Assembly: GCA_049719955.1 (NCBI GenBank)
Contig: JBNARC010000008.1
Span: 26,131-90,130 of the forward strand
Reading direction: 5' to 3'
DNA length: 64,000 bases
Source: Moorellales bacterium
GTDB lineage: Bacteria; Bacillota; DSM-521; Neomoorellales; SLTJ01
Position numbers and translations under genes: made by a program. Shown here one piece after another: positions 1-64,000 of this stretch. The first letter of the stretch is position 1. Each line of letters opens with the position of its first letter. Under the pieces are notes generated by a model. It did not search any database and had not been told where the DNA came from. It was given only the letters and a program-made list of their open reading frames with translations.

Positions 1-1029
1 AAGCAGTTCCTGCGACTGGTGGGTAAGCAGAGCCTGTTACAGGCTACGGTGGCGCGCCTTGACGGTCTGGTGAGAGCCGAAGATACCTTTGTGGTCACCG
101 GAAGGCGTTACGCGGAGCAGGTGGGCCGGGAACTACCGCAGGTGCCCCGGCACAACATCCTGGTAGAGCCCCAGGGGCGGGATACTGCTCCCTGCATCGG
201 CCTGGCCACGGTGTTCCTGCGCCGGTTCCGGCCGGAGGAAGACCCGGTGATGCTGGTCCTCCCGGCCGACCACCTCATCGCCGACCTGGGCGCCTTCATC
301 CGCACCCTCAAGGTGGCCACCGAAGTGGCGCGTCGGGAGGAAGTGTTAGTATGTATCGGTATCGAACCCACCCGCCCCGAAACCGGCTACGGCTACATCG
401 AGTGCGGGCCGGAATGGCCGGGTAGTGCGGAGGTTCCGGTGTTTCGGGTAAAGCGGTTCCGGGAAAAGCCGGATCGCGCCACGGCGGAATTCTTCCTCCG
501 CCAGGGCGGGTTCTTTTGGAACAGCGGTATGTTCGCCTGGAGGCGGTCGGTGATCGAGCGGGCGATCGCCACCTACTTACCGGAATTGGCCGAAGGCCTT
601 GAGGAGTTGCGGGCTCGGCTGGAGGACGGAAGGCCGTGGGAGGATCTCTTCGGCCAACTTCCGCGGATTTCGGTGGATTACGGGGTAATGGAAAAAGCCG
701 ATAACGTGGCGGTGGTAAAGGGCTCTTTCGGTTGGGACGACGTGGGAACCTGGTCGGCGCTCAGCCGCGTCTTGACTCATGACGGTCAGGGTAACGTGGT
801 GGCGGGCGCGTACGGTTCCCGTCCGGAAGGCGGCGCCAAACCTATACTATTGCACTCCCGGGGTTGTGTAGTCTATAATGGGCACCGGTTGCTGGCGGCA
901 GTAGGAGTGGAGGACTTAATCATTGTGGATACGGAAGACGCTTTGCTCATTTGTAAGAAGCAGGAGGAACAGCGCCTGAAGGAACTTCTGGGCCAGCTCC
1001 GGCAGGAGGGCTTGGAAAGTTATCTCTAG
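1..1029 (+). CDS. mannose-1-phosphate guanylyltransferase (GDP-mannose pyrophosphorylase), 5' end cut by window edge
   Basis: Frame 1 is open from base 1 (KQFLRLVGKQSLLQ...), so the ORF-track GTG at 19 is internal. Nucleotidyltransferase motifs PQGRDTAPCIG, LVLPADH, GYGYIE, FREKPD, FFWNSGMF. Confidence 0.85.
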   Translation, partial: KQFLRLVGKQSLLQATVARLDGLVRAEDTFVVTGRRYAEQVGRELPQVPRHNILVEPQGRDTAPCIGLATVFLRRFRPEEDPVMLVLPADHLIADLGAFIRTLKVATEVARREEVLVCIGIEPTRPETGYGYIECGPEWPGSAEVPVFRVKRFREKPDRATAEFFLRQGGFFWNSGMFAWRRSVIERAIATYLPELAEGLEELRARLEDGRPWEDLFGQLPRISVDYGVMEKADNVAVVKGSFGWDDVGTWSALSRVLTHDGQGNVVAGAYGSRPEGGAKPILLHSRGCVVYNGHRLLAAVGVEDLIIVDTEDALLICKKQEEQRLKELLGQLRQEGLESYL

Positions 1030-1314
1030 GAGCCGGAGCCGATCGACGGGTTTGCTCGGACAGCCCCGGGGTCCAGGGATCGGAGAAGTCCGGTCCTGGA
1101 AGCCCGGGGGTACCCGTTTGACCCGCTCGCCTTGAGGGCGGCGTTTCCAGCAGCGCGCTTATTTCGCACTGTTCCGGGCCCGGACAACTGATTCTTAGGC
1201 AATCGCAAACCGTATCGGGCATGTAATCGGCCTCCTTGTGTTTCTAGAATGAGCCCGAGACACAAGGAGTATACGTCGGCCGGGAGGCCAACCTTGGGGG
1301 AGGGCGATCGCAAC

Positions 1315-1965
1315 GTGAATCTCAAACGCTGGCTGGCGGTGGGCTTAAGCCTGGGCGTGGTGCTGGGCGGGTGGTGGTGGTATGGCGGCAAGGGAATGGC
1401 TCAAACCCCGGCTCCGGGGAGCGAGGCCGATCCCCTCATCAGCAGAAGTTATCTGGAAAACTACGTATCTCAACGTTGCGGGGCGCTGGAAACCCAGGTG
1501 GCCCAGCTTTCCAGTCGGGTAGCCTCTTTGGAGCAGCAGGTAAAGGAGCTCCGCCAGAGGTTAGAAGCCTCTACTCCCCCTTCCGCCGGCGGTCATACCC
1601 TGGTCCTGCGGGTGGGTAGCACTACCGCCCAACTGGACGGCCAGAGCCGAAGCCTGGAACAGGCCCCGTATTTGCTGGGAGGCAGGGTAATGGTACCCTT
1701 CCGGTTCATTGGTGAGGCCCTGGGAGCCGGCGTGAGCTGGGAGGCCCAGACCAAGAGGATCGCCTACCGTCTCGGTTCCACCGTGGTGGGGCTAGAGGTG
1801 GGCCAAAGTTGGGTGGAGGTGAACGGCAGCCGGCGGGAGCTGGAGGTGGCGCCCCGGCTGGTGGGAGGTACCACTATGGTTCCCTTGCGGGTGATAGCCG
1901 AGTATCTGGGGGCCCGGGTGCAGTGGAACCCGCAACGTAAGGAGGTTACTATTTCCTGGTCTTAA
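1315..1965 (+). CDS. membrane-anchored protein with two copper amine oxidase N-terminal-like repeats
   Basis: ORF 1249..1965. GTG 1315 preferred: GGGGGAGGG lies about 10 nt upstream and the KRWLAVGLSLGVVLGGWWW anchor follows. Coiled-coil segment; repeats GRVMVPFRFIGEALGAGVSW and GTTMVPLRVIAEYLGARVQW. Confidence 0.7.
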   Translation: MNLKRWLAVGLSLGVVLGGWWWYGGKGMAQTPAPGSEADPLISRSYLENYVSQRCGALETQVAQLSSRVASLEQQVKELRQRLEASTPPSAGGHTLVLRVGSTTAQLDGQSRSLEQAPYLLGGRVMVPFRFIGEALGAGVSWEAQTKRIAYRLGSTVVGLEVGQSWVEVNGSRRELEVAPRLVGGTTMVPLRVIAEYLGARVQWNPQRKEVTISWS

Positions 1966-2002
1966 CCCGTGGGGGGTAGCCCGGGAGCAAGGGGGGCTGG
2001 CT

Positions 2003-2938
2003 ATGGAACCGGAATTGCAAACCCGCTCCGCCGTTAAAGCCCGGCGGCGACTGCGGGTGTGGCCGTTAATAGTACTGCTGGCGCTGGCGTTTTTTGCCTC
2101 CGGCGGCCTGGGCTACTACCTGGCCAGTGTTTCTTCACTTTCACCCCTGGTAGTGCCCATTCCGGGGGTAACCAACCGTCCGCAGCCCATGAACCTGTTG
2201 GTGTTGGGGGTGGACCGGCGAGAAACCGAAAGGGGTAGGGCGGATACCTTAATGTTGGTGTTTTTGGATCCGGCTGCCGGTCGGGTGGGAGTCCTTTCCC
2301 TGCCGCGGGATACTTACGTGGTGGTACCCGGGCACGGTCGAACCAAGCTGGCCCACGCCCACGCCTACGGCGGACCGGAATTGGCTGTGGAAACCGTGGA
2401 GGGCCTGTTGGGAGTGCCGGTAGATCATTACCTGGAGGTAGACTTCGCCAGCTTCGTTAGGCTGGTAGACCTTTTGGGCGGAGTAGAAATTGAGGTTCCC
2501 CAGCGCATGTACTACCCACCGGAGGGGATTGACCTCAAGCCCGGTCGACAGCGGCTTAACGGGGAGGACGCCCTGGCTCTGGTACGCTTCCGCAACTATC
2601 CCGAGGGCGACATCGGTCGCATTCGTCAGCAGCAGCGTTTCCTTCTGGCCCTTATGGATCAGATGGTAAGCCTGCGCGGGGTCCTAAAGTCGCCCCAGTT
2701 ACTCCAGGAGCTGTACGGACTGGTAAAGACCGACCTTTCCTGGACGGAGTTGCTCTCCCTGGCCAAAGTATTCTCCGATCTGGAGGGTAGCCACCTCTCG
2801 CTTGCCCTTCTACCCGGCACCCCCGATTACATTAACGGGGTGAGCTATTGGATCCCGGATACCGAGCGGCTTCGCTCCACCCTGGCGGAATTGCAAAACC
2901 CGCCTACTGCCAACCAGGCCCAGGCCAAGGAACCGTGA
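2003..2938 (+). CDS. LytR-CpsA-Psr (LCP) family cell-wall polymer transferase
   Basis: ORF track. N-terminal TM anchor, then LLVLGVDRRETERGRADTLMLVFLD and LSLPRDTYV, which are typical LCP core motifs. Confidence 0.85.
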   Translation: MEPELQTRSAVKARRRLRVWPLIVLLALAFFASGGLGYYLASVSSLSPLVVPIPGVTNRPQPMNLLVLGVDRRETERGRADTLMLVFLDPAAGRVGVLSLPRDTYVVVPGHGRTKLAHAHAYGGPELAVETVEGLLGVPVDHYLEVDFASFVRLVDLLGGVEIEVPQRMYYPPEGIDLKPGRQRLNGEDALALVRFRNYPEGDIGRIRQQQRFLLALMDQMVSLRGVLKSPQLLQELYGLVKTDLSWTELLSLAKVFSDLEGSHLSLALLPGTPDYINGVSYWIPDTERLRSTLAELQNPPTANQAQAKEP

Positions 2939-3026
2939 GGACGTAGTAGTGAAGCCGGCGCACCTCCAGGCCTTAGGCGGTACCGCTTGCCAGCCCAGAA
3001 TTAGGGACAACTCAGGGGGGAAGGAG

Positions 3027-3791
3027 TTGGCTACGGCAGATATTCTGGGGGTCCGGGTGGACGTCTGCAGCCTGGAAGAGGCGGTGGACCGGGTGGCCCG
3101 GCTAATACGCCAGGGCGGGCACCACCAGGTGGTAACCGCCAACGCGGAAATGGTGTGGCGGGCCTGGCGCGAGGAAACCTTCGCCCGAGTGCTGGCGGAG
3201 GCGGCCCTGGTCACCGCCGACGGCGTAGGGGTGCTCTGGGCGGCCCGGCGTTTGGGGCAACCGTCGCTGGCCCAGGTGGCGGGCATAGACCTGGTGTGGG
3301 CCCTGGCCCGCCGCGGGGCCCGAGAAGGGTGGCGGTTTTTTCTCTTCGGGGCCCGGCCGGGGGTGGCAGAGGCCGCAGCCGAGGAACTGCGCCGACATCA
3401 CCCCGGGGTTCAGATAGCCGGCGTGGCCCACGGCTACCAGACCCCCGAGGGTGAGGAGGCGGTAAAAGCCGCCATCCGCTCGACCCGGCCCCAGGTGCTT
3501 CTGGTGGGTATGGGCTCCCCCAAGCAAGAGTATTGGATTGCCAGGAATCTTCCCGAGCTGGGGGTGCCGGTGGCCGTAGGAATAGGGGGCAGTCTGGACG
3601 TATTGGCCGGGAAGTCCCGGCGGGCGCCGGAGTGGGTAAGAAGGCGGGGCCTGGAGTGGCTCTATCGCCTGGTTCGCGAACCTCGGCGTTGGCGACGTCA
3701 AAGCGTGCTTCCCGCCTTTGCCTGGCGGGTTTTTTGGGCCGGCCTCCGGCCGGGCGGCAGGAAAAACCGTATAGGGCATAGAACTCGCTAG
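3027..3791 (+). CDS. WecB/TagA/CpsF family glycosyltransferase
   Basis: ORF 2949..3791. TTG 3027 preferred because the conserved N-terminus ILGVRVD starts just after it and a G-rich RBS lies upstream. Motif GMGSPKQEYWI. Confidence 0.8.
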   Translation: MATADILGVRVDVCSLEEAVDRVARLIRQGGHHQVVTANAEMVWRAWREETFARVLAEAALVTADGVGVLWAARRLGQPSLAQVAGIDLVWALARRGAREGWRFFLFGARPGVAEAAAEELRRHHPGVQIAGVAHGYQTPEGEEAVKAAIRSTRPQVLLVGMGSPKQEYWIARNLPELGVPVAVGIGGSLDVLAGKSRRAPEWVRRRGLEWLYRLVREPRRWRRQSVLPAFAWRVFWAGLRPGGRKNRIGHRTR

Positions 3792-3859
3792 TAGGCAATA
3801 GTGGCCTCCGGGACTGCGCTACTACCTCGGTCAGGTCGGGCCCGGAAAGGGAGAGATAA

Positions 3860-4294
3860 GTGTACCGTCCGATTCTGGTAAGGGTTCGCGGGACGCAGGT
3901 AAAGGGACCGGGAGAGGAGGACAGCATAGAGCTGGTTACCGAGGGTCGGCTGTACCGGCGGGAATGCTCCTACTACATCCTTTACCAAGAGAGTTGCCTT
4001 ACCGGGCTGGAGGGCACTCTTACTTCTCTAAAAATTGAGCCCACTCGGGTAGTGCTCAACCGTATCGGGGGAACCAGTCAACGTCAAAGCTTTGAGGAGG
4101 GGGTCTGGCATCAGAGCTACTATGTGACCCCTTACGGAGTGTTGCGGGTGGGGGTGATGCCGTCGCGGGTAGACGTTGACTTGACAGAGAGCGGGGGAAG
4201 CATTAACCTAGAGTATGAATTGCAGATCGAACAGGAGAAGGTAAGCGACAATCGGCTGCTGATTACCGTTCAACGTTTGGAGACCGGTGCATGA
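3860..4294 (+). CDS. DUF1934-like small beta-barrel protein
   Basis: 144-aa ORF with RBS AAGGGAGAG. Its stop overlaps the argS start (ATGA), the usual Firmicute DUF1934-argS arrangement. Confidence 0.65.
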   Translation: MYRPILVRVRGTQVKGPGEEDSIELVTEGRLYRRECSYYILYQESCLTGLEGTLTSLKIEPTRVVLNRIGGTSQRQSFEEGVWHQSYYVTPYGVLRVGVMPSRVDVDLTESGGSINLEYELQIEQEKVSDNRLLITVQRLETGA

Positions 4295-5973
4295 ACCTGC
4301 TGAGCCAGATCGCAGCCAAAATCAAGTCGGCGCTGGCGGAAGCGGCGCTGGAGGCGCGAAAGCGGGGGGAGGTAAAGTTTGACCGCCTCCCGGAATTCAC
4401 GGTGGAGGTGCCCAGAGAAAGAGATCACGGGGACCTGGCTACCAACCTGGCTTTGGTGCTGGCCCGCGGGGCCGGCCGGCCGCCCCGAGAAGTGGCGGAC
4501 AGCGTCCTCTGCCACCTAAACCTTACCGGTACCTGGGTGCACCGGACGGAGGTTGCCGGGCCGGGCTTTATTAATTTTTGGCTGGACCCGAGCTGGCTCT
4601 ACCAGGTACCGGGATTGGTAGAAGCCCAAGGGGACCGCTGGGGTAACAGCCACCTGGGGGCGGGTGTGAAGGTTCAGGTGGAATTCGTCAGCGCTAACCC
4701 CACCGGGCTGTTGCATATGGGTAATGCCCGGGGGGCGGCCCTGGGAGATACTCTGGCCAACCTCCTGGCCGCGGCCGGATACGAGGTAACCCGAGAGTAT
4801 TATATCAACGATGCCGGCCATCAGATCGAGACTTTTGCCCTGTCTCTGGAAGCCCGGTACTTGCAGTTGTTCGGGCGGGAAGCGCCGCTGCCGGAGGAAG
4901 GCTACCACGGCGAGGATTTGGTGGACACGGTGCGGGACTTTGCCGCCCGTTACGGCGATCGCTATCTTACGAGCCCCCCCGAGGAGCGGCGCCAGGCGCT
5001 GGTGGATTTTGCCCTCCAGGAGAAGCTAGCCGGCATCCGCCGGTCGCTGGAACGCTTCGGAGTGCGATACGACGTTTGGTTTAGCGAGCAAAGCCTGCAC
5101 TCGCGGGGGCTGGTAGGGGATACCCTGGCCGAACTCGAACGGCGGGGTTATCTTTACCGCCAGGACGGAGCGGTATGGTTTAGGGCTTCGGCCTTGGCCA
5201 AGGCCAAGGACGAGGTGGTGGTGCGTTCCTCAGGAGTACCGACTTACTTTGCCGCCGATATCGCCTACCACGTCGATAAGTTCGCCCGCGGCTTTGACCG
5301 GGTGATCAACATCTGGGGGGCCGACCATCACGGGCATGTAGGGCGGCTTAAGGCGGCTCTGGCCGCCCTGGGTTACGATCCGGAGCGGTTGACGGTCATC
5401 CTGATGCAGCTGGTGCGCCTGTTCCAAGGCGGCGAACTGTTGCGCATGTCCAAGCGTACGGGGCAATACGTTACTCTAGACGAGCTGCTGGACGAAGTAG
5501 GCAAGGACGCGGCCCGCTATTTTTTCCTGCTCCGCAGTGCCGACAGCCACCTGGATTTTGATCTGGACCTGGCCAAGAGCCAGTCCGAGGAAAATCCGGT
5601 CTACTACGTGCAGTACGCTCACGCCCGTATTGCCAGCATATTAAGGCACGCCCGGGCGGAAGGTTATGAGGTTCCACCGGCAGGCGCGGCCAATCTGCGG
5701 CTATTGACCCATCCGGCGGAAGTGGAGCTCTTGCGCAAAATCGCCGAGTGGCCCGGCGTGGTGGAAACCGCCGCCCGCAATCTGGAGCCGCACCGGCTGC
5801 CCTACTACGCGCACGAGCTGGCTTCGATATTTCACCGGTTCTACACCCAGTGCCGGGTGCTGCACCCGGATCCCGAGCTGCGGGGCGCCCGGCTGGTGCT
5901 GGTCAAGATTACCCGGATAACCCTGGCCCGGGTTCTTAACCTAATGGGGGTTACCGCTCCGGAAAGCATGTGA
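4291..5973 (+). CDS. argS: arginine--tRNA ligase
   Basis: 560 aa. Class I signature GLLHMGNARG, KMSKS-like MSKRTG, and a DALR anticodon-binding C-terminus ending ...GVTAPESM. Confidence 0.95.
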   Translation: MNLLSQIAAKIKSALAEAALEARKRGEVKFDRLPEFTVEVPRERDHGDLATNLALVLARGAGRPPREVADSVLCHLNLTGTWVHRTEVAGPGFINFWLDPSWLYQVPGLVEAQGDRWGNSHLGAGVKVQVEFVSANPTGLLHMGNARGAALGDTLANLLAAAGYEVTREYYINDAGHQIETFALSLEARYLQLFGREAPLPEEGYHGEDLVDTVRDFAARYGDRYLTSPPEERRQALVDFALQEKLAGIRRSLERFGVRYDVWFSEQSLHSRGLVGDTLAELERRGYLYRQDGAVWFRASALAKAKDEVVVRSSGVPTYFAADIAYHVDKFARGFDRVINIWGADHHGHVGRLKAALAALGYDPERLTVILMQLVRLFQGGELLRMSKRTGQYVTLDELLDEVGKDAARYFFLLRSADSHLDFDLDLAKSQSEENPVYYVQYAHARIASILRHARAEGYEVPPAGAANLRLLTHPAEVELLRKIAEWPGVVETAARNLEPHRLPYYAHELASIFHRFYTQCRVLHPDPELRGARLVLVKITRITLARVLNLMGVTAPESM

Positions 5974-5987
5974 GGAGGTGTTGGGCG

Positions 5988-6635
5988 GTGGAAATCCGCT
6001 GGCTCGGTCACGCCTGCTTTCAGATAAAGAGCGCTCAAGGCGTAACCATTCTTACCGATCCTTTTGCCCGGGAGGTGGGCTATCCCCGGATCGAATCTCG
6101 GGCGGACGTAGTAACGGTGAGTCACCAGCATTTCGACCACAACGCCGTAGCCCTGGTGCCGGGCAAACCCAAGGTGGTAGAGGAGCCGGGCCTGCATCAG
6201 GTAGAGGGCATAACTTTTAAGGGGATTAGTACCTTCCACGATCCGGTGGGAGGTAAGCAGCGGGGAAAGAATCTGGTTTTTGTCTTCCAGGTGGACGGAA
6301 TTACTCTTTGTCACTTGGGAGACCTGGGACACGTGCTCAGCGCCGAGCAGATAGCGGAAATAGGGCCGGTCGACGTGCTTATGGTACCGGTGGGAGGGTA
6401 CTATACCATCGATGCGGCCGCCGCCAAGGAAGTGGTAGAGGCGGTGAAACCGCGGGTGGTGTTGCCCATGCATTATAAAACTCCGGTGATGCCCGAGGCC
6501 AGTTTTCCCATCGCGCCCGTAACCGATTTTACCCGCTATTTCGAGCACGTGATCGAAAAGGAAGTCCTGGAGTTGGATAAGGACCATCTCCCATCGGGGC
6601 CAGAGGTAGTGGTGCTGAACTATCCCCGGAAATAG
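5988..6635 (+). CDS. MBL-fold metal-dependent hydrolase (UPF0173-like)
   Basis: ORF 5970..6635. GTG 5988 preferred (GGAGG 10 nt upstream; N-terminus VEIRWLGHACF). Metal-binding motif SHQHFDHN. Confidence 0.8.
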   Translation: MEIRWLGHACFQIKSAQGVTILTDPFAREVGYPRIESRADVVTVSHQHFDHNAVALVPGKPKVVEEPGLHQVEGITFKGISTFHDPVGGKQRGKNLVFVFQVDGITLCHLGDLGHVLSAEQIAEIGPVDVLMVPVGGYYTIDAAAAKEVVEAVKPRVVLPMHYKTPVMPEASFPIAPVTDFTRYFEHVIEKEVLELDKDHLPSGPEVVVLNYPRK

Positions 6636-8324
<1,689 letters not shown>

Positions 8325-8358
8325 GGTAGTAGAGTGACCAGGCAGGGGAGGGGAATTT

Positions 8359-9450
8359 TTGACCTGGCAGGCCAGAACTATCGGCCCGGAAGAGGAGGCC
8401 CGCTATGACGCCTTTGTGGCCGCGGCGCCCAAGGGGCATATTTTGCAGACCTACGCCTGGGGCCAGGTAAAGGCCCGAACCGGGTGGAAGCCCGTATATT
8501 TGGTGCTGGAAGAAGACGGTGAGATCCGGGCCGCCACCCTGTTACTGTACCGCCCCCTGCCGATTGCGGGGCGCGGAATTTTCTACTCGCCCCGGGGACC
8601 GGTGCTGGACCCGAGCAACCGCCGGCTTTTCGATTTTCTTATCGACCAAGTGCGGCAGTTAGGTCGGCGATACGGCGCCCTGCTCTGGAAGATTGATCCC
8701 GATATACCGGCGCCCGCCCCGGAGTTGGTAGCCTACCTTCGGCAGCGGGGTTTTGTTTCCGCGGTGGGGGGCGGGGGGTTCGAGGGCACACAGCCCCGCT
8801 GCGTATTTCGTCTGGATATCACCCCGTCCCGGGAGGAGTTGCTGGCTTCCTTTCACCCCAAGACCCGCTATAACCTGCGGTTGGCCCAGCGCCGGGGCGT
8901 GACCGTCAAGACGGACTGCGACCGGAGCGACTTGGCGGTGTTCTATCGGCTTCTCACCGAGACGGCCCGCAGGGACGGTTTTCTCATTCGCGGCCCTTCG
9001 TATTTTGAAGCGCTATGGGAGGAATTGGTGCCGCGCGATTATGCCCGGCTTTTCCTGGCCTACTACCAGGGCGAAGCCATAGCCGGGACCCTGGCCTTCA
9101 CCTTGGGCACTAAAGCCTGGTACATTTACGGGGCCTCGGCCAGCCGGCACCGCGAGGTCATGCCCAACTACCTGTTGCAGTGGACCATGATCTGCTGGGC
9201 CAAGGAGCGCGGCTGTACTCTATATGATTTTCGGGGCGTCCCCCCTACCCCTGACCCCGCCCACCCCCTTCATGGCCTTTACCGGTTCAAGAAAGGCTTT
9301 TCCGGCCGGTTCACCGAGTTCATCGGCGAATACGATCTGGTGCTCTCCCCCTGGTGGTACCGTCTGTGGCGCGCGGCCCAGCCGGCCTACCGAGGGTGGT
9401 TGCGGCGGCGCGGTCGGCGCGGAGCCGGGGAAGGGGAGGCCTCCGTTTAA
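8359..9450 (+). CDS. FemAB-family peptidoglycan interpeptide-bridge aminoacyltransferase
   Basis: 363 aa. N-terminal FemAB-like region (FVAAAPKGHILQTYAWGQVK) and overall length and layout typical of lipid II:aminoacyl transferases. Confidence 0.75.
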   Translation: MTWQARTIGPEEEARYDAFVAAAPKGHILQTYAWGQVKARTGWKPVYLVLEEDGEIRAATLLLYRPLPIAGRGIFYSPRGPVLDPSNRRLFDFLIDQVRQLGRRYGALLWKIDPDIPAPAPELVAYLRQRGFVSAVGGGGFEGTQPRCVFRLDITPSREELLASFHPKTRYNLRLAQRRGVTVKTDCDRSDLAVFYRLLTETARRDGFLIRGPSYFEALWEELVPRDYARLFLAYYQGEAIAGTLAFTLGTKAWYIYGASASRHREVMPNYLLQWTMICWAKERGCTLYDFRGVPPTPDPAHPLHGLYRFKKGFSGRFTEFIGEYDLVLSPWWYRLWRAAQPAYRGWLRRRGRRGAGEGEASV

Positions 9451-9480
9451 GGGGAGAGAACCACCACGCTTGAGGAGCAG

Positions 9481-10662
9481 TTGGGGCCTCGTTGGATTGA
9501 GATCGACACCGATGCCTTGCGCCATAATCTTCGTCAGGTAAAGGGGTTCTTGGCGCCTCCCTGCCGGCTGCTGGCGGTAGTTAAGGCCGACGCCTACGGG
9601 CTGGGCGCGGTGGAAGCGGCTCGAATAGCGTTAGAGGAGGGCGCGACCATGCTGGGGGTAAGCCTTCTGTCCGAGGCGCTGGAACTCAGGCGCCACGGCA
9701 TTTCCGCCCCCATTCTGGTATTCGCCCCTCCTCTGGCCTCGGAAACCCGACTGATGGTGGCGAACGGACTGGCGGCCACCGTGACCCACCCGGATACCGC
9801 CCGGGCGCTGGCTGGGGCCGCCCGAGAAGTGGGCCTGAAGGCCAAGGTGCACCTCAAGGTGGATACCGGGCTGGGACGCCTGGGGGTGCCGCCGGCGGGC
9901 GTACCGGCATTGCTCCAGGAACTGGGCGCTCGGCCGGAGTTGGAACTGGAAGGAGTATATTCCCACCTCAGCCCCCATTCTCGCCTGGCGGCGGAGCAAG
10001 CCGCGGTCTTTGTTCGCGTGCGGGGGGAGGTCGAGAAGGCGGGTTGGCAGGTACCCCTATACCACCTTTGTAGCAGTTTCGGGCTCCTGCGTTACCCTCA
10101 ATTTCAGGCGGACATGGTACGCATAGGTACTCTGCTTTACGGACAGTGGCCGGCGGGAGTTCCCCGGCCCTTCGCGCTTCAGGACCCGTGGCGGGTTAAG
10201 GCCCGCCTCCTTCAGGTGCGGGAGTTGCCGGCGGGTAGTCGCATCGGCTATGGTTGGGGAACGAGGTTGTCTCGGCCTTGCCGGCTGGGGGTGGTGGCGG
10301 TAGGGCTGGCCGATGGTTGGGGAATGGAACCCTCCCGGTGGCCGGAAGGCTGGTGGGAGCTGGCGGTCCGGGTGGCCCGCCTGGCGATCGGCCTGGGACG
10401 GGGTTATAGGGGTCTGGTGGGGGTGGAAGTAAACGGGACGATGGTGCCGGTTCTGGGCCGGTTGAGTATGCAGTTGGCCGTGGTGGACCTCAGCGCTGCC
10501 GGCGCGGTCTTTCCGGGACAGGAGGTAGCGATAAGAGGCCTTAGGCGTACGGCGGCCTCGGCCCGACTGCCCAGGCTTTATTTGTCCGGCGGGCGGGCCT
10601 ATCGGTTGCGAACCAGCGAAGGCTGGGTAGAGCTAGAGGAGGAGGGCGAGGGGTATGCGTAG
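9481..10662 (+). CDS. alr: alanine racemase
   Basis: 393 aa. N-terminus WIEIDTDALRHNL and PLP-lysine motif AVVKADAYGLGA. Confidence 0.85.
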   Translation: MGPRWIEIDTDALRHNLRQVKGFLAPPCRLLAVVKADAYGLGAVEAARIALEEGATMLGVSLLSEALELRRHGISAPILVFAPPLASETRLMVANGLAATVTHPDTARALAGAAREVGLKAKVHLKVDTGLGRLGVPPAGVPALLQELGARPELELEGVYSHLSPHSRLAAEQAAVFVRVRGEVEKAGWQVPLYHLCSSFGLLRYPQFQADMVRIGTLLYGQWPAGVPRPFALQDPWRVKARLLQVRELPAGSRIGYGWGTRLSRPCRLGVVAVGLADGWGMEPSRWPEGWWELAVRVARLAIGLGRGYRGLVGVEVNGTMVPVLGRLSMQLAVVDLSAAGAVFPGQEVAIRGLRRTAASARLPRLYLSGGRAYRLRTSEGWVELEEEGEGYA

Positions 10663-11572
10663 GGGTTGGCTGGCGGGTCTGGCCATAGTAGGGGCCATGG
10701 TGGCGATTTGGTGGGTGGTCTACTGGTATGCCGGGGTTCATTCGTCCGGTGGGGCGAGGGGAGGGGCGGTAGGTCTGGTACGTATCGAGGGCCCTATTGT
10801 GGACGGCCGCGGTACGGGCGGTCTCTTCGGCGCGGTGGCCGGGAGTGAAAGCCTGGCCGAGCAGTTGCGCCGGGCCCGAGAGGATCCCTCGGTGCGGGCG
10901 GTAGTTTTGCGGATTAACAGTCCGGGCGGCAGCGCCGCCGCCTGTCAGGAGGTGGCCGGCGCGGTGCGCGCCTTGCGTCGGGAAGGGAAGATAGTGGTGG
11001 CCTTTCTGGGGGATGCTGCCACCTCCGGCGCCTACTGGGTGGCCTCGCAGGCCGACCGCATCGTAGCCACCCCGGCCACTCTGACCGGCAGCATTGGGGT
11101 GATTATGCAACTGCAGAACTTACGCGGCCTTTTCGAGAAGCTGGGGGTAGAGGTGGAAGTAATCAAGAGCGGCCCGCACAAAGATATGGGAGCCGGTTGG
11201 CGGCCGCTCAGCGCCGAGGAGAGAAAGCTACTTCAAGGTCTGGTAGAGGACATCTACCGGCAGTTCGTGGAGGCGGTGGCCGAAGGAAGGGGGTTGCCCC
11301 AGGCTAAGGTGCAAGAGTTGGCCGACGGCTCTCTGTTCACCGGCCGGCAGGCCCAGGAAAAGGGGTTGGTGGATGAGCTGGGCGACTACGAGCTGGCGGT
11401 GCGGCGGGCCAGGGAACTGGCCGGACTGGCCGCGGGAGCTCCGGTGCGTCCCCTAGAAAGACCCGGGCCCTGGGAGTGGTTGCGGTCCGGCTTGGGTGCG
11501 GAAAGAGTTGAGCTTCGGCCGGGTCTGTGGTTGCTAACACCGGCGCTTCTGCCCGTAGGAGGGGCCGACTAA
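10655..11572 (+). CDS. sppA: signal peptide peptidase SppA (36K type, S49)
   Basis: N-terminal TM segment. S49 motifs LRINSPGGSAAA and TGSIGV. Confidence 0.85.
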   Translation: MRRGWLAGLAIVGAMVAIWWVVYWYAGVHSSGGARGGAVGLVRIEGPIVDGRGTGGLFGAVAGSESLAEQLRRAREDPSVRAVVLRINSPGGSAAACQEVAGAVRALRREGKIVVAFLGDAATSGAYWVASQADRIVATPATLTGSIGVIMQLQNLRGLFEKLGVEVEVIKSGPHKDMGAGWRPLSAEERKLLQGLVEDIYRQFVEAVAEGRGLPQAKVQELADGSLFTGRQAQEKGLVDELGDYELAVRRARELAGLAAGAPVRPLERPGPWEWLRSGLGAERVELRPGLWLLTPALLPVGGAD

Positions 11573-12168
11573 TGCGGGAGTTGCTGGAATTGGTTTATTT
11601 GGGGTTCGTCCGGCCCCGGTCGGTCTTCAGGCGCATCCGGGAGGGCGTGCCCTGGTGGTGGGCGGCGGCGGTATTCGGAGGGGTACAGATCTTCGGTCAA
11701 ACTCTGGGGGCGATGAGCCTCGATGGTCTGCAGAGTTGTTTGGGCGGCGTCCTTGCCGAGATGCCGGAGGGCCTGCTCCGCTACGGGTGGGGGCTATATT
11801 TCCCTCTGGCCTTGGCGTACTGGTGGGTAAAGACGGCGGTTTGGCACCTGATGGCTGAGTTTCTGGGGGGCGAGGGGCGGGGTACCAACCTTTTCTTCAG
11901 CCTGGGGTTTGCCGGCCTACCCCTGACGGTAGGTTACGCCGGGGCGGGGCTGGTGCGTCTGGTGGGCGATGCTTACTGGCTGTTAGCCCCGGGCTTTTGG
12001 CTTCTGGCGGGATTGTGGACCCTGGGCCTAGAGGTAATGGCGGTGCAGGAGACGTACGGGTTGTCCGGAGGGCGGGCCCTCCTGGTGGTGGCGCTACCGG
12101 TTGTCGTCTTGGGAGGGCTGGGTCTGGTGGCGCTGGTTTCGCTGGGCCTGGCGTGGCAGGGTGGGTGA
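11572..12168 (+). CDS. Yip1-like polytopic membrane protein
   Basis: ORF 11527..12168. ATG 11572 preferred (TAATG overlap with the sppA stop, AGGAGGGG upstream). Five predicted hydrophobic helices. Confidence 0.5.
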   Translation: MRELLELVYLGFVRPRSVFRRIREGVPWWWAAAVFGGVQIFGQTLGAMSLDGLQSCLGGVLAEMPEGLLRYGWGLYFPLALAYWWVKTAVWHLMAEFLGGEGRGTNLFFSLGFAGLPLTVGYAGAGLVRLVGDAYWLLAPGFWLLAGLWTLGLEVMAVQETYGLSGGRALLVVALPVVVLGGLGLVALVSLGLAWQGG

Positions 12169-12359
12169 TAAAGTCAGGGGCACAGGGGCCTGACTGCCGC
12201 TCGGAAGGAAATACGATCCAGATTGGCGAATCGTAACCCCGACAGATTCGTTTGGCAAATGGGACGTCAACACCAACATCTTAAGCGTCCAGGCCGGCAT
12301 GATGGACGGGGAAGGAGGAGTTCGCGCGATCACAAAGTAAATAAAAGGAGTGGAAGCCT

Positions 12360-12842
12360 TTGGACCGCATGCCGTTACTAGCGCTCTTTCTACAAGCTAT
12401 ACCCGAAGGCCTGATACTGATTACCCTGGGGCTGGTGCTGGCGGGAGTTAGACCCCGGTTGGTTCCGGTCGGGGTGGTGGCGGTGGGCGAGAGTGTGGCC
12501 ATGTACTTTATCCGTAGCCTGCCCATACCGTTCGGGGTACATACTCTTTGCGGCTTGGGCATAATTGCCGCCGGGCTTCGGTTCTTGATGCCTCTGACCT
12601 GGCGGACGGCTTTCCTGGCCGCCGTCCTGGGCGGCATATCGGTGCTGGCCGCCGAGAGCCTGGGGTTACCGCTGGTTACCGCCCTGTTCGGGGTATCCCG
12701 AGAGGCGTTGCTGGCTAATGCCTGGCTACGGGTAACCCTACCCCTTCCCTACGAAGCGGCTCTGGCGGTGCTGGCCTGGGTTTGCTGGCGCCACCGGTGG
12801 TCGGTTCTGGCCCGGGATGAAGAAGGGAGAGGCGGACCCTAG
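12360..12842 (+). CDS. 5-TM membrane module; likely N-terminal sensor half of the downstream kinase, ending at an in-frame TAG
   Basis: TTG start with AAAGGAG 9 nt upstream. Five hydrophobic helices. Same reading frame as the 12855 ORF, separated from it by TAG plus 4 codons. Confidence 0.55.
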   Translation: MDRMPLLALFLQAIPEGLILITLGLVLAGVRPRLVPVGVVAVGESVAMYFIRSLPIPFGVHTLCGLGIIAAGLRFLMPLTWRTAFLAAVLGGISVLAAESLGLPLVTALFGVSREALLANAWLRVTLPLPYEAALAVLAWVCWRHRWSVLARDEEGRGGP

Positions 12843-12854
12843 GGGGCGAGGGTA

Positions 12855-13799
12855 TTGCCGGGTGGGGAGAGGCCAACGGAGAAGGCCAGAACTCATTTTT
12901 GGCTCCTTTTGTTGATACTTTGTCAGGCGATGTTTTTCTCCCTGAGCCACCTGGCGCGGTACCTAGAGCCCCTGTTTCCCGGCCTCCATCCGGCCTGTTG
13001 GGAAATAGGAGAAGGTATCCTGGTGGTGGCTACGGTAACCGCCTCCTTCGTGATTGTGCGCCGATTGGTGGAGGCGGCCCGAAGGGAGATAGAACTAGAG
13101 GCGCAGGCTGCCCAGATCGCCAGCCTGGGGGAATTGTTGCGCGCCCTGCGGGCCCAGCGCCACGACTTTATAAACCACGTGCAGGCGATTTACGGGCTGT
13201 TGCTGGAGGGCCAAGCCGACGAGGCCCTGCGTTACGTGCACTCCGTTTACGGCGAAGTGCGTCAGGCCGGCCACCTGTTGCAACTAGGGGAACCGGCGGT
13301 GATTGCCTTAGTGCAGGCCAAAATCAGCGCGGCCGAAGCCAAGGGGGTGCGGGTTACTCTGCGGGTGGATCCGGAGTTCCGTTACCTCCCGATTCCGACC
13401 AAAGATCTAAACCGGATAATAGGTAATCTTCTAGATAATGCCGTGGAGGCGGTAGGGGGTAAGACCGAGCCCCTTCAGCGGTGGGTAGATCTAGAACTTT
13501 CGGTAGACACCAATCACTTCGCCATCGCCGTGGCCAACGGCGGAGAGATACCGGGTGAAGTGGCCCGACACCTCTTTGAGCCGGGATTTACCACTAAGGC
13601 GGGAGGCGACCACGAAGGTTTAGGCCTTTATACGGTTAAGGCTCTGGCCGCCCGCTATGGGGGCTACCCCGAGGTAGAAAGCGGCAACGGAAAAACGGTA
13701 TTTCGCATAACTTTTGCGGCCAACCGGGAAAACAGCGGTGTCCGGCCGCCAGATGGCTTTACGGTAGCCCGGAACGGTCTGGTAAGAAACCGGCCATGA
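12855..13799 (+). CDS. sensor histidine kinase (2 TM + SpoOB-type H-box + GHKL ATPase)
   Basis: H-box RAQRHDFINHVQAIYGLL, N-box GNLLDNAVEA, G-box GLGLYTVKALAARYGG. Partnered with a LytTR regulator downstream. Confidence 0.8.
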   Translation: MPGGERPTEKARTHFWLLLLILCQAMFFSLSHLARYLEPLFPGLHPACWEIGEGILVVATVTASFVIVRRLVEAARREIELEAQAAQIASLGELLRALRAQRHDFINHVQAIYGLLLEGQADEALRYVHSVYGEVRQAGHLLQLGEPAVIALVQAKISAAEAKGVRVTLRVDPEFRYLPIPTKDLNRIIGNLLDNAVEAVGGKTEPLQRWVDLELSVDTNHFAIAVANGGEIPGEVARHLFEPGFTTKAGGDHEGLGLYTVKALAARYGGYPEVESGNGKTVFRITFAANRENSGVRPPDGFTVARNGLVRNRP

Positions 13800-13858
13800 G
13801 GCAGTAGCCGGCACCGTTGTTAATGATTAGCTAGACGGTCTTCCTCTCCCTGGGTGAT

Positions 13859-13894
13859 GCGGCGGGTTGGTGCGAGACTGCCCGCCGCTCTTTT
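13859..13894 (+). terminator. stem-loop plus U-tract between the kinase and regulator genes
   Basis: GCGGCGGG-N14-CCCGCCGC (8-bp stem) followed by tcTTTT. Confidence 0.45.
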
Positions 13895-13948
13895 CCCCCC
13901 TGGTGGGGGAGGGGGAGAGGACGGACCGGCGGTGGGAGGTATAGGCCC

Positions 13949-14695
13949 GTGCCCCTGCGTATAATGATTGTAGACGATAATCCCGGGGCAAGGGCGGTCT
14001 TGCGTCGCTGTGTGCGGGAGTTGCCCGAGGTGGAGGTGGTGGGGGAAGCAACGGGCGGGCAGGAGACGCTTATTAAGGCCCGGGAAGTGCGGCCGAACGT
14101 AATACTGCTGGACATTGACATGCCGGACACCGACGGATTGAGCGTGGCCCGACAGTTGGTGGAGGAGCACCCCGAGCTCTACCTCGTCTTTGTAACCGCC
14201 TATCCCGAGTACGCTCTGGAAGCCTTTCAGGTCTATGCGTACGATTACATAGTAAAGCCCATCGACGAGGAGCGGGTCAGGCGGACCCTTCGCCGCCTTC
14301 AGCAACAGCAGCAGGCGGTGGCGTCGGACCTCAACCTGGGAGAGATGGTGGCCGCTCTGCACCGACCCAATCGACTGGTGGTGCGTAACGGCCGGGAGTT
14401 GGTGTTTATTGATCCGGATCGCGTCATCTTCGTGGCGCGGGAGGGGCGAAAGACGGTCATATACACGCGGGACGGGCGCTACGAAACTACCGAAACCCTG
14501 GCCGAGATCGAGCAGCGGTTAGACCCTCACACCTTTTTCCGGTCGCACAAGTCCTACGTAGTGAACCTCAACCTGGTGGAACGGCTGGTGCCCTGGACCA
14601 ACGGTTCGTACCTGATTAAGTTCCGTGACAGCCGGCACGAAGCGGTGCTGTCACGCCATCAGGCTCGGGTTCTGGTGGAGCGGAGCCGACCCTAG
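13949..14695 (+). CDS. LytTR-family (AgrA/LytR-like) response regulator
   Basis: Receiver motifs MIVDDNPG and ILLDIDMPDTDG. C-terminal LytTR domain FFRSHKSYVVNLNLV. Confidence 0.9.
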   Translation: MPLRIMIVDDNPGARAVLRRCVRELPEVEVVGEATGGQETLIKAREVRPNVILLDIDMPDTDGLSVARQLVEEHPELYLVFVTAYPEYALEAFQVYAYDYIVKPIDEERVRRTLRRLQQQQQAVASDLNLGEMVAALHRPNRLVVRNGRELVFIDPDRVIFVAREGRKTVIYTRDGRYETTETLAEIEQRLDPHTFFRSHKSYVVNLNLVERLVPWTNGSYLIKFRDSRHEAVLSRHQARVLVERSRP

Positions 14696-14755
14696 GCCGA
14701 CTGTGCCAGCGGAGCGAAGCGGAGCGGAATATCCGCATCCGCGAGGTGAGGCTTC

Positions 14756-15175
14756 GTGGTGGACGCGGAATGCCCGGAATACTCCGGCAAGCCGGTGGTT
14801 CTGGTAGTGGATGACCAACCGGGTATCAGAGAGCTACTGTTCGAAGTGCTGCAGGATGCGCGGTGGGAAGTACGGCTGGCGGCCAACGCCCGGGAAGCCC
14901 TGACCGAGGTGGCGACCAATCCGCCGGCCTTGGCCATTATCGATTTACGGCTTCCCGGCATGAACGGCCTGGAACTACTGCGGGAGATGAGAAGACGGCA
15001 GTTCCGGGGGCAGGTGGTGGTGCTTTCCGCCTACAGTGACACCGATGCGGCGCTAGAGGCCAAGAATCTCGGAGCGGCCTACTGGTTCAGCAAACCGTTC
15101 GACTTGGATGAATTGGTGGGCGCGGTTGAAGAATTGCTTGGCGAAGCGCCGAAGAGGAGCGAGCTTACGTGCTGA
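14756..15175 (+). CDS. spo0F: single-domain receiver protein, Spo0F-like phosphorelay component
   Basis: VLVVDDQPGIRELL, AIIDLRLPGMNG, SKPFDLDEL. Stand-alone REC domain immediately upstream of fba-tal, as in B. subtilis. The symbol rests on synteny only. Confidence 0.65.
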   Translation: MVDAECPEYSGKPVVLVVDDQPGIRELLFEVLQDARWEVRLAANAREALTEVATNPPALAIIDLRLPGMNGLELLREMRRRQFRGQVVVLSAYSDTDAALEAKNLGAAYWFSKPFDLDELVGAVEELLGEAPKRSELTC

Positions 15176-15200
15176 GTTCCACCCCGGTGGAACTTTTTTT
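15176..15200 (+). terminator. intrinsic terminator after the spo0F-like gene
   Basis: GTTCCAC-cccg-GTGGAAC followed by TTTTTTT, starting 1 nt after the stop codon. Confidence 0.8.
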
Positions 15201-15265
15201 CTGCCCGGCAGGAATAGAGCTCGGAGTTAGCGAAAACATAGGTACTTGAAGGGGGCTCCTGGGCA

Positions 15266-15937
15266 ATGATCATTCCCGCCGTTACTTACCTAGCGGTAAG
15301 ATGTCCCGGCTGCGGACGCCTGCAGGTGAAACCGCTTTCGCTTTTTGCTTGCTACCGGGGCGGGGAGGTAGCGGTAAGTTGCAGTTGCCGGGCTCCCCTT
15401 TTTTCCTATAGTAGCGACGAAGACCGGTGCTTCCGGGTTTGGCTACAGTGTATCCTTTGCGAGGGGCTGCACCCCTTGCGGATCTCCCTGCGGGAGTTAA
15501 CGGAGTTGACGGTGGTATCTCTGGTCTGCGAGACTACCGGGGCGGAGGTGGCCCTGGTGGGGCCGCGGGAACGCCTGCGCCGGGCGGGTAAGGCGCAGGA
15601 GCGCCGGTTGCGGGAGCTAATTCGGGATTTAGGACAGGAAGAGTACTTCGCCAACCCGGAGGTAATGTACCGGGTGCTGCAGTACCTGCACCAGTTGGCC
15701 CTCTCCGGAAACCTTTACTGCCACTGTGGCAATAATGATATTGAGGTAGAAGTCTTCCCCGATCGGGTAGAGCTTCACTGTCCGGAGTGTCAGGCCAGTG
15801 GCTCGGTCATGGCCGAAACTCGCAAAGACCTAGCCGCCCTTCGCCGGATCCGGGAGATCGAACTGGTAGGCCGGGGCTTCCGGTGCCGTCAGGCCACCCG
15901 GAATCCGGGATCACCGGGGCGTTCCACGTCGGACTAG
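15266..15937 (+). CDS. hypothetical Cys-rich (zinc-ribbon-like) protein
   Basis: 223-aa ORF. Cys pairs CPGCG, CSC, CILCEG, CHCG, CPECQ. I do not recognise any family. Confidence 0.5.
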   Translation: MIIPAVTYLAVRCPGCGRLQVKPLSLFACYRGGEVAVSCSCRAPLFSYSSDEDRCFRVWLQCILCEGLHPLRISLRELTELTVVSLVCETTGAEVALVGPRERLRRAGKAQERRLRELIRDLGQEEYFANPEVMYRVLQYLHQLALSGNLYCHCGNNDIEVEVFPDRVELHCPECQASGSVMAETRKDLAALRRIREIELVGRGFRCRQATRNPGSPGRSTSD

Positions 15938-15949
15938 AGGTGGGCGAAG

Positions 15950-16804
15950 TTGGCGCTAACCGCGGCCGTTCCTCTGTTACGTAGGGCCCGCCAAGAGGGT
16001 TACGCCATCGGGGCTTTTAATGCCAGTAATCTGGAAAGCGTCCAGGCCATAGTAGCCGCGGCCCAAGAGGAGAGGGCGCCGGTAATCCTTCAGGTCAGCC
16101 AGGGAGCACTAAAGTACGGCGGCCTTCCCGGTTTGGGGGCTTTGGCCAGGGCGGTGGCGGACAGCGCCGGGGTGCCGGTGGCGGTACACCTGGATCACGG
16201 CACTGAGGTGGAGCTGATATGGCAGTGCCTGCGGGCGGGTTTTACCTCGGTAATGGTGGACGGCTCGCATCTGCCCCTGGCGGAGAATGCCGCGCTCACC
16301 CGGCGGGTGGTAGAGGTAGCCCACGCTTCGGAGGTATCGGTAGAAGCGGAGCTGGGCCGTATCCCCGGTACGGAAGAAGAAATTCGGGTGGAGGAGCGCG
16401 AGGCCTATTTTACCGACCCGGACGAGGCGGCCTGGTTTGTTAAACAGACCGGGGTAGACTCGCTGGCGGTGGCCATCGGTACGGCTCACGGTCGTTACCG
16501 GGGCGACCCGCGGCTGGACTTTTCCCGGCTAAGGGAAATCGCCGCCAAGGTGGAAGTGCCGCTGGTGCTGCACGGCTGCTCCGGCCTGGCCGACGAGGCG
16601 GTGCGGCAGGCCATCGCCTTGGGGGTGGCCAAACTCAACGTTGACACCGAGCTGCGTGAGGCCTTCGTGGGGGCGCTGCGTCAGGCCTTAGCCGAATGCC
16701 CGGGTGAGACCGACCCGCGCAAGCTCCTGACGCCGGCGCGCGAGGCAGTAAAGGCCAAGGTGCGGGAGAAGATCCGCCTCTTCGGGTCCTCGGGAAAGGC
16801 TTGA
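15950..16804 (+). CDS. fba: class II fructose-1,6-bisphosphate aldolase
   Basis: YAIGAFNASNLE, VPVAVHLDHG, PLVLHGCSG. Confidence 0.9.
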   Translation: MALTAAVPLLRRARQEGYAIGAFNASNLESVQAIVAAAQEERAPVILQVSQGALKYGGLPGLGALARAVADSAGVPVAVHLDHGTEVELIWQCLRAGFTSVMVDGSHLPLAENAALTRRVVEVAHASEVSVEAELGRIPGTEEEIRVEEREAYFTDPDEAAWFVKQTGVDSLAVAIGTAHGRYRGDPRLDFSRLREIAAKVEVPLVLHGCSGLADEAVRQAIALGVAKLNVDTELREAFVGALRQALAECPGETDPRKLLTPAREAVKAKVREKIRLFGSSGKA

Positions 16805-16825
16805 GCGGCCAAGGAGGGATTGGCA

Positions 16826-17476
16826 GTGCGCATATTCCTAGATACGGCCAACGTAGAGGAAATACGGGCGGCGGTTGAACTGGGCGTAATCTCCGGGGTG
16901 ACCACCAATCCCACCCTGGTGGCCCGGGAAGGACGGGACTTCCGGCAGGTGTTGCTGGAAATATGCGAGCTGGTAGACGGCCCGGTGAGTGCCGAGGTGG
17001 TCAGCACCGAGGCGGCGCAAATGGTGCCCGAGGCTCGGGAACTGGCCTCTTTGCATCCCAATATTGTTATTAAGGTGCCCATGGGCGCCGAAGGGCTGAA
17101 GGCGGTCAAGACCCTGAGCCGGGAAGGCATCCGCACCAACATGACCTTGATCTTCTCGGCCAATCAGGCGCTACTGGCGGCCTTGGCGGGCGCCACCTAT
17201 GTAAGCCCCTTTGTCGGCCGGCTGGACGACGTGGGACAGGATGGCCTAGAGGTGGTGGGCGATGCCGTGACCATATTCGCCCAGTACGGTCTGGAGACCG
17301 AAGTAATCGCCGCCAGCATCCGTCACCCGCAGCACGTGATAGCGGCCGCCCGCTTGGGAGCGGATATCGCTACCGTGCCTTTTGCGGTGTTGCAGCAGAT
17401 GCTTAACCATCCCCTCACCGAGGCGGGGATTCAACGCTTCCTACGGGATTGGGAAAAACTCAAGAACCGGGGTTAG
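16826..17476 (+). CDS. tal: transaldolase / fructose-6-phosphate aldolase (short type)
   Basis: ORF 16820..17476. GTG 16826 preferred (AAGGAGGG 7 nt upstream). [18 protein letters not shown], and Schiff-base lysine context IVIKVPMG. Confidence 0.9.
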
Positions 17477-17596
17477 AAGTTTATTTTCTCCTTCCTAGGG
17501 GATAAACTACTTGGTGTGAGGCCTTTGGTTTCAGGGTCCCTATCAAACCTCCCTTTTTCCCGGTAAAGGCGAATTGGTTTTCAGGAAAGGAGGCTA

Positions 17597-18922
17597 ATGC
17601 TTTCCTTGCAGGCCAGCGAGCTGGAAGGTAAGACGGTTGCCGAATTATATCGTATGGCCCGGGAACTGAACATTCCGGGGTATTACCGGTTACGAAAGAA
17701 GGAGTTGATTGAAGAAATCCTTAAGCTCAAATCCGAGAAGAACGAAGAGGTCAAAGCGGAGAAGAACGAGGTCGCCAAGGTCACGGCGGAAAGAAACCAC
17801 CTCTACGCTCAAGGGGTGCTGGAGATACTGCCGGAAGGGTACGGTTTTCTCCGACCGGTAAACTACCTTCCCAGCGAAGGCGACATTTACGTTTCCCCTT
17901 CCCAAATCCGGAGATTGGATCTGCGCACCGGCGATCTGGTAGGGGGCCAGATTCGGCCTCCCAAGGAAGGAGAGCGCTTCAGCGCCCTCTTGCGGGTGGA
18001 AAGCATCAACGGGGTGCCGCCGGAACAGGTAACCCGCCGGCTCTCCTTCGATGCCCTTACCCCCATCTTCCCTACCGAGCGCCTCACCCTGGAAACCCCG
18101 GACGCGGATATTTCCTGCCGCATGATCGACCTGATCGCTCCGCTGGGCAAGGGGCAGCGCGGTTTGATTGTGGCTCCGCCTAAGGCCGGCAAGACCGTTC
18201 TCCTGAAGAAGATCGCCAACGCCATTGCCCACAATTATCCCGAGGTAATCTTGATGATACTGCTCATCGACGAGCGCCCGGAAGAGGTTACCGATATGGA
18301 GCGCTCGGTGCGGGCGGAAGTGATCAGCTCCACCTTTGATCAGCCTCCGGAGAACCACGTGCGGGTGGCGGATATGGTGCTGGAGCGGGCCAAGCGCCTG
18401 GTGGAGCAGAAGAAAGACGTAGTTATCCTTATGGACAGCATTACCCGCCTGGCCCGCGCCCACAACCTAGTAGTACCTCCTAGCGGCCGCACCCTTTCCG
18501 GAGGTGTGGATCCGGCGGCCCTGCACAAACCTAAACGCTTTTTCGGAGCCGCCCGCAATGTGGAGGAAGGCGGTAGCCTCACCATAGTGGCCACCGCCCT
18601 GGTAGAGACCGGCAGCCGCATGGATGACGTAATCTTTGAAGAGTTTAAGGGTACCGGCAATATGGAACTGATTCTCGATCGTCGGTTGGCCGAGCGACGC
18701 ATTTTCCCGGCCATAGACGTAAAGCGTTCCGGTACCCGGCGGGAGGAGGCGTTACTCAGCCCGGAGGAGCTAGAGCTGATGTGGCACTTCCGGCGCGAAA
18801 CCAATGCCCTCAGTACGGTGGAAGTGACCGAGATGCTCATCGATGCCCTGCGTAAGACCCGGTCGAACCGGGACCTACTGCGGGCTTTACCCCACTTCTT
18901 CCCGGAAACCGCTCGTCTATAG
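17597..18922 (+). CDS. rho: transcription termination factor Rho
   Basis: Rho N-terminal domain ([13 protein letters not shown]), cold-shock-like RNA-binding domain, Walker [25 protein letters not shown]. Confidence 0.95.
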
Positions 18923-18942
18923 CTTTGCCGGCTTTCTTCGGT

Positions 18943-18971
18943 TTGCCTTCCGGCCAGGCCTGTGCTATAAT
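18943..18971 (+). promoter_or_regulatory. sigma-A-type promoter upstream of rpmE
   Basis: TTGCCT (18943..18948), 17-nt spacer ending in TGc, then TATAAT (18966..18971). Confidence 0.5.
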
Positions 18972-19020
18972 AGCTCGGCGAAAGCCCAGAATTCGTTACC
19001 GAAGTCAGGGGTGAACAGCC

Positions 19021-19224
19021 ATGAAGAAGGGGATTCATCCGCCTTATCAGAAGGCGCGGATAATCTGCGCCTGCGGCAACGTGATCGAGACCCGTTCCAC
19101 CAAGAAGGAAATGCACGTGGAAGTCTGTTCGCGCTGCCATCCCTTCTACACCGGGTCCCGTCAACAGGTGATCGTAGAGCGGGGCGGGCAGGTGGAGAAG
19201 TTCCGAAAGAAGTATGGGGTTTGA
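19021..19224 (+). CDS. rpmE: 50S ribosomal protein L31 (zinc-binding type)
   Basis: MKKGIHP..., with Cys pairs CACGN and [10 protein letters not shown]. Confidence 0.95.
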
Positions 19225-20245
19225 AAGCTTGGCCAAGCCCATTGGGCGGAGCGCGAGCTCTGCTTTTTTCTTTTCTCTGCCGCGGCCCCAGGCCTTCGCC
19301 TACGGCGGGCAGGCGGTCATTGAGGGAGTGATGATGCGCGGCCCCCGGAGTTTTGCCGTGGCCGTGCGCCGGGGAGACGGGAGCATACTGGTTGACCGTC
19401 AGCTTCTTCCGGCCTGGGCGGCGCGTCGGGGGCCGGGAGGCTGGCCGCTGGTGCGCGGGGTGCTGGCTCTGGTGGAGGCGCTGGTGCTGGGCATCCGGGT
19501 GCTAAGCTTTTCCGCCGGCGTGGCGGCCGAGGGAGAGGGCGAGGAGCTGGGCAGGGGAGAAATGGCCTTGGCCCTCCTGCTGGCGGTGGGCCTGGCGGTG
19601 GGCCTGTTTGTGGTCCTACCCGCCCTGGCGGGGCACTGGAGTGCCGTCCGGCTCGGCCCTTGGGGCCAGAACCTCCTCGAGGGCGGCCTGCGTCTGGCGG
19701 TTTTCCTGGGTTATCTGGCGGCCATTGCCCGGTTGCAGGAAGTGCGCACCCTCTTTGCTTATCACGGGGCGGAGCACAAAGTGATCCACTGCTGGGAGGC
19801 AGGCGCCGGGCTGGATCCCGTGGCGGCCCAGGCCTTTCCCCGTTTGCACCCCCGGTGCGGCACCAGCTTCGTCCTTTTGGTAATGCTGGTGGCAGTCCTG
19901 CTTTATTCGCTTATTCCCGTATCCGGCCTCGCCGTCAGAATGGCGGTGCGGGTGGGGTTGCTTCCCCTGGTGGCCGGTTTGAGCTACGAGGTCTTGCGTT
20001 GGTCGGCGCGGTTACAGGACCGCTGGCCGGTAAGAATGCTCATCGCTCCGGGTTTGGGGCTACAGAAGATGACCACCCGCGAGCCCGATCGGGACCAACT
20101 GGAGGTAGCCGCAGCCGCCCTGGAGGCGGTACTGGCGGATGAGAATTCGGACGGAACTAAGGAGGTTTGCGACGGCCGTCCTTCTCGGCCCGGCTGTACG
20201 GAGCCAGGGGCGGCAGGAGAATCCGGCAGGGCTTCCGGGAGCTGA
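19214..20245 (+). CDS. DUF1385 family membrane protein
   Basis: [33 protein letters not shown]. The start is uncertain because a weak rpmE terminator-like hairpin and T-run lie at about 19246..19270. About 33 aa of non-conserved-looking C-terminal tail. Confidence 0.8.
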
Positions 20246-20251
20246 TAAGGG

Positions 20252-21940
20252 ATGCCGAAGAAGCAGGAGAAGGACAAATTTAGCTTTACCGTATGCGGGG
20301 AATTTTTTCCGGAAGTCTATCCCACCTCCCGGTCTTCCAGGTGGAGCCGCGGCGAAGAGGATCCCCTGGCGACGGAGATGCGTCTTTTCTCTGCCTGCCT
20401 GCGGTGGGCCTTTAATCGGCTTCTGGAAGGCGGTTCCCGCGATGAGATCAAGAAGCTCGGCCAGGAGCTTTTCGGGCTGAACTCCCGGTATGCAGACGAC
20501 GCGCGGCTTAAAGCAAAGGCCCTGCTGGACTCCCAGAAGGAGCTTCTGGAGCTGGAGATTGAGGAAACGGAGAAGAAACTGGGCCGGGCAAGGCAAAAAC
20601 TTGGCCTGGCCGCTAAGAAACTGGCCAGGGCCGAAAAGAAAGGTGTGGCTCCTGCCGAGCTGGAGAAGCTACGCCTTGCGGTCAGAGGCCGCCAGATGCG
20701 TGTGGCTTCTCTGGAGAGAAAGCTTTTCGAGCTAAAAGTTTACCGCCGGGACGGCGCCATACCCAAGGTGGTCTTCGGTGGCAAGAGGTTGTGGAAGAAA
20801 GTCTGCAAAGGCCGGGCCACACGGGAGGAGTGGCGGGCGGCCCGCCAAAACCGCCTCTACTGCCGGGGGGACGAGACCAAGGGCGGCAACGCGAACATAA
20901 AGGTCACTTACCGGGAGGGGGAGTTCTACCTGGCGGTAACCGTTTCCCACCTCTCGGAGAAGGTGGGCGAAGACAAACTCAACCGCCCCAGGATGAGCCG
21001 CGCCCCCAGGGTGGAGGGCAGGTTGTGGCTGCCAGAGAAACACCGGGACTTGGTGCGGGTTTGGCTGGCCATGAAGCTGCCCTACACGGTAGAGCTGGTC
21101 CGCACCCTGGAGGGCCGCTATATAGGGCATCTGACCTTTGATTTGGGCACCATACGGGAACCCGACTTTGCCAAAGGTTGTTTAGCCCTGGACACCAACC
21201 CTGACGGGGTGGGCTTATGTAACGTGAACGTTTCGGGCCAGCCGGAGCCGTGGCCGGAAGGCTTCAGTGTCCCCTACCCCGGCAGCCTGGGCAAGTACCA
21301 AGGAGAGTTTCAGGTCATCACCTATCCTAACGGTTTTCTGTATATCCGAGTGCCCGATCTCGCCTACACTTCCGGCTTCCGGAGGGACTACCTGATAGGC
21401 GTCTTAGCCCAAGTGGTGGTAGGCATAGCGTTCTCTTTGGGCAAGCCAATAGCCCTAGAGGACCTGGACTTCGGCAAAGACCGGCTGGACACCGACAAGA
21501 AATTCAACCGCGTGGCCGCAAACTTTCCCTTTGCCAGGATGGTGGAAGCCGTGTGCCGGAGGGCGGCCAGAGAAGGGGTGCCTTCCAAGCTCGTGGCTGC
21601 CCGGCACACCTCCACCATCGGGTACTGGAAGTACGCGAAGCGTTACGCCGTACCGGTGCACTGCGCGGCGGCGCTGGCTGTGGGCCGCCGGGCGATGGGC
21701 AGGAAAGAGCGGGTAACCAAAGAACTTAAACAACTGGTAGCCCGTATCAAGCAAGACCTGACCCAAAAGGTCAATCCTGATACGCCGGGGGAAGGAGAAG
21801 GGATGACCCGTGGGGTCAGGGCCGGCTTGAGGCGGCTGGAGGAAAGGCTCTTGCGGCATAACGGACTTACCCCGTGGCAGCAGGAGGCTTATACTTCCGT
21901 CTGGCGCGACTTAAAGCTTTTGGCCCTGTCCTTGCGGTGA
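20252..21940 (+). CDS. TnpB-related protein (IS200/IS605 OrfB-like RuvC-fold protein), non-canonical motif III, no zinc finger
   Basis: 562 aa. RuvC-I LALDTNPDG (Asp314). RuvC-II IALEDLDF (Glu403). TS-motif RHTSTIGYWKYAKRYAVPVHCAAALAVGRR, where His470 sits where TnpB has Asp and no CxxC pairs occur. Long helical insert at aa 84-165. Confidence 0.8.
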   Translation: MPKKQEKDKFSFTVCGEFFPEVYPTSRSSRWSRGEEDPLATEMRLFSACLRWAFNRLLEGGSRDEIKKLGQELFGLNSRYADDARLKAKALLDSQKELLELEIEETEKKLGRARQKLGLAAKKLARAEKKGVAPAELEKLRLAVRGRQMRVASLERKLFELKVYRRDGAIPKVVFGGKRLWKKVCKGRATREEWRAARQNRLYCRGDETKGGNANIKVTYREGEFYLAVTVSHLSEKVGEDKLNRPRMSRAPRVEGRLWLPEKHRDLVRVWLAMKLPYTVELVRTLEGRYIGHLTFDLGTIREPDFAKGCLALDTNPDGVGLCNVNVSGQPEPWPEGFSVPYPGSLGKYQGEFQVITYPNGFLYIRVPDLAYTSGFRRDYLIGVLAQVVVGIAFSLGKPIALEDLDFGKDRLDTDKKFNRVAANFPFARMVEAVCRRAAREGVPSKLVAARHTSTIGYWKYAKRYAVPVHCAAALAVGRRAMGRKERVTKELKQLVARIKQDLTQKVNPDTPGEGEGMTRGVRAGLRRLEERLLRHNGLTPWQQEAYTSVWRDLKLLALSLR

Positions 21941-22215
21941 CCCCGCTTAGCCGGTGTCGGGAAAAACCGGCAGGCGTCCTGACAGGACGCGGGAGGCGGG
22001 ACTAATTTCCCGCCGGAAGGCCAACACCGCCTGGCGGAAGCCTAAAGGTTCCCCGCTGTTAAGCGGCCCGTGCTGGTTGTGCCCTTCCGGCGAAGGCCTC
22101 CCGTCCGGGTGGGACTCCCGGGCCGAGGTCCCCTGTCGCCCTGCCCCCCGGGGGGCAAATCAAGTATCGGGAAGGAGGCGAAAGCCTGGTCTGGGGGCCG
22201 GCTTGGCTGGAGATA
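21941..22215 (+). ncRNA. candidate omega-RNA/reRNA-like structured transcript 3' of the tnpB-related gene
   Basis: At least 8 consecutive short GC-rich hairpins, for example 21974..21990, 21995..22014, 22053..22066, 22083..22096, 22105..22121, 22142..22157 and 22176..22187 (GAAA loop). The only ORF here is Arg-rich with no RBS. Confidence 0.3.
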
Positions 22216-22251
22216 AAAAACAGTCAAGTTTCTTGAACCAGGTGAGCAGGA

Positions 22252-23322
22252 GTGTGGGCTAAGCTGGAGGAGCTGGAATCCCGCTACGAAAACTTGAGCC
22301 GAGAACTGGCCGATCCGGCGATTATTGCCGATCCTGAGGCCTATCAGAAGCGGGCCCGGGCTCACGCCGAACTGGAGGAGATTGTGAGCACCTACCGCCG
22401 GTACAAGCGCGTGCGGCAGGAGATGGCCGAGGCCAGGCAGATCTTGGAGGAAGACGGGGATCGGGAACTGCGGGAACTGGCGGCCGCCGAGCTGGTGCGG
22501 TTGGAAGCCGAGGAAGAGGAACTAGAGCGCCGGCTCCGCCTGCTGCTCCTGCCCCGGGATCCTAACGACGAGAAGAACGTGATTATGGAGATCCGCGCCG
22601 GCGCCGGCGGGGAGGAGGCGGCGCTTTTCGCGGCCGATCTTTTCCGCATGTACAGCCGCTACGCCGAGGAAAAGGGCTGGCGGGTGGAACTGATAGACGT
22701 GCATCCCACGGAATTGGGCGGGTTTAAGGAAATCGTGTTCTCGGTGGACGGGCGGGGTGCCTACAGCCGCTTGAAGTTCGAGAGCGGGGTTCATCGGGTG
22801 CAGCGCATCCCGGTTACCGAGTCCGGCGGCCGCATTCATACCTCTACCGCCACGGTGGCGGTGCTTCCGGAGGCGGAGGAAGTGGAGGTGGAGATCGACC
22901 CCGAGGATCTGCGCATCGATACCTTCTGCTCCAGCGGACCAGGAGGGCAGTCGGTGAACACCACCAAGTCCGCGGTGCGCATTACCCACCTGCCCACCGG
23001 GCTGGTGGTCACCTGTCAGGACGAGAAATCACAGCACAAGAACAAGGAAAAGGCCCTGCGGGTGCTGCGGGCCCGGCTATTGGCCCTGGAGCAGGAGAAG
23101 CAGCAGAATGCGTTGGCCAGCGCCCGGCGTTCTCAGGTGGGAACCGGGGATCGCAGCGAGCGCATCCGCACCTATAACTTCCCTCAGGGTCGGGTTACCG
23201 ACCACCGCATCGGCCTTACCCTGCACAAATTGGACCAGGTGCTGGACGGAGATCTGGACGACATAATCGAGGTTCTGGTTACCACCGACCAGGCCGAGCG
23301 GCTGAAGGAAAGCGCCCTGTGA
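22252..23322 (+). CDS. prfA: peptide chain release factor 1
   Basis: N-terminus [15 protein letters not shown] tripeptide (RIPVTES), GGQ motif [12 protein letters not shown]. Confidence 0.95.
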
Positions 23323-24416
23323 TCGTGGCCGAGGTGTTGCGGCAAACCGCCTGCCGTCTGAAGGCCCGCGCCGGTGCGGCTGCCCGGCTGGAGGCAGAAC
23401 TGCTGCTGGCCGAGGTACGGGGCCAAAGCCGGGCCCGGCTGCTGGCCGAGCTGCGTCGGCCGGTGTCCTCCGGCGAGCTGGCCGTTCTGGAGTATTTGGT
23501 AACCAGGCGTCTGGAAGGCGAGCCGGTGGCCTATCTACTGGGGCGCCGCGAGTTTATGTCCCTGGAATTTCGGGTAGGGCCGGGAGTGTTGGTACCCCGT
23601 CCGGAAACGGAAACCCTGGTGGAAAAGGCGCTGGAGATTCTGAGGCGGGGCCGGCGGCGCCGCCCGGTGGTGGCCGACGTGGGCACGGGCTGCGGTAACC
23701 TCGCCCTCAGTGTGGCCTACTATTTCCCCCGGGCTCGCATAGTCGCTACTGAGTTGTCTTCCGCCGCCCTGAGGTGGGCGCGCCTTAATGCCCGCCGGCT
23801 GGGGCTTTCCCACCGGGTGAAATTCTACCGGGGAGACTTGCTGCGCCCGCTGCTGTCCCGGCGCGGGGCTTTCCGGGACCGTGTGCCTCGGTACCGTTAC
23901 CGAGGTTATGGCACTTTCCCGCGGCGCTCAGGCTTGGGAGGTTCGCGGGCTCGCTCGCTTGTTTCGCCGCCCGCCGGCCGGAGCCTTCGGTCCAAGGCCG
24001 GCCCCGTTCTCCTTTGCCCCGGCGGGCCTCCGGTGCCGGCGGAACCCGACGCCGGCGGCTCTCGTGGTCGTCGAGGGCCGCGGGTGGACTTCGTACTGGC
24101 CAATCTGCCCTACATTCCCACCGGCCATCTAAAGTCGCTGCCCCCCGAGGTCCAACGCGAGCCTCGCCTGGCCCTGGACGGAGGTTCGGACGGTCTGGAC
24201 CTTTACCGGCGCCTGTTAAGGCAACTAGGCGGCGTTTTGCGTCCCGGAGGCTACCTGGTCTTGGAGATGAGTCCGGAGCAAGAAGATCCGCTGCGCCGGC
24301 TGCTGGTCGCCGCCGGGTTTCGACGCGTGGGGGTAATACGGGACGGCGCGGGTAGACCGCGGGGATTTTGCGGTCGGTTTTTCCCGGTAAAGCAGGGAAC
24401 CAGGGTAGGTTTGTAG
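23319..24416 (+). CDS. prmC: release-factor glutamine N5-methyltransferase PrmC/HemK, carrying an in-frame insertion of about 76 aa
   Basis: GTGA overlap with prfA. SAM motif [13 protein letters not shown]. Catalytic motif reads NLPY (24102..24113) instead of NPPY. The Arg/Gly/Pro-rich segment at aa 180-255 has no counterpart in PrmC proteins as I remember them. Confidence 0.85.
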
Positions 24417-24497
24417 TATTAGCAGGGAGGGGTAAGGCGGCGGTCGGGCTGAGTTGTCCGGGTACGGTCTAACCGCGAAAGGAGGTTCTCGGCAACG

Positions 24498-25952
24498 GTG
24501 GAAGCAAGACGCATGGTTTCTTGGGGTCTGGCCGGCACCCTGGCGGTGTTCGCTCAGGCGGCGCCCGCCTGGGCCAGTGGCGGCTCGGCCGGGGATTTGG
24601 GGCACCAGCTTCCCATTTGGAGTATTCTTCCTTTTGTGGGTATGCTCCTGTCCATTGCTGTTTGTCCGCTGGTAAACGCCCACTGGTGGGAAAAGAACAT
24701 GGCCAAGGTAAGCGCCTTTTGGGCGCTGGTTTTTTTCTTGCCCTTCCTGGTGGCCTACGGTTCCGGAACCGCCTTCACCCACGGCGTGGAAGTAATGCTT
24801 CTGGACTACGTGCCCTTTATTCTATTGCTCTTCGGTCTGTTTGTAGTATCCGGCGGCCTTATTCTCCGGGGAAGTCTGCGGGGTACCCCCGCGGTGAACA
24901 CGGTGCTCCTGCTTATCGGCACTCTCCTGGCCAGTTGGATAGGTACTACCGGAGCCAGTATGCTGCTCATCCGGCCGGTCATCCGGGCCAATGAATGGCG
25001 GCGCTACAAAGCCCACACCATCATCTTCTTTATTTTCCTGGTTTCTAATATCGGTGGAGCCCTCACTCCCGTGGGTGACCCTCCTCTATTCTTGGGCTTC
25101 CTGCGGGGAGTGCCGTTCTTCTGGACCATGAGGTTGATCGCCCCCATGGGCCTGAACGTGCTGGTATTGGCAGTCTTGTACTACCTGCTGGACAGCCATT
25201 GGTATCGGAAGGAAGCGGCCCCTCCGGACGATGGGGTTAAGGAGAAGTTGCGGGTGGAAGGGTTGCACAACCTGGTTTATCTGGCCATGGTAGTGGGCTC
25301 GGTAATCCTTAGCGGGATGTTGGCGAAAAACCCGCTTTTCGCGGATACGGCCACCGGCGAGCTGCGCGGCCTTACCGTGATGCGGCACGGAGAAGAGGCG
25401 GTGGTGTTACCGTACGTAGACCTGATCCGCGAGCCCATCATCTTGCTGGCCGCCCTGCTTTCCCTCCGGACCACCAGGCCGGAAATCCGGCGGGACAACC
25501 GCTTTACCTGGGGCCCCATTAAGGAGGTGGCCACCCTGTTTGCGGGCATCTTCGTAACCATGATACCCGCCCTGGCCATCCTCCACGCCCGGGGACCGGA
25601 ATTGGGCCTGACCCACCCGGCTCAATTTTTCTGGTGCACCGGAGCCCTGTCCAGCTTCCTGGATAACGCCCCTACCTACCTGGTGTTCATGACCACCGCC
25701 GCCAGCCTGGGAGCGGCTCAAGGAGTGCCTACCACCGTGGGGATAATAGATCCGAGAATGCTCCTGGCCGTTTCCTGCGGCGCGGTATTCATGGGGGCCA
25801 ATACTTATATCGGCAACGCGCCCAACTTCATGGTGCGGTCTATTGCCGAAGAGAATCAGATCCGCATGCCCAGCTTTTTCGGGTACATGGCCTGGTCGGG
25901 AGGAATTCTTCTGCCGCTATTCCTTTTGGACACGCTGGTGTTCTTCCGCTAA
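24498..25952 (+). CDS. ArsB/NhaD (CitMHS-like) superfamily ion transporter
   Basis: 484 aa and highly hydrophobic (about 11-12 TM). Permease layout resembles annotated sodium:proton antiporter or citrate-transporter-like proteins. Substrate unknown. Confidence 0.65.
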   Translation: MEARRMVSWGLAGTLAVFAQAAPAWASGGSAGDLGHQLPIWSILPFVGMLLSIAVCPLVNAHWWEKNMAKVSAFWALVFFLPFLVAYGSGTAFTHGVEVMLLDYVPFILLLFGLFVVSGGLILRGSLRGTPAVNTVLLLIGTLLASWIGTTGASMLLIRPVIRANEWRRYKAHTIIFFIFLVSNIGGALTPVGDPPLFLGFLRGVPFFWTMRLIAPMGLNVLVLAVLYYLLDSHWYRKEAAPPDDGVKEKLRVEGLHNLVYLAMVVGSVILSGMLAKNPLFADTATGELRGLTVMRHGEEAVVLPYVDLIREPIILLAALLSLRTTRPEIRRDNRFTWGPIKEVATLFAGIFVTMIPALAILHARGPELGLTHPAQFFWCTGALSSFLDNAPTYLVFMTTAASLGAAQGVPTTVGIIDPRMLLAVSCGAVFMGANTYIGNAPNFMVRSIAEENQIRMPSFFGYMAWSGGILLPLFLLDTLVFFR

Positions 25953-26003
25953 CGTAGGTGCGCGGGGCCCTGTACCCAACCAAGGAATGAGGAGGCTCGG
26001 CTT

Positions 26004-27074
26004 TTGCGCCGATCCACCCGGTACTGGCCGGTAAACCCCAAACGGCCGGATCCCGCCGTACTGGCGAGGGCGGCGCGGGTGCTGCAAAGGGGCGGCCTGG
26101 TGGCCTTTCCCACCGAAACCGTTTACGGGCTGGGGGCCAACGCTTTTTCCTCCCGGGCGGTGCGGGCAGTATTCGCGGCCAAGGGTAGGCCGCAGGACAA
26201 CCCGCTAATCGTGCACGTGGGGCGCCGGAGCCAGGTAACCGAACTGGTGCGCGAATTGCCTTGGGCCGCCGAAGTGCTCATGAAGCGGTTTTGGCCCGGC
26301 CCGCTCACCCTGGTTTTACCCGGCAACGGCCGGGTAGCCCCGGAGGTTACCGCGGGTCTGGACACCGTGGCCGTACGTATGCCCCGGCACCCGGTGGCGC
26401 TGGCGCTCCTGCGCCTCACCCGTCTGCCGGTAGCCGCACCCAGCGCCAATCTTTCCGGCCGCCCCAGTCCCACCCTGGGACGGCACGTGTTACAGGATCT
26501 GCGGGGACGCATAGATCTGGTGCTGGAAGCCGGCCCCGCCCAGGTGGGGGTAGAGTCCACGGTGCTGGACCTCACGACGAAGCCGCCGATGGTGCTGCGG
26601 CCGGGAGGGGTAGCGGTAGAGGATTTGGAGGCGGTAATCGGCCCGGTACGGTTGGATCCCACGGTACGGGGCGGCGCCGGACCGGAGGCCCGCCCCCGAG
26701 CCCCGGGGATGAAATATCGCCACTATGCTCCCCGCGCCCCTTTGTTGCTGGTAAGCGGGGAGCCCCGGGTGGTGGGGGAGCGGATGGCGGAACTGGTCCG
26801 ACAAGCCAAGGCAAAGGGGCAAAAGGTGGCGGTGCTGGCCAGCGACGAAACCGCCGCGGTATGTCGGCAAAAGGAGCTGCCGGATCTATTGGTGGCCCTG
26901 GGGCCGCGCCACGATCCGGCGGTGGCGGCGGCGCAGCTTTACGCCAGCCTGAAACTATGTGATCGCCAGGGCGTAAGTCTGATTTTGGCCGAGGCCTGGC
27001 CGGAGGAGGGTCTGGGTCTGGCCCTGTCCAACCGGCTCCGTAAGGCCGCCGGGGGCAGAATACTCCAAGCCTAA
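26004..27074 (+). CDS. tsaC: L-threonylcarbamoyladenylate synthase (Sua5/YwlC type, with C-terminal Sua5 domain)
   Basis: VAFPTETVYGLGANA, APSANLSGRPSPT. 356 aa, the long form. Confidence 0.9.
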   Translation: MRRSTRYWPVNPKRPDPAVLARAARVLQRGGLVAFPTETVYGLGANAFSSRAVRAVFAAKGRPQDNPLIVHVGRRSQVTELVRELPWAAEVLMKRFWPGPLTLVLPGNGRVAPEVTAGLDTVAVRMPRHPVALALLRLTRLPVAAPSANLSGRPSPTLGRHVLQDLRGRIDLVLEAGPAQVGVESTVLDLTTKPPMVLRPGGVAVEDLEAVIGPVRLDPTVRGGAGPEARPRAPGMKYRHYAPRAPLLLVSGEPRVVGERMAELVRQAKAKGQKVAVLASDETAAVCRQKELPDLLVALGPRHDPAVAAAQLYASLKLCDRQGVSLILAEAWPEEGLGLALSNRLRKAAGGRILQA

Positions 27075-27097
27075 GTATTGGAAGCGGAGAGGCGACG

Positions 27098-27793
27098 GTG
27101 AGCGCCGGATACCTCAGTCTTCTTGCCGGCTTGGCCACCTGGGTCGGAGGGTTACTGGTAACGCTTCTGGGGAGGCCCAACCGGTATTTCCTGGGCTGGC
27201 TTTTGGGATTAGCGGCCGGGGTAATGTTGGGGGTAAGCGCTCTGGACCTGGTGCCGGCGGCCCTGCACCTGGGCGGAGTCAGGGCTCTGGTGGTGGGGGC
27301 GGCACCGGTGGTACTGCTTTTGGTCAGGCTGCGTAAGGAACTGGTCGCCGAGTACGGGCCGGAACCGGACTACCGGCGATTGGGCTATCTGGTGGGGATT
27401 GGAGTGGCCCTGCACGATTTGCCCGAGGGAATGGCCATCGCCGTGGGGTATGCTGCCGGCCCGGCCGTAGGTTTGGGTTTGGCCGTAGCCATCGCCCTGC
27501 ACAACCTGCCCGAGGGCATGGTGATGGCCGGTCCCCTTCTGGCCGGGGGTTTTAGCCGGCGTCGCGTGCTGGCGCTTATCGGCCTGGTGGGGGCGGTTAC
27601 CCCGGTAGGAACCGGGCTGGGGCAGTGGGCGGTGAGAGCGGTACCCGCCGCTCTTTCCCCGCTTTTGGCCGCGGCCGCGGCGGCCATGTTTTTTGTGGCC
27701 CTGGCGGAACTCCTGCCGGCCGCCCGCACCCACCCGGTGTTGGCCAGCGCGGCCGGTCTGGTGGTGGGTTTGGGATTGAGCCGACTACTATAA
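27098..27793 (+). CDS. ZIP family divalent metal transporter
   Basis: Duplicated HDLPEGMAIA / HNLPEGMVMA motifs and multiple TM segments. Confidence 0.8.
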   Translation: MSAGYLSLLAGLATWVGGLLVTLLGRPNRYFLGWLLGLAAGVMLGVSALDLVPAALHLGGVRALVVGAAPVVLLLVRLRKELVAEYGPEPDYRRLGYLVGIGVALHDLPEGMAIAVGYAAGPAVGLGLAVAIALHNLPEGMVMAGPLLAGGFSRRRVLALIGLVGAVTPVGTGLGQWAVRAVPAALSPLLAAAAAAMFFVALAELLPAARTHPVLASAAGLVVGLGLSRLL

Positions 27794-27810
27794 GACGGGG
27801 AGCGGGAAGC

Positions 27811-28395
27811 GTGGGCTGGCCGGCAGTGCTGGGAGTGGCGGTAGCCCTGGGAACCGACGCCTTTTCCCTGGCGGTAGGCATGGGCCTGGTAGGAGTGAGC
27901 CGGCGCCGGGCGCTGGAGTTCGCCCTGCTGGTTTTGGGTTTGCATATACTCTTCCCCCTCGCCGGGTTGCTGTTGGGACAGTACCTGGGCCGGCTTCTGG
28001 GACGGGTGGCCGGGGTGGTGGGAGCCCTGGCCCTGATGGCCATCGGTACCCAGTTCCTGTGGGAGGGATGGCGCAGCCGGACCCCGGCCCCTACCGGACC
28101 CCGGATCGCGGTGGCGGGGGAAACATTCTCCCCTTCCGGTCCTTGGGGCCTCCTGGCCCTGGCCGGAAGCGTGAGCTTGGATGCCCTGACCGTCGGGTTT
28201 GGGCTGGGGGCGCTGCGGGTAGATTTATGGCTGACCGTGCTGGTTATGGGGGTTATTGCCGGCGGCATGACCTGGACGGGCTTTCTCTGCGGCCGTCGAT
28301 TGGGTGCCTGGGCCGGAGCCCGCAGTCGCCTGTTGGGCGGTGCGTTGTTGCTGCTTATTGCTTGGCGCTTGCTGGCGGAGGTATGGAAGCCATGA
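27811..28395 (+). CDS. mntP: manganese efflux pump MntP
   Basis: ORF 27625..28395. GTG 27811 preferred because the upstream part overlaps the ZIP gene. Motifs LGTDAFSLAVGMG and SLDALTVGFGLG. Confidence 0.85.
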   Translation: MGWPAVLGVAVALGTDAFSLAVGMGLVGVSRRRALEFALLVLGLHILFPLAGLLLGQYLGRLLGRVAGVVGALALMAIGTQFLWEGWRSRTPAPTGPRIAVAGETFSPSGPWGLLALAGSVSLDALTVGFGLGALRVDLWLTVLVMGVIAGGMTWTGFLCGRRLGAWAGARSRLLGGALLLLIAWRLLAEVWKP

Positions 28396-28883
28396 GCCGC
28401 ATTCTTTTCGTGTGCACCGGCAATACCTGCCGCAGCCCCATGGCCGCGGCGTGGGCGGAGGCCTGGTTGCGAAGCCGGGGGGTAGAAGGGGTAAGCGTAG
28501 AATCGGCGGGAGTGGGCGCTTGCGAGGGCCAACCGGCCAGCCCCGAGGCGTGCCTGGTAATGGCCGAAAAGGGCCTGGATTTGCGCCCGCACCGGGCCAG
28601 ACGCCTGCGAGAAGAGTTGCTGGCCGAGGCCGATCTGGTTCTGACCATGACGGCGGCTCAGCGGGAGAGCCTGCGGAGGTTGTGGCCGCAGTACGCGGGG
28701 CGCATATTCTCCCTGAAAGAGTACGCGGCCGGGGAGGAGCAACTGGATAGCTACGACGTGGCCGACCCTATAGGCAAGGGAGAAGAAGAATACCGGCGGT
28801 GCGCCGAGGAGCTACGCCGGGGGGTGGAGGCGGCCTTGGCGCGTTACCTCCGGGAAATTGGGGGTTCGGCAGGAAACCGGTAG
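28392..28883 (+). CDS. low-molecular-weight protein tyrosine/arginine phosphatase (YwlE-like)
   Basis: ORF 28059..28883. ATG 28392 preferred (ATGA overlap with mntP). P-loop FVCTGNTCRSPMA and DVADPIG. Confidence 0.85.
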   Translation: MSRILFVCTGNTCRSPMAAAWAEAWLRSRGVEGVSVESAGVGACEGQPASPEACLVMAEKGLDLRPHRARRLREELLAEADLVLTMTAAQRESLRRLWPQYAGRIFSLKEYAAGEEQLDSYDVADPIGKGEEEYRRCAEELRRGVEAALARYLREIGGSAGNR

Positions 28884-28907
28884 TAGGCGTCGAACTTATG
28901 GTCAAGT

Positions 28908-29390
28908 TTGGAGGGACCCGGATTGCAGGTAGCCCTGGGTAGTGATCATGCCGGCTTCGCTCTGAAAGAAGAAATCAAGGCTTATCTTCGGGAAGCCGGC
29001 ATAGGGTTTCACGACTTCGGCGCCTTCGGGCCGGAGGCAGTCGATTACCCCGACTTTGCCCTGGCGGTGGCCGAGGCGGTGGCCGCCGGTCGGTTCGCCC
29101 GGGGCATTTTGTGCTGCGGTACCGGCATCGGCGTGGCCATCGCCGCCAACAAGGTGCCGGGAGTGAGAGCGGCGCTATGCCACGATACCTTCTCCGCCCG
29201 GGCGAGCCGGGAGCATAACGACGCCAACGTTCTTACTCTGGGGGCGCGGGTCATCGGTCCGGGCCTGGCGCGAGAGATCGTTCGAACCTGGTTGGCCGCG
29301 GAGTTCGCCGGGGGCCGGCACCTCCGTCGGCTGGAGAAAATCCGGGCCATTGAGCAGAAATACGGTGCTGGTACCGGCGGGAGGAAGTAG
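28908..29390 (+). CDS. rpiB: ribose-5-phosphate isomerase B
   Basis: [30 protein letters not shown] 28923 is an alternative start. Confidence 0.9.
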
Positions 29391-29392
29391 GA

Positions 29393-30658
29393 GTGGACGA
29401 TTGGCATGCGTTGGTAGAAACCGACCCGGAGGTCGCCGCCGCCATATTGGGGGAAGCCGAGCGACAGGCCAACCATCTGGAGCTCATTGCCTCGGAGAAT
29501 TTTGCCAGCCCGGCGGTCATGGCCGCTCAGGGATCCATTCTGACCAATAAGTACGCCGAAGGCTATCCCCGCCAGCGCTATTACGGCGGCTGCGAGTATA
29601 TGGACGTCATCGAGGATCTGGCGCGACGGCGGGCCTGCGAGCTGTTCGGGGCCGAGCACGCCAACGTTCAGCCCCACTCCGGCGCCCAGGCCAACATGGC
29701 CGTTTATTTCGCCGCCCTAAAGCCCGGGGACCGCATCCTGGGTATGGACCTGGCCCACGGCGGGCACCTCACCCACGGCAGTCGGGTCAATTTTTCCGGA
29801 CGCTGGTTCGAAGCGGTGAGCTACGGGGTACACCCGGAGACGGAGCAAATAGACTACGACCGGGTGGCCGCCATTGCCGAGCGGGAGCGCCCCCGGCTGA
29901 TCGTGGCCGGCGCCAGCAGTTACCCCCGGCAGCTTGATTTTGCCCGCTTTCGGGCCATTGCCGACGCGGTAGGCGCCTACTTATTGGTGGATATGGCCCA
30001 TATTGCCGGCCTGGTAGCCGCAGGCCTACACCCCAGCCCGGTGCCCCACGCCCATTATGTCAGCAGCACCACCCACAAGACCTTACGCGGCCCGCGTGGG
30101 GGCTTTGTCCTGTGCCAGGAGAAGTTCGGTCCGGCGGTGGACAAGGCCGTCTTTCCCGGCCTGCAGGGCGGTCCACTGATGCACGTTATCGCCGCCAAGG
30201 CAGTGGCCTTCAAAGAGGCAGGCACCGCCGCCTTCCGCGAGTACCAGCGGCAGGTAGTGGCGAACGCCCGGGTGCTGGCCAAAGCCCTCAGCGAGCGCGG
30301 CTTCCGCCTGGTAGCCGGAGGAACCGACAATCACATGCTGTTGGTAGATTTGCGGGACAAGGGGTTGACCGGACGGGAGGCCGAGGCCATACTGGACTCC
30401 GTGGGGATTACGGTTAACAAGAACGCCATACCCTTTGACCCCCAAAAGCCTTCGGTGACCAGCGGTATCCGTCTGGGTACGCCGGCGGTCACCACCCGGG
30501 GTATGGGGCCCAAGGAGATGGAACAGATCGCAGACCTGATCAGCGAAGCCCTGCTGGCCGCCGGAGAGCAGCGCAAGCTGGAACGGATCCGCACCAAGGT
30601 GCAGGAACTCTGCCGCGCTTTTCCTCTCTACCCGGAGTGGCTGGCGCGGCGGGCGTAG
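29393..30658 (+). CDS. glyA: serine hydroxymethyltransferase
   Basis: LIASENF and PLP-lysine motif [15 protein letters not shown]. Confidence 0.95.
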
Positions 30659-30678
30659 GCTCCAAGGAGGGCGGGGGT

Positions 30679-31131
30679 TTGCGGCCGGATTGGGACGAGT
30701 ACTTTTTGCGCATCTGCCGGGTGGTGGCCGAGCGCTCTACCTGTCTGCGGCGGCGGGTGGGAGCCATTCTGGTTCGGGACGGGCGAATCCTGGCTACCGG
30801 GTACAACGGTGCTCCAACCGGGCTTCCCCACTGCGATCAAACCGGGTGTCTGCGGGAGCAATTGGGAGTGCCTCCGGGGGAGCGGCACGAGCTCTGCCGG
30901 GGGCTCCATGCCGAGCAGAACGCCATCATTCAGGCCGCCCTACACGGCGTGAGCACCCAGGGGGCGGTACTTTATGTGAGCTGCCACCCGTGCACGGTAT
31001 GTGCCAAGATGTTGGTAAATGCCGGTATTGCCAAAGTGGTGGTAGAGGAAGGCTACCCGGACCCTCTGGCGGCGGAGATTCTTCGGGAGGCGAAGATCGA
31101 GGTGACTCGTTTTCGCGGTGAGGGCGGATGA
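30679..31131 (+). CDS. comEB: dCMP deaminase (ComEB-like)
   Basis: ORF 30637..31131. TTG 30679 preferred (AAGGAGGG upstream; N-terminus RPDWDEYF). Zinc motifs HAEQNAI and PCTVCAKML. Confidence 0.85.
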
Positions 31132-32342
31132 ATTCCGCCGGCGCCCGGCGGCCGGTGCTGGTATGCGTGTTCGGAACCCGGCCGGAAGCCATCAAGATGG
31201 CGCCGGTGGTGCGGGAGCTTTCCCGCCGCTCCTCCCCTTTTGACTGCCGGGTAGTGGTTACCGCCCAGCACCGGGAAATGCTGGACCAGGTATTGGAGTT
31301 ATTCGGGATCCTTCCGGATTTCGACCTGGATCTTATGCAAGAGGGCCAAACCCTGACCGACATAACCGTGCGGGCCTTGAGGGGGCTAGAGGAGGTATAC
31401 GCCCGGGTCCGGCCGGATCTGGTGCTGGTGCACGGCGACACTACTACAACCTTTGCCGGCGCGCTGGCCGCCTTTTACCGGCAGATCCCGATCGGGCACG
31501 TAGAGGCGGGCCTGCGCACGCGCAATAAGTACGCTCCCTTTCCCGAGGAAATGAACCGCCACCTTACCGGGGTATTGACCGATCTTCACTTTGCCCCCAC
31601 CGCCACCGCGGCGGACAACCTCCGGCGAGAGGGAGTGAGTGAAGACCGGATCTTCATCACCGGTAATACGGTGATCGACGCACTCTTGAGCACCGTGCGT
31701 TCCGACTACCGCTTTAGCGATACCCGGTTGGCGGGGATAGACTATCGGCAACGCGTTATCCTCCTGACCGCCCACCGGCGCGAGAACTGGGGTGCGCCCA
31801 TGGAGCGCATATTCCGGGCCCTTAGGCGGGTGGTGGAGCGCCACCCCGACGTGCTGGTGGTCTACCCGGTACACAAGAATCCCGAGATCCGGCGGCTGGT
31901 GGCCAGGGAACTTGCCGGGTTGGCGCGGGTGGTTACCTGCGAGCCCCTGGACTACGCCTCCCTGGTGAACCTTATGGCCCGGGTCTACCTGGTGCTTACG
32001 GATTCCGGGGGGCTGCAGGAAGAGGCGCCGGCATTGGGGAAGCCGGTCCTGGTACTGCGGGAGACCACCGAGCGGCCGGAGGCGCTGGCGGCGGGAACGG
32101 CGCGATTAGTAGGTACGGCGGAGGACAAAATAGTTGAGGAACTGGAACGGTTGCTTACGGATCAGGAGGCCTATCACCGGATGGCCACGGCGATAAACCC
32201 TTACGGCGACGGCCGGGCGGCCGGGCGCATCCGGCAGGCCCTGGAGTACTACTTCGGGTTGCGGCAACGCCGACCGCGGGCCTTTTCTCCGGCCTTTGCT
32301 CATAAAAAAGTAGCGGGTCGGAAGGATTCTGTTAGTTGGTGA
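31128..32342 (+). CDS. wecB: UDP-N-acetylglucosamine 2-epimerase (non-hydrolysing)
   Basis: [40 protein letters not shown]. Confidence 0.9.
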
Positions 32343-32415
32343 AGAAAATAGCTAAACGGTGTGGCGGGGTTAGGAAACCCGGGTTGGGGCCGGAACGGTT
32401 CGTCGGGTTGGGACG

Positions 32416-32706
32416 GTGAGGATGCAAGACCGTCGGCAGTCCTGGGAGGCATGGGTTAGGTACGCTAACGTGGCCTTTTCCTTCGGGACCACGATGGCAG
32501 TTTCCTTGCTGCTAGGCTTTTTCGGCGGCCGGTGGCTGGACCGGCGCCTGGGAACCGAGCCGGCGTTCATGGTGGTGGGGGTACTGCTGGGAGCCGCGCT
32601 GGCCTTTAAGAACCTGTTCGACGAACTGGGGATATTTGGCCCCAAGGAAGGCGGAGCCAACAAAGAAGGCAGAACCAATAATGGAGGAAACCAAGACACC
32701 AACTAG
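32416..32706 (+). CDS. AtpZ/AtpI-family small membrane protein preceding the ATP synthase operon
   Basis: 96 aa with two TM helices (FSFGTTMAVSLLLGFFGGRWLD..., FMVVGVLLGAALAF). Position upstream of atpI-atpB. Confidence 0.6.
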   Translation: MRMQDRRQSWEAWVRYANVAFSFGTTMAVSLLLGFFGGRWLDRRLGTEPAFMVVGVLLGAALAFKNLFDELGIFGPKEGGANKEGRTNNGGNQDTN

Positions 32707-33094
32707 TACCGAATCAACACCGGCGGACGGGCGACGGATTTTTTCCTGGAAGAAGTTCGGCTATATGCTGGCCATAGGCATGGGCCTAGGGGTGGGGGCC
32801 CGGTTGTTGGGGTACGGCTACATCGGTAGCGGTATCCTGTGGGGCTTGCCCTTAGGCCTGTTTAATTATTACCTGGCCTGCCGGGCGGTGGGTTTTCTGG
32901 GTACCGAAGGGGGTGCGCGGCGCTTTGGCGCCACGGTAGCCCTGCGTTGGACCCTGGCAATAATAGCCCTGGTGCTGGCCTTCCGGGTGGACGTCTGGTT
33001 CCTGCTCGGGGTGGCCGTGGGAGTGGAGGTGCAGATGCTGGCGCAATTAGGAGAAGCGGTCGCGGTCTTGTCGGGTTTGAAACGAGGGGCTTAA
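32681..33094 (+). CDS. atpI: ATP synthase protein I
   Basis: ORF 32636..33094; ATG 32681 preferred. Four hydrophobic helices. Directly upstream of atpB. Confidence 0.6.
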   Translation: MEETKTPTSTESTPADGRRIFSWKKFGYMLAIGMGLGVGARLLGYGYIGSGILWGLPLGLFNYYLACRAVGFLGTEGGARRFGATVALRWTLAIIALVLAFRVDVWFLLGVAVGVEVQMLAQLGEAVAVLSGLKRGA

Positions 33095-33120
33095 GGTCCG
33101 GTTTGGAGGAGGGGAGATAA

Positions 33121-33810
33121 GTGGGCGGCGGAATGTCGCAGCTTTCCACGGTGATGGAGCACCTTAAACCGCATGTGGTGTTCTATCTGGGATCGGTGCC
33201 GGTTACCACCACCGTGGTCACCACCTGGGTTATCATGGGTTTAATCGTACTTATCGGTCTGCTCACCACCCGACGGATGCAGTTCGTTCCTCGGGGATGG
33301 CAGCATTTGCCGGAAATGGTGGTGGAGTTTATCCATAACTATCTGGAGAGCTTCATGGGGCGCAGAGGCCGCAAGTACTTTCCGCTGGTGGGCACTCTGT
33401 TTATCCTTATTCTCTTCCTTAACCTCTCCTGGCTTATCCCGGGGGTAAAACCCCCGACCATGGACCTCAGCACCACCTTGGCCTTCGCGGTCACCACCAT
33501 TCTGGCGGTACAGCTTCTGAGTATCAAGGAGGTAGGTCTCAAACGCTATCTGCACACCTACGTCTCCCACGGGATTCTTTTGACACCGCTAAACATCATC
33601 GAAGAGTTGGTTAAGATCGTATCCCTGTCCTTACGTCTTTTCGGCAACATGTTCGCCGAGGATACGATCGTTTTAATACTGTTTATACTGATCCCCCTGG
33701 TAGTACCGGCAGTGATGCAGTTACTGGGGGTGCTGTTCGGGTTTATTCAGGCCTTTATCTTCACCGTTCTTACCATGAGTTACCTGGCCACCCGCACCTC
33801 CGAGCACTAG
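33121..33810 (+). CDS. atpB: F0F1 ATP synthase subunit a
   Basis: Essential Arg context LSLRLFGNMFAED. Confidence 0.9.
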   Translation: MGGGMSQLSTVMEHLKPHVVFYLGSVPVTTTVVTTWVIMGLIVLIGLLTTRRMQFVPRGWQHLPEMVVEFIHNYLESFMGRRGRKYFPLVGTLFILILFLNLSWLIPGVKPPTMDLSTTLAFAVTTILAVQLLSIKEVGLKRYLHTYVSHGILLTPLNIIEELVKIVSLSLRLFGNMFAEDTIVLILFILIPLVVPAVMQLLGVLFGFIQAFIFTVLTMSYLATRTSEH

Positions 33811-33909
33811 GGTGGCAACTGACGGCGGGGACAAACCCTCGTCTCCCGGGACCGGTGGCGAGCGGTTTTGCCGAGCTTAACGTAGCCCGAAAGGAGGGAA
33901 AGGACTAGT

Positions 33910-34137
33910 ATGGACGGTCTAGCTTTTGTAGGCGCGGGTCTCGCTATAAGTCTGGCCGCTATGGGCTCGGGCCTCGGCCAAGGCTTGGCCTCTAGGGGGG
34001 CCATGGAAGGCATTGCCCGGCAGCCTGAGGCGGCCGGCGAAATCCGCACCACCCTCTTGTTGGCCCTGGCCTTCATGGAGGCGCTGACGCTGTTTTCCTT
34101 CGTTATTGCCATCCTACTGTGGACCAAGATCGCCTAA
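33910..34137 (+). CDS. atpE: F0F1 ATP synthase subunit c
   Basis: 75-aa hairpin protein. GIARQPEA loop and carboxylate helix AFMEALT. Confidence 0.95.
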
Positions 34138-34248
34138 GTGCCTTCCGGGGGCCGTCCACCGGGCCCGCACCAAGCTTTTGGGTGCGCCGGTGGGCGGCCG
34201 CCGGGGAGTGGGTTTGGCCCAAAGGGGGTTCCAGCGGTGGAAGCTATC

Positions 34249-34739
34249 ATGGGGGCGCTAAACTTTAGCCCCTGGACCTTTCTATTCCAGGTGATCAATC
34301 TTCTCCTGGTTGTATTGATAGTATACCGCATCCTGTACAAGCCGGTTACCCAAATGGTGGCGGCGCGTGAGCAGCGGATACAGAACGCCCTGGACGGCGC
34401 CGCCAAGGCTCAGGCCGAGGCGGAGGCCACCCTGGCCCAGTACCGGTCGCAACTGGAGAGCGCCCGTCAGGAAGCCCAGGAAATGGTGGGAAGGGCGGCC
34501 AAGATGGCGGAAGAGATCCGCGAGGAGGCGGTCCGTAACGCCCGCCTGGAAGCCGAGAAGATTCTAACCCGGGCGCGGGAAGAGATTCGGGCGGAAACGG
34601 CCCGGGCGGTGGCGGAGCTGCACGAGCAGGCGGCCACGCTGGCGGTGCTGGCGGCCGGTCGGGTGCTGGGGCGGGAATTGCGGCCTGAGGACCACGAGCG
34701 GCTGGTACGTGACTTCATTCGGGAAGTGGGCGAGTTGCA

Positions 34740-34743
<4 letters not shown>
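34249..34743 (+). CDS. atpF: F0F1 ATP synthase subunit b
   Basis: ORF 34138..34743. ATG 34249 preferred because the upstream 37 codons are Gly/Pro-rich. One N-terminal TM segment, then a long charged helix. Confidence 0.85.
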
Positions 34744-36826
<2,083 letters not shown>

Positions 36827-36849
36827 ATCGGCCCGGGGAGGAATGGGTT

Positions 36850-39157
<2,308 letters not shown>

Positions 39158-39175
39158 GCCGGGGAGGCGGCACTG

Positions 39176-39589
39176 GTGTCGGCCAAGCAGATTAGCTTTC
39201 AGGTAATCACCCCGGAGCGGGTGGTACTCAAGGAAGAAGTAGAGGCGCTGATGGTGCCCGGGGCGGAGGGGTATCTCGGCATATTGCCGGGGCATATCCC
39301 CATTGTTACCGGCCTGGTCCCGGGAGTGGTGCGCTACCGCCAGGGCGGCCGCACGGGACGCCTGGCGGTGAGCGGCGGCTTTATGGAAGTAGCCGATAAC
39401 CGGGCCCTTATCCTGGCGGATGCGGCCGAGCGGGCGGAGGAGATCGACGTGGCCCGGGCCCAGAGGGCCAAGGAGAGGGCGCTGAAGCGGCTAAAGGAGC
39501 GGCCGCCGGGACTGGACGTGGCGCGGGCGGAGCTGGCTCTGCGGCGGGCCCTGGCCCGAATAAAGGCCGCCCAAGAGGGGCAAAATTAG
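39176..39589 (+). CDS. atpC: F0F1 ATP synthase subunit epsilon
   Basis: 137 aa. FQVITPERVV N-terminal beta-sandwich and a helical C-terminus. Confidence 0.9.
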   Translation: MSAKQISFQVITPERVVLKEEVEALMVPGAEGYLGILPGHIPIVTGLVPGVVRYRQGGRTGRLAVSGGFMEVADNRALILADAAERAEEIDVARAQRAKERALKRLKERPPGLDVARAELALRRALARIKAAQEGQN

Positions 39590-39595
39590 TGCCAG

Positions 39596-40300
39596 GTGAT
39601 GGCGCTCAGGGAAAGATTTAGAAATTGGGGGGCGCCGGCCCTACTTGCCGGCGCCCTGATACTTTTAGCCGCCTCTCCTCCGGGAAAGGCGAAAGGCCCG
39701 ACGGGCGACGAGCTGGTATGGTGGGCGCTGGAGCAAGTCGGGGCCCGACCCCAGGCGGCGGCACTGGAAGCCCAGCTCCTTTTGCCGGCAGGGGAAGGCC
39801 GCGAGGCGTTAACGGCCGTGGCCGAGCGGCTGGGGCGGGGTGAGGAAAGCTCGCAGCCGGAGGGGGAAGGCGATTCCGCCGGGCGGTGGCGCGTGTGTTT
39901 GCGCTCGCTCCCGGAGTGGGCGGGTAGCCGTTCGTCGGCCCTGCTGGTGGTGCAGTGGCACCGGCAAGGCCGCTCGCTCATACCCCCGTGGCCGGAGGAC
40001 TGGCGGGGGCACGAGGCCCGGGTTTACCGCCTCTACCGGGCCCGCCTGCCGGGAACCCCTCCGACCCCGATCTTGAACCTTAAGGCCCGGCGTATGGCGG
40101 CCCTACTGGGCGGTAAGGTACGGGAAGGCACGCGCCAACCGGGAATGGTTACCCTGAGCGGTTATAGCCCGCTCCTGGGACCCGGCCGCCGGCCGCCGGG
40201 GGGCGGAGCGCTGAATTTCCAACTGGCCTTGAGGGCCAGCCGCGAGCAGAATTGTACCTGGGTGGTCGTAGGGCTACCCCTGATCCCTGGCAGCTTCTAG
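39596..40300 (+). CDS. hypothetical secreted/lipoprotein-like protein in the position of B. subtilis ywmB
   Basis: 234-aa ORF with an N-terminal signal-like segment (APALLAGALILLAASPPG). Placement between atpC and murA is the only functional hint. Confidence 0.4.
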   Translation: MMALRERFRNWGAPALLAGALILLAASPPGKAKGPTGDELVWWALEQVGARPQAAALEAQLLLPAGEGREALTAVAERLGRGEESSQPEGEGDSAGRWRVCLRSLPEWAGSRSSALLVVQWHRQGRSLIPPWPEDWRGHEARVYRLYRARLPGTPPTPILNLKARRMAALLGGKVREGTRQPGMVTLSGYSPLLGPGRRPPGGGALNFQLALRASREQNCTWVVVGLPLIPGSF

Positions 40301-40398
40301 GCGGCCTTCTACCATTTGCCGTCCCTGAGGCGGCAGGAAATCGGTTCGGGCCGGCGAAACCAATCTTGGACCGCTCCCGGAAAGAAAGGGGTGGGGAT

Positions 40399-41679
40399 TT
40401 GGACAGCCTGAGGATTAGCGGGGGCCGTCCCCTCAGCGGCACGGTGCGAATTAGCGGCGCCAAAAACGCGGTACTGCCGATCATGGCGGCCAGCCTGCTT
40501 ACCGACCAGACCTGTCACCTGCAGGAAGTACCCCGGCTCCTAGACGTGGTTACCAGTTTTTACTTGCTCCGCAGCCTGGGCGCGGAGATCAACTGGAACG
40601 GTCGGGAGATGATACTACGCACTCCGCATCTGGCGGGAGTGGAGGCGCCTTACGAATTCGTGCGCCGGATGCGGGCCTCGTTCTTGGTCTTCGGCCCGCT
40701 CCTCGCCCGCGCCGGCCGGGCGAAGGTAGCCCTGCCCGGCGGTTGCGCCATCGGCACCCGACCGGTGGACCAGCATCTTAAGGGGTTTGCCGCCCTGGGC
40801 GCCAGCATAGAGGTGAGCCACGGGGTGGTGCGGGCCAAGGCCCGGCGCCTGGAGGGCGCGCGCATCTACCTTGACGTGCCTAGCGTGGGGGCAACCGAAA
40901 ACTTGATGATGGCCGCCACCTTAGCCCGCGGTACCACCGTCATCGAAAACGCCGCCTGCGAGCCCGAAGTGGTAGACTTGGCTAATTTTTTGAACGCTAT
41001 GGGCGCGCGCGTGAGCGGAGCCGGCACGCGCAGTATCCGCATAGAGGGAGTAAAAAGCCTCAAAGGGGCCAGGCATACCGTAATCCCCGACCGTATCGAG
41101 GCCGGAACCTACATGGCCGCCGTATTGGCCGCCGGAGGCCGGGCGCGGCTGGAAAATGTCATCGGAAGCCACCTGACCGCGGTGTTGGCCAAGTTCCGGG
41201 AAATGGGAGCCACCGTTACCGATCTGGGGGGAACGGTGGTGGTGGAGCGAGACCCGGAGCGGCCGCTTGCGGCTGCCGACATCCGGGCCCTACCGTATCC
41301 CGGATTTCCGACCGATCTGCAGCCGCAAGTGGCGGCGGTGCTCACCCTGGCCCGGGGAATGAGCGTGGTGACGGACATGGTCTTCGACAGCCGGTTTACC
41401 TACGTAGAGGAACTGCGACGCCTGGGGGCGGAAATCCGGGTGGAGGGGCGCAGTGCGGTCATTCACGGGCCGGCTATTTTAAGCGGGGCCCAGGTACGGG
41501 CGCACGACCTGCGGGCCGGTGCGGCGCTGGTAGTAGCCGCTTTGGCGGCCAGCGGCGAAACCGAGATCAGCGGCGTGGAACATCTGGAGCGGGGCTACGA
41601 AAACCTGGGCGGCAAGCTGGCCGATTTGGGAGTTCGGGTGGGCAGCCCGATTTCCCTAAGGAGCGAGGCTCTGGTCTAG
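40399..41679 (+). CDS. murA: UDP-N-acetylglucosamine 1-carboxyvinyltransferase
   Basis: ORF 40252..41679. TTG 40399 preferred (N-terminus LDSLRISGGRPLSG). RISGAKNAVLPIMAASLL and active-site Cys in LPGGCAIGTRPVDQHL. Confidence 0.92.
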   Translation: MDSLRISGGRPLSGTVRISGAKNAVLPIMAASLLTDQTCHLQEVPRLLDVVTSFYLLRSLGAEINWNGREMILRTPHLAGVEAPYEFVRRMRASFLVFGPLLARAGRAKVALPGGCAIGTRPVDQHLKGFAALGASIEVSHGVVRAKARRLEGARIYLDVPSVGATENLMMAATLARGTTVIENAACEPEVVDLANFLNAMGARVSGAGTRSIRIEGVKSLKGARHTVIPDRIEAGTYMAAVLAAGGRARLENVIGSHLTAVLAKFREMGATVTDLGGTVVVERDPERPLAAADIRALPYPGFPTDLQPQVAAVLTLARGMSVVTDMVFDSRFTYVEELRRLGAEIRVEGRSAVIHGPAILSGAQVRAHDLRAGAALVVAALAASGETEISGVEHLERGYENLGGKLADLGVRVGSPISLRSEALV

Positions 41680-41681
41680 GA

Positions 41682-41720
41682 TCCTTGTCCCGGGCATAAA
41701 TTAGAGCGGAGGGACAAGGA
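41682..41720 (+). promoter_or_regulatory. 10-bp stem that sequesters the spoIID RBS and start codon
   Basis: TCCTTGTCCC (41682..41691) pairs with GGGACAAGGA (41711..41720). The 3' arm contains the GGAGGGA RBS and the A of the ATG. 19-nt loop. Confidence 0.4.
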
Positions 41721-42685
41721 TGCCGAGGTTTCTTTGGGGGTGGCTGGCGCTACTCCTGGCGGGGGTCATATTGCTACCCCTGCTGGTAGTCACCCTTCTG
41801 TCCGGTCCGAGACTACCCCAGATTACCACCGATAGGGCCGTCCGGCTCTACCTCCCCGCTACCGGCTCTCTAGAGGTTCTTCCCTTGGAGGAATACGTGC
41901 GCGGGGTGGTGGCGGCGGAGATGCCGGCCCGGTTCGCCCCGGAAGCCCTTAAGGCCCAGGCGGTGGCCGCCCGCACCTACGCGGTGAGGCGCCTGGTACA
42001 GAGTCGACAGGGCGCGGGCACGCACCCGGAGGCCGACGTCTGCAATGACCCCAAACATTGCCAGGGCTGGCTGAGCGAGGCAGAGATGCGGCAGCGCTGG
42101 GGCTGGCTGGGCTACTGGTTCTTCCGTCGCAAGGTTACCGGGGCGGTACTCGCCACCCGGGGATTGGTGCTTACCTATCAAGGGGAACTGATCGATCCGG
42201 TATATCATTCCGCCAGCGGCGGTCGGACCGAAGATCCCCGGGAAATCTGGGGCCGCTCGGTCCCCTACCTGCGCAGTCAGCCTTCTCCCTGGGAAGAGGA
42301 GTCGCCCTATAACGAAGTCGTCACCGTGCTATCGGCGGCCGAGGTGCGCCGCCGGTTGGGTCTGGCCGCTACCTCCGGCGCCGATCTTTCTCTGCGGGTG
42401 GCCTCCTACACCGCCAGCGGTCGGATTAAGACCGTAGTGGCCGCTGGTCGCCTCTTCACCGGTCCGGAGTTCCGGCAGTTACTGGGTCTAAACTCCACCT
42501 GGTTTCGCTGGGAAAAGAAGGGACAGGATTTTGTTTTCTACAGCCGGGGCTACGGACACGGCGTAGGCATGTCCCAATACGGAGCCCAAGGATTGGCCCG
42601 GCGGGGAAAATCCTTTCGAGAGATCTTGGCCTACTATTATCCCGGAACCCGCCTGGTTTCCCTCAGCGAACTAAGACTTCCTTAG
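41720..42685 (+). CDS. spoIID: stage II sporulation protein D (lytic transglycosylase)
   Basis: N-terminal TM segment. SASGGRTED and YGHGVGMSQYGA. Confidence 0.9.
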   Translation: MPRFLWGWLALLLAGVILLPLLVVTLLSGPRLPQITTDRAVRLYLPATGSLEVLPLEEYVRGVVAAEMPARFAPEALKAQAVAARTYAVRRLVQSRQGAGTHPEADVCNDPKHCQGWLSEAEMRQRWGWLGYWFFRRKVTGAVLATRGLVLTYQGELIDPVYHSASGGRTEDPREIWGRSVPYLRSQPSPWEEESPYNEVVTVLSAAEVRRRLGLAATSGADLSLRVASYTASGRIKTVVAAGRLFTGPEFRQLLGLNSTWFRWEKKGQDFVFYSRGYGHGVGMSQYGAQGLARRGKSFREILAYYYPGTRLVSLSELRLP

Positions 42686-42768
42686 AGGCTTGCCGTTAAC
42701 CCGGCACTTGTTGGGTAGCCTCGGTTATAGCGACCAATAATTGGTAAGAATATAACCGAGGTGATCCT

Positions 42769-43518
42769 ATGTTATCCTGGTTCAAGTTATGGAGTTGGCG
42801 CCCCCGGTTACCATTCAGGCAGTGGGGATGGCAGCGGATTGCTGCCGCCGTACTTCTGGTAGGGGTGGGCCTGGGAACAAGCTGGCTTTTGGTCCACGGA
42901 CAACGCCCGGGGCCCAGGGTGATTATTGAGCCCGACCTGCCGGTGATGCAGCTTGCCGAGCCGCAGGTAACGGAAAAGCCGGCCGGGTCGGCCACGGCGC
43001 CGGAGACGGGCCCGGTGGTCAAGACCGAAGGGGAGGGCCTCACCCCCACCCGGACAGAACCAACGTCCGCTCAGGCCGAATCCGGGTACGGGATTACGGG
43101 GGTAGCGGCGCCGGCTTCGTTCTCGCGGTTACGCTGGCCCGTTGAGGGTAGAGTGGCCCGGGGATACGGCTACGGATTCGTTTCCACCTACCGCGACTAC
43201 CGCTTCCATTCCGGGATCGATCTGGCCGCCTCCTCAGGAACCCCGGTAATGGCCGCGGCGGACGGAGAGGTAAAGGAAACCGCCTACGACGCCGAACACC
43301 AGTGGCAGGTGGTGCTCAGTCACCATTCCGGTTGGGAAACCGTGTACCTGGAACTGGACCGCCTGGCCGACCTTACGCCGGGGAGCGAGGTTCGGGCGGG
43401 TTCGGTCCTGGGCTACCTCGGTACCCCCGGTACCGGAGCGGACACGCCGGTACCGCACCTGCACTTTGAGGTGCGCCGCCAGGGAGAGGCTTGTGACCCG
43501 CTGGAGTTTCTACGCTAA
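42769..43518 (+). CDS. M23/LytM family metallopeptidase (SpoIIQ-position protein)
   Basis: N-terminal TM segment. Intact metal ligands FHSGIDLAA and PHLHFEV. Confidence 0.85.
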   Translation: MLSWFKLWSWRPRLPFRQWGWQRIAAAVLLVGVGLGTSWLLVHGQRPGPRVIIEPDLPVMQLAEPQVTEKPAGSATAPETGPVVKTEGEGLTPTRTEPTSAQAESGYGITGVAAPASFSRLRWPVEGRVARGYGYGFVSTYRDYRFHSGIDLAASSGTPVMAAADGEVKETAYDAEHQWQVVLSHHSGWETVYLELDRLADLTPGSEVRAGSVLGYLGTPGTGADTPVPHLHFEVRRQGEACDPLEFLR

Positions 43519-43578
43519 GCGTAGGCTCCAACCAGGAGGGCGCCCCCGCCGCCCGCCGGGCCTCCTCAGTTTTCCTTA

Positions 43579-43776
43579 GGCGGTACCGGGTGCTCCCGTT
43601 CGTACCGTCACCTCGCCGTGGGCCTTCGCGCTACGGCGGGCTATCCTCGGAGGCGCCGTCCATGGCGCCCCTCGGCTTCGGCCATCCATAGCCTCGCGAG
43701 CGCCTGGCGCCGTCGGCCTCGCCAAGTTAGGTGCCCGGCGAGTTGCCAATGTACTCCGGGGAGACCCGGAACCGCC
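43579..43776 (-). repeat. structured TIR-bounded repeat, copy 1 (inverted relative to copies 2 and 3; about 14-bp internal deletion)
   Basis: Starts GGCGGTACCGGGTGCTCC and ends GGGGAGACCCGGAACCGCC. Its reverse complement aligns along its whole length with 47932..48144 and 56434..56645. Confidence 0.85.
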
Positions 43777-43804
43777 CTTCGATCAGGAGCCAGCGATAGC
43801 CCAA

Positions 43805-43840
43805 GCCGCCCTCGCCTTACGAAGGGCGGCTGGTCTTTTT
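43805..43840 (+). terminator. intrinsic terminator downstream of the M23 gene and repeat copy 1
   Basis: GCCGCCCT-N10-AGGGCGGC (8-bp stem) followed by tggtcTTTTT. Confidence 0.7.
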
Positions 43841-43894
43841 CCCGGGGCCCCTTCATATAAGTGAGTAGCGAGTTGAGTTGAAGGAGGCCCCCCA

Positions 43895-44143
43895 ATGCAG
43901 GAGCACATCCGCCACCGGGTGCTACAAATTGCCCACTATGTGGTAGCCTCAGCGGCGACGGTGCGACAGGCGGCCGGGGTATACAAGGTGAGCAAGAGCA
44001 CGGTGCACAAAGACATGACCGAGAGATTGCCGGAGATCGATGAGGAACTGGCCCTGCAGGTCCGGCGCGTCCTGGATCTCAACAAGGCCGAACGCCACAT
44101 TCGCGGGGGCGAGGCCACCCGCAAGAAATACCGCGGAGGATGA
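43895..44143 (+). CDS. spoIIID: stage III sporulation protein D (mother-cell transcription factor)
   Basis: 82 aa. HIRHRVLQIAHYV... with HTH SKSTVHKDMTERL. RBS GAAGGAGG. Confidence 0.92.
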   Translation: MQEHIRHRVLQIAHYVVASAATVRQAAGVYKVSKSTVHKDMTERLPEIDEELALQVRRVLDLNKAERHIRGGEATRKKYRGG

Positions 44144-44212
44144 ATTTACGGTGCAGGACTTTAGGCAATATTTGCCGAATTAGTTTTCCACCAGACAAGC
44201 CTAGCTCGGGAG

Positions 44213-45241
44213 GTGCGAGCGGTGCCCGGTTGGGGGAGCGATCTGGGTGTAGATCTGGGTACGGCCAGCGTCCTGATCTATCTTCGGGGGAAGGGAATCG
44301 TCCTGCGCGAACCATCGGTAGTGGCCCTGGAGCGGGAGAGCCAGCGGGTGATTGCGGTGGGAGAGGAGGCCCGGCGGATGCTAGGGCGTACGCCGGGCTA
44401 TATTGTGGCCGTTCGACCGCTTAGGGAGGGAGTGATAGCGGATTACGAAGTCACTCAGACAATGCTGCGCTACTTTTTAGAAAAGGCCTGCGGTCGACGG
44501 CTATTCTTCAAGCCCCGGCTTATGATCTGCGTTCCTTCCGGTATTACCAGCGTAGAAGAGCGGGCCATCCGGCAGGCGGCCCTCCAGGCGGGCGCGAAGG
44601 AAGCCTATCTTATCGAGGAACCGCTGGCCGCCGCCCTAGGGGCGGGCCTAGACATCTCTGAACCTCAAGGCAATATGGTGGTGGATATCGGTGGCGGAAC
44701 TACCGACATCGCCGTACTCTCCCTGGGGGGTATAGTTTACAGTCGCTCCCTGCGGGTCGGCGGGGATAGGTTTGACGCCGCCATCGTTCAGTACATACGC
44801 CGGCAGTACAACCTGTTGGTGGGGGAGCAAACCGCCGAAGAGGTGAAGATTCGGGTGGGCACGGTCTACCCCGGCGGGCGGGAAGTCACGGCCGTCATCC
44901 GGGGCCGGGACCTGGTTACCGGCCTGCCGAAGACCGTAGAGATTACCTCCGCCGAGTTGCGGGAGGCCATGCGCGAACCTACGGAGGCGGTGGTATCGGC
45001 CATTAAGGAGGTACTGGAGCGAACCCCTCCGGAGCTGGCGGCCGACATGGTGGATCGGGGGATAGTTATGACCGGCGGGGGCTCGCTACTGCACGGCCTG
45101 GATCTCTTGGTGCAGGAGGAGACCGGTCTACCGGTGCACCTGGCGGAAGACCCTGTCTCCTCCGTGGCCCTGGGCACCGGCAAGGCCCTGTCCATGTTGG
45201 ACAGTTTACGAGCCAACGGCGCGGTTACCCGTTGCGGTTAA
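44213..45241 (+). CDS. mreB: rod-shape-determining actin homologue MreB/Mbl
   Basis: DLGVDLGTASVLIY, VVDIGGGTTDIAV. Follows spoIIID as mbl does in B. subtilis. Confidence 0.92.
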   Translation: MRAVPGWGSDLGVDLGTASVLIYLRGKGIVLREPSVVALERESQRVIAVGEEARRMLGRTPGYIVAVRPLREGVIADYEVTQTMLRYFLEKACGRRLFFKPRLMICVPSGITSVEERAIRQAALQAGAKEAYLIEEPLAAALGAGLDISEPQGNMVVDIGGGTTDIAVLSLGGIVYSRSLRVGGDRFDAAIVQYIRRQYNLLVGEQTAEEVKIRVGTVYPGGREVTAVIRGRDLVTGLPKTVEITSAELREAMREPTEAVVSAIKEVLERTPPELAADMVDRGIVMTGGGSLLHGLDLLVQEETGLPVHLAEDPVSSVALGTGKALSMLDSLRANGAVTRCG

Positions 45242-45246
45242 ACCAC

Positions 45247-45390
45247 TTATAGGTGCCCCAGTTGTCGGTCTATGTCCAGAATGGCGCTCAAGATGCGGGA
45301 GCGTTCTTGGACCGGGGCGGTCAGGTAGCGGTCGATCAGACTTTCACGTTCTCGGTAAAGCAGCTCGTTTTCGGGGGTTCTGGCAATCAC
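45247..45390 (-). CDS. unannotated 47-aa helical small protein (below the ORF-track size cutoff)
   Basis: Minus strand: AGGAGG (45403..45398), 7 nt, then GTG at 45390. Reads VIARTPENELLYRERESLIDRYLTAPVQERSRILSAILDIDRQLGHL, stop at 45249..45247. It is antisense to the implausible + ORF 45253..45489. Confidence 0.4.
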   Translation of the reverse strand: MIARTPENELLYRERESLIDRYLTAPVQERSRILSAILDIDRQLGHL

Positions 45391-45490
45391 CTGTCGGCCT
45401 CCTTTTTCTTTCCTGAAGTTCACTTTTTAGAGTATCTCGCTGCTCAAGGTACAATATACCCGGATCCCGACGCATCCCCACCAGTCTAGT

Positions 45491-45530
45491 GGCGGTATCG
45501 GGTGCTCCTTTTGTGCCATCATCTCGACTG
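45491..45530 (-). repeat. 40-bp remnant of one end of the TIR-bounded repeat
   Basis: GGCGGTATCGGGTGCTCC matches the TIR at 17 of 18 positions. The next ~22 nt align loosely with the same end of copy 1, with about 12 of 16 positions matching in the best-aligned stretch. It ends exactly at the arg promoter -35. Confidence 0.6.
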
Positions 45531-45559
45531 TTGCATTTGTATACGTTCAGGCGTATAAT
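45531..45559 (+). promoter_or_regulatory. near-consensus sigma-A promoter of the arg operon, with possible ARG-box-like AT-rich palindromes
   Basis: TTGCAT (45531..45536), 17-nt spacer, TATAAT (45554..45559), 30 nt before the argC ATG. ATAATTAT core overlaps the -10. The ArgR/AhrC site is inference only. Confidence 0.6.
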
Positions 45560-45588
45560 TATGCCAATCTGAAGCAGGGGGAGAGACC

Positions 45589-46635
45589 ATGACCGGCCGA
45601 GTTACCGCCGCCGTAGCCGGAGCCACCGGATACGCGGGAGTGGAAGTGGTGCGCCTGCTACTCCGGCACCCGAAGGTGCGTCTTACGGTGGTCGGTTCTC
45701 AAAGCTATGTAGGACAACCTTTGGCGCAAGTGTATCCCCACCTTCTGCCCTATACCCCCCTGGTTTGCGGGGAGCAGGAGACGGAGCAACTGTTGGCAGC
45801 CGAGGTAATGTTCCTGGCCCTGCCCGCCGGTCATGCCGAGCCGGTTGTCCGGGCAGCCCTGGAGGCGGGTCGGCGGGTGATTGATCTGGGCGCGGACTTG
45901 CGGTTGCGGGACCCCGAAACTTACCGTTCTTGGTACAAACTCGAACCCGTGGAGGCGGAACTGGTGGCCCGAGCGGTGTACGGGTTGCCGGAGATATACC
46001 GCCGGGAAATAGCCTCGGCTTGCCTGGTGGCCAACCCCGGATGCTATCCCACCGGCGCTCTATTGGCCCTGGCGCCGGCGGTTCGGGAGGGGTTAATCGA
46101 GCCGGATACCATTGTGATAGACGCCAAGTCGGGCGTTACCGGTGCCGGGAGAAGCCTCAGCTTAGGCACCCTGTACGCCGAGGTAAACGAGGGCCTGCAC
46201 CCCTACGGAGTAGGCAATCACCGCCACACCCCGGAAATTGAGCAGGAGCTGGGCCGCCTGGCCGGTTACGAGGTGCGGGTGACTTTTATTCCCCACCTGG
46301 TGCCTATGAGCCGGGGAATTCTTTGTACCGTCTACGCCCGCTTGAAGCCGGGAGTAAAAATGGAGCAGGTTCGAGCCTTATATGAGGCCGCCTACGGGGA
46401 CGAGCCTTTCGTGCACCTGTTGCCCCCGGGCACCTGGCCGCACACCAAGTGGGTGTACGGCAGTAACCATTGCCTGTTGGCCCTGGGCGAGGACGCCCGT
46501 ACCGGCAGGCTGATAGTGGCCAGCGCCATCGACAATCTGGTGAAAGGGGCGGCCGGGCAGGCGGTACAGAACCTGAATCTGATGTTCGGTTGGGAGGAAA
46601 CTACCGGCCTTGAGGCCGTGCCTTTGTATCCGTAA
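45589..46635 (+). CDS. argC: N-acetyl-gamma-glutamyl-phosphate reductase
   Basis: GATGYAGVEVVRLL and active-site Cys in LVANPGCYPTG. Confidence 0.95.
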   Translation: MTGRVTAAVAGATGYAGVEVVRLLLRHPKVRLTVVGSQSYVGQPLAQVYPHLLPYTPLVCGEQETEQLLAAEVMFLALPAGHAEPVVRAALEAGRRVIDLGADLRLRDPETYRSWYKLEPVEAELVARAVYGLPEIYRREIASACLVANPGCYPTGALLALAPAVREGLIEPDTIVIDAKSGVTGAGRSLSLGTLYAEVNEGLHPYGVGNHRHTPEIEQELGRLAGYEVRVTFIPHLVPMSRGILCTVYARLKPGVKMEQVRALYEAAYGDEPFVHLLPPGTWPHTKWVYGSNHCLLALGEDARTGRLIVASAIDNLVKGAAGQAVQNLNLMFGWEETTGLEAVPLYP

Positions 46636-46651
46636 GAGAGGACGTGATCGG

Positions 46652-47890
46652 GTGAGCGATAAACCGGGATGGGATCTAGAAGAGTTTGACGGCGGCATTA
46701 CCTCGGTGCCGGGCTTTCTGGCCGCAGGAGTGGAGGCGGGCATTAAAAAGCGGGGCAAGGACCTGGCCCTCGTCTACTCCCGCACCGAAGCCGCGGCGGC
46801 GGGGATGTTTACTACCAACCGGGTGCAGGCTGCGCCTTTGCTGGTGACCAAAGAGCATTTGCGCACCGGTCGGATCCAGGCGGTGGTGGTAAACAGCGGG
46901 GTGGCCAATGCCTGTACCGGCGAAGAAGGCCTGGCGCAGGCGCGCCGCATGGCCGAGGTAACGGCAGAAGTTCTGGGTCTGCGGCCGGAGCGGGTAGCGG
47001 TTGCTTCTACCGGCGTAATCGGGGTACCGCTTCCCTTAGCGGCCGTGGAGGCGGGGATAAGAAGGGCGGCGGCCGAACTCTCTTCCAGCCGGGAGGCGGG
47101 CCGGGCCGCGGCCACCGCCATCATGACCACCGACACCCGACCCAAAGAGGCCGCGGTGCGGCTGCGGCTGGCCGACCGAACCTTGACCGTGGCCGGTATG
47201 GCCAAAGGCGCCGGCATGATTCATCCCCAAATGGCCACCATGCTGGCCTTTTTGGCCACCGATGCCCCGATTAGTCCCGAGGCGCTGCGGCCGCTTTTCG
47301 TGCGGGCGGTAGACCGGACCTTTAATCAGATCACCGTAGACGGGGACACCAGCACCAACGACCTGGCTCTCCTCCTGGCCAACGGAGCCGCCTCCGGTCC
47401 CGTCCTGGCAGGGGAGGCGGATCTTAAAGCCCTGGAGGCGGCGCTGGAAAACGTTTGCCGCCGGCTGGCCAAAGCCCTGGTGGCCGACGCCGAGGGGGCC
47501 ACCAAGCTGATTACCGTGGAAGTGCGCGGGGCGGCGGACGAAGCCCAAGCCCGTCGCGCCGCCCGGGCGGTGGCGGGATCCAACCTGGTCAAGGCCGCGG
47601 TGTTCGGCGCCGACCCCAACTGGGGCCGCATCCTGGCGGCGCTGGGATACTCGGGAGCGGAATTTGATCCCGCGGCGGTGAGCGTGGTACTGGAGGGGCA
47701 GGGAGAAAGGGAGGCGGTCTGCGCCGGCGGAAGGGGTCTGGCCTTCGACGAGAGCCGGGTGCGGCGCATCCTGGCGGGCCCGGAGGTTACTATTGTAGCC
47801 GACCTCGGCGCGGGGCCGGCTTCGGCCCGGGCCTGGGGGTGCGACCTGAGCTACGACTACGTGCGCATCAACGCCGCCTACCGGACCTAA
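46652..47890 (+). CDS. argJ: bifunctional ornithine acetyltransferase / N-acetylglutamate synthase
   Basis: ORF 46610..47890; GTG 46652 preferred. GITSVPGFLAAG and self-cleavage site MATMLAFLATDA. Confidence 0.92.
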   Translation: MSDKPGWDLEEFDGGITSVPGFLAAGVEAGIKKRGKDLALVYSRTEAAAAGMFTTNRVQAAPLLVTKEHLRTGRIQAVVVNSGVANACTGEEGLAQARRMAEVTAEVLGLRPERVAVASTGVIGVPLPLAAVEAGIRRAAAELSSSREAGRAAATAIMTTDTRPKEAAVRLRLADRTLTVAGMAKGAGMIHPQMATMLAFLATDAPISPEALRPLFVRAVDRTFNQITVDGDTSTNDLALLLANGAASGPVLAGEADLKALEAALENVCRRLAKALVADAEGATKLITVEVRGAADEAQARRAARAVAGSNLVKAAVFGADPNWGRILAALGYSGAEFDPAAVSVVLEGQGEREAVCAGGRGLAFDESRVRRILAGPEVTIVADLGAGPASARAWGCDLSYDYVRINAAYRT

Positions 47891-47931
47891 AACTCGGAGT
47901 TTGGCCAAGCTATCCCTGCTCTCTGTTGGCG

Positions 47932-48144
47932 GGCGGTACCGGGTTCTCCCCTAAGTACGTTGGCAACTCGCCGGGCACCGAACTTGGCGAGGCCGAGGGC
48001 GCCAGGCGCTCGCGAGGCTATGGATGGCCGAAGCCGAGGGGCGCCATGGACGGCGCCTCCGAGGGTAGCCCGCCGTAGCGCGAAGGCCGAGCCCTAGATC
48101 GGTCGGCGAGGTGACAGTACGAAGGGGAGAACCCGGAACCGGCC
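47932..48144 (+). repeat. structured TIR-bounded repeat, copy 2 (inside the arg operon, between argJ and argB)
   Basis: GGCGGTACCGGGTTCTCCCCT ... AGGGGAGAACCCGGAACCGGCC. Shares the core GGCTATGGATGGCCGAAGCCGAGGGGCGCC-N6-GGCGCCTCCGAGG with the other copies. Confidence 0.85.
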
Positions 48145-48224
48145 AAGATGTGCCCGTCAGGCAAGAGGGCGGATAGGTCAAGGCGGGAGGGCGGCCGGGC
48201 ATTACCGCGCAGAGGAGGACAACC

Positions 48225-49112
48225 ATGGCTTTAAGCGCAATCGAGAAGGCCAACATCCTCATCGAGGCCCTGCCGTACATCAAGGAGTTCTACGGCAAGA
48301 CCGTGGTGGTGAAATACGGCGGGCACGCCATGCTCAACGAGGAGCTCAAGCGCTCGGTAATCCAGGACTTGGTGCTGATGCGCTTCGTGGGCATGAACCC
48401 GGTGCTGGTGCACGGCGGGGGGCCGGAGATTACGCAACTGCTGCAGCGGTTGGGGAAGAAGTCGGAATTCGTTCAGGGCCAACGGGTAACCGACCAGGAA
48501 ACCATGGAAGTGGCGGAAATGGTATTGGGGAAGGTAAACAAGGATTTGGTGGCCCAAATTAACCGCCTGGGCGCCAAAGCGGTTGGGCTTTCCGGTAAGG
48601 ACGGCAATCTTATTGTGGGTCGGCGCAAGACCCTGCGCCAGACCCTGGCCGACGGTCGGGAAACCGAGGTGGATCTGGGCTTGGTGGGGGAAGTGGAGAG
48701 CATTAATCCGGGCATCCTCAAGACGGTAATAGAGCACGGCTACCTGCCGGTGGTGGCGCCCATCGGGGTGGGACCGGAAGGAGAAACCCTGAACATCAAC
48801 GCCGATTATGTGGCCGGGAGCCTGGCGGTAGCCCTGCGGGCCGATAAGCTGGTGCTGCTTACCGACGTGGAGGGGGTCTACGCCAGCGCCGACGACCGCA
48901 GCACTTTGCTGTCCACGGTTACTGCGGACGAGGCCCGGCAGTTGATCGCCCGGGGGGCCATTGGCGGCGGCATGATCCCCAAGGTGGAGTGCTGCCTGAG
49001 CGCCCTGGCGGGTGGGGTGGGGAGGGCCCACATTATCGACGGACGCCTTCCCCACTCCATCCTGCTGGAGATATTCACCCACGAGGGCATCGGCACCATG
49101 GTGGTGCCCTGA
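48225..49112 (+). CDS. argB: acetylglutamate kinase
   Basis: VVVKYGGHAM, VLVHGGGPEI. Confidence 0.95.
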   Translation: MALSAIEKANILIEALPYIKEFYGKTVVVKYGGHAMLNEELKRSVIQDLVLMRFVGMNPVLVHGGGPEITQLLQRLGKKSEFVQGQRVTDQETMEVAEMVLGKVNKDLVAQINRLGAKAVGLSGKDGNLIVGRRKTLRQTLADGRETEVDLGLVGEVESINPGILKTVIEHGYLPVVAPIGVGPEGETLNINADYVAGSLAVALRADKLVLLTDVEGVYASADDRSTLLSTVTADEARQLIARGAIGGGMIPKVECCLSALAGGVGRAHIIDGRLPHSILLEIFTHEGIGTMVVP

Positions 49113-49129
49113 GGGAAGGGTAGGGAAGA

Positions 49130-50350
49130 ATGGGCAACGCGGAAATCAAAGACCTAGGGGAGCGCTACCTGGTATCCTCCTACGCCCGCGCCGATATTGC
49201 CCTGGTACGGGGAGACGGAATCCGGGTGTGGGATGCCGACGGCAAGGAGTATCTGGATTTCGTGGCCGGAATCGCGGTGAACGCCTTGGGACACTGCCAC
49301 CCTCGACTGGTAGCGGCCATCGCCGAGCAGGCCGGTCGCCTAATCCACTGTTCCAATCTTTACTGGATCGAACCGCAGGTGCTTCTGGGCCGGGCCCTGG
49401 TAGAACTCAGCGGCCTGGACCGGGCTTTTTTCTGCAACAGCGGCACCGAGGCCAACGAAGCGGCATTGAAGCTGGCCCGGAAGTACGCTTTTGAAAAGGG
49501 CCAACCGGACCGCTACGAGATTATCGCCATGGAGCATTCCTTCCACGGCCGGACCATGGGCTCGCTGGCGGCCACCGCCCAGACCAAGTTCAAGGGGGGG
49601 TTCGAGCCCTTGGTGCCCGGCTTTCGCTACGTGCCCCTCAACGACCTGCCGGCCCTGCGGCAGGCCCTGGGTCCCAAGACCTGTGCGGTAATCCTGGAAC
49701 CGGTTCAGGGCGAGGGAGGAGTTTATCTCGCCGAGAAGGACTACCTGGCGGCCCTGGTGGATCTCTGCCGGGAGCAGGACGTACTGGTCATTTTCGATGA
49801 GGTTCAGTGCGGCATGGGGCGTACCGGCGCCTGGTTCGCCTACCAGCATTACGGAGTAAAGCCGGATATCCTTACTCTGGCCAAGGCCCTGGGCGGAGGG
49901 GTACCCATCGGTGCCATGTTGGCCCGGGAGGAGGTGGCGGCGGCCTTTCGCCCCGGGGATCACGGCTCTACCTTCGGAGGCAACCCCCTGGCCTGCGCGG
50001 CGGCGTTAGCTACCGTCGAGACTATTCGGGAGGAGGGGTTAGTGGAGAACGCGGCCCGGCAAGGAGCCTATCTGCGGCAGGGCCTGGAGGAACTGGCCTC
50101 GGAGTTTCCCTTCGTTAAGGAGGTTCGGGGTTTGGGGCTCTTACTGGGCATGGAGTTGTCCATCGCGGGGCAGCCCATCGTGAAGGCTTGCGAAAGCCGG
50201 GGCCTTCTGATAAACTGTGCTGCGGGCTCGGTTCTGCGCCTGGTGCCGCCGCTGGTGGTGAGCCGGCAGGACATCGACCGGGCGCTAGAAATTCTGCGGG
50301 AAGTGTTCTCCCAGGTACAGGGGGAGTATACCTCCCGGGACGAGACGTAA
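49130..50350 (+). CDS. argD: acetylornithine aminotransferase
   Basis: DEVQCGMGRTG and PLP-lysine context TLAKALGGG. Confidence 0.93.
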   Translation: MGNAEIKDLGERYLVSSYARADIALVRGDGIRVWDADGKEYLDFVAGIAVNALGHCHPRLVAAIAEQAGRLIHCSNLYWIEPQVLLGRALVELSGLDRAFFCNSGTEANEAALKLARKYAFEKGQPDRYEIIAMEHSFHGRTMGSLAATAQTKFKGGFEPLVPGFRYVPLNDLPALRQALGPKTCAVILEPVQGEGGVYLAEKDYLAALVDLCREQDVLVIFDEVQCGMGRTGAWFAYQHYGVKPDILTLAKALGGGVPIGAMLAREEVAAAFRPGDHGSTFGGNPLACAAALATVETIREEGLVENAARQGAYLRQGLEELASEFPFVKEVRGLGLLLGMELSIAGQPIVKACESRGLLINCAAGSVLRLVPPLVVSRQDIDRALEILREVFSQVQGEYTSRDET

Positions 50351-50364
50351 GGAGAGGATCGTCT

Positions 50365-51444
50365 GTGGCTGTGGGTGTGTTGGTTTTAGAAGACGGCACG
50401 GTTTTCAAGGGTCAGGCCTTCGGTGCCGGGGGCCGCTCCTTCGGTGAGGTAGTATTCAACACCGGCATGACCGGCTACCAGGAGGTGCTGACCGATCCCT
50501 CCTATGCCGGGCAAATCGTTAACATGACCTATCCGCTAATAGGCAATTACGGTCTTAATGCCGACGACAATCAGTCCCGCCGGCCCTGGGTACAGGGGTT
50601 TGTGGTGCGCGAGGCCTGCCCGGAGCCCAGCAACTGGAGGGCAAGAGAGACTTTGGAGGAGTTTCTTGCCCGCCACGGCATCATCGGTCTGGCGGGCATA
50701 GATACCCGGGCGCTGACCCGGCGGCTCCGGGTGCACGGCACCATGCGGGGCCTGCTCTCCACCCTACCCGAAGAGGTTGCCGATCCGCAGGCTCTGGTGG
50801 CCGAGGTAAGGGCCACGCCTTTCGGCGGTCCGGAACTGGTACGCCGGGTCACCACTCCCGAGCCTTATCACCTTCCCGGCTCCGGTCCCCGGGTAGTGGT
50901 GGTGGATCTGGGGGTTAAGACCAACATCTTGCGTCAGCTTCAGGCCTACGACCTAGACCTGGTGGTGGTGCCCAGCTTTTTCACGGCGGAGGAGATCCTT
51001 TCCTACCGGCCGCAGGGCTTGGTGTTTTCTAACGGGCCGGGAGATCCTAAGGACGTTCCCGAGGCCATTGCCGCCGCCAGGGAGTTGGTAGGCCGGGAGC
51101 TGCCCATCTTCGGCATCTGCTTGGGACACCAGATCTTGGGGTTGGCTCTGGGCGGAGACACCTACAAGCTGAAATTCGGGCACCGGGGTTCCAACCACCC
51201 GGTAAAGGACCTTATAACCGGGCGGGTGTACATCACCTCCCAAAACCACGGCTACGCTCTGGCGGCGGAAAGCTTGCCGCCGGAATTGGAAGTAACCCAC
51301 CTCAACCTAAACGACGGGACGGTAGAGGGAATCCGTCACCGAGAACTCCCCATTTATAGCGTGCAGTACCACCCCGAGGCCGGTCCGGGCCCGGAAGAGA
51401 ACCGCTACCTGTTCGAAGAATTCGTGACCCGGCTCCGGGGATAA
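50365..51444 (+). CDS. carA: carbamoyl-phosphate synthase small (glutaminase) subunit
   Basis: ORF 50188..51444. GTG 50365 preferred (TAAGGAGAGGA upstream; N-terminus AVGVLVLEDGTVFKG). GICLGHQ and VQYHPEA. Confidence 0.93.
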   Translation: MAVGVLVLEDGTVFKGQAFGAGGRSFGEVVFNTGMTGYQEVLTDPSYAGQIVNMTYPLIGNYGLNADDNQSRRPWVQGFVVREACPEPSNWRARETLEEFLARHGIIGLAGIDTRALTRRLRVHGTMRGLLSTLPEEVADPQALVAEVRATPFGGPELVRRVTTPEPYHLPGSGPRVVVVDLGVKTNILRQLQAYDLDLVVVPSFFTAEEILSYRPQGLVFSNGPGDPKDVPEAIAAARELVGRELPIFGICLGHQILGLALGGDTYKLKFGHRGSNHPVKDLITGRVYITSQNHGYALAAESLPPELEVTHLNLNDGTVEGIRHRELPIYSVQYHPEAGPGPEENRYLFEEFVTRLRG

Positions 51445-51477
51445 CCGGAGGCTTCCGGCAAAGGAGGGAAGGCAGCA

Positions 51478-52443
51478 GTGGATTATCCCGAGTACTTGTC
51501 CCTTCCCGAAGCCCAGGCCCTGCGCGGCCGCGATTTTCTTTGCCTGCGCGACCTCAGCGGCCCGGAATTGGAACTGGTATTCAGGGTGGCAGAAGACCTG
51601 AAGAATCGCCAACGTGCCGGTCAACCTCATGCCTGGTTGGCCGGCAAGAGTCTGGGGATGATATTCCAGAAAGCCTCTACCCGCACCCGGGTTTCTTTTG
51701 AGGTGGGTATGTACCAGTTGGGCGGTCAGCCCCTTTTTTTGAGTTCCCGGGATTTGCAACTGGGCCGGGGTGAAACCATTGCCGATACCGCCCGGGTGCT
51801 CTCCCGCTACCTGGACGGTATCATGATCCGCACCTACGCCCAGGAAGAAGTAGAAGAGTTGGCCCGCCACGCCACCGTTCCGGTGATCAACGGCCTGACC
51901 GATCTGCTTCACCCCTGCCAGGCGCTGGCGGATCTTTTTACCGTCCGGGAAATAAGGGGAAAGCTTAGCGGTCTTAAGCTGGCCTACGTAGGCGACGGCA
52001 ACAACGTGGCCCACTCCTTGCTCCTAGGGGGGGCGATGACCGGGATGGAAGTTTGGGTGGCTTCACCTCCCGGCTATGCTCCCCGGCAGGACTTGGCGGC
52101 CGAGGCCCGGCGTCTGGCGGAGAAGAGCGGGGGCCGGATTGTGATCACCGAGGATCCTTTGGCCGCCGCCGAGGCCGCGGACGTACTCTACACCGACGTG
52201 TGGGCCAGTATGGGCCAGGAGGCTCAGGCCGAAGAGCGCCGGGCGGTATTCCGGCCCTATCAGCTCAACCGGGAACTGGTGGCCAGAGCGGCCAAGAACG
52301 TGCTGGTAATGCACTGCCTGCCCGCCCATCGGGGCGAGGAAATTACCGATGAAGTCATCGACGGCCCCCGCTCGGTGGTGTGGGACCAGGCGGAGAACCG
52401 GTTGCACGCGCAGAAGGCGCTGCTACTACTTCTTTTGCGTTGA
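51478..52443 (+). CDS. argF: ornithine carbamoyltransferase
   Basis: [19 protein letters not shown]. Confidence 0.93.
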
Positions 52444-52478
52444 CGGCAAAATCGGGATATGACCGATTATTAGGAGGG

Positions 52479-53687
52479 ATGGCCTTGGCCCGCAAAGTGG
52501 TGTTGGCTTATTCCGGCGGCCTGGATACTTCCATCATCATTCCCTGGCTTAAAGAAACCTACGGCTACGAGGTTATAGCTTACACCGCCGACGTCGGTCA
52601 GGCGGAGGAACTGGAGGGTCTGGAAGAAAAGGCTCTGAAGAGCGGGGCCAGCAAGGTTTACATCGAGGATCTGCGGCGCGAGTTCCTCGAGGAGTACGTG
52701 TTTCCGGTGTTGAAGGCCGGAGCCATATACGAGGGGAAGTATCTTTTGGGTACCTCCATGGCCCGACCGCTGATTGCCAAGCGGCTGGTAGAAGTGGCGG
52801 AGCGGGAAGGGGCCGAAGCGGTGGCGCACGGGGCTACCGGAAAAGGAAACGACCAGGTACGCTTCGAGCTCTCGGTTAAGGCGCTCAACCCGGATTTGGA
52901 GATTGTTGCCCCGTGGCGGCTCTGGTCCATCCGCTCCAGGGAGGAAGCCATCGAATACGCCCAGGCCCGCGGCATCCCGGTTCCGGTCAGCAAGGAGCGG
53001 CCCTACAGCCTGGACCGAAACCTATGGCACTTGAGCCACGAGGGCGGCCCTTTGGAGGATCCGGCGCAGGAGCCGCCGGAGGACGTTTACTACTTGGTGA
53101 CTCCTCCGGAGAAGGCCCCGGACGTGCCGACTTATGTAAACATTGATTGGGAAAAGGGGATACCGGTGGGCTTAAACGGCCAGCGTATGGACCCGGTTGG
53201 CCTGGTTACCGAACTCAACCGTCTGGCCGGAGCCAACGGCGTGGGCGTGGCGGATATGGTGGAAAATCGTCTCGTGGGTATGAAGTCGCGCGGCGTATAT
53301 GAGACCCCGGCGGGAACGGTGCTCCACCTGGCCCACCGGGAGCTGGAGTATCTTACCCTGGATCGCCAAACCCTGCATTTCAAAGAAACGGTGGCCCTAC
53401 GGTACGCAGAACTGGTGTACGACGGTTTCTGGTTCACCCCCCTGCGCGAGGCCTTGGACGCCTTCGTAGACCAGACCCAGCAGACGGTCACGGGGTGGAC
53501 GCGGATGAAGCTTTACAAGGGAAGCTGCACCCCGGCCGGCGCTTACTCTCCCTACTCTTTATACTCCGCCGACCTGGCCACCTTCGGCGCCGGCGTGGGC
53601 TACGACCACAAGGACGCGGCCGGGTTTATTAACTTATTGGGTCTGCCCCTCAAGGTTCGGGCCAGGGTGCTGCGGCGCGGGAGGTAG
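52479..53687 (+). CDS. argG: argininosuccinate synthase
   Basis: ORF 52380..53687. ATG 52479 preferred (TAGGAGGG upstream). AYSGGLDTS. Confidence 0.95.
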
Positions 53688-53691
53688 GAGA

Positions 53692-55092
53692 ATGAAGCTT
53701 TGGGGAGGGCGGTTCCGCGAGGGAACCGACCGCCGGGCGGAGGAGTTCCTGGCCTCCATTGATTTCGACCGCCGCTTGTACCGGGCGGATATCCTTGGTT
53801 CCATCGCCCACGCCCGTATGCTGGGTCGCTGCGGCATCATCTCCCCGGAAGAAGCCGAGACCCTGGTTCGGGGCCTAGAGGAGCTGCTGGCCGACATCGA
53901 GGCGGGCAAGGTGGAGTTCCGCCAGGAGCATGAGGATATTCACCTGAACGTGGAGGCGCTGCTGAACGAGCGGTTGGGCGAAGTGGCCAAGAAGCTGCAC
54001 ACCGGCCGCAGCCGCAACGATCAAGTGGCCCTGGACCTGCGCCTGTACCTGAGAGAAGAAACGGATGTTGTGATCGAGATGTTATGTAAACTTCAGGAGA
54101 CCCTGTTGGCCCTCGCCGAGGAGCACGTGGAAACGGTTATGCCGGGATACACCCACCTCCAGCGGGCCCAACCGGTGAGCCTGGGTCACCACTTCCTGGC
54201 CTACTTTGAAATGTTCGGGCGGGATCTGGAACGGTTGCGGGATTGCCGCCGCCGCATTGACGTGCTTCCCCTGGGGGCCGGGGCCCTGGCCGGACCGGCC
54301 TACGCGGTGGACCGGCAGGGAGTGGCGGAAGAGCTGGGCTTCGCCGCCATCAGCGAGAACAGCCTGGATGCGGTTAGCGACCGGGACTTTGTGGTGGAGT
54401 TTCTGGCCGCCGCCTCCCTGATAATGATGCACCTCAGCCGCTTTTGCGAGGAATTGGTACTTTGGTCAACGGAAGAATTCGGCTTCGTGGAACTGGCCGA
54501 CCCCTTCACCACCGGCAGCAGCATGATGCCCCAGAAGAAGAACCCGGACGTACCGGAACTGATCCGGGGAAAGACCGGCCGGGTGTACGGCGCGCTGGTC
54601 AGCGTGCTCACCATGCTTAAGGCTCTTCCCCTGGCCTACAACAAGGACCTGCAGGAAGATAAAGAACCCCTCTTCGACGCCGTAGACACGGTTAAGTCCT
54701 GCCTGAGCATCTTCCCTCCCCTCCTGAGCTCTATGAAGATCGATCGGGAGAGGCTGGCTCAAAACGCCGCCGGAAGGTACGACCTCTGCCTGGCCACCGA
54801 TCTGGCCGACTACCTGGTAACCCGCGGGGTGCCGTTCAGGCGGGCCCACCAGGTGGTGGGCCGGGTGGTGTCCTACTGCCTGGAGCAGGGGCGGTCCCTG
54901 CGGGAACTCAGCCTGGAGGAATACCGGCGTTTCGACCCGGCCTTCGGTGAGGACCTTTATCCGGCGCTGGACCCGCGCTCGGCCCTGGCCCGGCGCAATG
55001 CCTACGGCGCCACCGCGCCGGTGCGGGTGCGGGAGGCCTTGGAGCGGGCCCGGCGGCGTCTGGCCTTTTGGCGGCAGGGAAAAACTTCGTAG
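53692..55092 (+). CDS. argH: argininosuccinate lyase
   Basis: GRSRNDQV and signature GSSMMPQKKNPD. Confidence 0.95.
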   Translation: MKLWGGRFREGTDRRAEEFLASIDFDRRLYRADILGSIAHARMLGRCGIISPEEAETLVRGLEELLADIEAGKVEFRQEHEDIHLNVEALLNERLGEVAKKLHTGRSRNDQVALDLRLYLREETDVVIEMLCKLQETLLALAEEHVETVMPGYTHLQRAQPVSLGHHFLAYFEMFGRDLERLRDCRRRIDVLPLGAGALAGPAYAVDRQGVAEELGFAAISENSLDAVSDRDFVVEFLAAASLIMMHLSRFCEELVLWSTEEFGFVELADPFTTGSSMMPQKKNPDVPELIRGKTGRVYGALVSVLTMLKALPLAYNKDLQEDKEPLFDAVDTVKSCLSIFPPLLSSMKIDRERLAQNAAGRYDLCLATDLADYLVTRGVPFRRAHQVVGRVVSYCLEQGRSLRELSLEEYRRFDPAFGEDLYPALDPRSALARRNAYGATAPVRVREALERARRRLAFWRQGKTS

Positions 55093-55179
55093 CTCCCGGC
55101 AGGGAATCTGCTATTCTACATCGAAAAAAGAACCCATATAGTATAACACATTTAGCCTTAGGGGAGGGACGGCACCGCC

Positions 55180-56301
55180 ATGCCAGGGTCTAAGGTTACC
55201 GTCTCGGTGATTAAGGCGGACGTAGGCGGGTGGGTGGGCCACAGCGCGGTACATCCCGAGCTTCTGGCCCGCGCCCGCGAGATGCTGGCCTCCAGCAAAC
55301 TGCTGATAGATTTTCACGTGACCAGCGTGGGCGACGATATCAACCTGATCATGACCCACCAGCGGGGGGAGAACTGCCCCGACGTTCACCGGCTGGCGTG
55401 GGATACCTTCGCCAGTTGTACCGAACTGGCCCGAAAGATGAAACTCTACGGAGCGGGCCAGGACCTTTTGGCCGACGCTTTTTCGGGCAACATCCGGGGC
55501 ATGGGGCCGGGAATTGCGGAGATGGAGCTGGTAGAGCGGCCCAGCGAGCCCATAATCGTGTTTATGGCCGATAAGACCGAACCGGGAGCCTGGAATCTGC
55601 CCCTCTACAAGATGTTTGCCGATCCCTTTAACAGCATCGGCCTTATAATCGATCCCAAGATGCACCAGGGCTTTCGTTTCGAGGTTCTGGACCTGGTAGG
55701 CCACAAGACCATAACCTTCTCCCTGCCGGAGGAACTGTACGATCTTCTGGTGTTTATCGGCGCTCCGGGACACTACTGCATTCGGGCGGTCTACGCCAAG
55801 GAAAGCGGCGAGATTGCGGCCGTGTCCAGCACCCAGCGCCTTAACCTGATGGCGGGCCGCTACATAGGCAAGGACGATCCGGTGTTGATCGTTCGCTGCC
55901 AGAGCGGCTTCCCCGCCGTGGGCGAGGCTCTAGAGCCTTTTGCCACTCCTCATCTGGTGGCGGGCTGGATGCGGGGTAGCCACCACGGCCCGCTGATGCC
56001 GGTTTCCGTGGCCCAGGCCACGCCTACCCGTTTCGACGGGCCGCCAAGGGTGGTGGCTCTGGGATTCCAGCTCTGCGAGGGCAAATTGGGCCAGCCGCAG
56101 GACTTCTTCGCCGATCCCGCCTTCGACCGGGCCCGGCAGTGGGCCAACGAGTTGGCCGACTACCTTCGTCGCCTGGGGCCCTTCGAGCCGCACCGGCTGC
56201 CCCTGGACGAGATGGAGTACACCACCATGCCCGAGGTGCGCAAGCGTCTCAGCGGTCGCTTTGTGGACGCCGAGGCCTCCCAAAGGGCCGCCGGCTCCTA
56301 A
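55180..56301 (+). CDS. fbp: bifunctional fructose-1,6-bisphosphate aldolase/phosphatase (class V, archaeal type)
   Basis: 373 aa. N-terminus KVTVSVIKADVGGWVGHSAVHPEL is characteristic of this family. Confidence 0.88.
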   Translation: MPGSKVTVSVIKADVGGWVGHSAVHPELLARAREMLASSKLLIDFHVTSVGDDINLIMTHQRGENCPDVHRLAWDTFASCTELARKMKLYGAGQDLLADAFSGNIRGMGPGIAEMELVERPSEPIIVFMADKTEPGAWNLPLYKMFADPFNSIGLIIDPKMHQGFRFEVLDLVGHKTITFSLPEELYDLLVFIGAPGHYCIRAVYAKESGEIAAVSSTQRLNLMAGRYIGKDDPVLIVRCQSGFPAVGEALEPFATPHLVAGWMRGSHHGPLMPVSVAQATPTRFDGPPRVVALGFQLCEGKLGQPQDFFADPAFDRARQWANELADYLRRLGPFEPHRLPLDEMEYTTMPEVRKRLSGRFVDAEASQRAAGS

Positions 56302-56433
56302 CGGTTCGTTTGCCCGACCCTTGGCCCGGGGACGGCCGCGCCCCCGGGCCTTCTGCTGGCGTCATTCGCTTCCCCCCGCTTCTTGGCCCTACGTACGCCC
56401 ATACAGTTGAGTCCTTCCCAGTTTTGATCTACT

Positions 56434-56645
56434 GGCGGTACCGGGTGCTCACCTGAGTACATTGGCAACTCGCCGGGCACCGAACTTGGCGAGGACGAGC
56501 GCGAAGGCGGGCCGGAGGCTATGGATGGCCGAAGCCGAGGGGCGCCACGGACGGCGCCTCCGAGGGGAGCCTGCCGGAGCGCGAAGTCGGAGCCCTAGTT
56601 TGGTCGGCGAGGTGACAGTACGAATGGGGAGCACCCGGTACCGCC
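56434..56645 (+). repeat. structured TIR-bounded repeat, copy 3
   Basis: Perfect 17-bp termini GGCGGTACCGGGTGCTC ... GAGCACCCGGTACCGCC. Same orientation as copy 2. Confidence 0.85.
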
Positions 56646-56681
56646 CGTGGGAAAGTGGGGATACGTCAGCCCATTTAATCC

Positions 56682-56710
56682 TTGACAGCCCCTCCTTCCG
56701 TCGCTACCAT
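56682..56710 (+). promoter_or_regulatory. possible sigma-A promoter for the decarboxylase gene
   Basis: TTGACA (56682..56687), 17 nt, TACCAT (56705..56710). The -10 is weak. Confidence 0.35.
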
Positions 56711-56751
56711 AATAAAGTGTACGCGCCCAAGGTAGGGAGGAACGGGAAACA

Positions 56752-58248
56752 GTGCGGTCCAAGCAGAACCGGGCCCCGCTCTTTGAAGCGGTGCAAAAGT
56801 ATCTGGCGGAAGACATAATTCCCTTCCACGTGCCGGGGCATAAGCAGGGGCGGGGTGTACCGGAGCTGGTCGCCTGTTTGGGCCCCCAGGCCATGGCCAT
56901 GGACCTGACCTGTCTGCCCGGCCTGGATAACATCTTCAATCCGCACGAGGCGCTGGCCGAGGCTCAGGAGTTGGCGGCCGAAGCCTACGGAGCGGATTAC
57001 GCCTATTTTTTGGTCAACGGCACCACCAGCGGTATACAGGCCATGATCATGGCCGTTTGTCAGCCGGGCGACAAGATAATCATCCCTCGCAACGCCCATA
57101 AGTCGGCTCTGGGTGGCCTCATCATGAGCGGGGCCCGACCGGTTTACCTGCGGCCGGAGGTCAATCCCGACTTCGGGATCTCCACCGGGATTCGGCCGGA
57201 GCAGGTGGAGGAGGCGCTGCAGGAACATCCGGACGCCAAAGCGGTGTTCGTGGTCTACCCTAATTACTACGGCACCGCCGCGGACCTTCCCGGGATCGTA
57301 GCCGTGGCCCACCATTACGGCGTGCCGGTGTTGGTAGATGAGGCCCACGGCGCCCATTTTGCCTTCCATCCCGAGCTTCCGCCCTCGGCCATGCAGGTCG
57401 GGGCGGACATGGCGGCGGTAAGCACCCACAAGCTTTTGGGTTCCCTAACCCAGAGCAGCATGCTGCTGTTGCGCGAGGGCCGTTTGGATCACCGGCACGT
57501 TAAGGCGGTGTTGAATCTCGCCCAAACTACCAGTCCCTCCTACCTGCTGCTGTGCTCCCTGGATCTGGCCCGCAAGCAGGCGGCTACCTGCGGGCGGGAG
57601 ATCTTTTCTCGAGTACTGGACTTGGCGGAGAAGTGTCGGGAAGAGCTGCGGCAAATTAGGGGACTGAAGGTTCTCGGGCGGGAAGTAGTGGGCCGGCCGG
57701 GTTGCTGGGCGCTTGATCCGAGCAAGATAGTGGTTAATGTTACCAGCCTGGGGCTATCCGGATATGAGGCCGAGGCCCTGTTGCGCCAGCGTTATCGGGT
57801 ACAGGTAGAGCTATCCGATCTTTATAACTTGCTCTTTCTCATCACCCTGGGTGATACCCCCGAAACCGTGGGAGCCCTGGTGGCGGCCCTGCGGGATCTG
57901 GCCGAAGGGCGGGTAAGGCGCAAGGTGCGAAAGTTTACCCCTCCCCTACCCTCCCTACCGCCGGTGGCCGCGCTTCCCCGGGAGGCTTTCTACAGCGAGA
58001 CGCGAGTAGTGCCCCTGGAAGAAGCTGCCGGAGAGATAAGCGCCGAGGCCATTACCGCCTACCCCCCTGGAATCCCTTTGGTTTGTCCCGGAGAACTCAT
58101 TACCCAGGAGATCGTGGACTACGTACACGTTCTGCGACGGGAGAAGGCGGAGCTCCAGGGCCTCCAGGATCCGGAGTTCAAGACCATCCGGGTGCTCAAG
58201 AAGGTGGCCTACCTGGAAGGGCACGTTCGTGCCGCTCAGGTTTACTAG
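56752..58248 (+). CDS. Orn/Lys/Arg decarboxylase family PLP enzyme (SpeA-like)
   Basis: 498 aa. HVPGHKQG and PLP-lysine motif STHKLLGSLTQSS. Confidence 0.85.
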   Translation: MRSKQNRAPLFEAVQKYLAEDIIPFHVPGHKQGRGVPELVACLGPQAMAMDLTCLPGLDNIFNPHEALAEAQELAAEAYGADYAYFLVNGTTSGIQAMIMAVCQPGDKIIIPRNAHKSALGGLIMSGARPVYLRPEVNPDFGISTGIRPEQVEEALQEHPDAKAVFVVYPNYYGTAADLPGIVAVAHHYGVPVLVDEAHGAHFAFHPELPPSAMQVGADMAAVSTHKLLGSLTQSSMLLLREGRLDHRHVKAVLNLAQTTSPSYLLLCSLDLARKQAATCGREIFSRVLDLAEKCREELRQIRGLKVLGREVVGRPGCWALDPSKIVVNVTSLGLSGYEAEALLRQRYRVQVELSDLYNLLFLITLGDTPETVGALVAALRDLAEGRVRRKVRKFTPPLPSLPPVAALPREAFYSETRVVPLEEAAGEISAEAITAYPPGIPLVCPGELITQEIVDYVHVLRREKAELQGLQDPEFKTIRVLKKVAYLEGHVRAAQVY

Positions 58249-58961
58249 TGGATTTCCACCGGGGTTCCTTCGGGAAGGGTTTCGTAAAACCAGCGGGCGT
58301 CCTCCAAACTGAGACGCACGCAGCCGTGGGAAGCCGGTTGGCCCAGCTTGGCCGCCTCTTCGGGTATGATTTGCTGCTTGGCGTCCATAGGTACGGAATG
58401 AAAGAGGTACCGGCCCCACCCTTGGAAGGATACCCACCAGCGGGCGCCCTGTTGGTATTTTTCACTGTAGAACCACTCCCCTCGGTTTTGAAGGCGAAAG
58501 CGGCCGGTGGGGGTGGGCTGGTCGGGGGTGCCGGTGGAAGCTATCATTTCCCGGATAAGCTGGCCGTCGCGGTATATCCGCACCCGCTGTTCCGCCAGGC
58601 TTACTTCTACCCGGTACTCCGGCGCGGGTGAGGTAGAAGGCGCTGAAGCGGAAGAGCTCGGGCCCGAAGCCTCCGGGACCGCCGCCGGAGCGGTGGCGGC
58701 CGGTGGCGGGTTGGAACCGGCGGTCCGGCTTTCGGGGGAAGAAGCAGCCGGGGGCTCGGAAGGAGGCCCGGAGGGGTCGGGACGGTTAAGCTCGACCGAA
58801 GAAACCGCGCCGCCGGTTAGTACCAGGCCGGCCAGCACTATCAGAAGTAGCAGGCCGAGCAGGAGAACGGCCGGGTTGGAAGGATTCTTGCCGGGTGTCA
58901 ACGCCAATCCCTCGCTTTCTAAGGAAGCATTCGCCAAGCAAGGGAAGAATCCTTGTCCCAC
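58245..58961 (-). CDS. L,D-transpeptidase (YkuD domain) with TM anchor and Pro/Ser/Ala-rich linker
   Basis: Catalytic motif ASHGCVRL. Alternative start TTG at 58901 (GAGGGA upstream) would give the N-terminus MTPGKNPSNPAVLLLGLLLL. Confidence 0.85.
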   Translation of the reverse strand: MGQGFFPCLANASLESEGLALTPGKNPSNPAVLLLGLLLLIVLAGLVLTGGAVSSVELNRPDPSGPPSEPPAASSPESRTAGSNPPPAATAPAAVPEASGPSSSASAPSTSPAPEYRVEVSLAEQRVRIYRDGQLIREMIASTGTPDQPTPTGRFRLQNRGEWFYSEKYQQGARWWVSFQGWGRYLFHSVPMDAKQQIIPEEAAKLGQPASHGCVRLSLEDARWFYETLPEGTPVEIH

Positions 58962-59009
58962 CTTCGGTCGAAAAGGGTAAGAACGGGGTTATTTTAAGGG
59001 GGCAGGGGG

Positions 59010-59768
59010 ATGGACCGCATTGTATTCCTGGGTACCGGCGGGGCAAGATTTGTAATGGCCCGGCAGATCCTAGCTACCGGCGGGCTTTGGCTGGTACTGA
59101 ACGGCACGCAAATTGCCCTAGACCCCGGCCCGGGAGCCATAGTTCACGCCCGGAAGCACCGACTGGACCCGGCCAAGCTGGCGGGGATAGTTATCTCCCA
59201 CCGTCACCTGGACCACTGTGGGGACGTGAACGTAATGATCGAAGCCATGACCGAAGGAGGAACCCGGCGCCAAGGCACGATATATGCCCCGGCGGATGCC
59301 CTGGAAGAGGATCCGGTGGTGCTGCGGTACTTGCGTCCGTTCGTGGAAGAAGTAGTGGTGCTGGAACCGCTTCGGCGTTACCGGGTGGGCGCAACCACCT
59401 TCGAGACCTCCATGCCCCACCGGCACGGGGCGGTACAGACTTTCGGGTTTCGCTTCTTCACCGGCGACTCGGTGGTATGCTACCTGCCCGACACGCGCTA
59501 TTTTCCGGAGCTGGCGGACTTTTATCGGGGAGAGGTGCTGATCCTGGCCGTTCTGCTCAAGGAACCCAAACCGGGCGTGCCGCACCTCTCGGTACCCGAG
59601 GCCCGGGAACTGTTATCGGTCGTCCGGCCCAAGGTGGCCATACTGACCCATTTCGGCACCACGGTGTGGCAGGCGCGACCTTGGGAGTTGGCAGCCAGGC
59701 TCTCCGAGGAAACCGGGGTTAGGGTGATCGCCGCTCGAGACGGCATGGAGTTTCCTCTGGAGTTTTGA
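59010..59768 (+). CDS. MBL-fold metallo-hydrolase
   Basis: SHRHLDHCGD motif. 252 aa. Confidence 0.75.
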   Translation: MDRIVFLGTGGARFVMARQILATGGLWLVLNGTQIALDPGPGAIVHARKHRLDPAKLAGIVISHRHLDHCGDVNVMIEAMTEGGTRRQGTIYAPADALEEDPVVLRYLRPFVEEVVVLEPLRRYRVGATTFETSMPHRHGAVQTFGFRFFTGDSVVCYLPDTRYFPELADFYRGEVLILAVLLKEPKPGVPHLSVPEARELLSVVRPKVAILTHFGTTVWQARPWELAARLSEETGVRVIAARDGMEFPLEF

Positions 59769-59799
59769 TCTTAAGGCCTTTAGGAATGGGGGGTAGGCG

Positions 59800-60369
59800 A
59801 TGAAGGTGGTGGGAGTGGCCGGAAGCACCCGTCGGAACGGGAACACCGTGCGGGTGTTGGAGGAGGTGCTGGCGGTATGTCGCCAGGAGGGTCTGGAAAC
59901 GCGGCTGATTGATCTGTCCGATAAGCGCATCGAGGACTGTCGGGTGTGCCTTTACTGCCGGCGGCATCCCGGCGAGTGCGCCCAGGAGGACGACTTGCCC
60001 GCGATCTACCAGGAGCTTAAGGCCGCCGACGCTTTGGTGCTGGCCTCGCCGGTGTATTACAGTTCCCTCACCGCCCGGATGAAAGCCTTCATCGATCGGG
60101 TGGGGTGGCTCAGCGGATCGGAAGGTCGGGTATTTGAGCGTAAGGTGGGGGGCGGGCTGGTAGTGGGCCGGCGGGCGGGACATATCTTTGCCCTGAACGA
60201 ACTTAATAATTTCTTCTTGCACCAGGGCATGATTTTGCCGGGATCCACCTACTGGAACGTGGCTTTCGGTCGGGAGCCGGGAGAGGTAAGCGCCGATGCC
60301 GAGGGCATGGCAACGGCGCGCAACTTTGCGTCCAATCTGGCGTGGCTGGTGAAGAAACTTGCCCAGTAG
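59800..60369 (+). CDS. iron-sulfur flavoprotein / NAD(P)H-dependent FMN reductase family protein
   Basis: GSTRRNGNT FMN loop and compact cluster motif CRVCLYCRRHPGEC (CX2CX2CX6C). Confidence 0.7.
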   Translation: MKVVGVAGSTRRNGNTVRVLEEVLAVCRQEGLETRLIDLSDKRIEDCRVCLYCRRHPGECAQEDDLPAIYQELKAADALVLASPVYYSSLTARMKAFIDRVGWLSGSEGRVFERKVGGGLVVGRRAGHIFALNELNNFFLHQGMILPGSTYWNVAFGREPGEVSADAEGMATARNFASNLAWLVKKLAQ

Positions 60370-61486
60370 AGTTCGGGATCAGATTTTCCTTGGTGGAGTA
60401 AATCTGGAAAGCTGGGTCCGGGCCAAGCTGCGAGAATTGGTAGCCATTCCTAGCGAGACCGGACAGGAAGCCGCGCTTCTGCGTTACCTGGAGGAAGAGT
60501 TGGCCCGTTACGGGATACCCTGGGCCCGGCAGCCGGTTAACGGCGACCGCTACAACTTGCTGCTTAACCCGCAACCGGAACCCCGGCTGTTGATCGACGT
60601 GCACGTGGATACCGTACCCATCCGGTTGGAAGGGATCACCTGCCCTTTGCGGGAGGAGGAAGACGTGGTCTACGGCCGGGGCGCTTGCGACGCCAAGGGC
60701 AGTCTGGCCGCGGTGCTGGCGGCGGTTCACTGGTGGCTGGACCGACCCTCCCCCCCACCGCTGCCGGTAACGGTGGCCTTCACCGTGGATGAGGAGAATG
60801 CCGGTCTGGGCTCCGAAGTTTTGGCCCAAGCCCTCAAACCCCGGGCGGCCTTGGTAATGGAGCCCACGGAGCTGGCCGTTTGCGTGGCCCAGGCCGGGTC
60901 GCTGGTAGTGCGGCTGGCGGCGCGGGGGCTGGCCGTTCACGGGAGCGAGTTCGAGCAGGGGCAGAACGCCTGCAGCAAGCTTTTGAACGCCCTGGCTCGC
61001 CTGTCCTCCCTATCCTTCCTCGGCCGGGAGCATCCCCGGTTGGGCCGAGCGGACTACAACCTGCGCTACCTTCACGGGGGCGCGCCGGAGCTGGTAGTGC
61101 CGGCCCATTGCGAGGCGGTGGTGGATTTTCGCCTGCTGCCCTCTATGGATCTTGCAGCGGTACAGCAGGAAGTGGAGGCCTTCTGGAAGGCCGCGGAGCT
61201 GGAAGGTGAGATAGTGGAAGTGGCTCCCCCCTATGAGATTTCCCCCGAGGAGCCGGTGGTGAAGCTACTGGGAGCGGCGATGCGCCGGGCCCTGGAGCGC
61301 GAGCCGGAGATTGCCGGAATCAAGAGTTGGACCGACGCCGAAAACTACCACGCCGTGGGCGTGCCGGCGGCGGTGTGGGGACCGGGACGGCTGGCGGTAG
61401 CCCATACTCCCAGAGAGCATATTCGCATATCCGAACTGGCGGATGCCGCGGGAGTACTCATTACCTTATTGGGGGAATTGGGCTAG
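60359..61486 (+). CDS. M20 family metallopeptidase (ArgE/DapE-like deacylase)
   Basis: LVAIPSETGQE, VHVDTVP, GRGACDAKG. Confidence 0.8.
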   Translation: MPSRVRDQIFLGGVNLESWVRAKLRELVAIPSETGQEAALLRYLEEELARYGIPWARQPVNGDRYNLLLNPQPEPRLLIDVHVDTVPIRLEGITCPLREEEDVVYGRGACDAKGSLAAVLAAVHWWLDRPSPPPLPVTVAFTVDEENAGLGSEVLAQALKPRAALVMEPTELAVCVAQAGSLVVRLAARGLAVHGSEFEQGQNACSKLLNALARLSSLSFLGREHPRLGRADYNLRYLHGGAPELVVPAHCEAVVDFRLLPSMDLAAVQQEVEAFWKAAELEGEIVEVAPPYEISPEEPVVKLLGAAMRRALEREPEIAGIKSWTDAENYHAVGVPAAVWGPGRLAVAHTPREHIRISELADAAGVLITLLGELG

Positions 61487-61488
61487 CT

Positions 61489-61980
61489 CTATTCCTCTCG
61501 CCACATGCGCAGCCACTTTCCCCAGGAGCCGCGGGGACGGAAACCCGCTTTGAGGTAGAAGGCTTTTGCCTTTTCGTTGTGGTCTCCCACCCACAGCTCG
61601 AACCGGTTCATGCCTTTCTGTCGGAGAAGCGCCAGCCCGGCCTCCAAGAGTCTTTTTCCCAGGGCTCGGCCCTGGTAGTCGGGGTCCACTACGATTTCGT
61701 GGATCTCGCCTACCCTCTGCCCGTTTAGGGTCTCCCACCGGTGATCTACGGCCACGAAACCTACCGGCCGGTTGCCGGCAAAAGCCACCAACAAGCGCCC
61801 CTCCCCCCGGCGCTTCAGCCAGCGCAGATAGGCTTCGATCTCTTCCTCGGTGGTGTAGGCGTAGAGAGGAAGGTCGCGGTAGGCCCGCCGGTAAAGGTTC
61901 TTAAGGTCCTCTAACATGGTTTCCGGGTCGGCAGGTTCGAGGCGGATATCGGGTTGGGTAGCCACCATAGACCAGAGCAT
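61489..61980 (-). CDS. GNAT family N-acetyltransferase
   Basis: Acetyl-CoA motif VDPDYQGRALGKRLLEAG. Confidence 0.85.
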   Translation of the reverse strand: MLWSMVATQPDIRLEPADPETMLEDLKNLYRRAYRDLPLYAYTTEEEIEAYLRWLKRRGEGRLLVAFAGNRPVGFVAVDHRWETLNGQRVGEIHEIVVDPDYQGRALGKRLLEAGLALLRQKGMNRFELWVGDHNEKAKAFYLKAGFRPRGSWGKWLRMWREE

Positions 61981-61998
61981 CTCCGTTTTCTAGTCTGC

Positions 61999-63957
61999 TT
62001 AGGGCTGAGCCTGATTATAAGTGCCGCCTTCTTCGAAGAAACGGCGCACGTCCTCCAGACGGTCGGTTCGGGGGCAGGAAGGTAAGGCTTCCAGGAAGCG
62101 TCGGCCGTAGGTCCGGGAGGAAAGGCGAGGGTCCAGGATGGCCACTACTCCCCTATCCCCCCGCTGCCGTATCAGGCGCCCAAAGCCTTGCGTCAGCCGC
62201 AGCACCGCCCGAGGTAAACTGTACTGCCAAAAGGGGTTTCCTCCCGCGGATCGGAGCTGCTCCAGGCGGGCCCGGGTTACCGGGTGGGAGGGCACTTCAA
62301 AAGGTAAACGGTCGATTACCAGGCACGATAGCGTCTCTCCCGGCACGTCGATGCCTTCCCAAAAAGAGGCGGTGGCCAATAGCACCGAGCTTACTTCTTC
62401 CCGGAAGCGGGCCAAAAGGTGGTGGCGCGGCAGCTCGCCCTGGCGGTAGAGGGGGTAGGATAGACGCGGGCGCAAGTAATCGTACACGGTATTCAGCCCG
62501 CGAAAACTGGTAAACAGTACCAGTGCTCGCCCCCGGCTCAGAGCCAGTAATTCTTCTATCCGGGCCGCGGCCAAGCCATAGTATTCCGGGTGGTTGGGAT
62601 CGGGCAGGTCGGCCGGGGTGTACAAAAGGCATTGTTCCCGATAGGAAAAAGGCGAACCCACCCGCAGTTCGGCCCCGCCGGACAGACCCACCTCACGCCT
62701 GAAGAAGCGGAAATCGCCGGCCACGCTCAAGGTGGCACTGGTAAGCACCGTCGCCCTCAGCGGACCGAAGAGGTGCTCCGCCAGCAATTCCCCTATCTCA
62801 AGAGGCGTAGCCACCAGACTCACCCGGCGGCGCGCTCCTTCCACCTCGGCTCGTACCCAAGATACGTAGCCCGGTTCGCGGCGAAGGATGAAACTCAGGT
62901 TCTCGGCCAGTCTGTCCGCCGTCTCGGCCAATCGGGCCGCCGCCTCCCGACGGGGAAGATCCACTCCTTCCAAGGGCAAATCTCGGATCTGTAGGCTTAA
63001 CCGCCGCAATGCCGTCAGCAGCCCTTCGGCTAGTTCGGCCGGGTACGCGGTTAGGGGCCAGGCTTCCTCTTCCTCGCCGGAGGCGGGGGTCAGGGAGGCG
63101 AAGAAAACCGCCGCCGCTTGCTCCACTTCCTGCCCGGTACGGACCTCCCACCCGGGTAGACGCAAAAGGTGAAGGCTTCGCGTCAGGGTGGCGATGGCGC
63201 CCGGACTTACCTCCACCGCCAGGGTGGCCGAGGCCACATCCGGCAAATGGTGAGCCTCGTCGAACACCGCTATGGCGTGCTCCGGTAGAACGGCGGCTTC
63301 GTGGTCGCTGCTCAGTCGCAGGGCCAGGTCGCTCAGATACAGGTGGTGGTTGGCTATCAGAAGTTGAGCTTTCTGGGCCTGTTCTCGGGCCCGAAGGAAG
63401 AAGCACCGGTCTTGATAAGGGCAATAAGGGCGCAGGCAAGTCTCGTCGGCCGCTACCCGCGCCCAAATCGTCGGTGCCACCTTTCCTTCTATCTCTGCCC
63501 CGTCGCCGGTGGCGGTTTGCTCCGCCCAGGCCAGCAGTTGCGGCCAACCGTCTTCTCGAAACCGGGCGGGTAGGGCCTCCAGTTCGCGGGTCAGCCGCCA
63601 GTGGCACAGGTAATTCCTTTTTCCCTTTACCAGCACCACTTCCACCGGCCGGGAGAGTAAGGCCGCCAACCGCGGTATGTCCTGCCGGAGGATTTGCTCC
63701 TGAAGCGCAATGGTACCGGTGCTGACCACCGCCTTTTCCGACGAAGATTGCAGGTGGCTCAGCAACGGAACCAAGTAGGCCAGCGACTTTCCGGTACCCG
63801 TGCCCGCTTCGGCCAAGAGATGTCCGCCTTGCTCGAGTACGGCTGCCACCGCCGAAGCCAACTCTCTTTGCCCCGGTCGGGGTTCAAAACCCTCCCACCG
63901 CTGGCGGAGAGTAACGAATAGCTTCTGCCAGACCGTCTCGGCGTTACCCATAGGCAT
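61999..63957 (-). CDS. dinG: DinG/XPD-like ATP-dependent DNA helicase with Fe-S cluster domain
   Basis: Walker A AGTGTGKS, DEAHH box, and four Cys (YLCHW..., CLRPYCPYQDRC) in the position of the XPD-type 4Fe-4S domain. Confidence 0.85.
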   Translation of the reverse strand: MPMGNAETVWQKLFVTLRQRWEGFEPRPGQRELASAVAAVLEQGGHLLAEAGTGTGKSLAYLVPLLSHLQSSSEKAVVSTGTIALQEQILRQDIPRLAALLSRPVEVVLVKGKRNYLCHWRLTRELEALPARFREDGWPQLLAWAEQTATGDGAEIEGKVAPTIWARVAADETCLRPYCPYQDRCFFLRAREQAQKAQLLIANHHLYLSDLALRLSSDHEAAVLPEHAIAVFDEAHHLPDVASATLAVEVSPGAIATLTRSLHLLRLPGWEVRTGQEVEQAAAVFFASLTPASGEEEEAWPLTAYPAELAEGLLTALRRLSLQIRDLPLEGVDLPRREAAARLAETADRLAENLSFILRREPGYVSWVRAEVEGARRRVSLVATPLEIGELLAEHLFGPLRATVLTSATLSVAGDFRFFRREVGLSGGAELRVGSPFSYREQCLLYTPADLPDPNHPEYYGLAAARIEELLALSRGRALVLFTSFRGLNTVYDYLRPRLSYPLYRQGELPRHHLLARFREEVSSVLLATASFWEGIDVPGETLSCLVIDRLPFEVPSHPVTRARLEQLRSAGGNPFWQYSLPRAVLRLTQGFGRLIRQRGDRGVVAILDPRLSSRTYGRRFLEALPSCPRTDRLEDVRRFFEEGGTYNQAQP

Positions 63958-64000
63958 CGGGCCACCGCGGGCCGGGTAGCGGACCTAACTGCTAACGCCG

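Follow-up and report, generated by a model that had tools for sequence, protein, structure and literature searches.

A His-for-Asp TnpB in a very probable transposase-less IS607-family copy upstream of prfA in a Moorellales bacterium

Overview

The 64-kb stretch of Moorellales DNA analysed here (the window) carries, between a DUF1385 gene and prfA, an IS607-family insertion of 2,077 bp (20166-22242, Table 1). We consider it very likely that this segment is a transposase-less, left-end-truncated copy of such an element and that the 562-aa gene within it is its TnpB. The element entered the prfA Shine-Dalgarno sequence, at AAGGAGG/TGAGC, the exchange taking place across GG. Elements of this family are common in thermophilic Firmicutes.

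Table 1. Features of the insertion and its flanking genes in the window.
Feature	Coordinates	Strand	Details
DUF1385 (YqhQ)	19214..20245	+	ORF list, comparison with L045-L047
Left flank, target motif AAGGAGG	20159..20165	+	Original prfA Shine-Dalgarno core, candidate TAM; GG 20164-20165 is the crossover core
Left junction	20166..20178	+	TTTGC agrees with the initial 5 nt of the left end of the family, GG/TTTGCAGCAGC (15 full left ends aligned)
tnpA 3' stub	20179..20283	+	IS607 serine-recombinase codons ~182-215 and stop; overlaps tnpB start as in intact copies
tnpB-like gene	20252..21940	+	Product of 562 aa with features of TnpB clade RIIIr-4; PF27229 (SSO2105_N) in precomputed Pfam annotation
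RuvC-I D314 codon	21191-21193	+	Sequence and translation
RuvC-II E403 codon	21458-21460	+	Sequence and translation
H470 codon, RuvC-III position	21659-21661	+	Sequence and translation
Structured 3' non-coding region, candidate omega-RNA scaffold	21941..22242	+	302 nt; ends at right end ...TTTCTTGAACCAGG; GG 22241-22242 is the crossover core
Terminal hairpin, then T-run	22202-22209 pairing with 22221-22228	+	Predicted structure
Right flank, putative guide position	22243..22262	+	Rest of prfA ribosome-binding region and GTG start (22252); by analogy with IS605/IS607
prfA (release factor 1)	22252..23322	+	TIGR00019, 561.7 bits

The 562-aa protein and its clade

The 562-aa protein is TnpB-related. 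The reading frame, the RuvC-I and RuvC-II residues proposed in the first-pass annotation and the segment R451-R480 (21602-21691) were all confirmed by sequence and translation. The protein contains no CxxC pair, its eight Cys being scattered, and, as had been claimed, His470 stands in the RuvC-III position. D314, E403 and H470 are invariant among 27 family members. In 116 distant cluster representatives, the first two columns hold D (107) and E (105), the third holds H in 99 and D in 6, and CxxC is absent from almost all of these sequences. Moreover, the distance between the TS motif and H470 is only 15 residues, versus about 40 in canonical TnpB. Judged by motif position and the published description of the clade, His470 is probably the equivalent of the RuvC-III Asp, and the invariant D-E-H set suggests an active nuclease with His as a metal ligand. 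Nucleases of the RNase H fold are known to use His as a metal ligand, for instance in the DEDH site of Argonaute.

The relationship to TnpB, also claimed at first pass, is borne out by several lines of comparison. NCBIfam TnpB models matched below threshold (NF040570, 57.9 bits with a cutoff of 100; TIGR01766, 26.7 with a cutoff of 32). A Pfam-A release predating PF27229 yielded no relevant match to the 562-aa protein, OrfB_IS605 included, and PF27229 (SSO2105_N) is carried by homologues in precomputed annotation. The exact protein had no database record, and phmmer with the single protein against PDB sequences returned coiled-coil noise only; a family profile was needed for the match to PDB chains of Cas12f and TnpB (E = 2.5e-10). 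In the alignment with the Cas12f chains, GiDtNp falls on GVDLGV and iEdL on IENL/MEDL. HHalign to canonical zinc-finger TnpB gave 92% probability, with an alignment that does not bridge the missing zinc ribbon. RuvC-I and RuvC-II are covered by these alignments to solved Cas12f/TnpB chains and canonical TnpB, while three independent profile alignments end at YTS, where the canonical CPLC...CVAC starts.

In the AlphaFold2 model (pLDDT 80.2), the helical insert and C-terminal tail noted earlier appear as a long helical hairpin (H78-130, H134-167) and a helical extension (490-561), and a 13-residue helix (453-465) occupies the zinc-ribbon gap. The top Foldseek matches of the model were Cas12f, CasX, Cas12m and TnpB, and a non-RuvC fold was rejected. 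Compared with ISDra2 TnpB (PDB 8EXA) and Cas12f (PDB 7C7L, 8J12, 9I8Y), the overall fold is shared (Foldseek probability 0.94-1.00) and the WED/RuvC core and the RuvC-I, RuvC-II and YTS motifs align. However, the sequences are only 8-13% identical, the present protein lacks the zinc ribbon and has His in place of Asp, and it carries an additional coiled-coil hairpin of about 90 residues and a C-terminal helical extension of about 80 residues.

Both features that define clade RIIIr-4, namely a RuvC-III His in place of Asp and the absence of a C4 zinc finger (Altae-Tran et al. 2023, PNAS, PMC10691335), are present in the 562-aa protein, with the RuvC-I Asp and RuvC-II Glu kept. A TnpB of this type therefore belongs to a clade that has already been catalogued, to which we provisionally assign the protein by these defining features, and the earlier suggestion of an uncharacterised branch does not stand. 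RIIIr-4 is large, mostly mobile and occurs with serine-recombinase TnpA; it was presumed active, with activity inferred from conservation, and the same paper gives no biochemistry, TAM or target preference for it (PMC10691335). The RHH/MazE-associated sub-branch highlighted there is not the one to which the window protein belongs. Our literature search found no biochemistry of a His-clade TnpB and nothing relevant on SSO2105.

Structure and distribution of the element

Upstream of tnpB, the window copy retains only a short remnant of the transposase gene. Residues 182-215 of the TnpA of a related locus, L001, match 20179-20280 at 94% identity by tblastn, as DNA alignment also indicates, and blastn of the upstream segment against the full element showed that the left end is otherwise missing, together with most of tnpA. 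The L001 TnpA matches NF033518, 'IS607 family transposase', with 197.5 bits (cutoff 110), and genes combining MerR-HTH and Resolvase domains overlap the tnpB start in both L001 and L002, the latter being the copy in Carboxydothermus hydrogenoformans Z-2901 (CP000141, about 322-332 kb). Among the loci fetched, 11 have a full-length tnpA upstream, and in many others the gene is frameshifted or incomplete. The first-pass statement that no tnpA lies nearby thus holds for an intact gene, but an IS607 tnpA is represented directly upstream by its last ~34 codons; this stub and the sharp boundaries of the insertion had been overlooked. With all but those codons and nearly all of the left end missing, the copy cannot move on its own, and it probably cannot be mobilised in trans either.

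Homologues of the protein numbered 230 at 57-100% identity and were multi-copy in several genomes. The right end is common to 27 copies and the left end to 15 full copies, with unrelated flanks; altogether the ends align across about 30 copies, and the family occurs in about 28 unrelated genomic contexts. Terminal inverted repeats are absent (5/20 terminal identities; inverted local score reached by 21/300 shuffles), and the motif TTGACTG/ACTGTA recurs within the left end and is also found in the right end. Within the 64-kb window, neither tblastn nor blastn detected further copies. A second, sibling MAG carries the same insertion upstream of prfA (P0001, a 100%-identical partial protein), which is not a second locus. 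In that MAG, a contig break inside the element hints at repeats.

The family is multi-copy and mobile, is paired with an IS607 serine transposase in many copies, occupies about 28 contexts and leaves the prfA site empty in relatives, which speaks against a domesticated DNA binder. With copies beside tnpA genes, a finding that the first-pass annotation had named as evidence against its own reading, the family is an ordinary IS, although the window copy has lost tnpA.

Insertion site and effect on the host genes

The empty site was found through DUF1385 orthologues (L045-L047), the comparison of the DUF1385-prfA junction in related genomes that had been proposed at first pass; scanning metagenome contigs for an exact match to the prfA 5' end gave zero hits. 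In L045 and L046 the site reads CCAAGGAGG/TGAGCAGGAGTG, identical base for base to the predicted excision product, and L047 has the same junction architecture, GGAGGTGAGCAGGAGTGTGGGC. Relative to the empty site AAGGAGG/TGAGCAGGAGTG, the window junctions are AAGGA(GG)TTTGC on the left and GAACCA(GG)TGAGC on the right, and the right flank from 22243 to 22262 is identical to the empty site in L045/L046. There is no target duplication: joining the two flanks gives the empty site, with no base repeated other than the shared GG. All true left junctions of the family end in GG, and about 30 independent copies have RGGAGG at this point, the motif behind which this lineage inserts. A gene on the same strand starts 6-12 nt downstream in 20 of 28 copies. 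Our literature search found no report of Shine-Dalgarno targeting or of a GGAGG TAM for this lineage.

As the first-pass annotation had supposed, comparison with the empty site places the insertion between DUF1385 and prfA and shows an altered prfA translation-initiation region. The prfA start lies 9 nt downstream of the right end of the element, and its Shine-Dalgarno sequence has changed from AAGGAGGTGA to ccAGGTGA, of which only a shortened AGGTGA remains. On the other side, the last 5 native codons of DUF1385 (SRSVG, then stop) are replaced by a 25-residue tail encoded by element DNA (20166-20245), and the 11-nt overlap of DUF1385 and prfA seen in L045-L047 is lost. The tnpB ATG follows the DUF1385 stop by 6 nt, placing the gene within the operon, and prfA must presumably be transcribed by read-through across the element. 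The insertion rewires the expression of an essential gene, prfA, while DUF1385 gains a chimeric tail.

Candidate omega-RNA and proposed homing

Downstream of tnpB, conservation extends to the right end and ends there abruptly in 27 copies. Among 80 predicted pairs in this 3' region, 18 show compensatory changes; the proportion of paired cells is 95.8%, versus 36-57% when the partners are slid, and covariation is 0.214 versus 0.05-0.08, a value reached by 0/500 shuffles. Rfam families relevant to the region were not found in 18500-23500, and the right-end hairpin escaped a terminator scan, its loop exceeding the permitted length. By analogy with characterised systems, the 302-nt RNA would be an omega-RNA scaffold with its guide running into the flanking DNA.

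IS607 elements are known for a GG core, the lack of target duplication, a TnpA target that equals the TnpB TAM and a near-TAM at the right end (PMC6188088; bioRxiv 10.1101/2023.11.20.567912). The window element jumped into the prfA ribosome-binding site and afterwards lost its transposase. From IS605 and IS607 systems we infer what its TnpB would do. A complex of TnpB and RNA would recognise the target motif, approximately GGAGG, as TAM and cut empty copies of the site, and repair after cutting would restore the element. The occupied site would be spared by a mismatch between its right end, CCAGG, and the target, GGAGG.

The element resembles H. pylori IS607 and the C. botulinum CboIStron (PMC6188088; bioRxiv 10.1101/2023.11.20.567912) in the order and overlap of tnpA(Ser) and tnpB, in the GG crossover core at both junctions without target duplication or terminal inverted repeats, and in a structured 3' RNA that stops at the right end. 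The imperfect mirror of the target motif at the right end also has its parallel, TGGG versus TCGG in those elements and GGAGG versus CCAGG here. In contrast, the TnpB of those elements has about 400 aa, a D-E-D site and a zinc finger, while the present protein has 562 aa, D-E-H and none. Unlike the known examples, the target is a Shine-Dalgarno-like RGGAGG, co-oriented with the downstream gene; in addition, the window element contains no group I intron, and tnpA and the left end are missing from this copy.

Alternative explanations

A possible, if doubtful, alternative is that the copy is an inert relic, a decaying IS fossil whose tnpB is intact only since the loss of tnpA and the left end was recent and whose protein and RNA are idle. 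The deletion of both parts accords with this, as do independent tnpA deletions and frameshifts in many sibling copies, and without excision a homing nuclease would have no empty site as its substrate. However, the ORF is full-length and keeps every family-invariant residue, the same insertion is present in the second MAG, and other copies in the genome could still provide targets or TnpA. Moreover, tnpB lies in the operon, directly behind the DUF1385 stop, and is therefore probably expressed.

It is also conceivable, although improbable, that the lineage is specialised to home into Shine-Dalgarno sequences in co-orientation, with about GGAGG serving both as TnpA target and as TnpB TAM, and that the stranded copy modulates prfA translation. 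If so, the element would ride on host operon transcription and use its terminal AGG to re-create a usable ribosome-binding site, and the translation-initiation region of the downstream gene would fall in the guide position of the omega-RNA. The D-E-H TnpB might then bind or process the read-through transcript, or bind the junction DNA, and thereby modulate prfA translation; the copy would then represent an emerging RNA-guided regulator at a stage preceding domestication.

That the D-E-H protein is RNA-guided but is no DNA-cutting homing nuclease, for example by aiding TnpA insertion at GGAGG or by acting on RNA, appears distinctly improbable. The non-canonical active site, the missing zinc ribbon and the additional coiled-coil hairpin and C-terminal domain would fit such a role, and the preference for RGGAGG is stronger than the GG or (G)GG reported for IS607 TnpA on its own. 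However, in the one dissected IS607 system TnpA itself selects the extended motif TGGG, which the TnpB TAM merely matches, and the acceptance of His as metal ligand in RNase H-fold nucleases speaks for cutting. Retained activity was likewise inferred from conservation by Altae-Tran et al.

Domestication as a nuclease-impaired, TldR- or Cas12k-like RNA-guided regulator of prfA-prmC, close to the domesticated DNA binder of the first-pass annotation, is very improbable. Exaptations of the TldR type are known; like them, the protein derives from TnpB and has its predicted guide position beside host expression signals, here across the prfA ribosome-binding region and start codon, and the stranded window copy cannot transpose. 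But in the TldR type, catalytic residues have been lost, mobility is gone and the link to the target gene is conserved, and the present family differs in each respect: it keeps D and E, H is conserved throughout the superfamily, and it is multi-copy, mobile and IS607-paired. The element lies before about 28 unrelated genes and is therefore not tied to prfA, and close relatives (DUF1385 89% and 80% identical) have an uninterrupted prfA site, so that there is no conserved synteny. Finally, a canonical TnpB whose conventional Asp and zinc finger had been mis-aligned is ruled out by the lack of CxxC pairs in the protein and almost throughout the family, the 15-residue spacing and the three profile alignments that end at YTS, with no point found in its favour.

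Significance

As a very probable transposase-less IS607-family copy, the insertion offers three points of wider interest. Besides the rewired expression of prfA and the chimeric tail of DUF1385, insertion into a Shine-Dalgarno sequence, co-oriented with the downstream gene and with the ribosome-binding site partly rebuilt, is a neat low-cost strategy for a mobile element, of which we found no description in the literature. In addition, no RIIIr-4 TnpB seems to have been tested biochemically, and this family now has mapped ends, a covarying 302-nt candidate scaffold, a predicted TAM (RGGAGG) and natural pairs of target and empty site. A D-E-H RNA-guided nuclease has therefore become directly testable.

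Structure and Target of the Insertion

The tnpB gene, a genuine ORF, lies within an IS607-family insertion in the ribosome-binding site of prfA, and this copy has lost its transposase gene and nearly the whole left end while keeping tnpB and a structured 3' region intact. Across 27 copies, about 300 nt past the tnpB stop are conserved in every copy and end abruptly at ...TTTTTTGAACCAGG, beyond which the flanks are unrelated; the left end reads GG|TTTGCAGCAGCTTC... in fifteen full copies, likewise with unrelated flanks. The pre-insertion sequence predicted from both window junctions, ...AAGGAGG|TGAGCAGGAGTGTGGGCTAAG..., is identical to the empty site of two relatives (L045 and L046, CCAAGGAGGTGAGCAGGAGTGTGGGCTAAGCTGGAGGAGCTGGAATCCCGCTACGA), and a third relative (L047) reads GGAGGTGAGCAGGAGTGTGGGC there. 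The DUF1385-prfA junction, at which the first-pass annotation had suggested looking for an empty site, is uninterrupted in all three; these contigs, which carry the DUF1385 orthologues P0271-P0273 (89%, 80%, and 71% identity), lack the insert, with DUF1385 overlapping prfA by 11-17 nt. Since the L045 and L046 empty sites equal the prediction, the insert can be bounded exactly.

Features of the insertion and its protein (window or residue numbering)
Feature	Coordinates	Detail
tnpB ORF	20252-21940 (+)	562 aa
Insert	20166-22242	2,077 bp; alternatively 20164-22240 with the shared GG on the other side
Left junction	20159-20177	AAGGAGG|TTTGCGACGGCC, then directly the tnpA stub
tnpA 3' stub	20179-20280	matches TnpA residues 182-215, 94% identity
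Right end	22242	9 nt before prfA GTG at 22252
Long helical hairpin	helices 78-130 and 134-167 (residues)	AlphaFold2 model
Short helix in zinc-ribbon position	453-465 (residues)	AlphaFold2 model
Helical C-terminal extension	490-561 (residues)	AlphaFold2 model

Compared with the empty site, GG is present at both junctions and target duplication is absent, a combination characteristic of IS607 serine-recombinase transposition. No terminal inverted repeats were found (5/20 terminal identities); a short motif, TTGACTG/ACTGTA, is repeated in both ends, and short recurring motifs have been reported in IS607 ends as well. The sibling MAG GCA_049721505.1 carries the same insertion on a contig broken within the element.

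True left junctions read RGGAGG| in about 30 independent copies (loci L001-L044), with AGAAGG as the single exception. At 20/28 right junctions, an ORF on the same strand (80 codons or more) begins 6-12 nt beyond the junction, versus 16.6% at 2,580 random GG positions. Shine-Dalgarno sequences are thus the targets of this lineage, whose copies face the same way as the gene downstream. The terminal ...CCAGG partly restores the Shine-Dalgarno; that of prfA (20159-20165, 22240-22254) changes from AAGGAGGTGA to ccAGGTGA, with its spacing of 6 nt to the GTG unchanged. In the sole dissected IS607 system, TnpA targets the motif TGGG, which is also the TAM of TnpB, and a near-TAM, TCGG, at the right end prevents self-cleavage (PMC6188088; bioRxiv 10.1101/2023.11.20.567912); GGAGG versus CCAGG is the parallel in the window lineage. 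Neither Shine-Dalgarno targeting nor a GGAGG TAM was reported in the searchable literature, whose incomplete coverage leaves novelty unproven.

Transposase Partner and Distribution

The gene had been described as solo, which holds for the window copy, where tnpA is not intact; the family is an IS607-type transposon with tnpA in siblings. In the closest full-length homologues, from Moorellaceae AZ2 (L001) and Carboxydothermus hydrogenoformans (L002), a gene for a MerR-HTH and Resolvase protein terminates within the tnpB start, and its product exceeds the cutoff of the NCBI IS607 transposase equivalog model (197.5 bits vs 110). Among 40 scanned genome loci and the additional copies collected, 11 have a full-length tnpA; in many others the gene carries frameshifts or partial deletions, and in several, including the window, a 3' stub is all that is left. 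Copies have repeatedly and independently lost the transposase yet kept tnpB: different internal tnpA deletions, upstream of tnpB, occur in at least nine copies (L033, L044, L018, L030, L004, L015, L014, L020, and L005) that preserve the left end along with tnpB and the 3' RNA region.

The left junction of L026 (2395-2510) reads AAGGAGG|ATTTGCTGGCTGTAGTGAC, a tnpA-internal sequence (codons D-L-L-A-V-V-T) similar to the true left end GG|TTTGCAGCAGC. Such an internal pseudo-left-end may sometimes be used by TnpA, yielding mini-elements that carry tnpB alone. The window junction (GG|TTTGCGACGGCC; 20164-20190) could have arisen in this way or through an internal deletion at a later stage.

In Moorellaceae AZ2 (L001:311-3064), the IS607-type element directly adjoins both an IS605-type element with Y1 TnpA and a 467-aa zinc-finger TnpB and a further TnpB fragment, making a nest of OMEGA-type transposons. 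Copies with 69-81% protein identity are also present in MAGs assigned to other phyla (L005 and L041, Caldatribacterium; L019, Armatimonadota; L010, Dehalococcoidia), a pattern that points either to horizontal transfer between thermophiles or to contaminated bins.

TnpB Protein and Its Clade

Checking sequence and translation confirmed D314, E403, and the segment R451-R480 at their annotated residue and nucleotide positions, and no CxxC pair occurs among the eight scattered cysteines. An AlphaFold2 model from 27 homologues (mean pLDDT 80.2, pTM 0.71) contains a helical hairpin and a C-terminal extension, matching the insert and tail noticed earlier. Side by side, the canonical zinc-finger TnpB from L001 reads ...DTSRR-CPLC-(24 aa)-CVAC-KKLRDVSADFLATENI at motif III and the window protein reads ...HTSTIGYWKYAKRYAVPVHCAAALAVGRR; one short helix stands in for the zinc ribbon in the model, and His470 occupies the position of the catalytic Asp.

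A TnpB relationship was borne out, remotely, by several approaches. The local Pfam copy gave no match, and the NCBIfam models guided_TnpB (E = 1e-15, 57.9 bits vs cutoff 100), TIGR01765, and "TnpB-related" TIGR01766 (residues 378-454) matched below threshold. Foldseek against the PDB placed nothing but Cas12f, CasX, Cas12m, Cas12c, and Cas12i on top, with ISDra2 TnpB (8exa), CasLambda, and Fanzor2 lower down. A family profile of 64 diverse members matched Cas12f1/TnpB chains (E = 2.5e-10 to 5e-5); this alignment takes in the RuvC-I Asp (GiDtNp vs GVDLGV) and RuvC-II Glu (iEdL vs IENL/MEDL) and stops at the YTS motif, immediately ahead of the Cas12f1/TnpB zinc ribbon, as did HHalign to the L001 canonical TnpB.

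D314, E403, and H470 are invariant in the 27 homologues (57-83% identity). An exhaustive profile search (E <= 0.001) gave 2,323 clusters at 50% identity, and in 116 near-full-length representatives the catalytic columns hold D in 107/116, E in 105/116, and H in 99/116 (D instead of H in 6/116), with CxxC near-absent. Altae-Tran et al. 2023 (PMC10691335) defined five major TnpB clades and inferred from conservation that RIIIr-4, with RuvC-III Asp replaced by His and the C4 zinc finger absent, is still catalytically active; elsewhere in the searchable literature the name was found as a tree label only. As these traits are family-wide and match that description, the two features that had pointed to a new branch are those of catalogued clade RIIIr-4, an assignment made by features. 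The mobility of the family, the polymorphism of the insertion, and the conservation of the catalytic residues all contradict the proposal of a domesticated DNA binder.

Structured 3' Region

The 302 nt from the tnpB stop to the right end share a conserved multi-helix fold of 80 pairs, 18 with compensatory double changes. Paired cells reached 95.8%, against 36-57% with partners slid by 1-3 columns, and the covariation score was 0.214, against 0.05-0.08; shuffles reached the observed value in 0/500 cases for each. In the closing helix, the first bases past the stop pair with the last bases ahead of the right end. The region, for which Rfam offers no match, is probably an omega-RNA scaffold with its guide running on into the flank, fitting its position, size, structure, and sharp boundary.

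At 22202-22234, the last helix (CTTGGCTG...CAGTCAAG), followed by a T-run 8 nt short of the right end, looks like an intrinsic terminator, and it was not flagged by a consensus terminator scan because its loop is longer than the scan permits. If efficient, it would curb synthesis of the guide as well as transcription running on into prfA. In L010 (2501-4474; P0024, 655 aa), tnpB has lost its stop codon, and its reading frame extends across nearly all of the 3' region, stopping no more than 6 nt short of the right end.

Host Effects and Proposed Function

The insertion replaced the native DUF1385 (YqhQ) end, ...KEVSRSVG*, with a 25-residue chimeric tail read from element DNA (20166-20245), removed the original 11-nt overlap with prfA, and shortened the prfA Shine-Dalgarno. 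The tnpB ATG lies 6 nt past the new DUF1385 stop codon, and tnpB is probably transcribed within the rpmE-DUF1385-prfA-prmC operon; prfA would then rely on read-through over 2 kb ending in the hairpin and T-run. PrmC (23319-24416) has 365 aa instead of the usual ~285, the excess including an inserted low-complexity, Arg/Gly/Pro-rich stretch some 70 residues long (at approximately 190-265), and the L047 orthologue is likewise long (352 aa).

As to the family, by analogy with characterized relatives, TnpA would catalyze excision and integration across GG, and TnpB with the 3' RNA would recognize about GGAGG plus flank and cut vacated sites, repair of which would bring the element back; D-E-H would serve as a functional metal-binding triad. 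The window copy can no longer excise, leaving its TnpB without an obvious local target. Taken as a whole, tnpB and its element are a fresh example of an already published clade and transposon type, whose remaining interest lies in the predicted D-E-H chemistry and the Shine-Dalgarno-directed insertion habit, both open to direct experiment.

Follow-up and report, generated by a model that had tools for sequence, protein, structure and literature searches.

An IS607-Type Right End Upstream of prfA in a Moorellales Bacterium as the Likely Guide-RNA Scaffold of a TnpB-Like Protein

Introduction

One of the closest described systems to the locus considered here is CboIStron, the experimentally characterized IStron of Clostridium botulinum, an IS607 element in which the TnpA target is also the TAM of TnpB (TGGG), with a GG core. 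The last bases of its omega-RNA scaffold, at the right end, are UCGG, and a mismatch upstream of the GG protects this right end from self-targeting (bioRxiv 10.1101/2023.11.20.567912). According to the accessible parts of Nety et al. (PMC10278001), omega-RNA scaffolds range from 79 to 466 nt and are processed from the tnpB mRNA, and among the rearranged TnpB clades, dsDNA cleavage is confirmed only for RII-r5.

One of these clades, RIIIr-4, is a major one, defined by the replacement of the RuvC-III Asp by His and by the lack of a zinc finger, and it has been argued to be probably active from the conservation of this alteration (Altae-Tran et al., PNAS 2023, PMC10691335, in the parts available to us). 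The accessible portions of the main text of PMC10691335 and of PMC10278001 report no active ortholog of the His-type clade and give neither an omega-RNA structure nor a TAM for RIIIr-4.

Here, we describe a hairpin-rich tail that separates a TnpB-like gene from prfA in a Moorellales bacterium. The tail is best read as an IS607-type right end that most likely (a probability of about 0.8, on comparative sequence evidence) encodes the guide-RNA scaffold of the TnpB-like protein, the guide being the flanking DNA.

The Locus

By "the window," we mean the whole 64-kb stretch of DNA that was analyzed. The gene order around the tail is as follows:

17597-18922, plus strand: rho (from gene calling and the order of genes in the window)
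Between rho and the DUF1385 gene, plus strand: rpmE (window order)
19214-20245, plus strand: DUF1385 gene, the upstream neighbor of the 562-aa ORF
20252..21940, plus strand: TnpB-related ORF of 562 aa, with invariant D314, E403, and H470, no C4 zinc finger, and an AF2 model that matches Cas12
21941..22242, plus strand: hairpin-rich tail of 302 nt, which is the right element end and the predicted omega-RNA scaffold (from comparison of loci)
22252..23322, plus strand: prfA, encoding release factor 1 (Pfam PCRF and RF-1)
After prfA, plus strand: prmC (window order)

The gene prfA is essential. Its start lies 9 nt past the element end, and 22243-22251 is the only host DNA between the two. On the other side of the element, the DUF1385 gene has lost its last seven codons; its frame now continues for 27 codons inside the element, to a stop codon six nt ahead of the tnpB-like ATG. 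No second copy of the tail, of tnpA, or of the tnpB-like gene was found elsewhere in the 64-kb window.

Two ORFs run through the tail. The plus-strand ORF at 21954-22262 that had been reported from the sequence is present (102 aa, GTG start), and a 107-aa ORF is open on the minus strand at 22042-22365.

Element Boundaries and the Empty Site

Close homologues of the 562-aa protein, at 55-83% identity, number in the hundreds among thermophilic Bacillota, often with several copies per genome, in genera that include Carboxydothermus, Ammonifex, Carboxydocella, Desulfofundulus, and Moorella. We fetched 78 homologous loci. In blastn comparisons, similarity to the window spans 20177/20179 to 22242/22245 and ends there, and the same tail of ~300 nt follows the homologous genes in 41 unrelated genomic contexts from many genera. 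In these 41 loci, the tail sets in directly after the stop codon, with CCCCGTTTAGCCGG..., and terminates at a near-invariant GAACCAGG (in its longer form, TTTTTTGAACCAGG), which in the window falls at 22242.

Across this right junction, each position from -8 to -1 carries 2.0 bits of information, and from +1 on, the value is ~0. An alignment of 3' flanks had been suggested as a check when the tail was first noticed in what we call the sequence-only reading, and it gives a conserved scaffold followed by a sharp fall to zero conservation. The same reading had placed the scaffold end near 22210 and had assigned the AT-rich segment that follows to the prfA leader. Both statements need to be redrawn: 22211-22242 is conserved in every homologous element and is therefore element DNA rather than prfA leader, and the scaffold extends to 22242, with the AT-rich stretch included.

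The two closest relatives found (L079, an NCBI assembly, and L080, a JGI metagenome), with prfA 93% identical, show what the site looks like when unoccupied. Both have the order rho-rpmE-DUF1385-prfA-prmC, lack the tnpB-like gene as well as the tail, and show an 11-nt overlap between DUF1385 and prfA. Their uninterrupted junction reads ...GGTGAGGAGG then TGAGCAGGAGTGTGGGCTAA..., and the empty site is GAGGAGG followed by TGAGCAGG.... When the flanks in the window are joined (left ...ACTAAGGAGG, right TGAGCAGGAGTGTGGGCTAA...), the result is this empty junction, with no duplication. Window positions 22243-22262 are identical at 20/20 bases to those after GAGGAGG in L080, and on the left, homology to the relatives' empty site ends at 20165.

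An Internally Deleted IS607 Element

Most of the loci encode, upstream of the tnpB-like gene, a 215-aa protein composed of a MerR-type HTH and a resolvase catalytic domain. The representative from locus L011 scores 197.5 bits against NF033518, the IS607 family transposase (an NCBIfam equivalog with a cut-off of 110), and matches Resolvase and MerR in Pfam. In L011, tnpA (2385-3032) overlaps the tnpB-like gene (3001-4689), an overlap that is kept in the window remnant. A GG core is present at both junctions, in 30/30 left flanks and in all 41 of the 41 distinct junctions compared, the window's included. The family, therefore, has the serine-recombinase TnpA, the GG core without target duplication, and the tnpA/tnpB overlap by which IS607 membership is judged, and the window element, an internally deleted copy, is of this type and does not have a classical IS200/IS605 end.

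What is left of the 5' part of the element in the window is as follows:

20166..20176, plus strand: probable left-end remnant TTTGCGACGGC (family consensus TTTGCAGCAGC), from comparison with 29 full left ends
20179..20280, plus strand: tnpA remnant, codons 182-215 of 215, overlapping the tnpB-like start (tblastn, 94% identity to residues 182-215 of L011 TnpA)

The first of these, with 8/11 identity, is probably the remnant of a left end. Full left ends begin TTTGCAGCAGCT..., ~66 nt ahead of the tnpA ATG. In the window, the left-end remnant directly abuts the tnpA remnant, so the copy spans 20166-22242 (2077 bp, versus about 2.67 kb for L011), and an internal deletion of ~600 bp follows the left-end remnant. 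Since only tnpA codons 182-215 are left, the window copy is deleted and non-autonomous. Its tnpB-like ORF is intact, with all the family-invariant residues, as is its tail; comparable tnpA truncations that leave the tnpB-like gene and the tail intact occur in at least ten other loci.

The Target Site

The insertion target can be read from the host DNA to the left of the element:

20159..20165, plus strand: host AAGGAGG, the ancestral Shine-Dalgarno sequence (SD) of prfA and the RGGAGG target or TAM-like motif

The motif RGGAGG ends 28/30 distinct left flanks of family members; 26/30 were counted by script, and L006 and L016 were added by eye (AGGAGG, with the GG in their left end). On the other side, a long same-strand ORF starts 5-12 nt past the right end in 29/41 loci, against control rates, taken from the same host DNA, of 10% at all GG sites (p about 1e-20) and 15% at RGGAGG sites (p about 3e-15). 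Together, these two counts show that the elements lie in sense orientation between the SD of a host gene and its start codon. That they do so more often than ordinary RGGAGG sites is probably due to the loss of insertions within genes.

All ten of the downstream ORFs that were scanned match Pfam families, and most have a domain that sets in no later than about 30 residues after the predicted start. Among them are valyl- and aspartyl-tRNA synthetases (valS and aspS), class-V aminotransferases, a pyrimidine-nucleoside phosphorylase, and a beta-CASP nuclease.

In the window, the element splits the ancestral prfA SD (AAGGAGG|TGA). The predicted present SD is composed of AGG from the element and TGA from the host (22240-22245), and this AGGTGA lies six nt ahead of the GTG. 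Our literature coverage was incomplete; within it, we found nothing relevant on the targeting of SD or GGAGG sequences by IS607 or TnpB, and no description of residence at SD sites combined with an apparently SD-restoring end in a His-type, zinc-finger-less TnpB.

RNA Structure of the Tail

The sequence-only reading described the 311 nt between the tnpB-like stop and prfA as hairpin-dense and named seven stem-loops, all of which were found again at exactly these coordinates:

21974-21990, 21995-22014, 22053-22066, 22083-22096, 22105-22121, 22142-22157, and 22176-22187, plus strand: local stem-loops

One way of assessing such a statement is to count perfect 5-bp-stem hairpin seeds. The tail has 11, versus 3.5 +/- 2.4 in dinucleotide shuffles (5/500 reach 11) and a mean of 2.8 (maximum 10) in the 205 other 311-nt tiles of the window, so that its density is above that of every other tile. 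The plus strand folds with an MFE of -157.1 kcal/mol (z = -3.07, with 0/100 shuffles as stable), and the minus strand with z = -1.73. Judged against shuffles and tiles, the hairpin observation is thus real and above chance.

Covariation had also been named as a check, and here the signal is strong and strand-specific. We aligned 42 tails (alignment A2), ran RNAalifold, and counted, on this alignment, the pairs of a window-derived structure constrained by the RNAalifold helices. Over 104 pairs, 80.7% of cells are paired; sliding the 3' partner by 1-3 columns lowers this to 35-50%. Compensatory changes are seen at 47/104 pairs (24-32 when slid; the shuffle mean is 39.2, and 1/500 shuffles reach 47), and the covariation score is 0.226 (0.06-0.08 when slid; 0/500 shuffles reach 0.226). 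In the supported helices, G.U cells number 269 and A.C cells 29, which identifies the folded strand as the plus strand and argues for RNA rather than a DNA palindrome. The main helices, which RNAalifold also found independently, are as follows:

21950-21954 with 21967-21971, plus strand: helix P1, GCCGG/CCGGC, 99.5% of cells paired
21974..21990, plus strand: hairpin GCGTCCT/AGGACGC, with 19 and 16 compensatory sequences at two pairs (AU/UA/CG)
21995..22014, plus strand: hairpin GGCGGGA/TCCCGCC with a variable tip, 11-20 compensatory changes per pair
22012-22020 with 22083-22091, plus strand: long-range helix of GCCGGAAGG with CCTTCCGGC, enclosing a variable expansion segment, 7/7 pairs compensatory
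22105..22121, plus strand: nearly invariant hairpin CCGGG-N7-CCCGG in the most conserved core CCGGGTGGGACTCCCGGGCCGAGG, 98% paired
22185..22242, plus strand: terminal domain, with the closing helix CCUGGU (22185-22190) paired to ACCAGG (22237-22242)
22202-22209 with 22221-22228, plus strand: inner subterminal stem of CTTGGCTG with CAGTCAAG, 19-20 compensatory changes

P1 takes the form CCGGG/CCCGG in L042, L070, and L071. The long-range helix was recovered again by RNAalifold on an independent alignment, and a junction helix (alignment columns 76-77/248-249) has 11 compensatory changes at each pair. In L018, L019, L032, and L043, extra hairpins are inserted in the loop of the 22105-22121 hairpin. 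The closing helix is invariant except in L075, where a double compensatory change gives CCAGGT/ACCTGG.

Two of the seven local hairpins are not conserved: CCTTC/GAAGG (22083-22096) is displaced by the covarying long-range helix, and AGGC/GCCT (22176-22187) competes with the invariant terminal helix. RNAalifold also proposed two pairings between the ORF and the tail (21836-21847/22230-22241 and 21900-21905/22122-22128). Neither was adopted because both lack compensatory support, and the first is broken in L075.

The tail consists of a conserved 5' module (tail positions 1-60, with a mean identity to the window of 80%), a variable middle, and a conserved 3' module (161-302, 77%). For comparison, the homologues are 67% identical to the window over the ORF nucleotides and 49.5% at third codon positions. 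The middle (61-160) is only 45% identical and forms a variable expansion segment in which hairpins are gained and lost. A scan of the plus strand predicted no promoter or terminator within the tail, in line with a transcript that the tail shares with the tnpB-like gene and that continues into prfA.

One might instead regard the tail as a DNA-level right end that offers TnpA sites to the IS607 serine recombinase and encodes no functional RNA. Its last ~45 bp are near-invariant, and ACAGTCAA within them is the left-end motif TTGACTGT in inverse form; multiple TnpA sites at the ends are a known feature of IS607 elements (PMC6188088). These terminal ~45 bp probably do serve as TnpA binding sites as well, and the covariation in the subterminal stem, therefore, has an alternative explanation. 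As an account of the whole tail, however, we consider this unlikely: the conserved and covarying positions cover 300 nt and reach far from the terminus, nothing in the left end corresponds to the helices at 21950-22121, the bias of G.U over A.C is that of an RNA, and the variable hairpins come and go at fixed positions with their closing pairs retained.

The TnpB-Like Protein

That the gene upstream of the tail is related to tnpB had been proposed from the sequence, and this holds at the level of predicted fold, although the HMM scores stay below the curated thresholds. The protein matches NF040570 (guided_TnpB) with E = 1e-15 and 57.9 bits, below the cut-off of 100, and TIGR01766 with 26.7 against a cut-off of 32; a match to TIGR01765 is also sub-threshold. 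Pfam gave no match, and a profile search of PDB sequences returned no TnpB or Cas12, only coiled-coil noise. The AF2 model is of moderate quality, with a pLDDT of 72, and is poor around 460-485, the region of H470. With this model as the Foldseek query, the 21 best PDB matches are all Cas12 (Cas12m, CasX, Cas12f, and others), with a best E of 1e-5 and values no higher than 1e-3 for the first eight. The model thus points to a RuvC-containing TnpB/Cas12 fold.

An alignment of 27 homologues shows no variation at D314 (DTNPDG) or E403 (ALEDL), and the RuvC-III position is occupied by an invariant His (H470, in VH[CH]AAAL). No Cys pairs of a C4 zinc finger are found in this alignment between HTSTIGYWKY and H470, and the stretch that would usually contain such a finger is devoid of cysteines. 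The protein, therefore, departs from the canonical RuvC D-E-D triad with a C4 zinc finger and matches RIIIr-4 in both of its hallmarks, the Asp-to-His change and the missing C4 zinc finger.

Such features invite a second explanation, that the copy beside prfA is a domesticated, nuclease-dead, RNA-guided regulator of prfA or its operon, comparable to TldR, for which there is a precedent (PMC10705468). The altered RuvC-III residue and the missing zinc finger are in line with this, as are the loss of tnpA from the window copy and its location at an essential gene. We regard it as highly improbable all the same. The His is invariant across a multi-copy, TnpA-associated, mobile family, D314 and E403 are retained, the gene is altogether absent from the relatives, and the guide-matching DNA in the window genome is preceded by CCAGG, not RGGAGG. 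A regulator of the TldR type would be an immobilized single copy, devoid of transposase and ends, with a guide directed at a distant promoter; here, the predicted guide is the flank itself.

Host Leader, Intron, or Coding Sequence

With its dense structure and its position immediately before prfA, on the strand of that gene, the tail could be suspected of being a host prfA leader or regulatory RNA, such as an attenuator or riboswitch. This suspicion is already contradicted by the comparison of loci and deserves hardly any credence. Finding the tail in genomes that lack the tnpB-like gene would have spoken for a leader; the closest relatives carry neither, and there, DUF1385 and prfA overlap. 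Elsewhere, the tail follows tnpB-like genes beside unrelated host genes (valS, aspS, and aminotransferases). Rfam 15 likewise holds no family for the tail at E <= 1 in a 12-kb scan, and a scan of the tail alone gave chance-level matches only. On these sequence comparisons, the tail is not a prfA leader.

We see just as little reason to take the tail for the 3' part of a group I intron that splices the element from host transcripts. Some IS607 elements are IStrons, and this element does sit inside an operon, upstream of an essential gene. However, Rfam scans matched no group I intron at E <= 1 in eight full-length elements or in the window, nor any family in the eight elements, and the ~66 nt of left end before tnpA in full copies is too short for an intron core.

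Finally, translation of the tail as the Arg-rich 102-aa ORF or the minus-strand 107-aa ORF, both open in the window, can be dismissed: the tail lengths of homologues are spread evenly over the three residues modulo 3 (17:12:12), which excludes coding, insertions and deletions come in every size, identity over the central 100 nt is only 45% although the helices are retained, and the plus-strand ORF crosses the element boundary into unrelated host DNA.

Guide Prediction and Proposed Mechanism

We return to the preferred reading, a guide-RNA scaffold in an IS607 right end. Directly after the gene, the tail shows the conserved, RNA-type structure of such a scaffold, and its boundary to the predicted guide, at the element end, is sharp. 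The omega-RNA-type scaffold proposed in the sequence-only reading draws support from gene linkage, covariation, and absence from the empty site, although its 3' anatomy had been misdrawn. That reading had also equated the guide with the prfA leader; the guide is indeed predicted to be flanking DNA at prfA, but it would run through the 9 leader nt into the first prfA codons:

22243..22262, plus strand: predicted guide segment and ancestral target TGAGCAGGAGTGTGGGCTAA, placed by the drop in conservation from 2.0 to ~0 bits at +1

By analogy with CboIStron, we propose a guide that starts at 22243, RGGAGG as the TAM, and protection of the occupied site by CCAGG. Under this proposal, 21941-22242 would form the 3' UTR of the tnpB-like mRNA, and after processing, the RNA would fold into a multi-helix scaffold (omega-RNA) bound by the TnpB-like protein, with the bases from 22243 on, roughly 16-20 nt, as the guide. 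Insertion would take place after RGGAGG via a GG crossover, and the guide would, as a consequence, match what follows the motif in an unoccupied site. The RNP would recognize, and probably cut, the empty DUF1385-prfA junction (GGAGG + TGAGCAGGAGTG...), and the occupied site would be spared, the adjacent motif there being CCAGG.

In a full element, excision by TnpA would regenerate GGAGG and the guide target, and a cut by the RNP would then favor re-copying of the element. The window copy is unable to move by itself. The terminal AGG would substitute for the split SD, so that prfA could still be translated.

A more far-reaching possibility is that the right end serves two purposes, as omega-RNA scaffold and as the new 5' leader and RBS of the downstream host gene. 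It is suggested by the use of the SD consensus RGGAGG as the recombination target of the family and, presumably, as its TAM, and we put it forward tentatively, with our own judgment leaning somewhat against it. In the comparative structure, the substitute SD (ACCAGG) is base-paired in the closing helix of the scaffold, so that guide maturation or TnpB binding would compete with host translation. If the right end were dual-purpose, every guide would consist of the region in which translation of a host gene, here prfA, is initiated, damage to the host would be limited by a route other than IStron splicing, and His-type, zinc-finger-less TnpBs with a G-rich TAM of 5-6 nt would become directly testable.

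Comparison with Known Systems

A guide RNA at the end of a tnpB-bearing transposon is expected biology. What the family supplies is a covariation-supported scaffold of ~300 nt and a predicted TAM, RGGAGG, for a His-type, zinc-finger-less TnpB, in elements that occupy the space from SD to start codon in prfA, valS, aspS, and other housekeeping genes. An element end that re-supplies the RBS would be a distinct strategy for tolerable insertion into operons, and the translation start of prfA in the window genome would now be built on transposon RNA. The predicted guide would match the wild-type allele of sister lineages, which makes a homing or retention model checkable in natural populations.

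The family resembles CboIStron in having a serine-recombinase tnpA followed by tnpB, a GG core at both junctions, a predicted TAM that is also the insertion motif, and a predicted scaffold that ends exactly at the right end; in both, the right end is similar to the TAM but deviates from it upstream of the GG, with UCGG and TGGG in CboIStron, and CCAGG and GGAGG in the window family. Unlike CboIStron, the family has no group I intron, its motif is RGGAGG rather than TGGG, its protein of 562 aa has a D-E-H RuvC and no zinc finger, its scaffold of ~300 nt lies almost wholly past the stop codon, and it is located between SD and start codon.

With RIIIr-4, as presented in the accessible parts of PMC10691335, the protein shares the RuvC-III His, the lack of a C4 zinc finger, and the conservation of the alteration. 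The RIIIr-4 members highlighted in those parts are RHH/MazE-associated and viral, whereas the window family is associated with a serine-type TnpA and found in thermophilic Bacillota.

As in the reRNA of ISDra2 and other IS200/IS605 elements, the predicted guide RNA lies at the tnpB 3' end and the right end of the element, the flank provides the guide, and a structured scaffold places a helix beside the guide; the role proposed here, transposon retention by cutting of the empty site, is also shared. The IS200/IS605 systems differ in their Y1 transposase, ssDNA hairpin ends, AT-rich TAM (TTGAT), scaffold of ~100-150 nt that overlaps the ORF, and D-E-D RuvC with zinc finger.

TldRs (PMC10705468) are also TnpB relatives with an altered RuvC and a guide RNA encoded downstream, a feature that is predicted here. 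They are immobilized, without transposase or ends, and their guides are aimed at promoters elsewhere, whereas the window family occurs in multiple copies, with TnpA and defined ends, and would take its guide from the flank.

Insertion site and host gene starts

Across the whole family, the motif RGGAGG lies directly 5' of the element (junctions of loci L001-L078, fetched for their homologues of the 562-aa TnpB-like protein; window 20159-20165), and the start codons of real host genes follow 5-12 nt past the element end (family junctions; window 22240-22251). These downstream genes, which include prfA, valS, aspS, aminotransferases, and others, are on the same strand as the element. The Shine-Dalgarno sequence that is split would be substituted by the terminal AGG of the element, both at window 22240-22251 and at the family junctions. 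In locus L046, GGGAAGTG-like units repeated in a short tandem array make up the host DNA to the left of the element copy (~2850-2890), and the array has the GGAGG target as its end.

At the left junction in the window (20132-20245), the last 7 codons of the DUF1385 gene are missing; in relatives with an uninterrupted DUF1385-prfA junction, its product finishes ...GEEVSRGVG*. The window reading frame is extended by 27 codons across the left-end and tnpA remnants to a new stop, TGA at 20243-20245. Since this stop lies 6 nt before the ATG of the tnpB-like gene, translational coupling of the two genes is possible.

Left end, expression, and deleted copies

The left end of the full-length IS607-type copy L011 contains the motif TTGACT-17 nt-TAATAT (2350-2384), which finishes ~6 nt short of the tnpA start codon, ATG; other full copies have the equivalent. 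From its sequence, this looks like a promoter that would yield an almost leaderless tnpA mRNA. The motif is deleted from the window copy, where the tnpB-like gene must therefore rely on operon read-through.

Many copies (including L001, L004, L007, L008, L010, L012, L031, L039, L047, and L050) have a tnpA with a truncation or an internal deletion but keep an intact tnpB-like ORF and tail; non-autonomous derivatives thus appear to be common and maintained. Locus L011 also encodes a canonical zinc-finger TnpB (661-2064, 467 aa, CPLCG...CVAC), with the IS607-type left end starting from ~2319, that is, ~250 bp downstream.

RNA structure and end motifs

The structural features of the tail, in window positions, are as follows:
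21836-21847/22230-22241, proposed ORF-tail pairing
21900-21905/22122-22128, proposed ORF-tail pairing
22105-22121, invariant hairpin, CCGGG...CCCGG
22202-22228, subterminal stem

Both pairings, in which the tail pairs with the 3'-terminal ~100 nt of the ORF, were proposed by RNAalifold and are conserved on both sides; neither shows compensatory changes, and locus L075 disrupts the first. In some subfamilies, extra hairpins are found within the loop of the invariant hairpin (L018 2030-2110; L019, L032, and L043), along with an additional hairpin within the subterminal stem; these insertions behave as lineage-specific expansion segments of the tail.

Elsewhere in the window, a weak Rfam match to truncated RNase P (17813-17988; 23 bits, E = 0.14, below the gathering threshold of 60) falls within the rho coding region and is almost certainly due to chance.

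The motif TTGACTGT in the left end recurs in inverted form as ACAGTCAA in the right end (L011 2350-2365 vs 4962-4977); judged by sequence, both are likely TnpA binding sites. As these motifs coincide with the subterminal stem, the latter may act at both the DNA and the RNA level.
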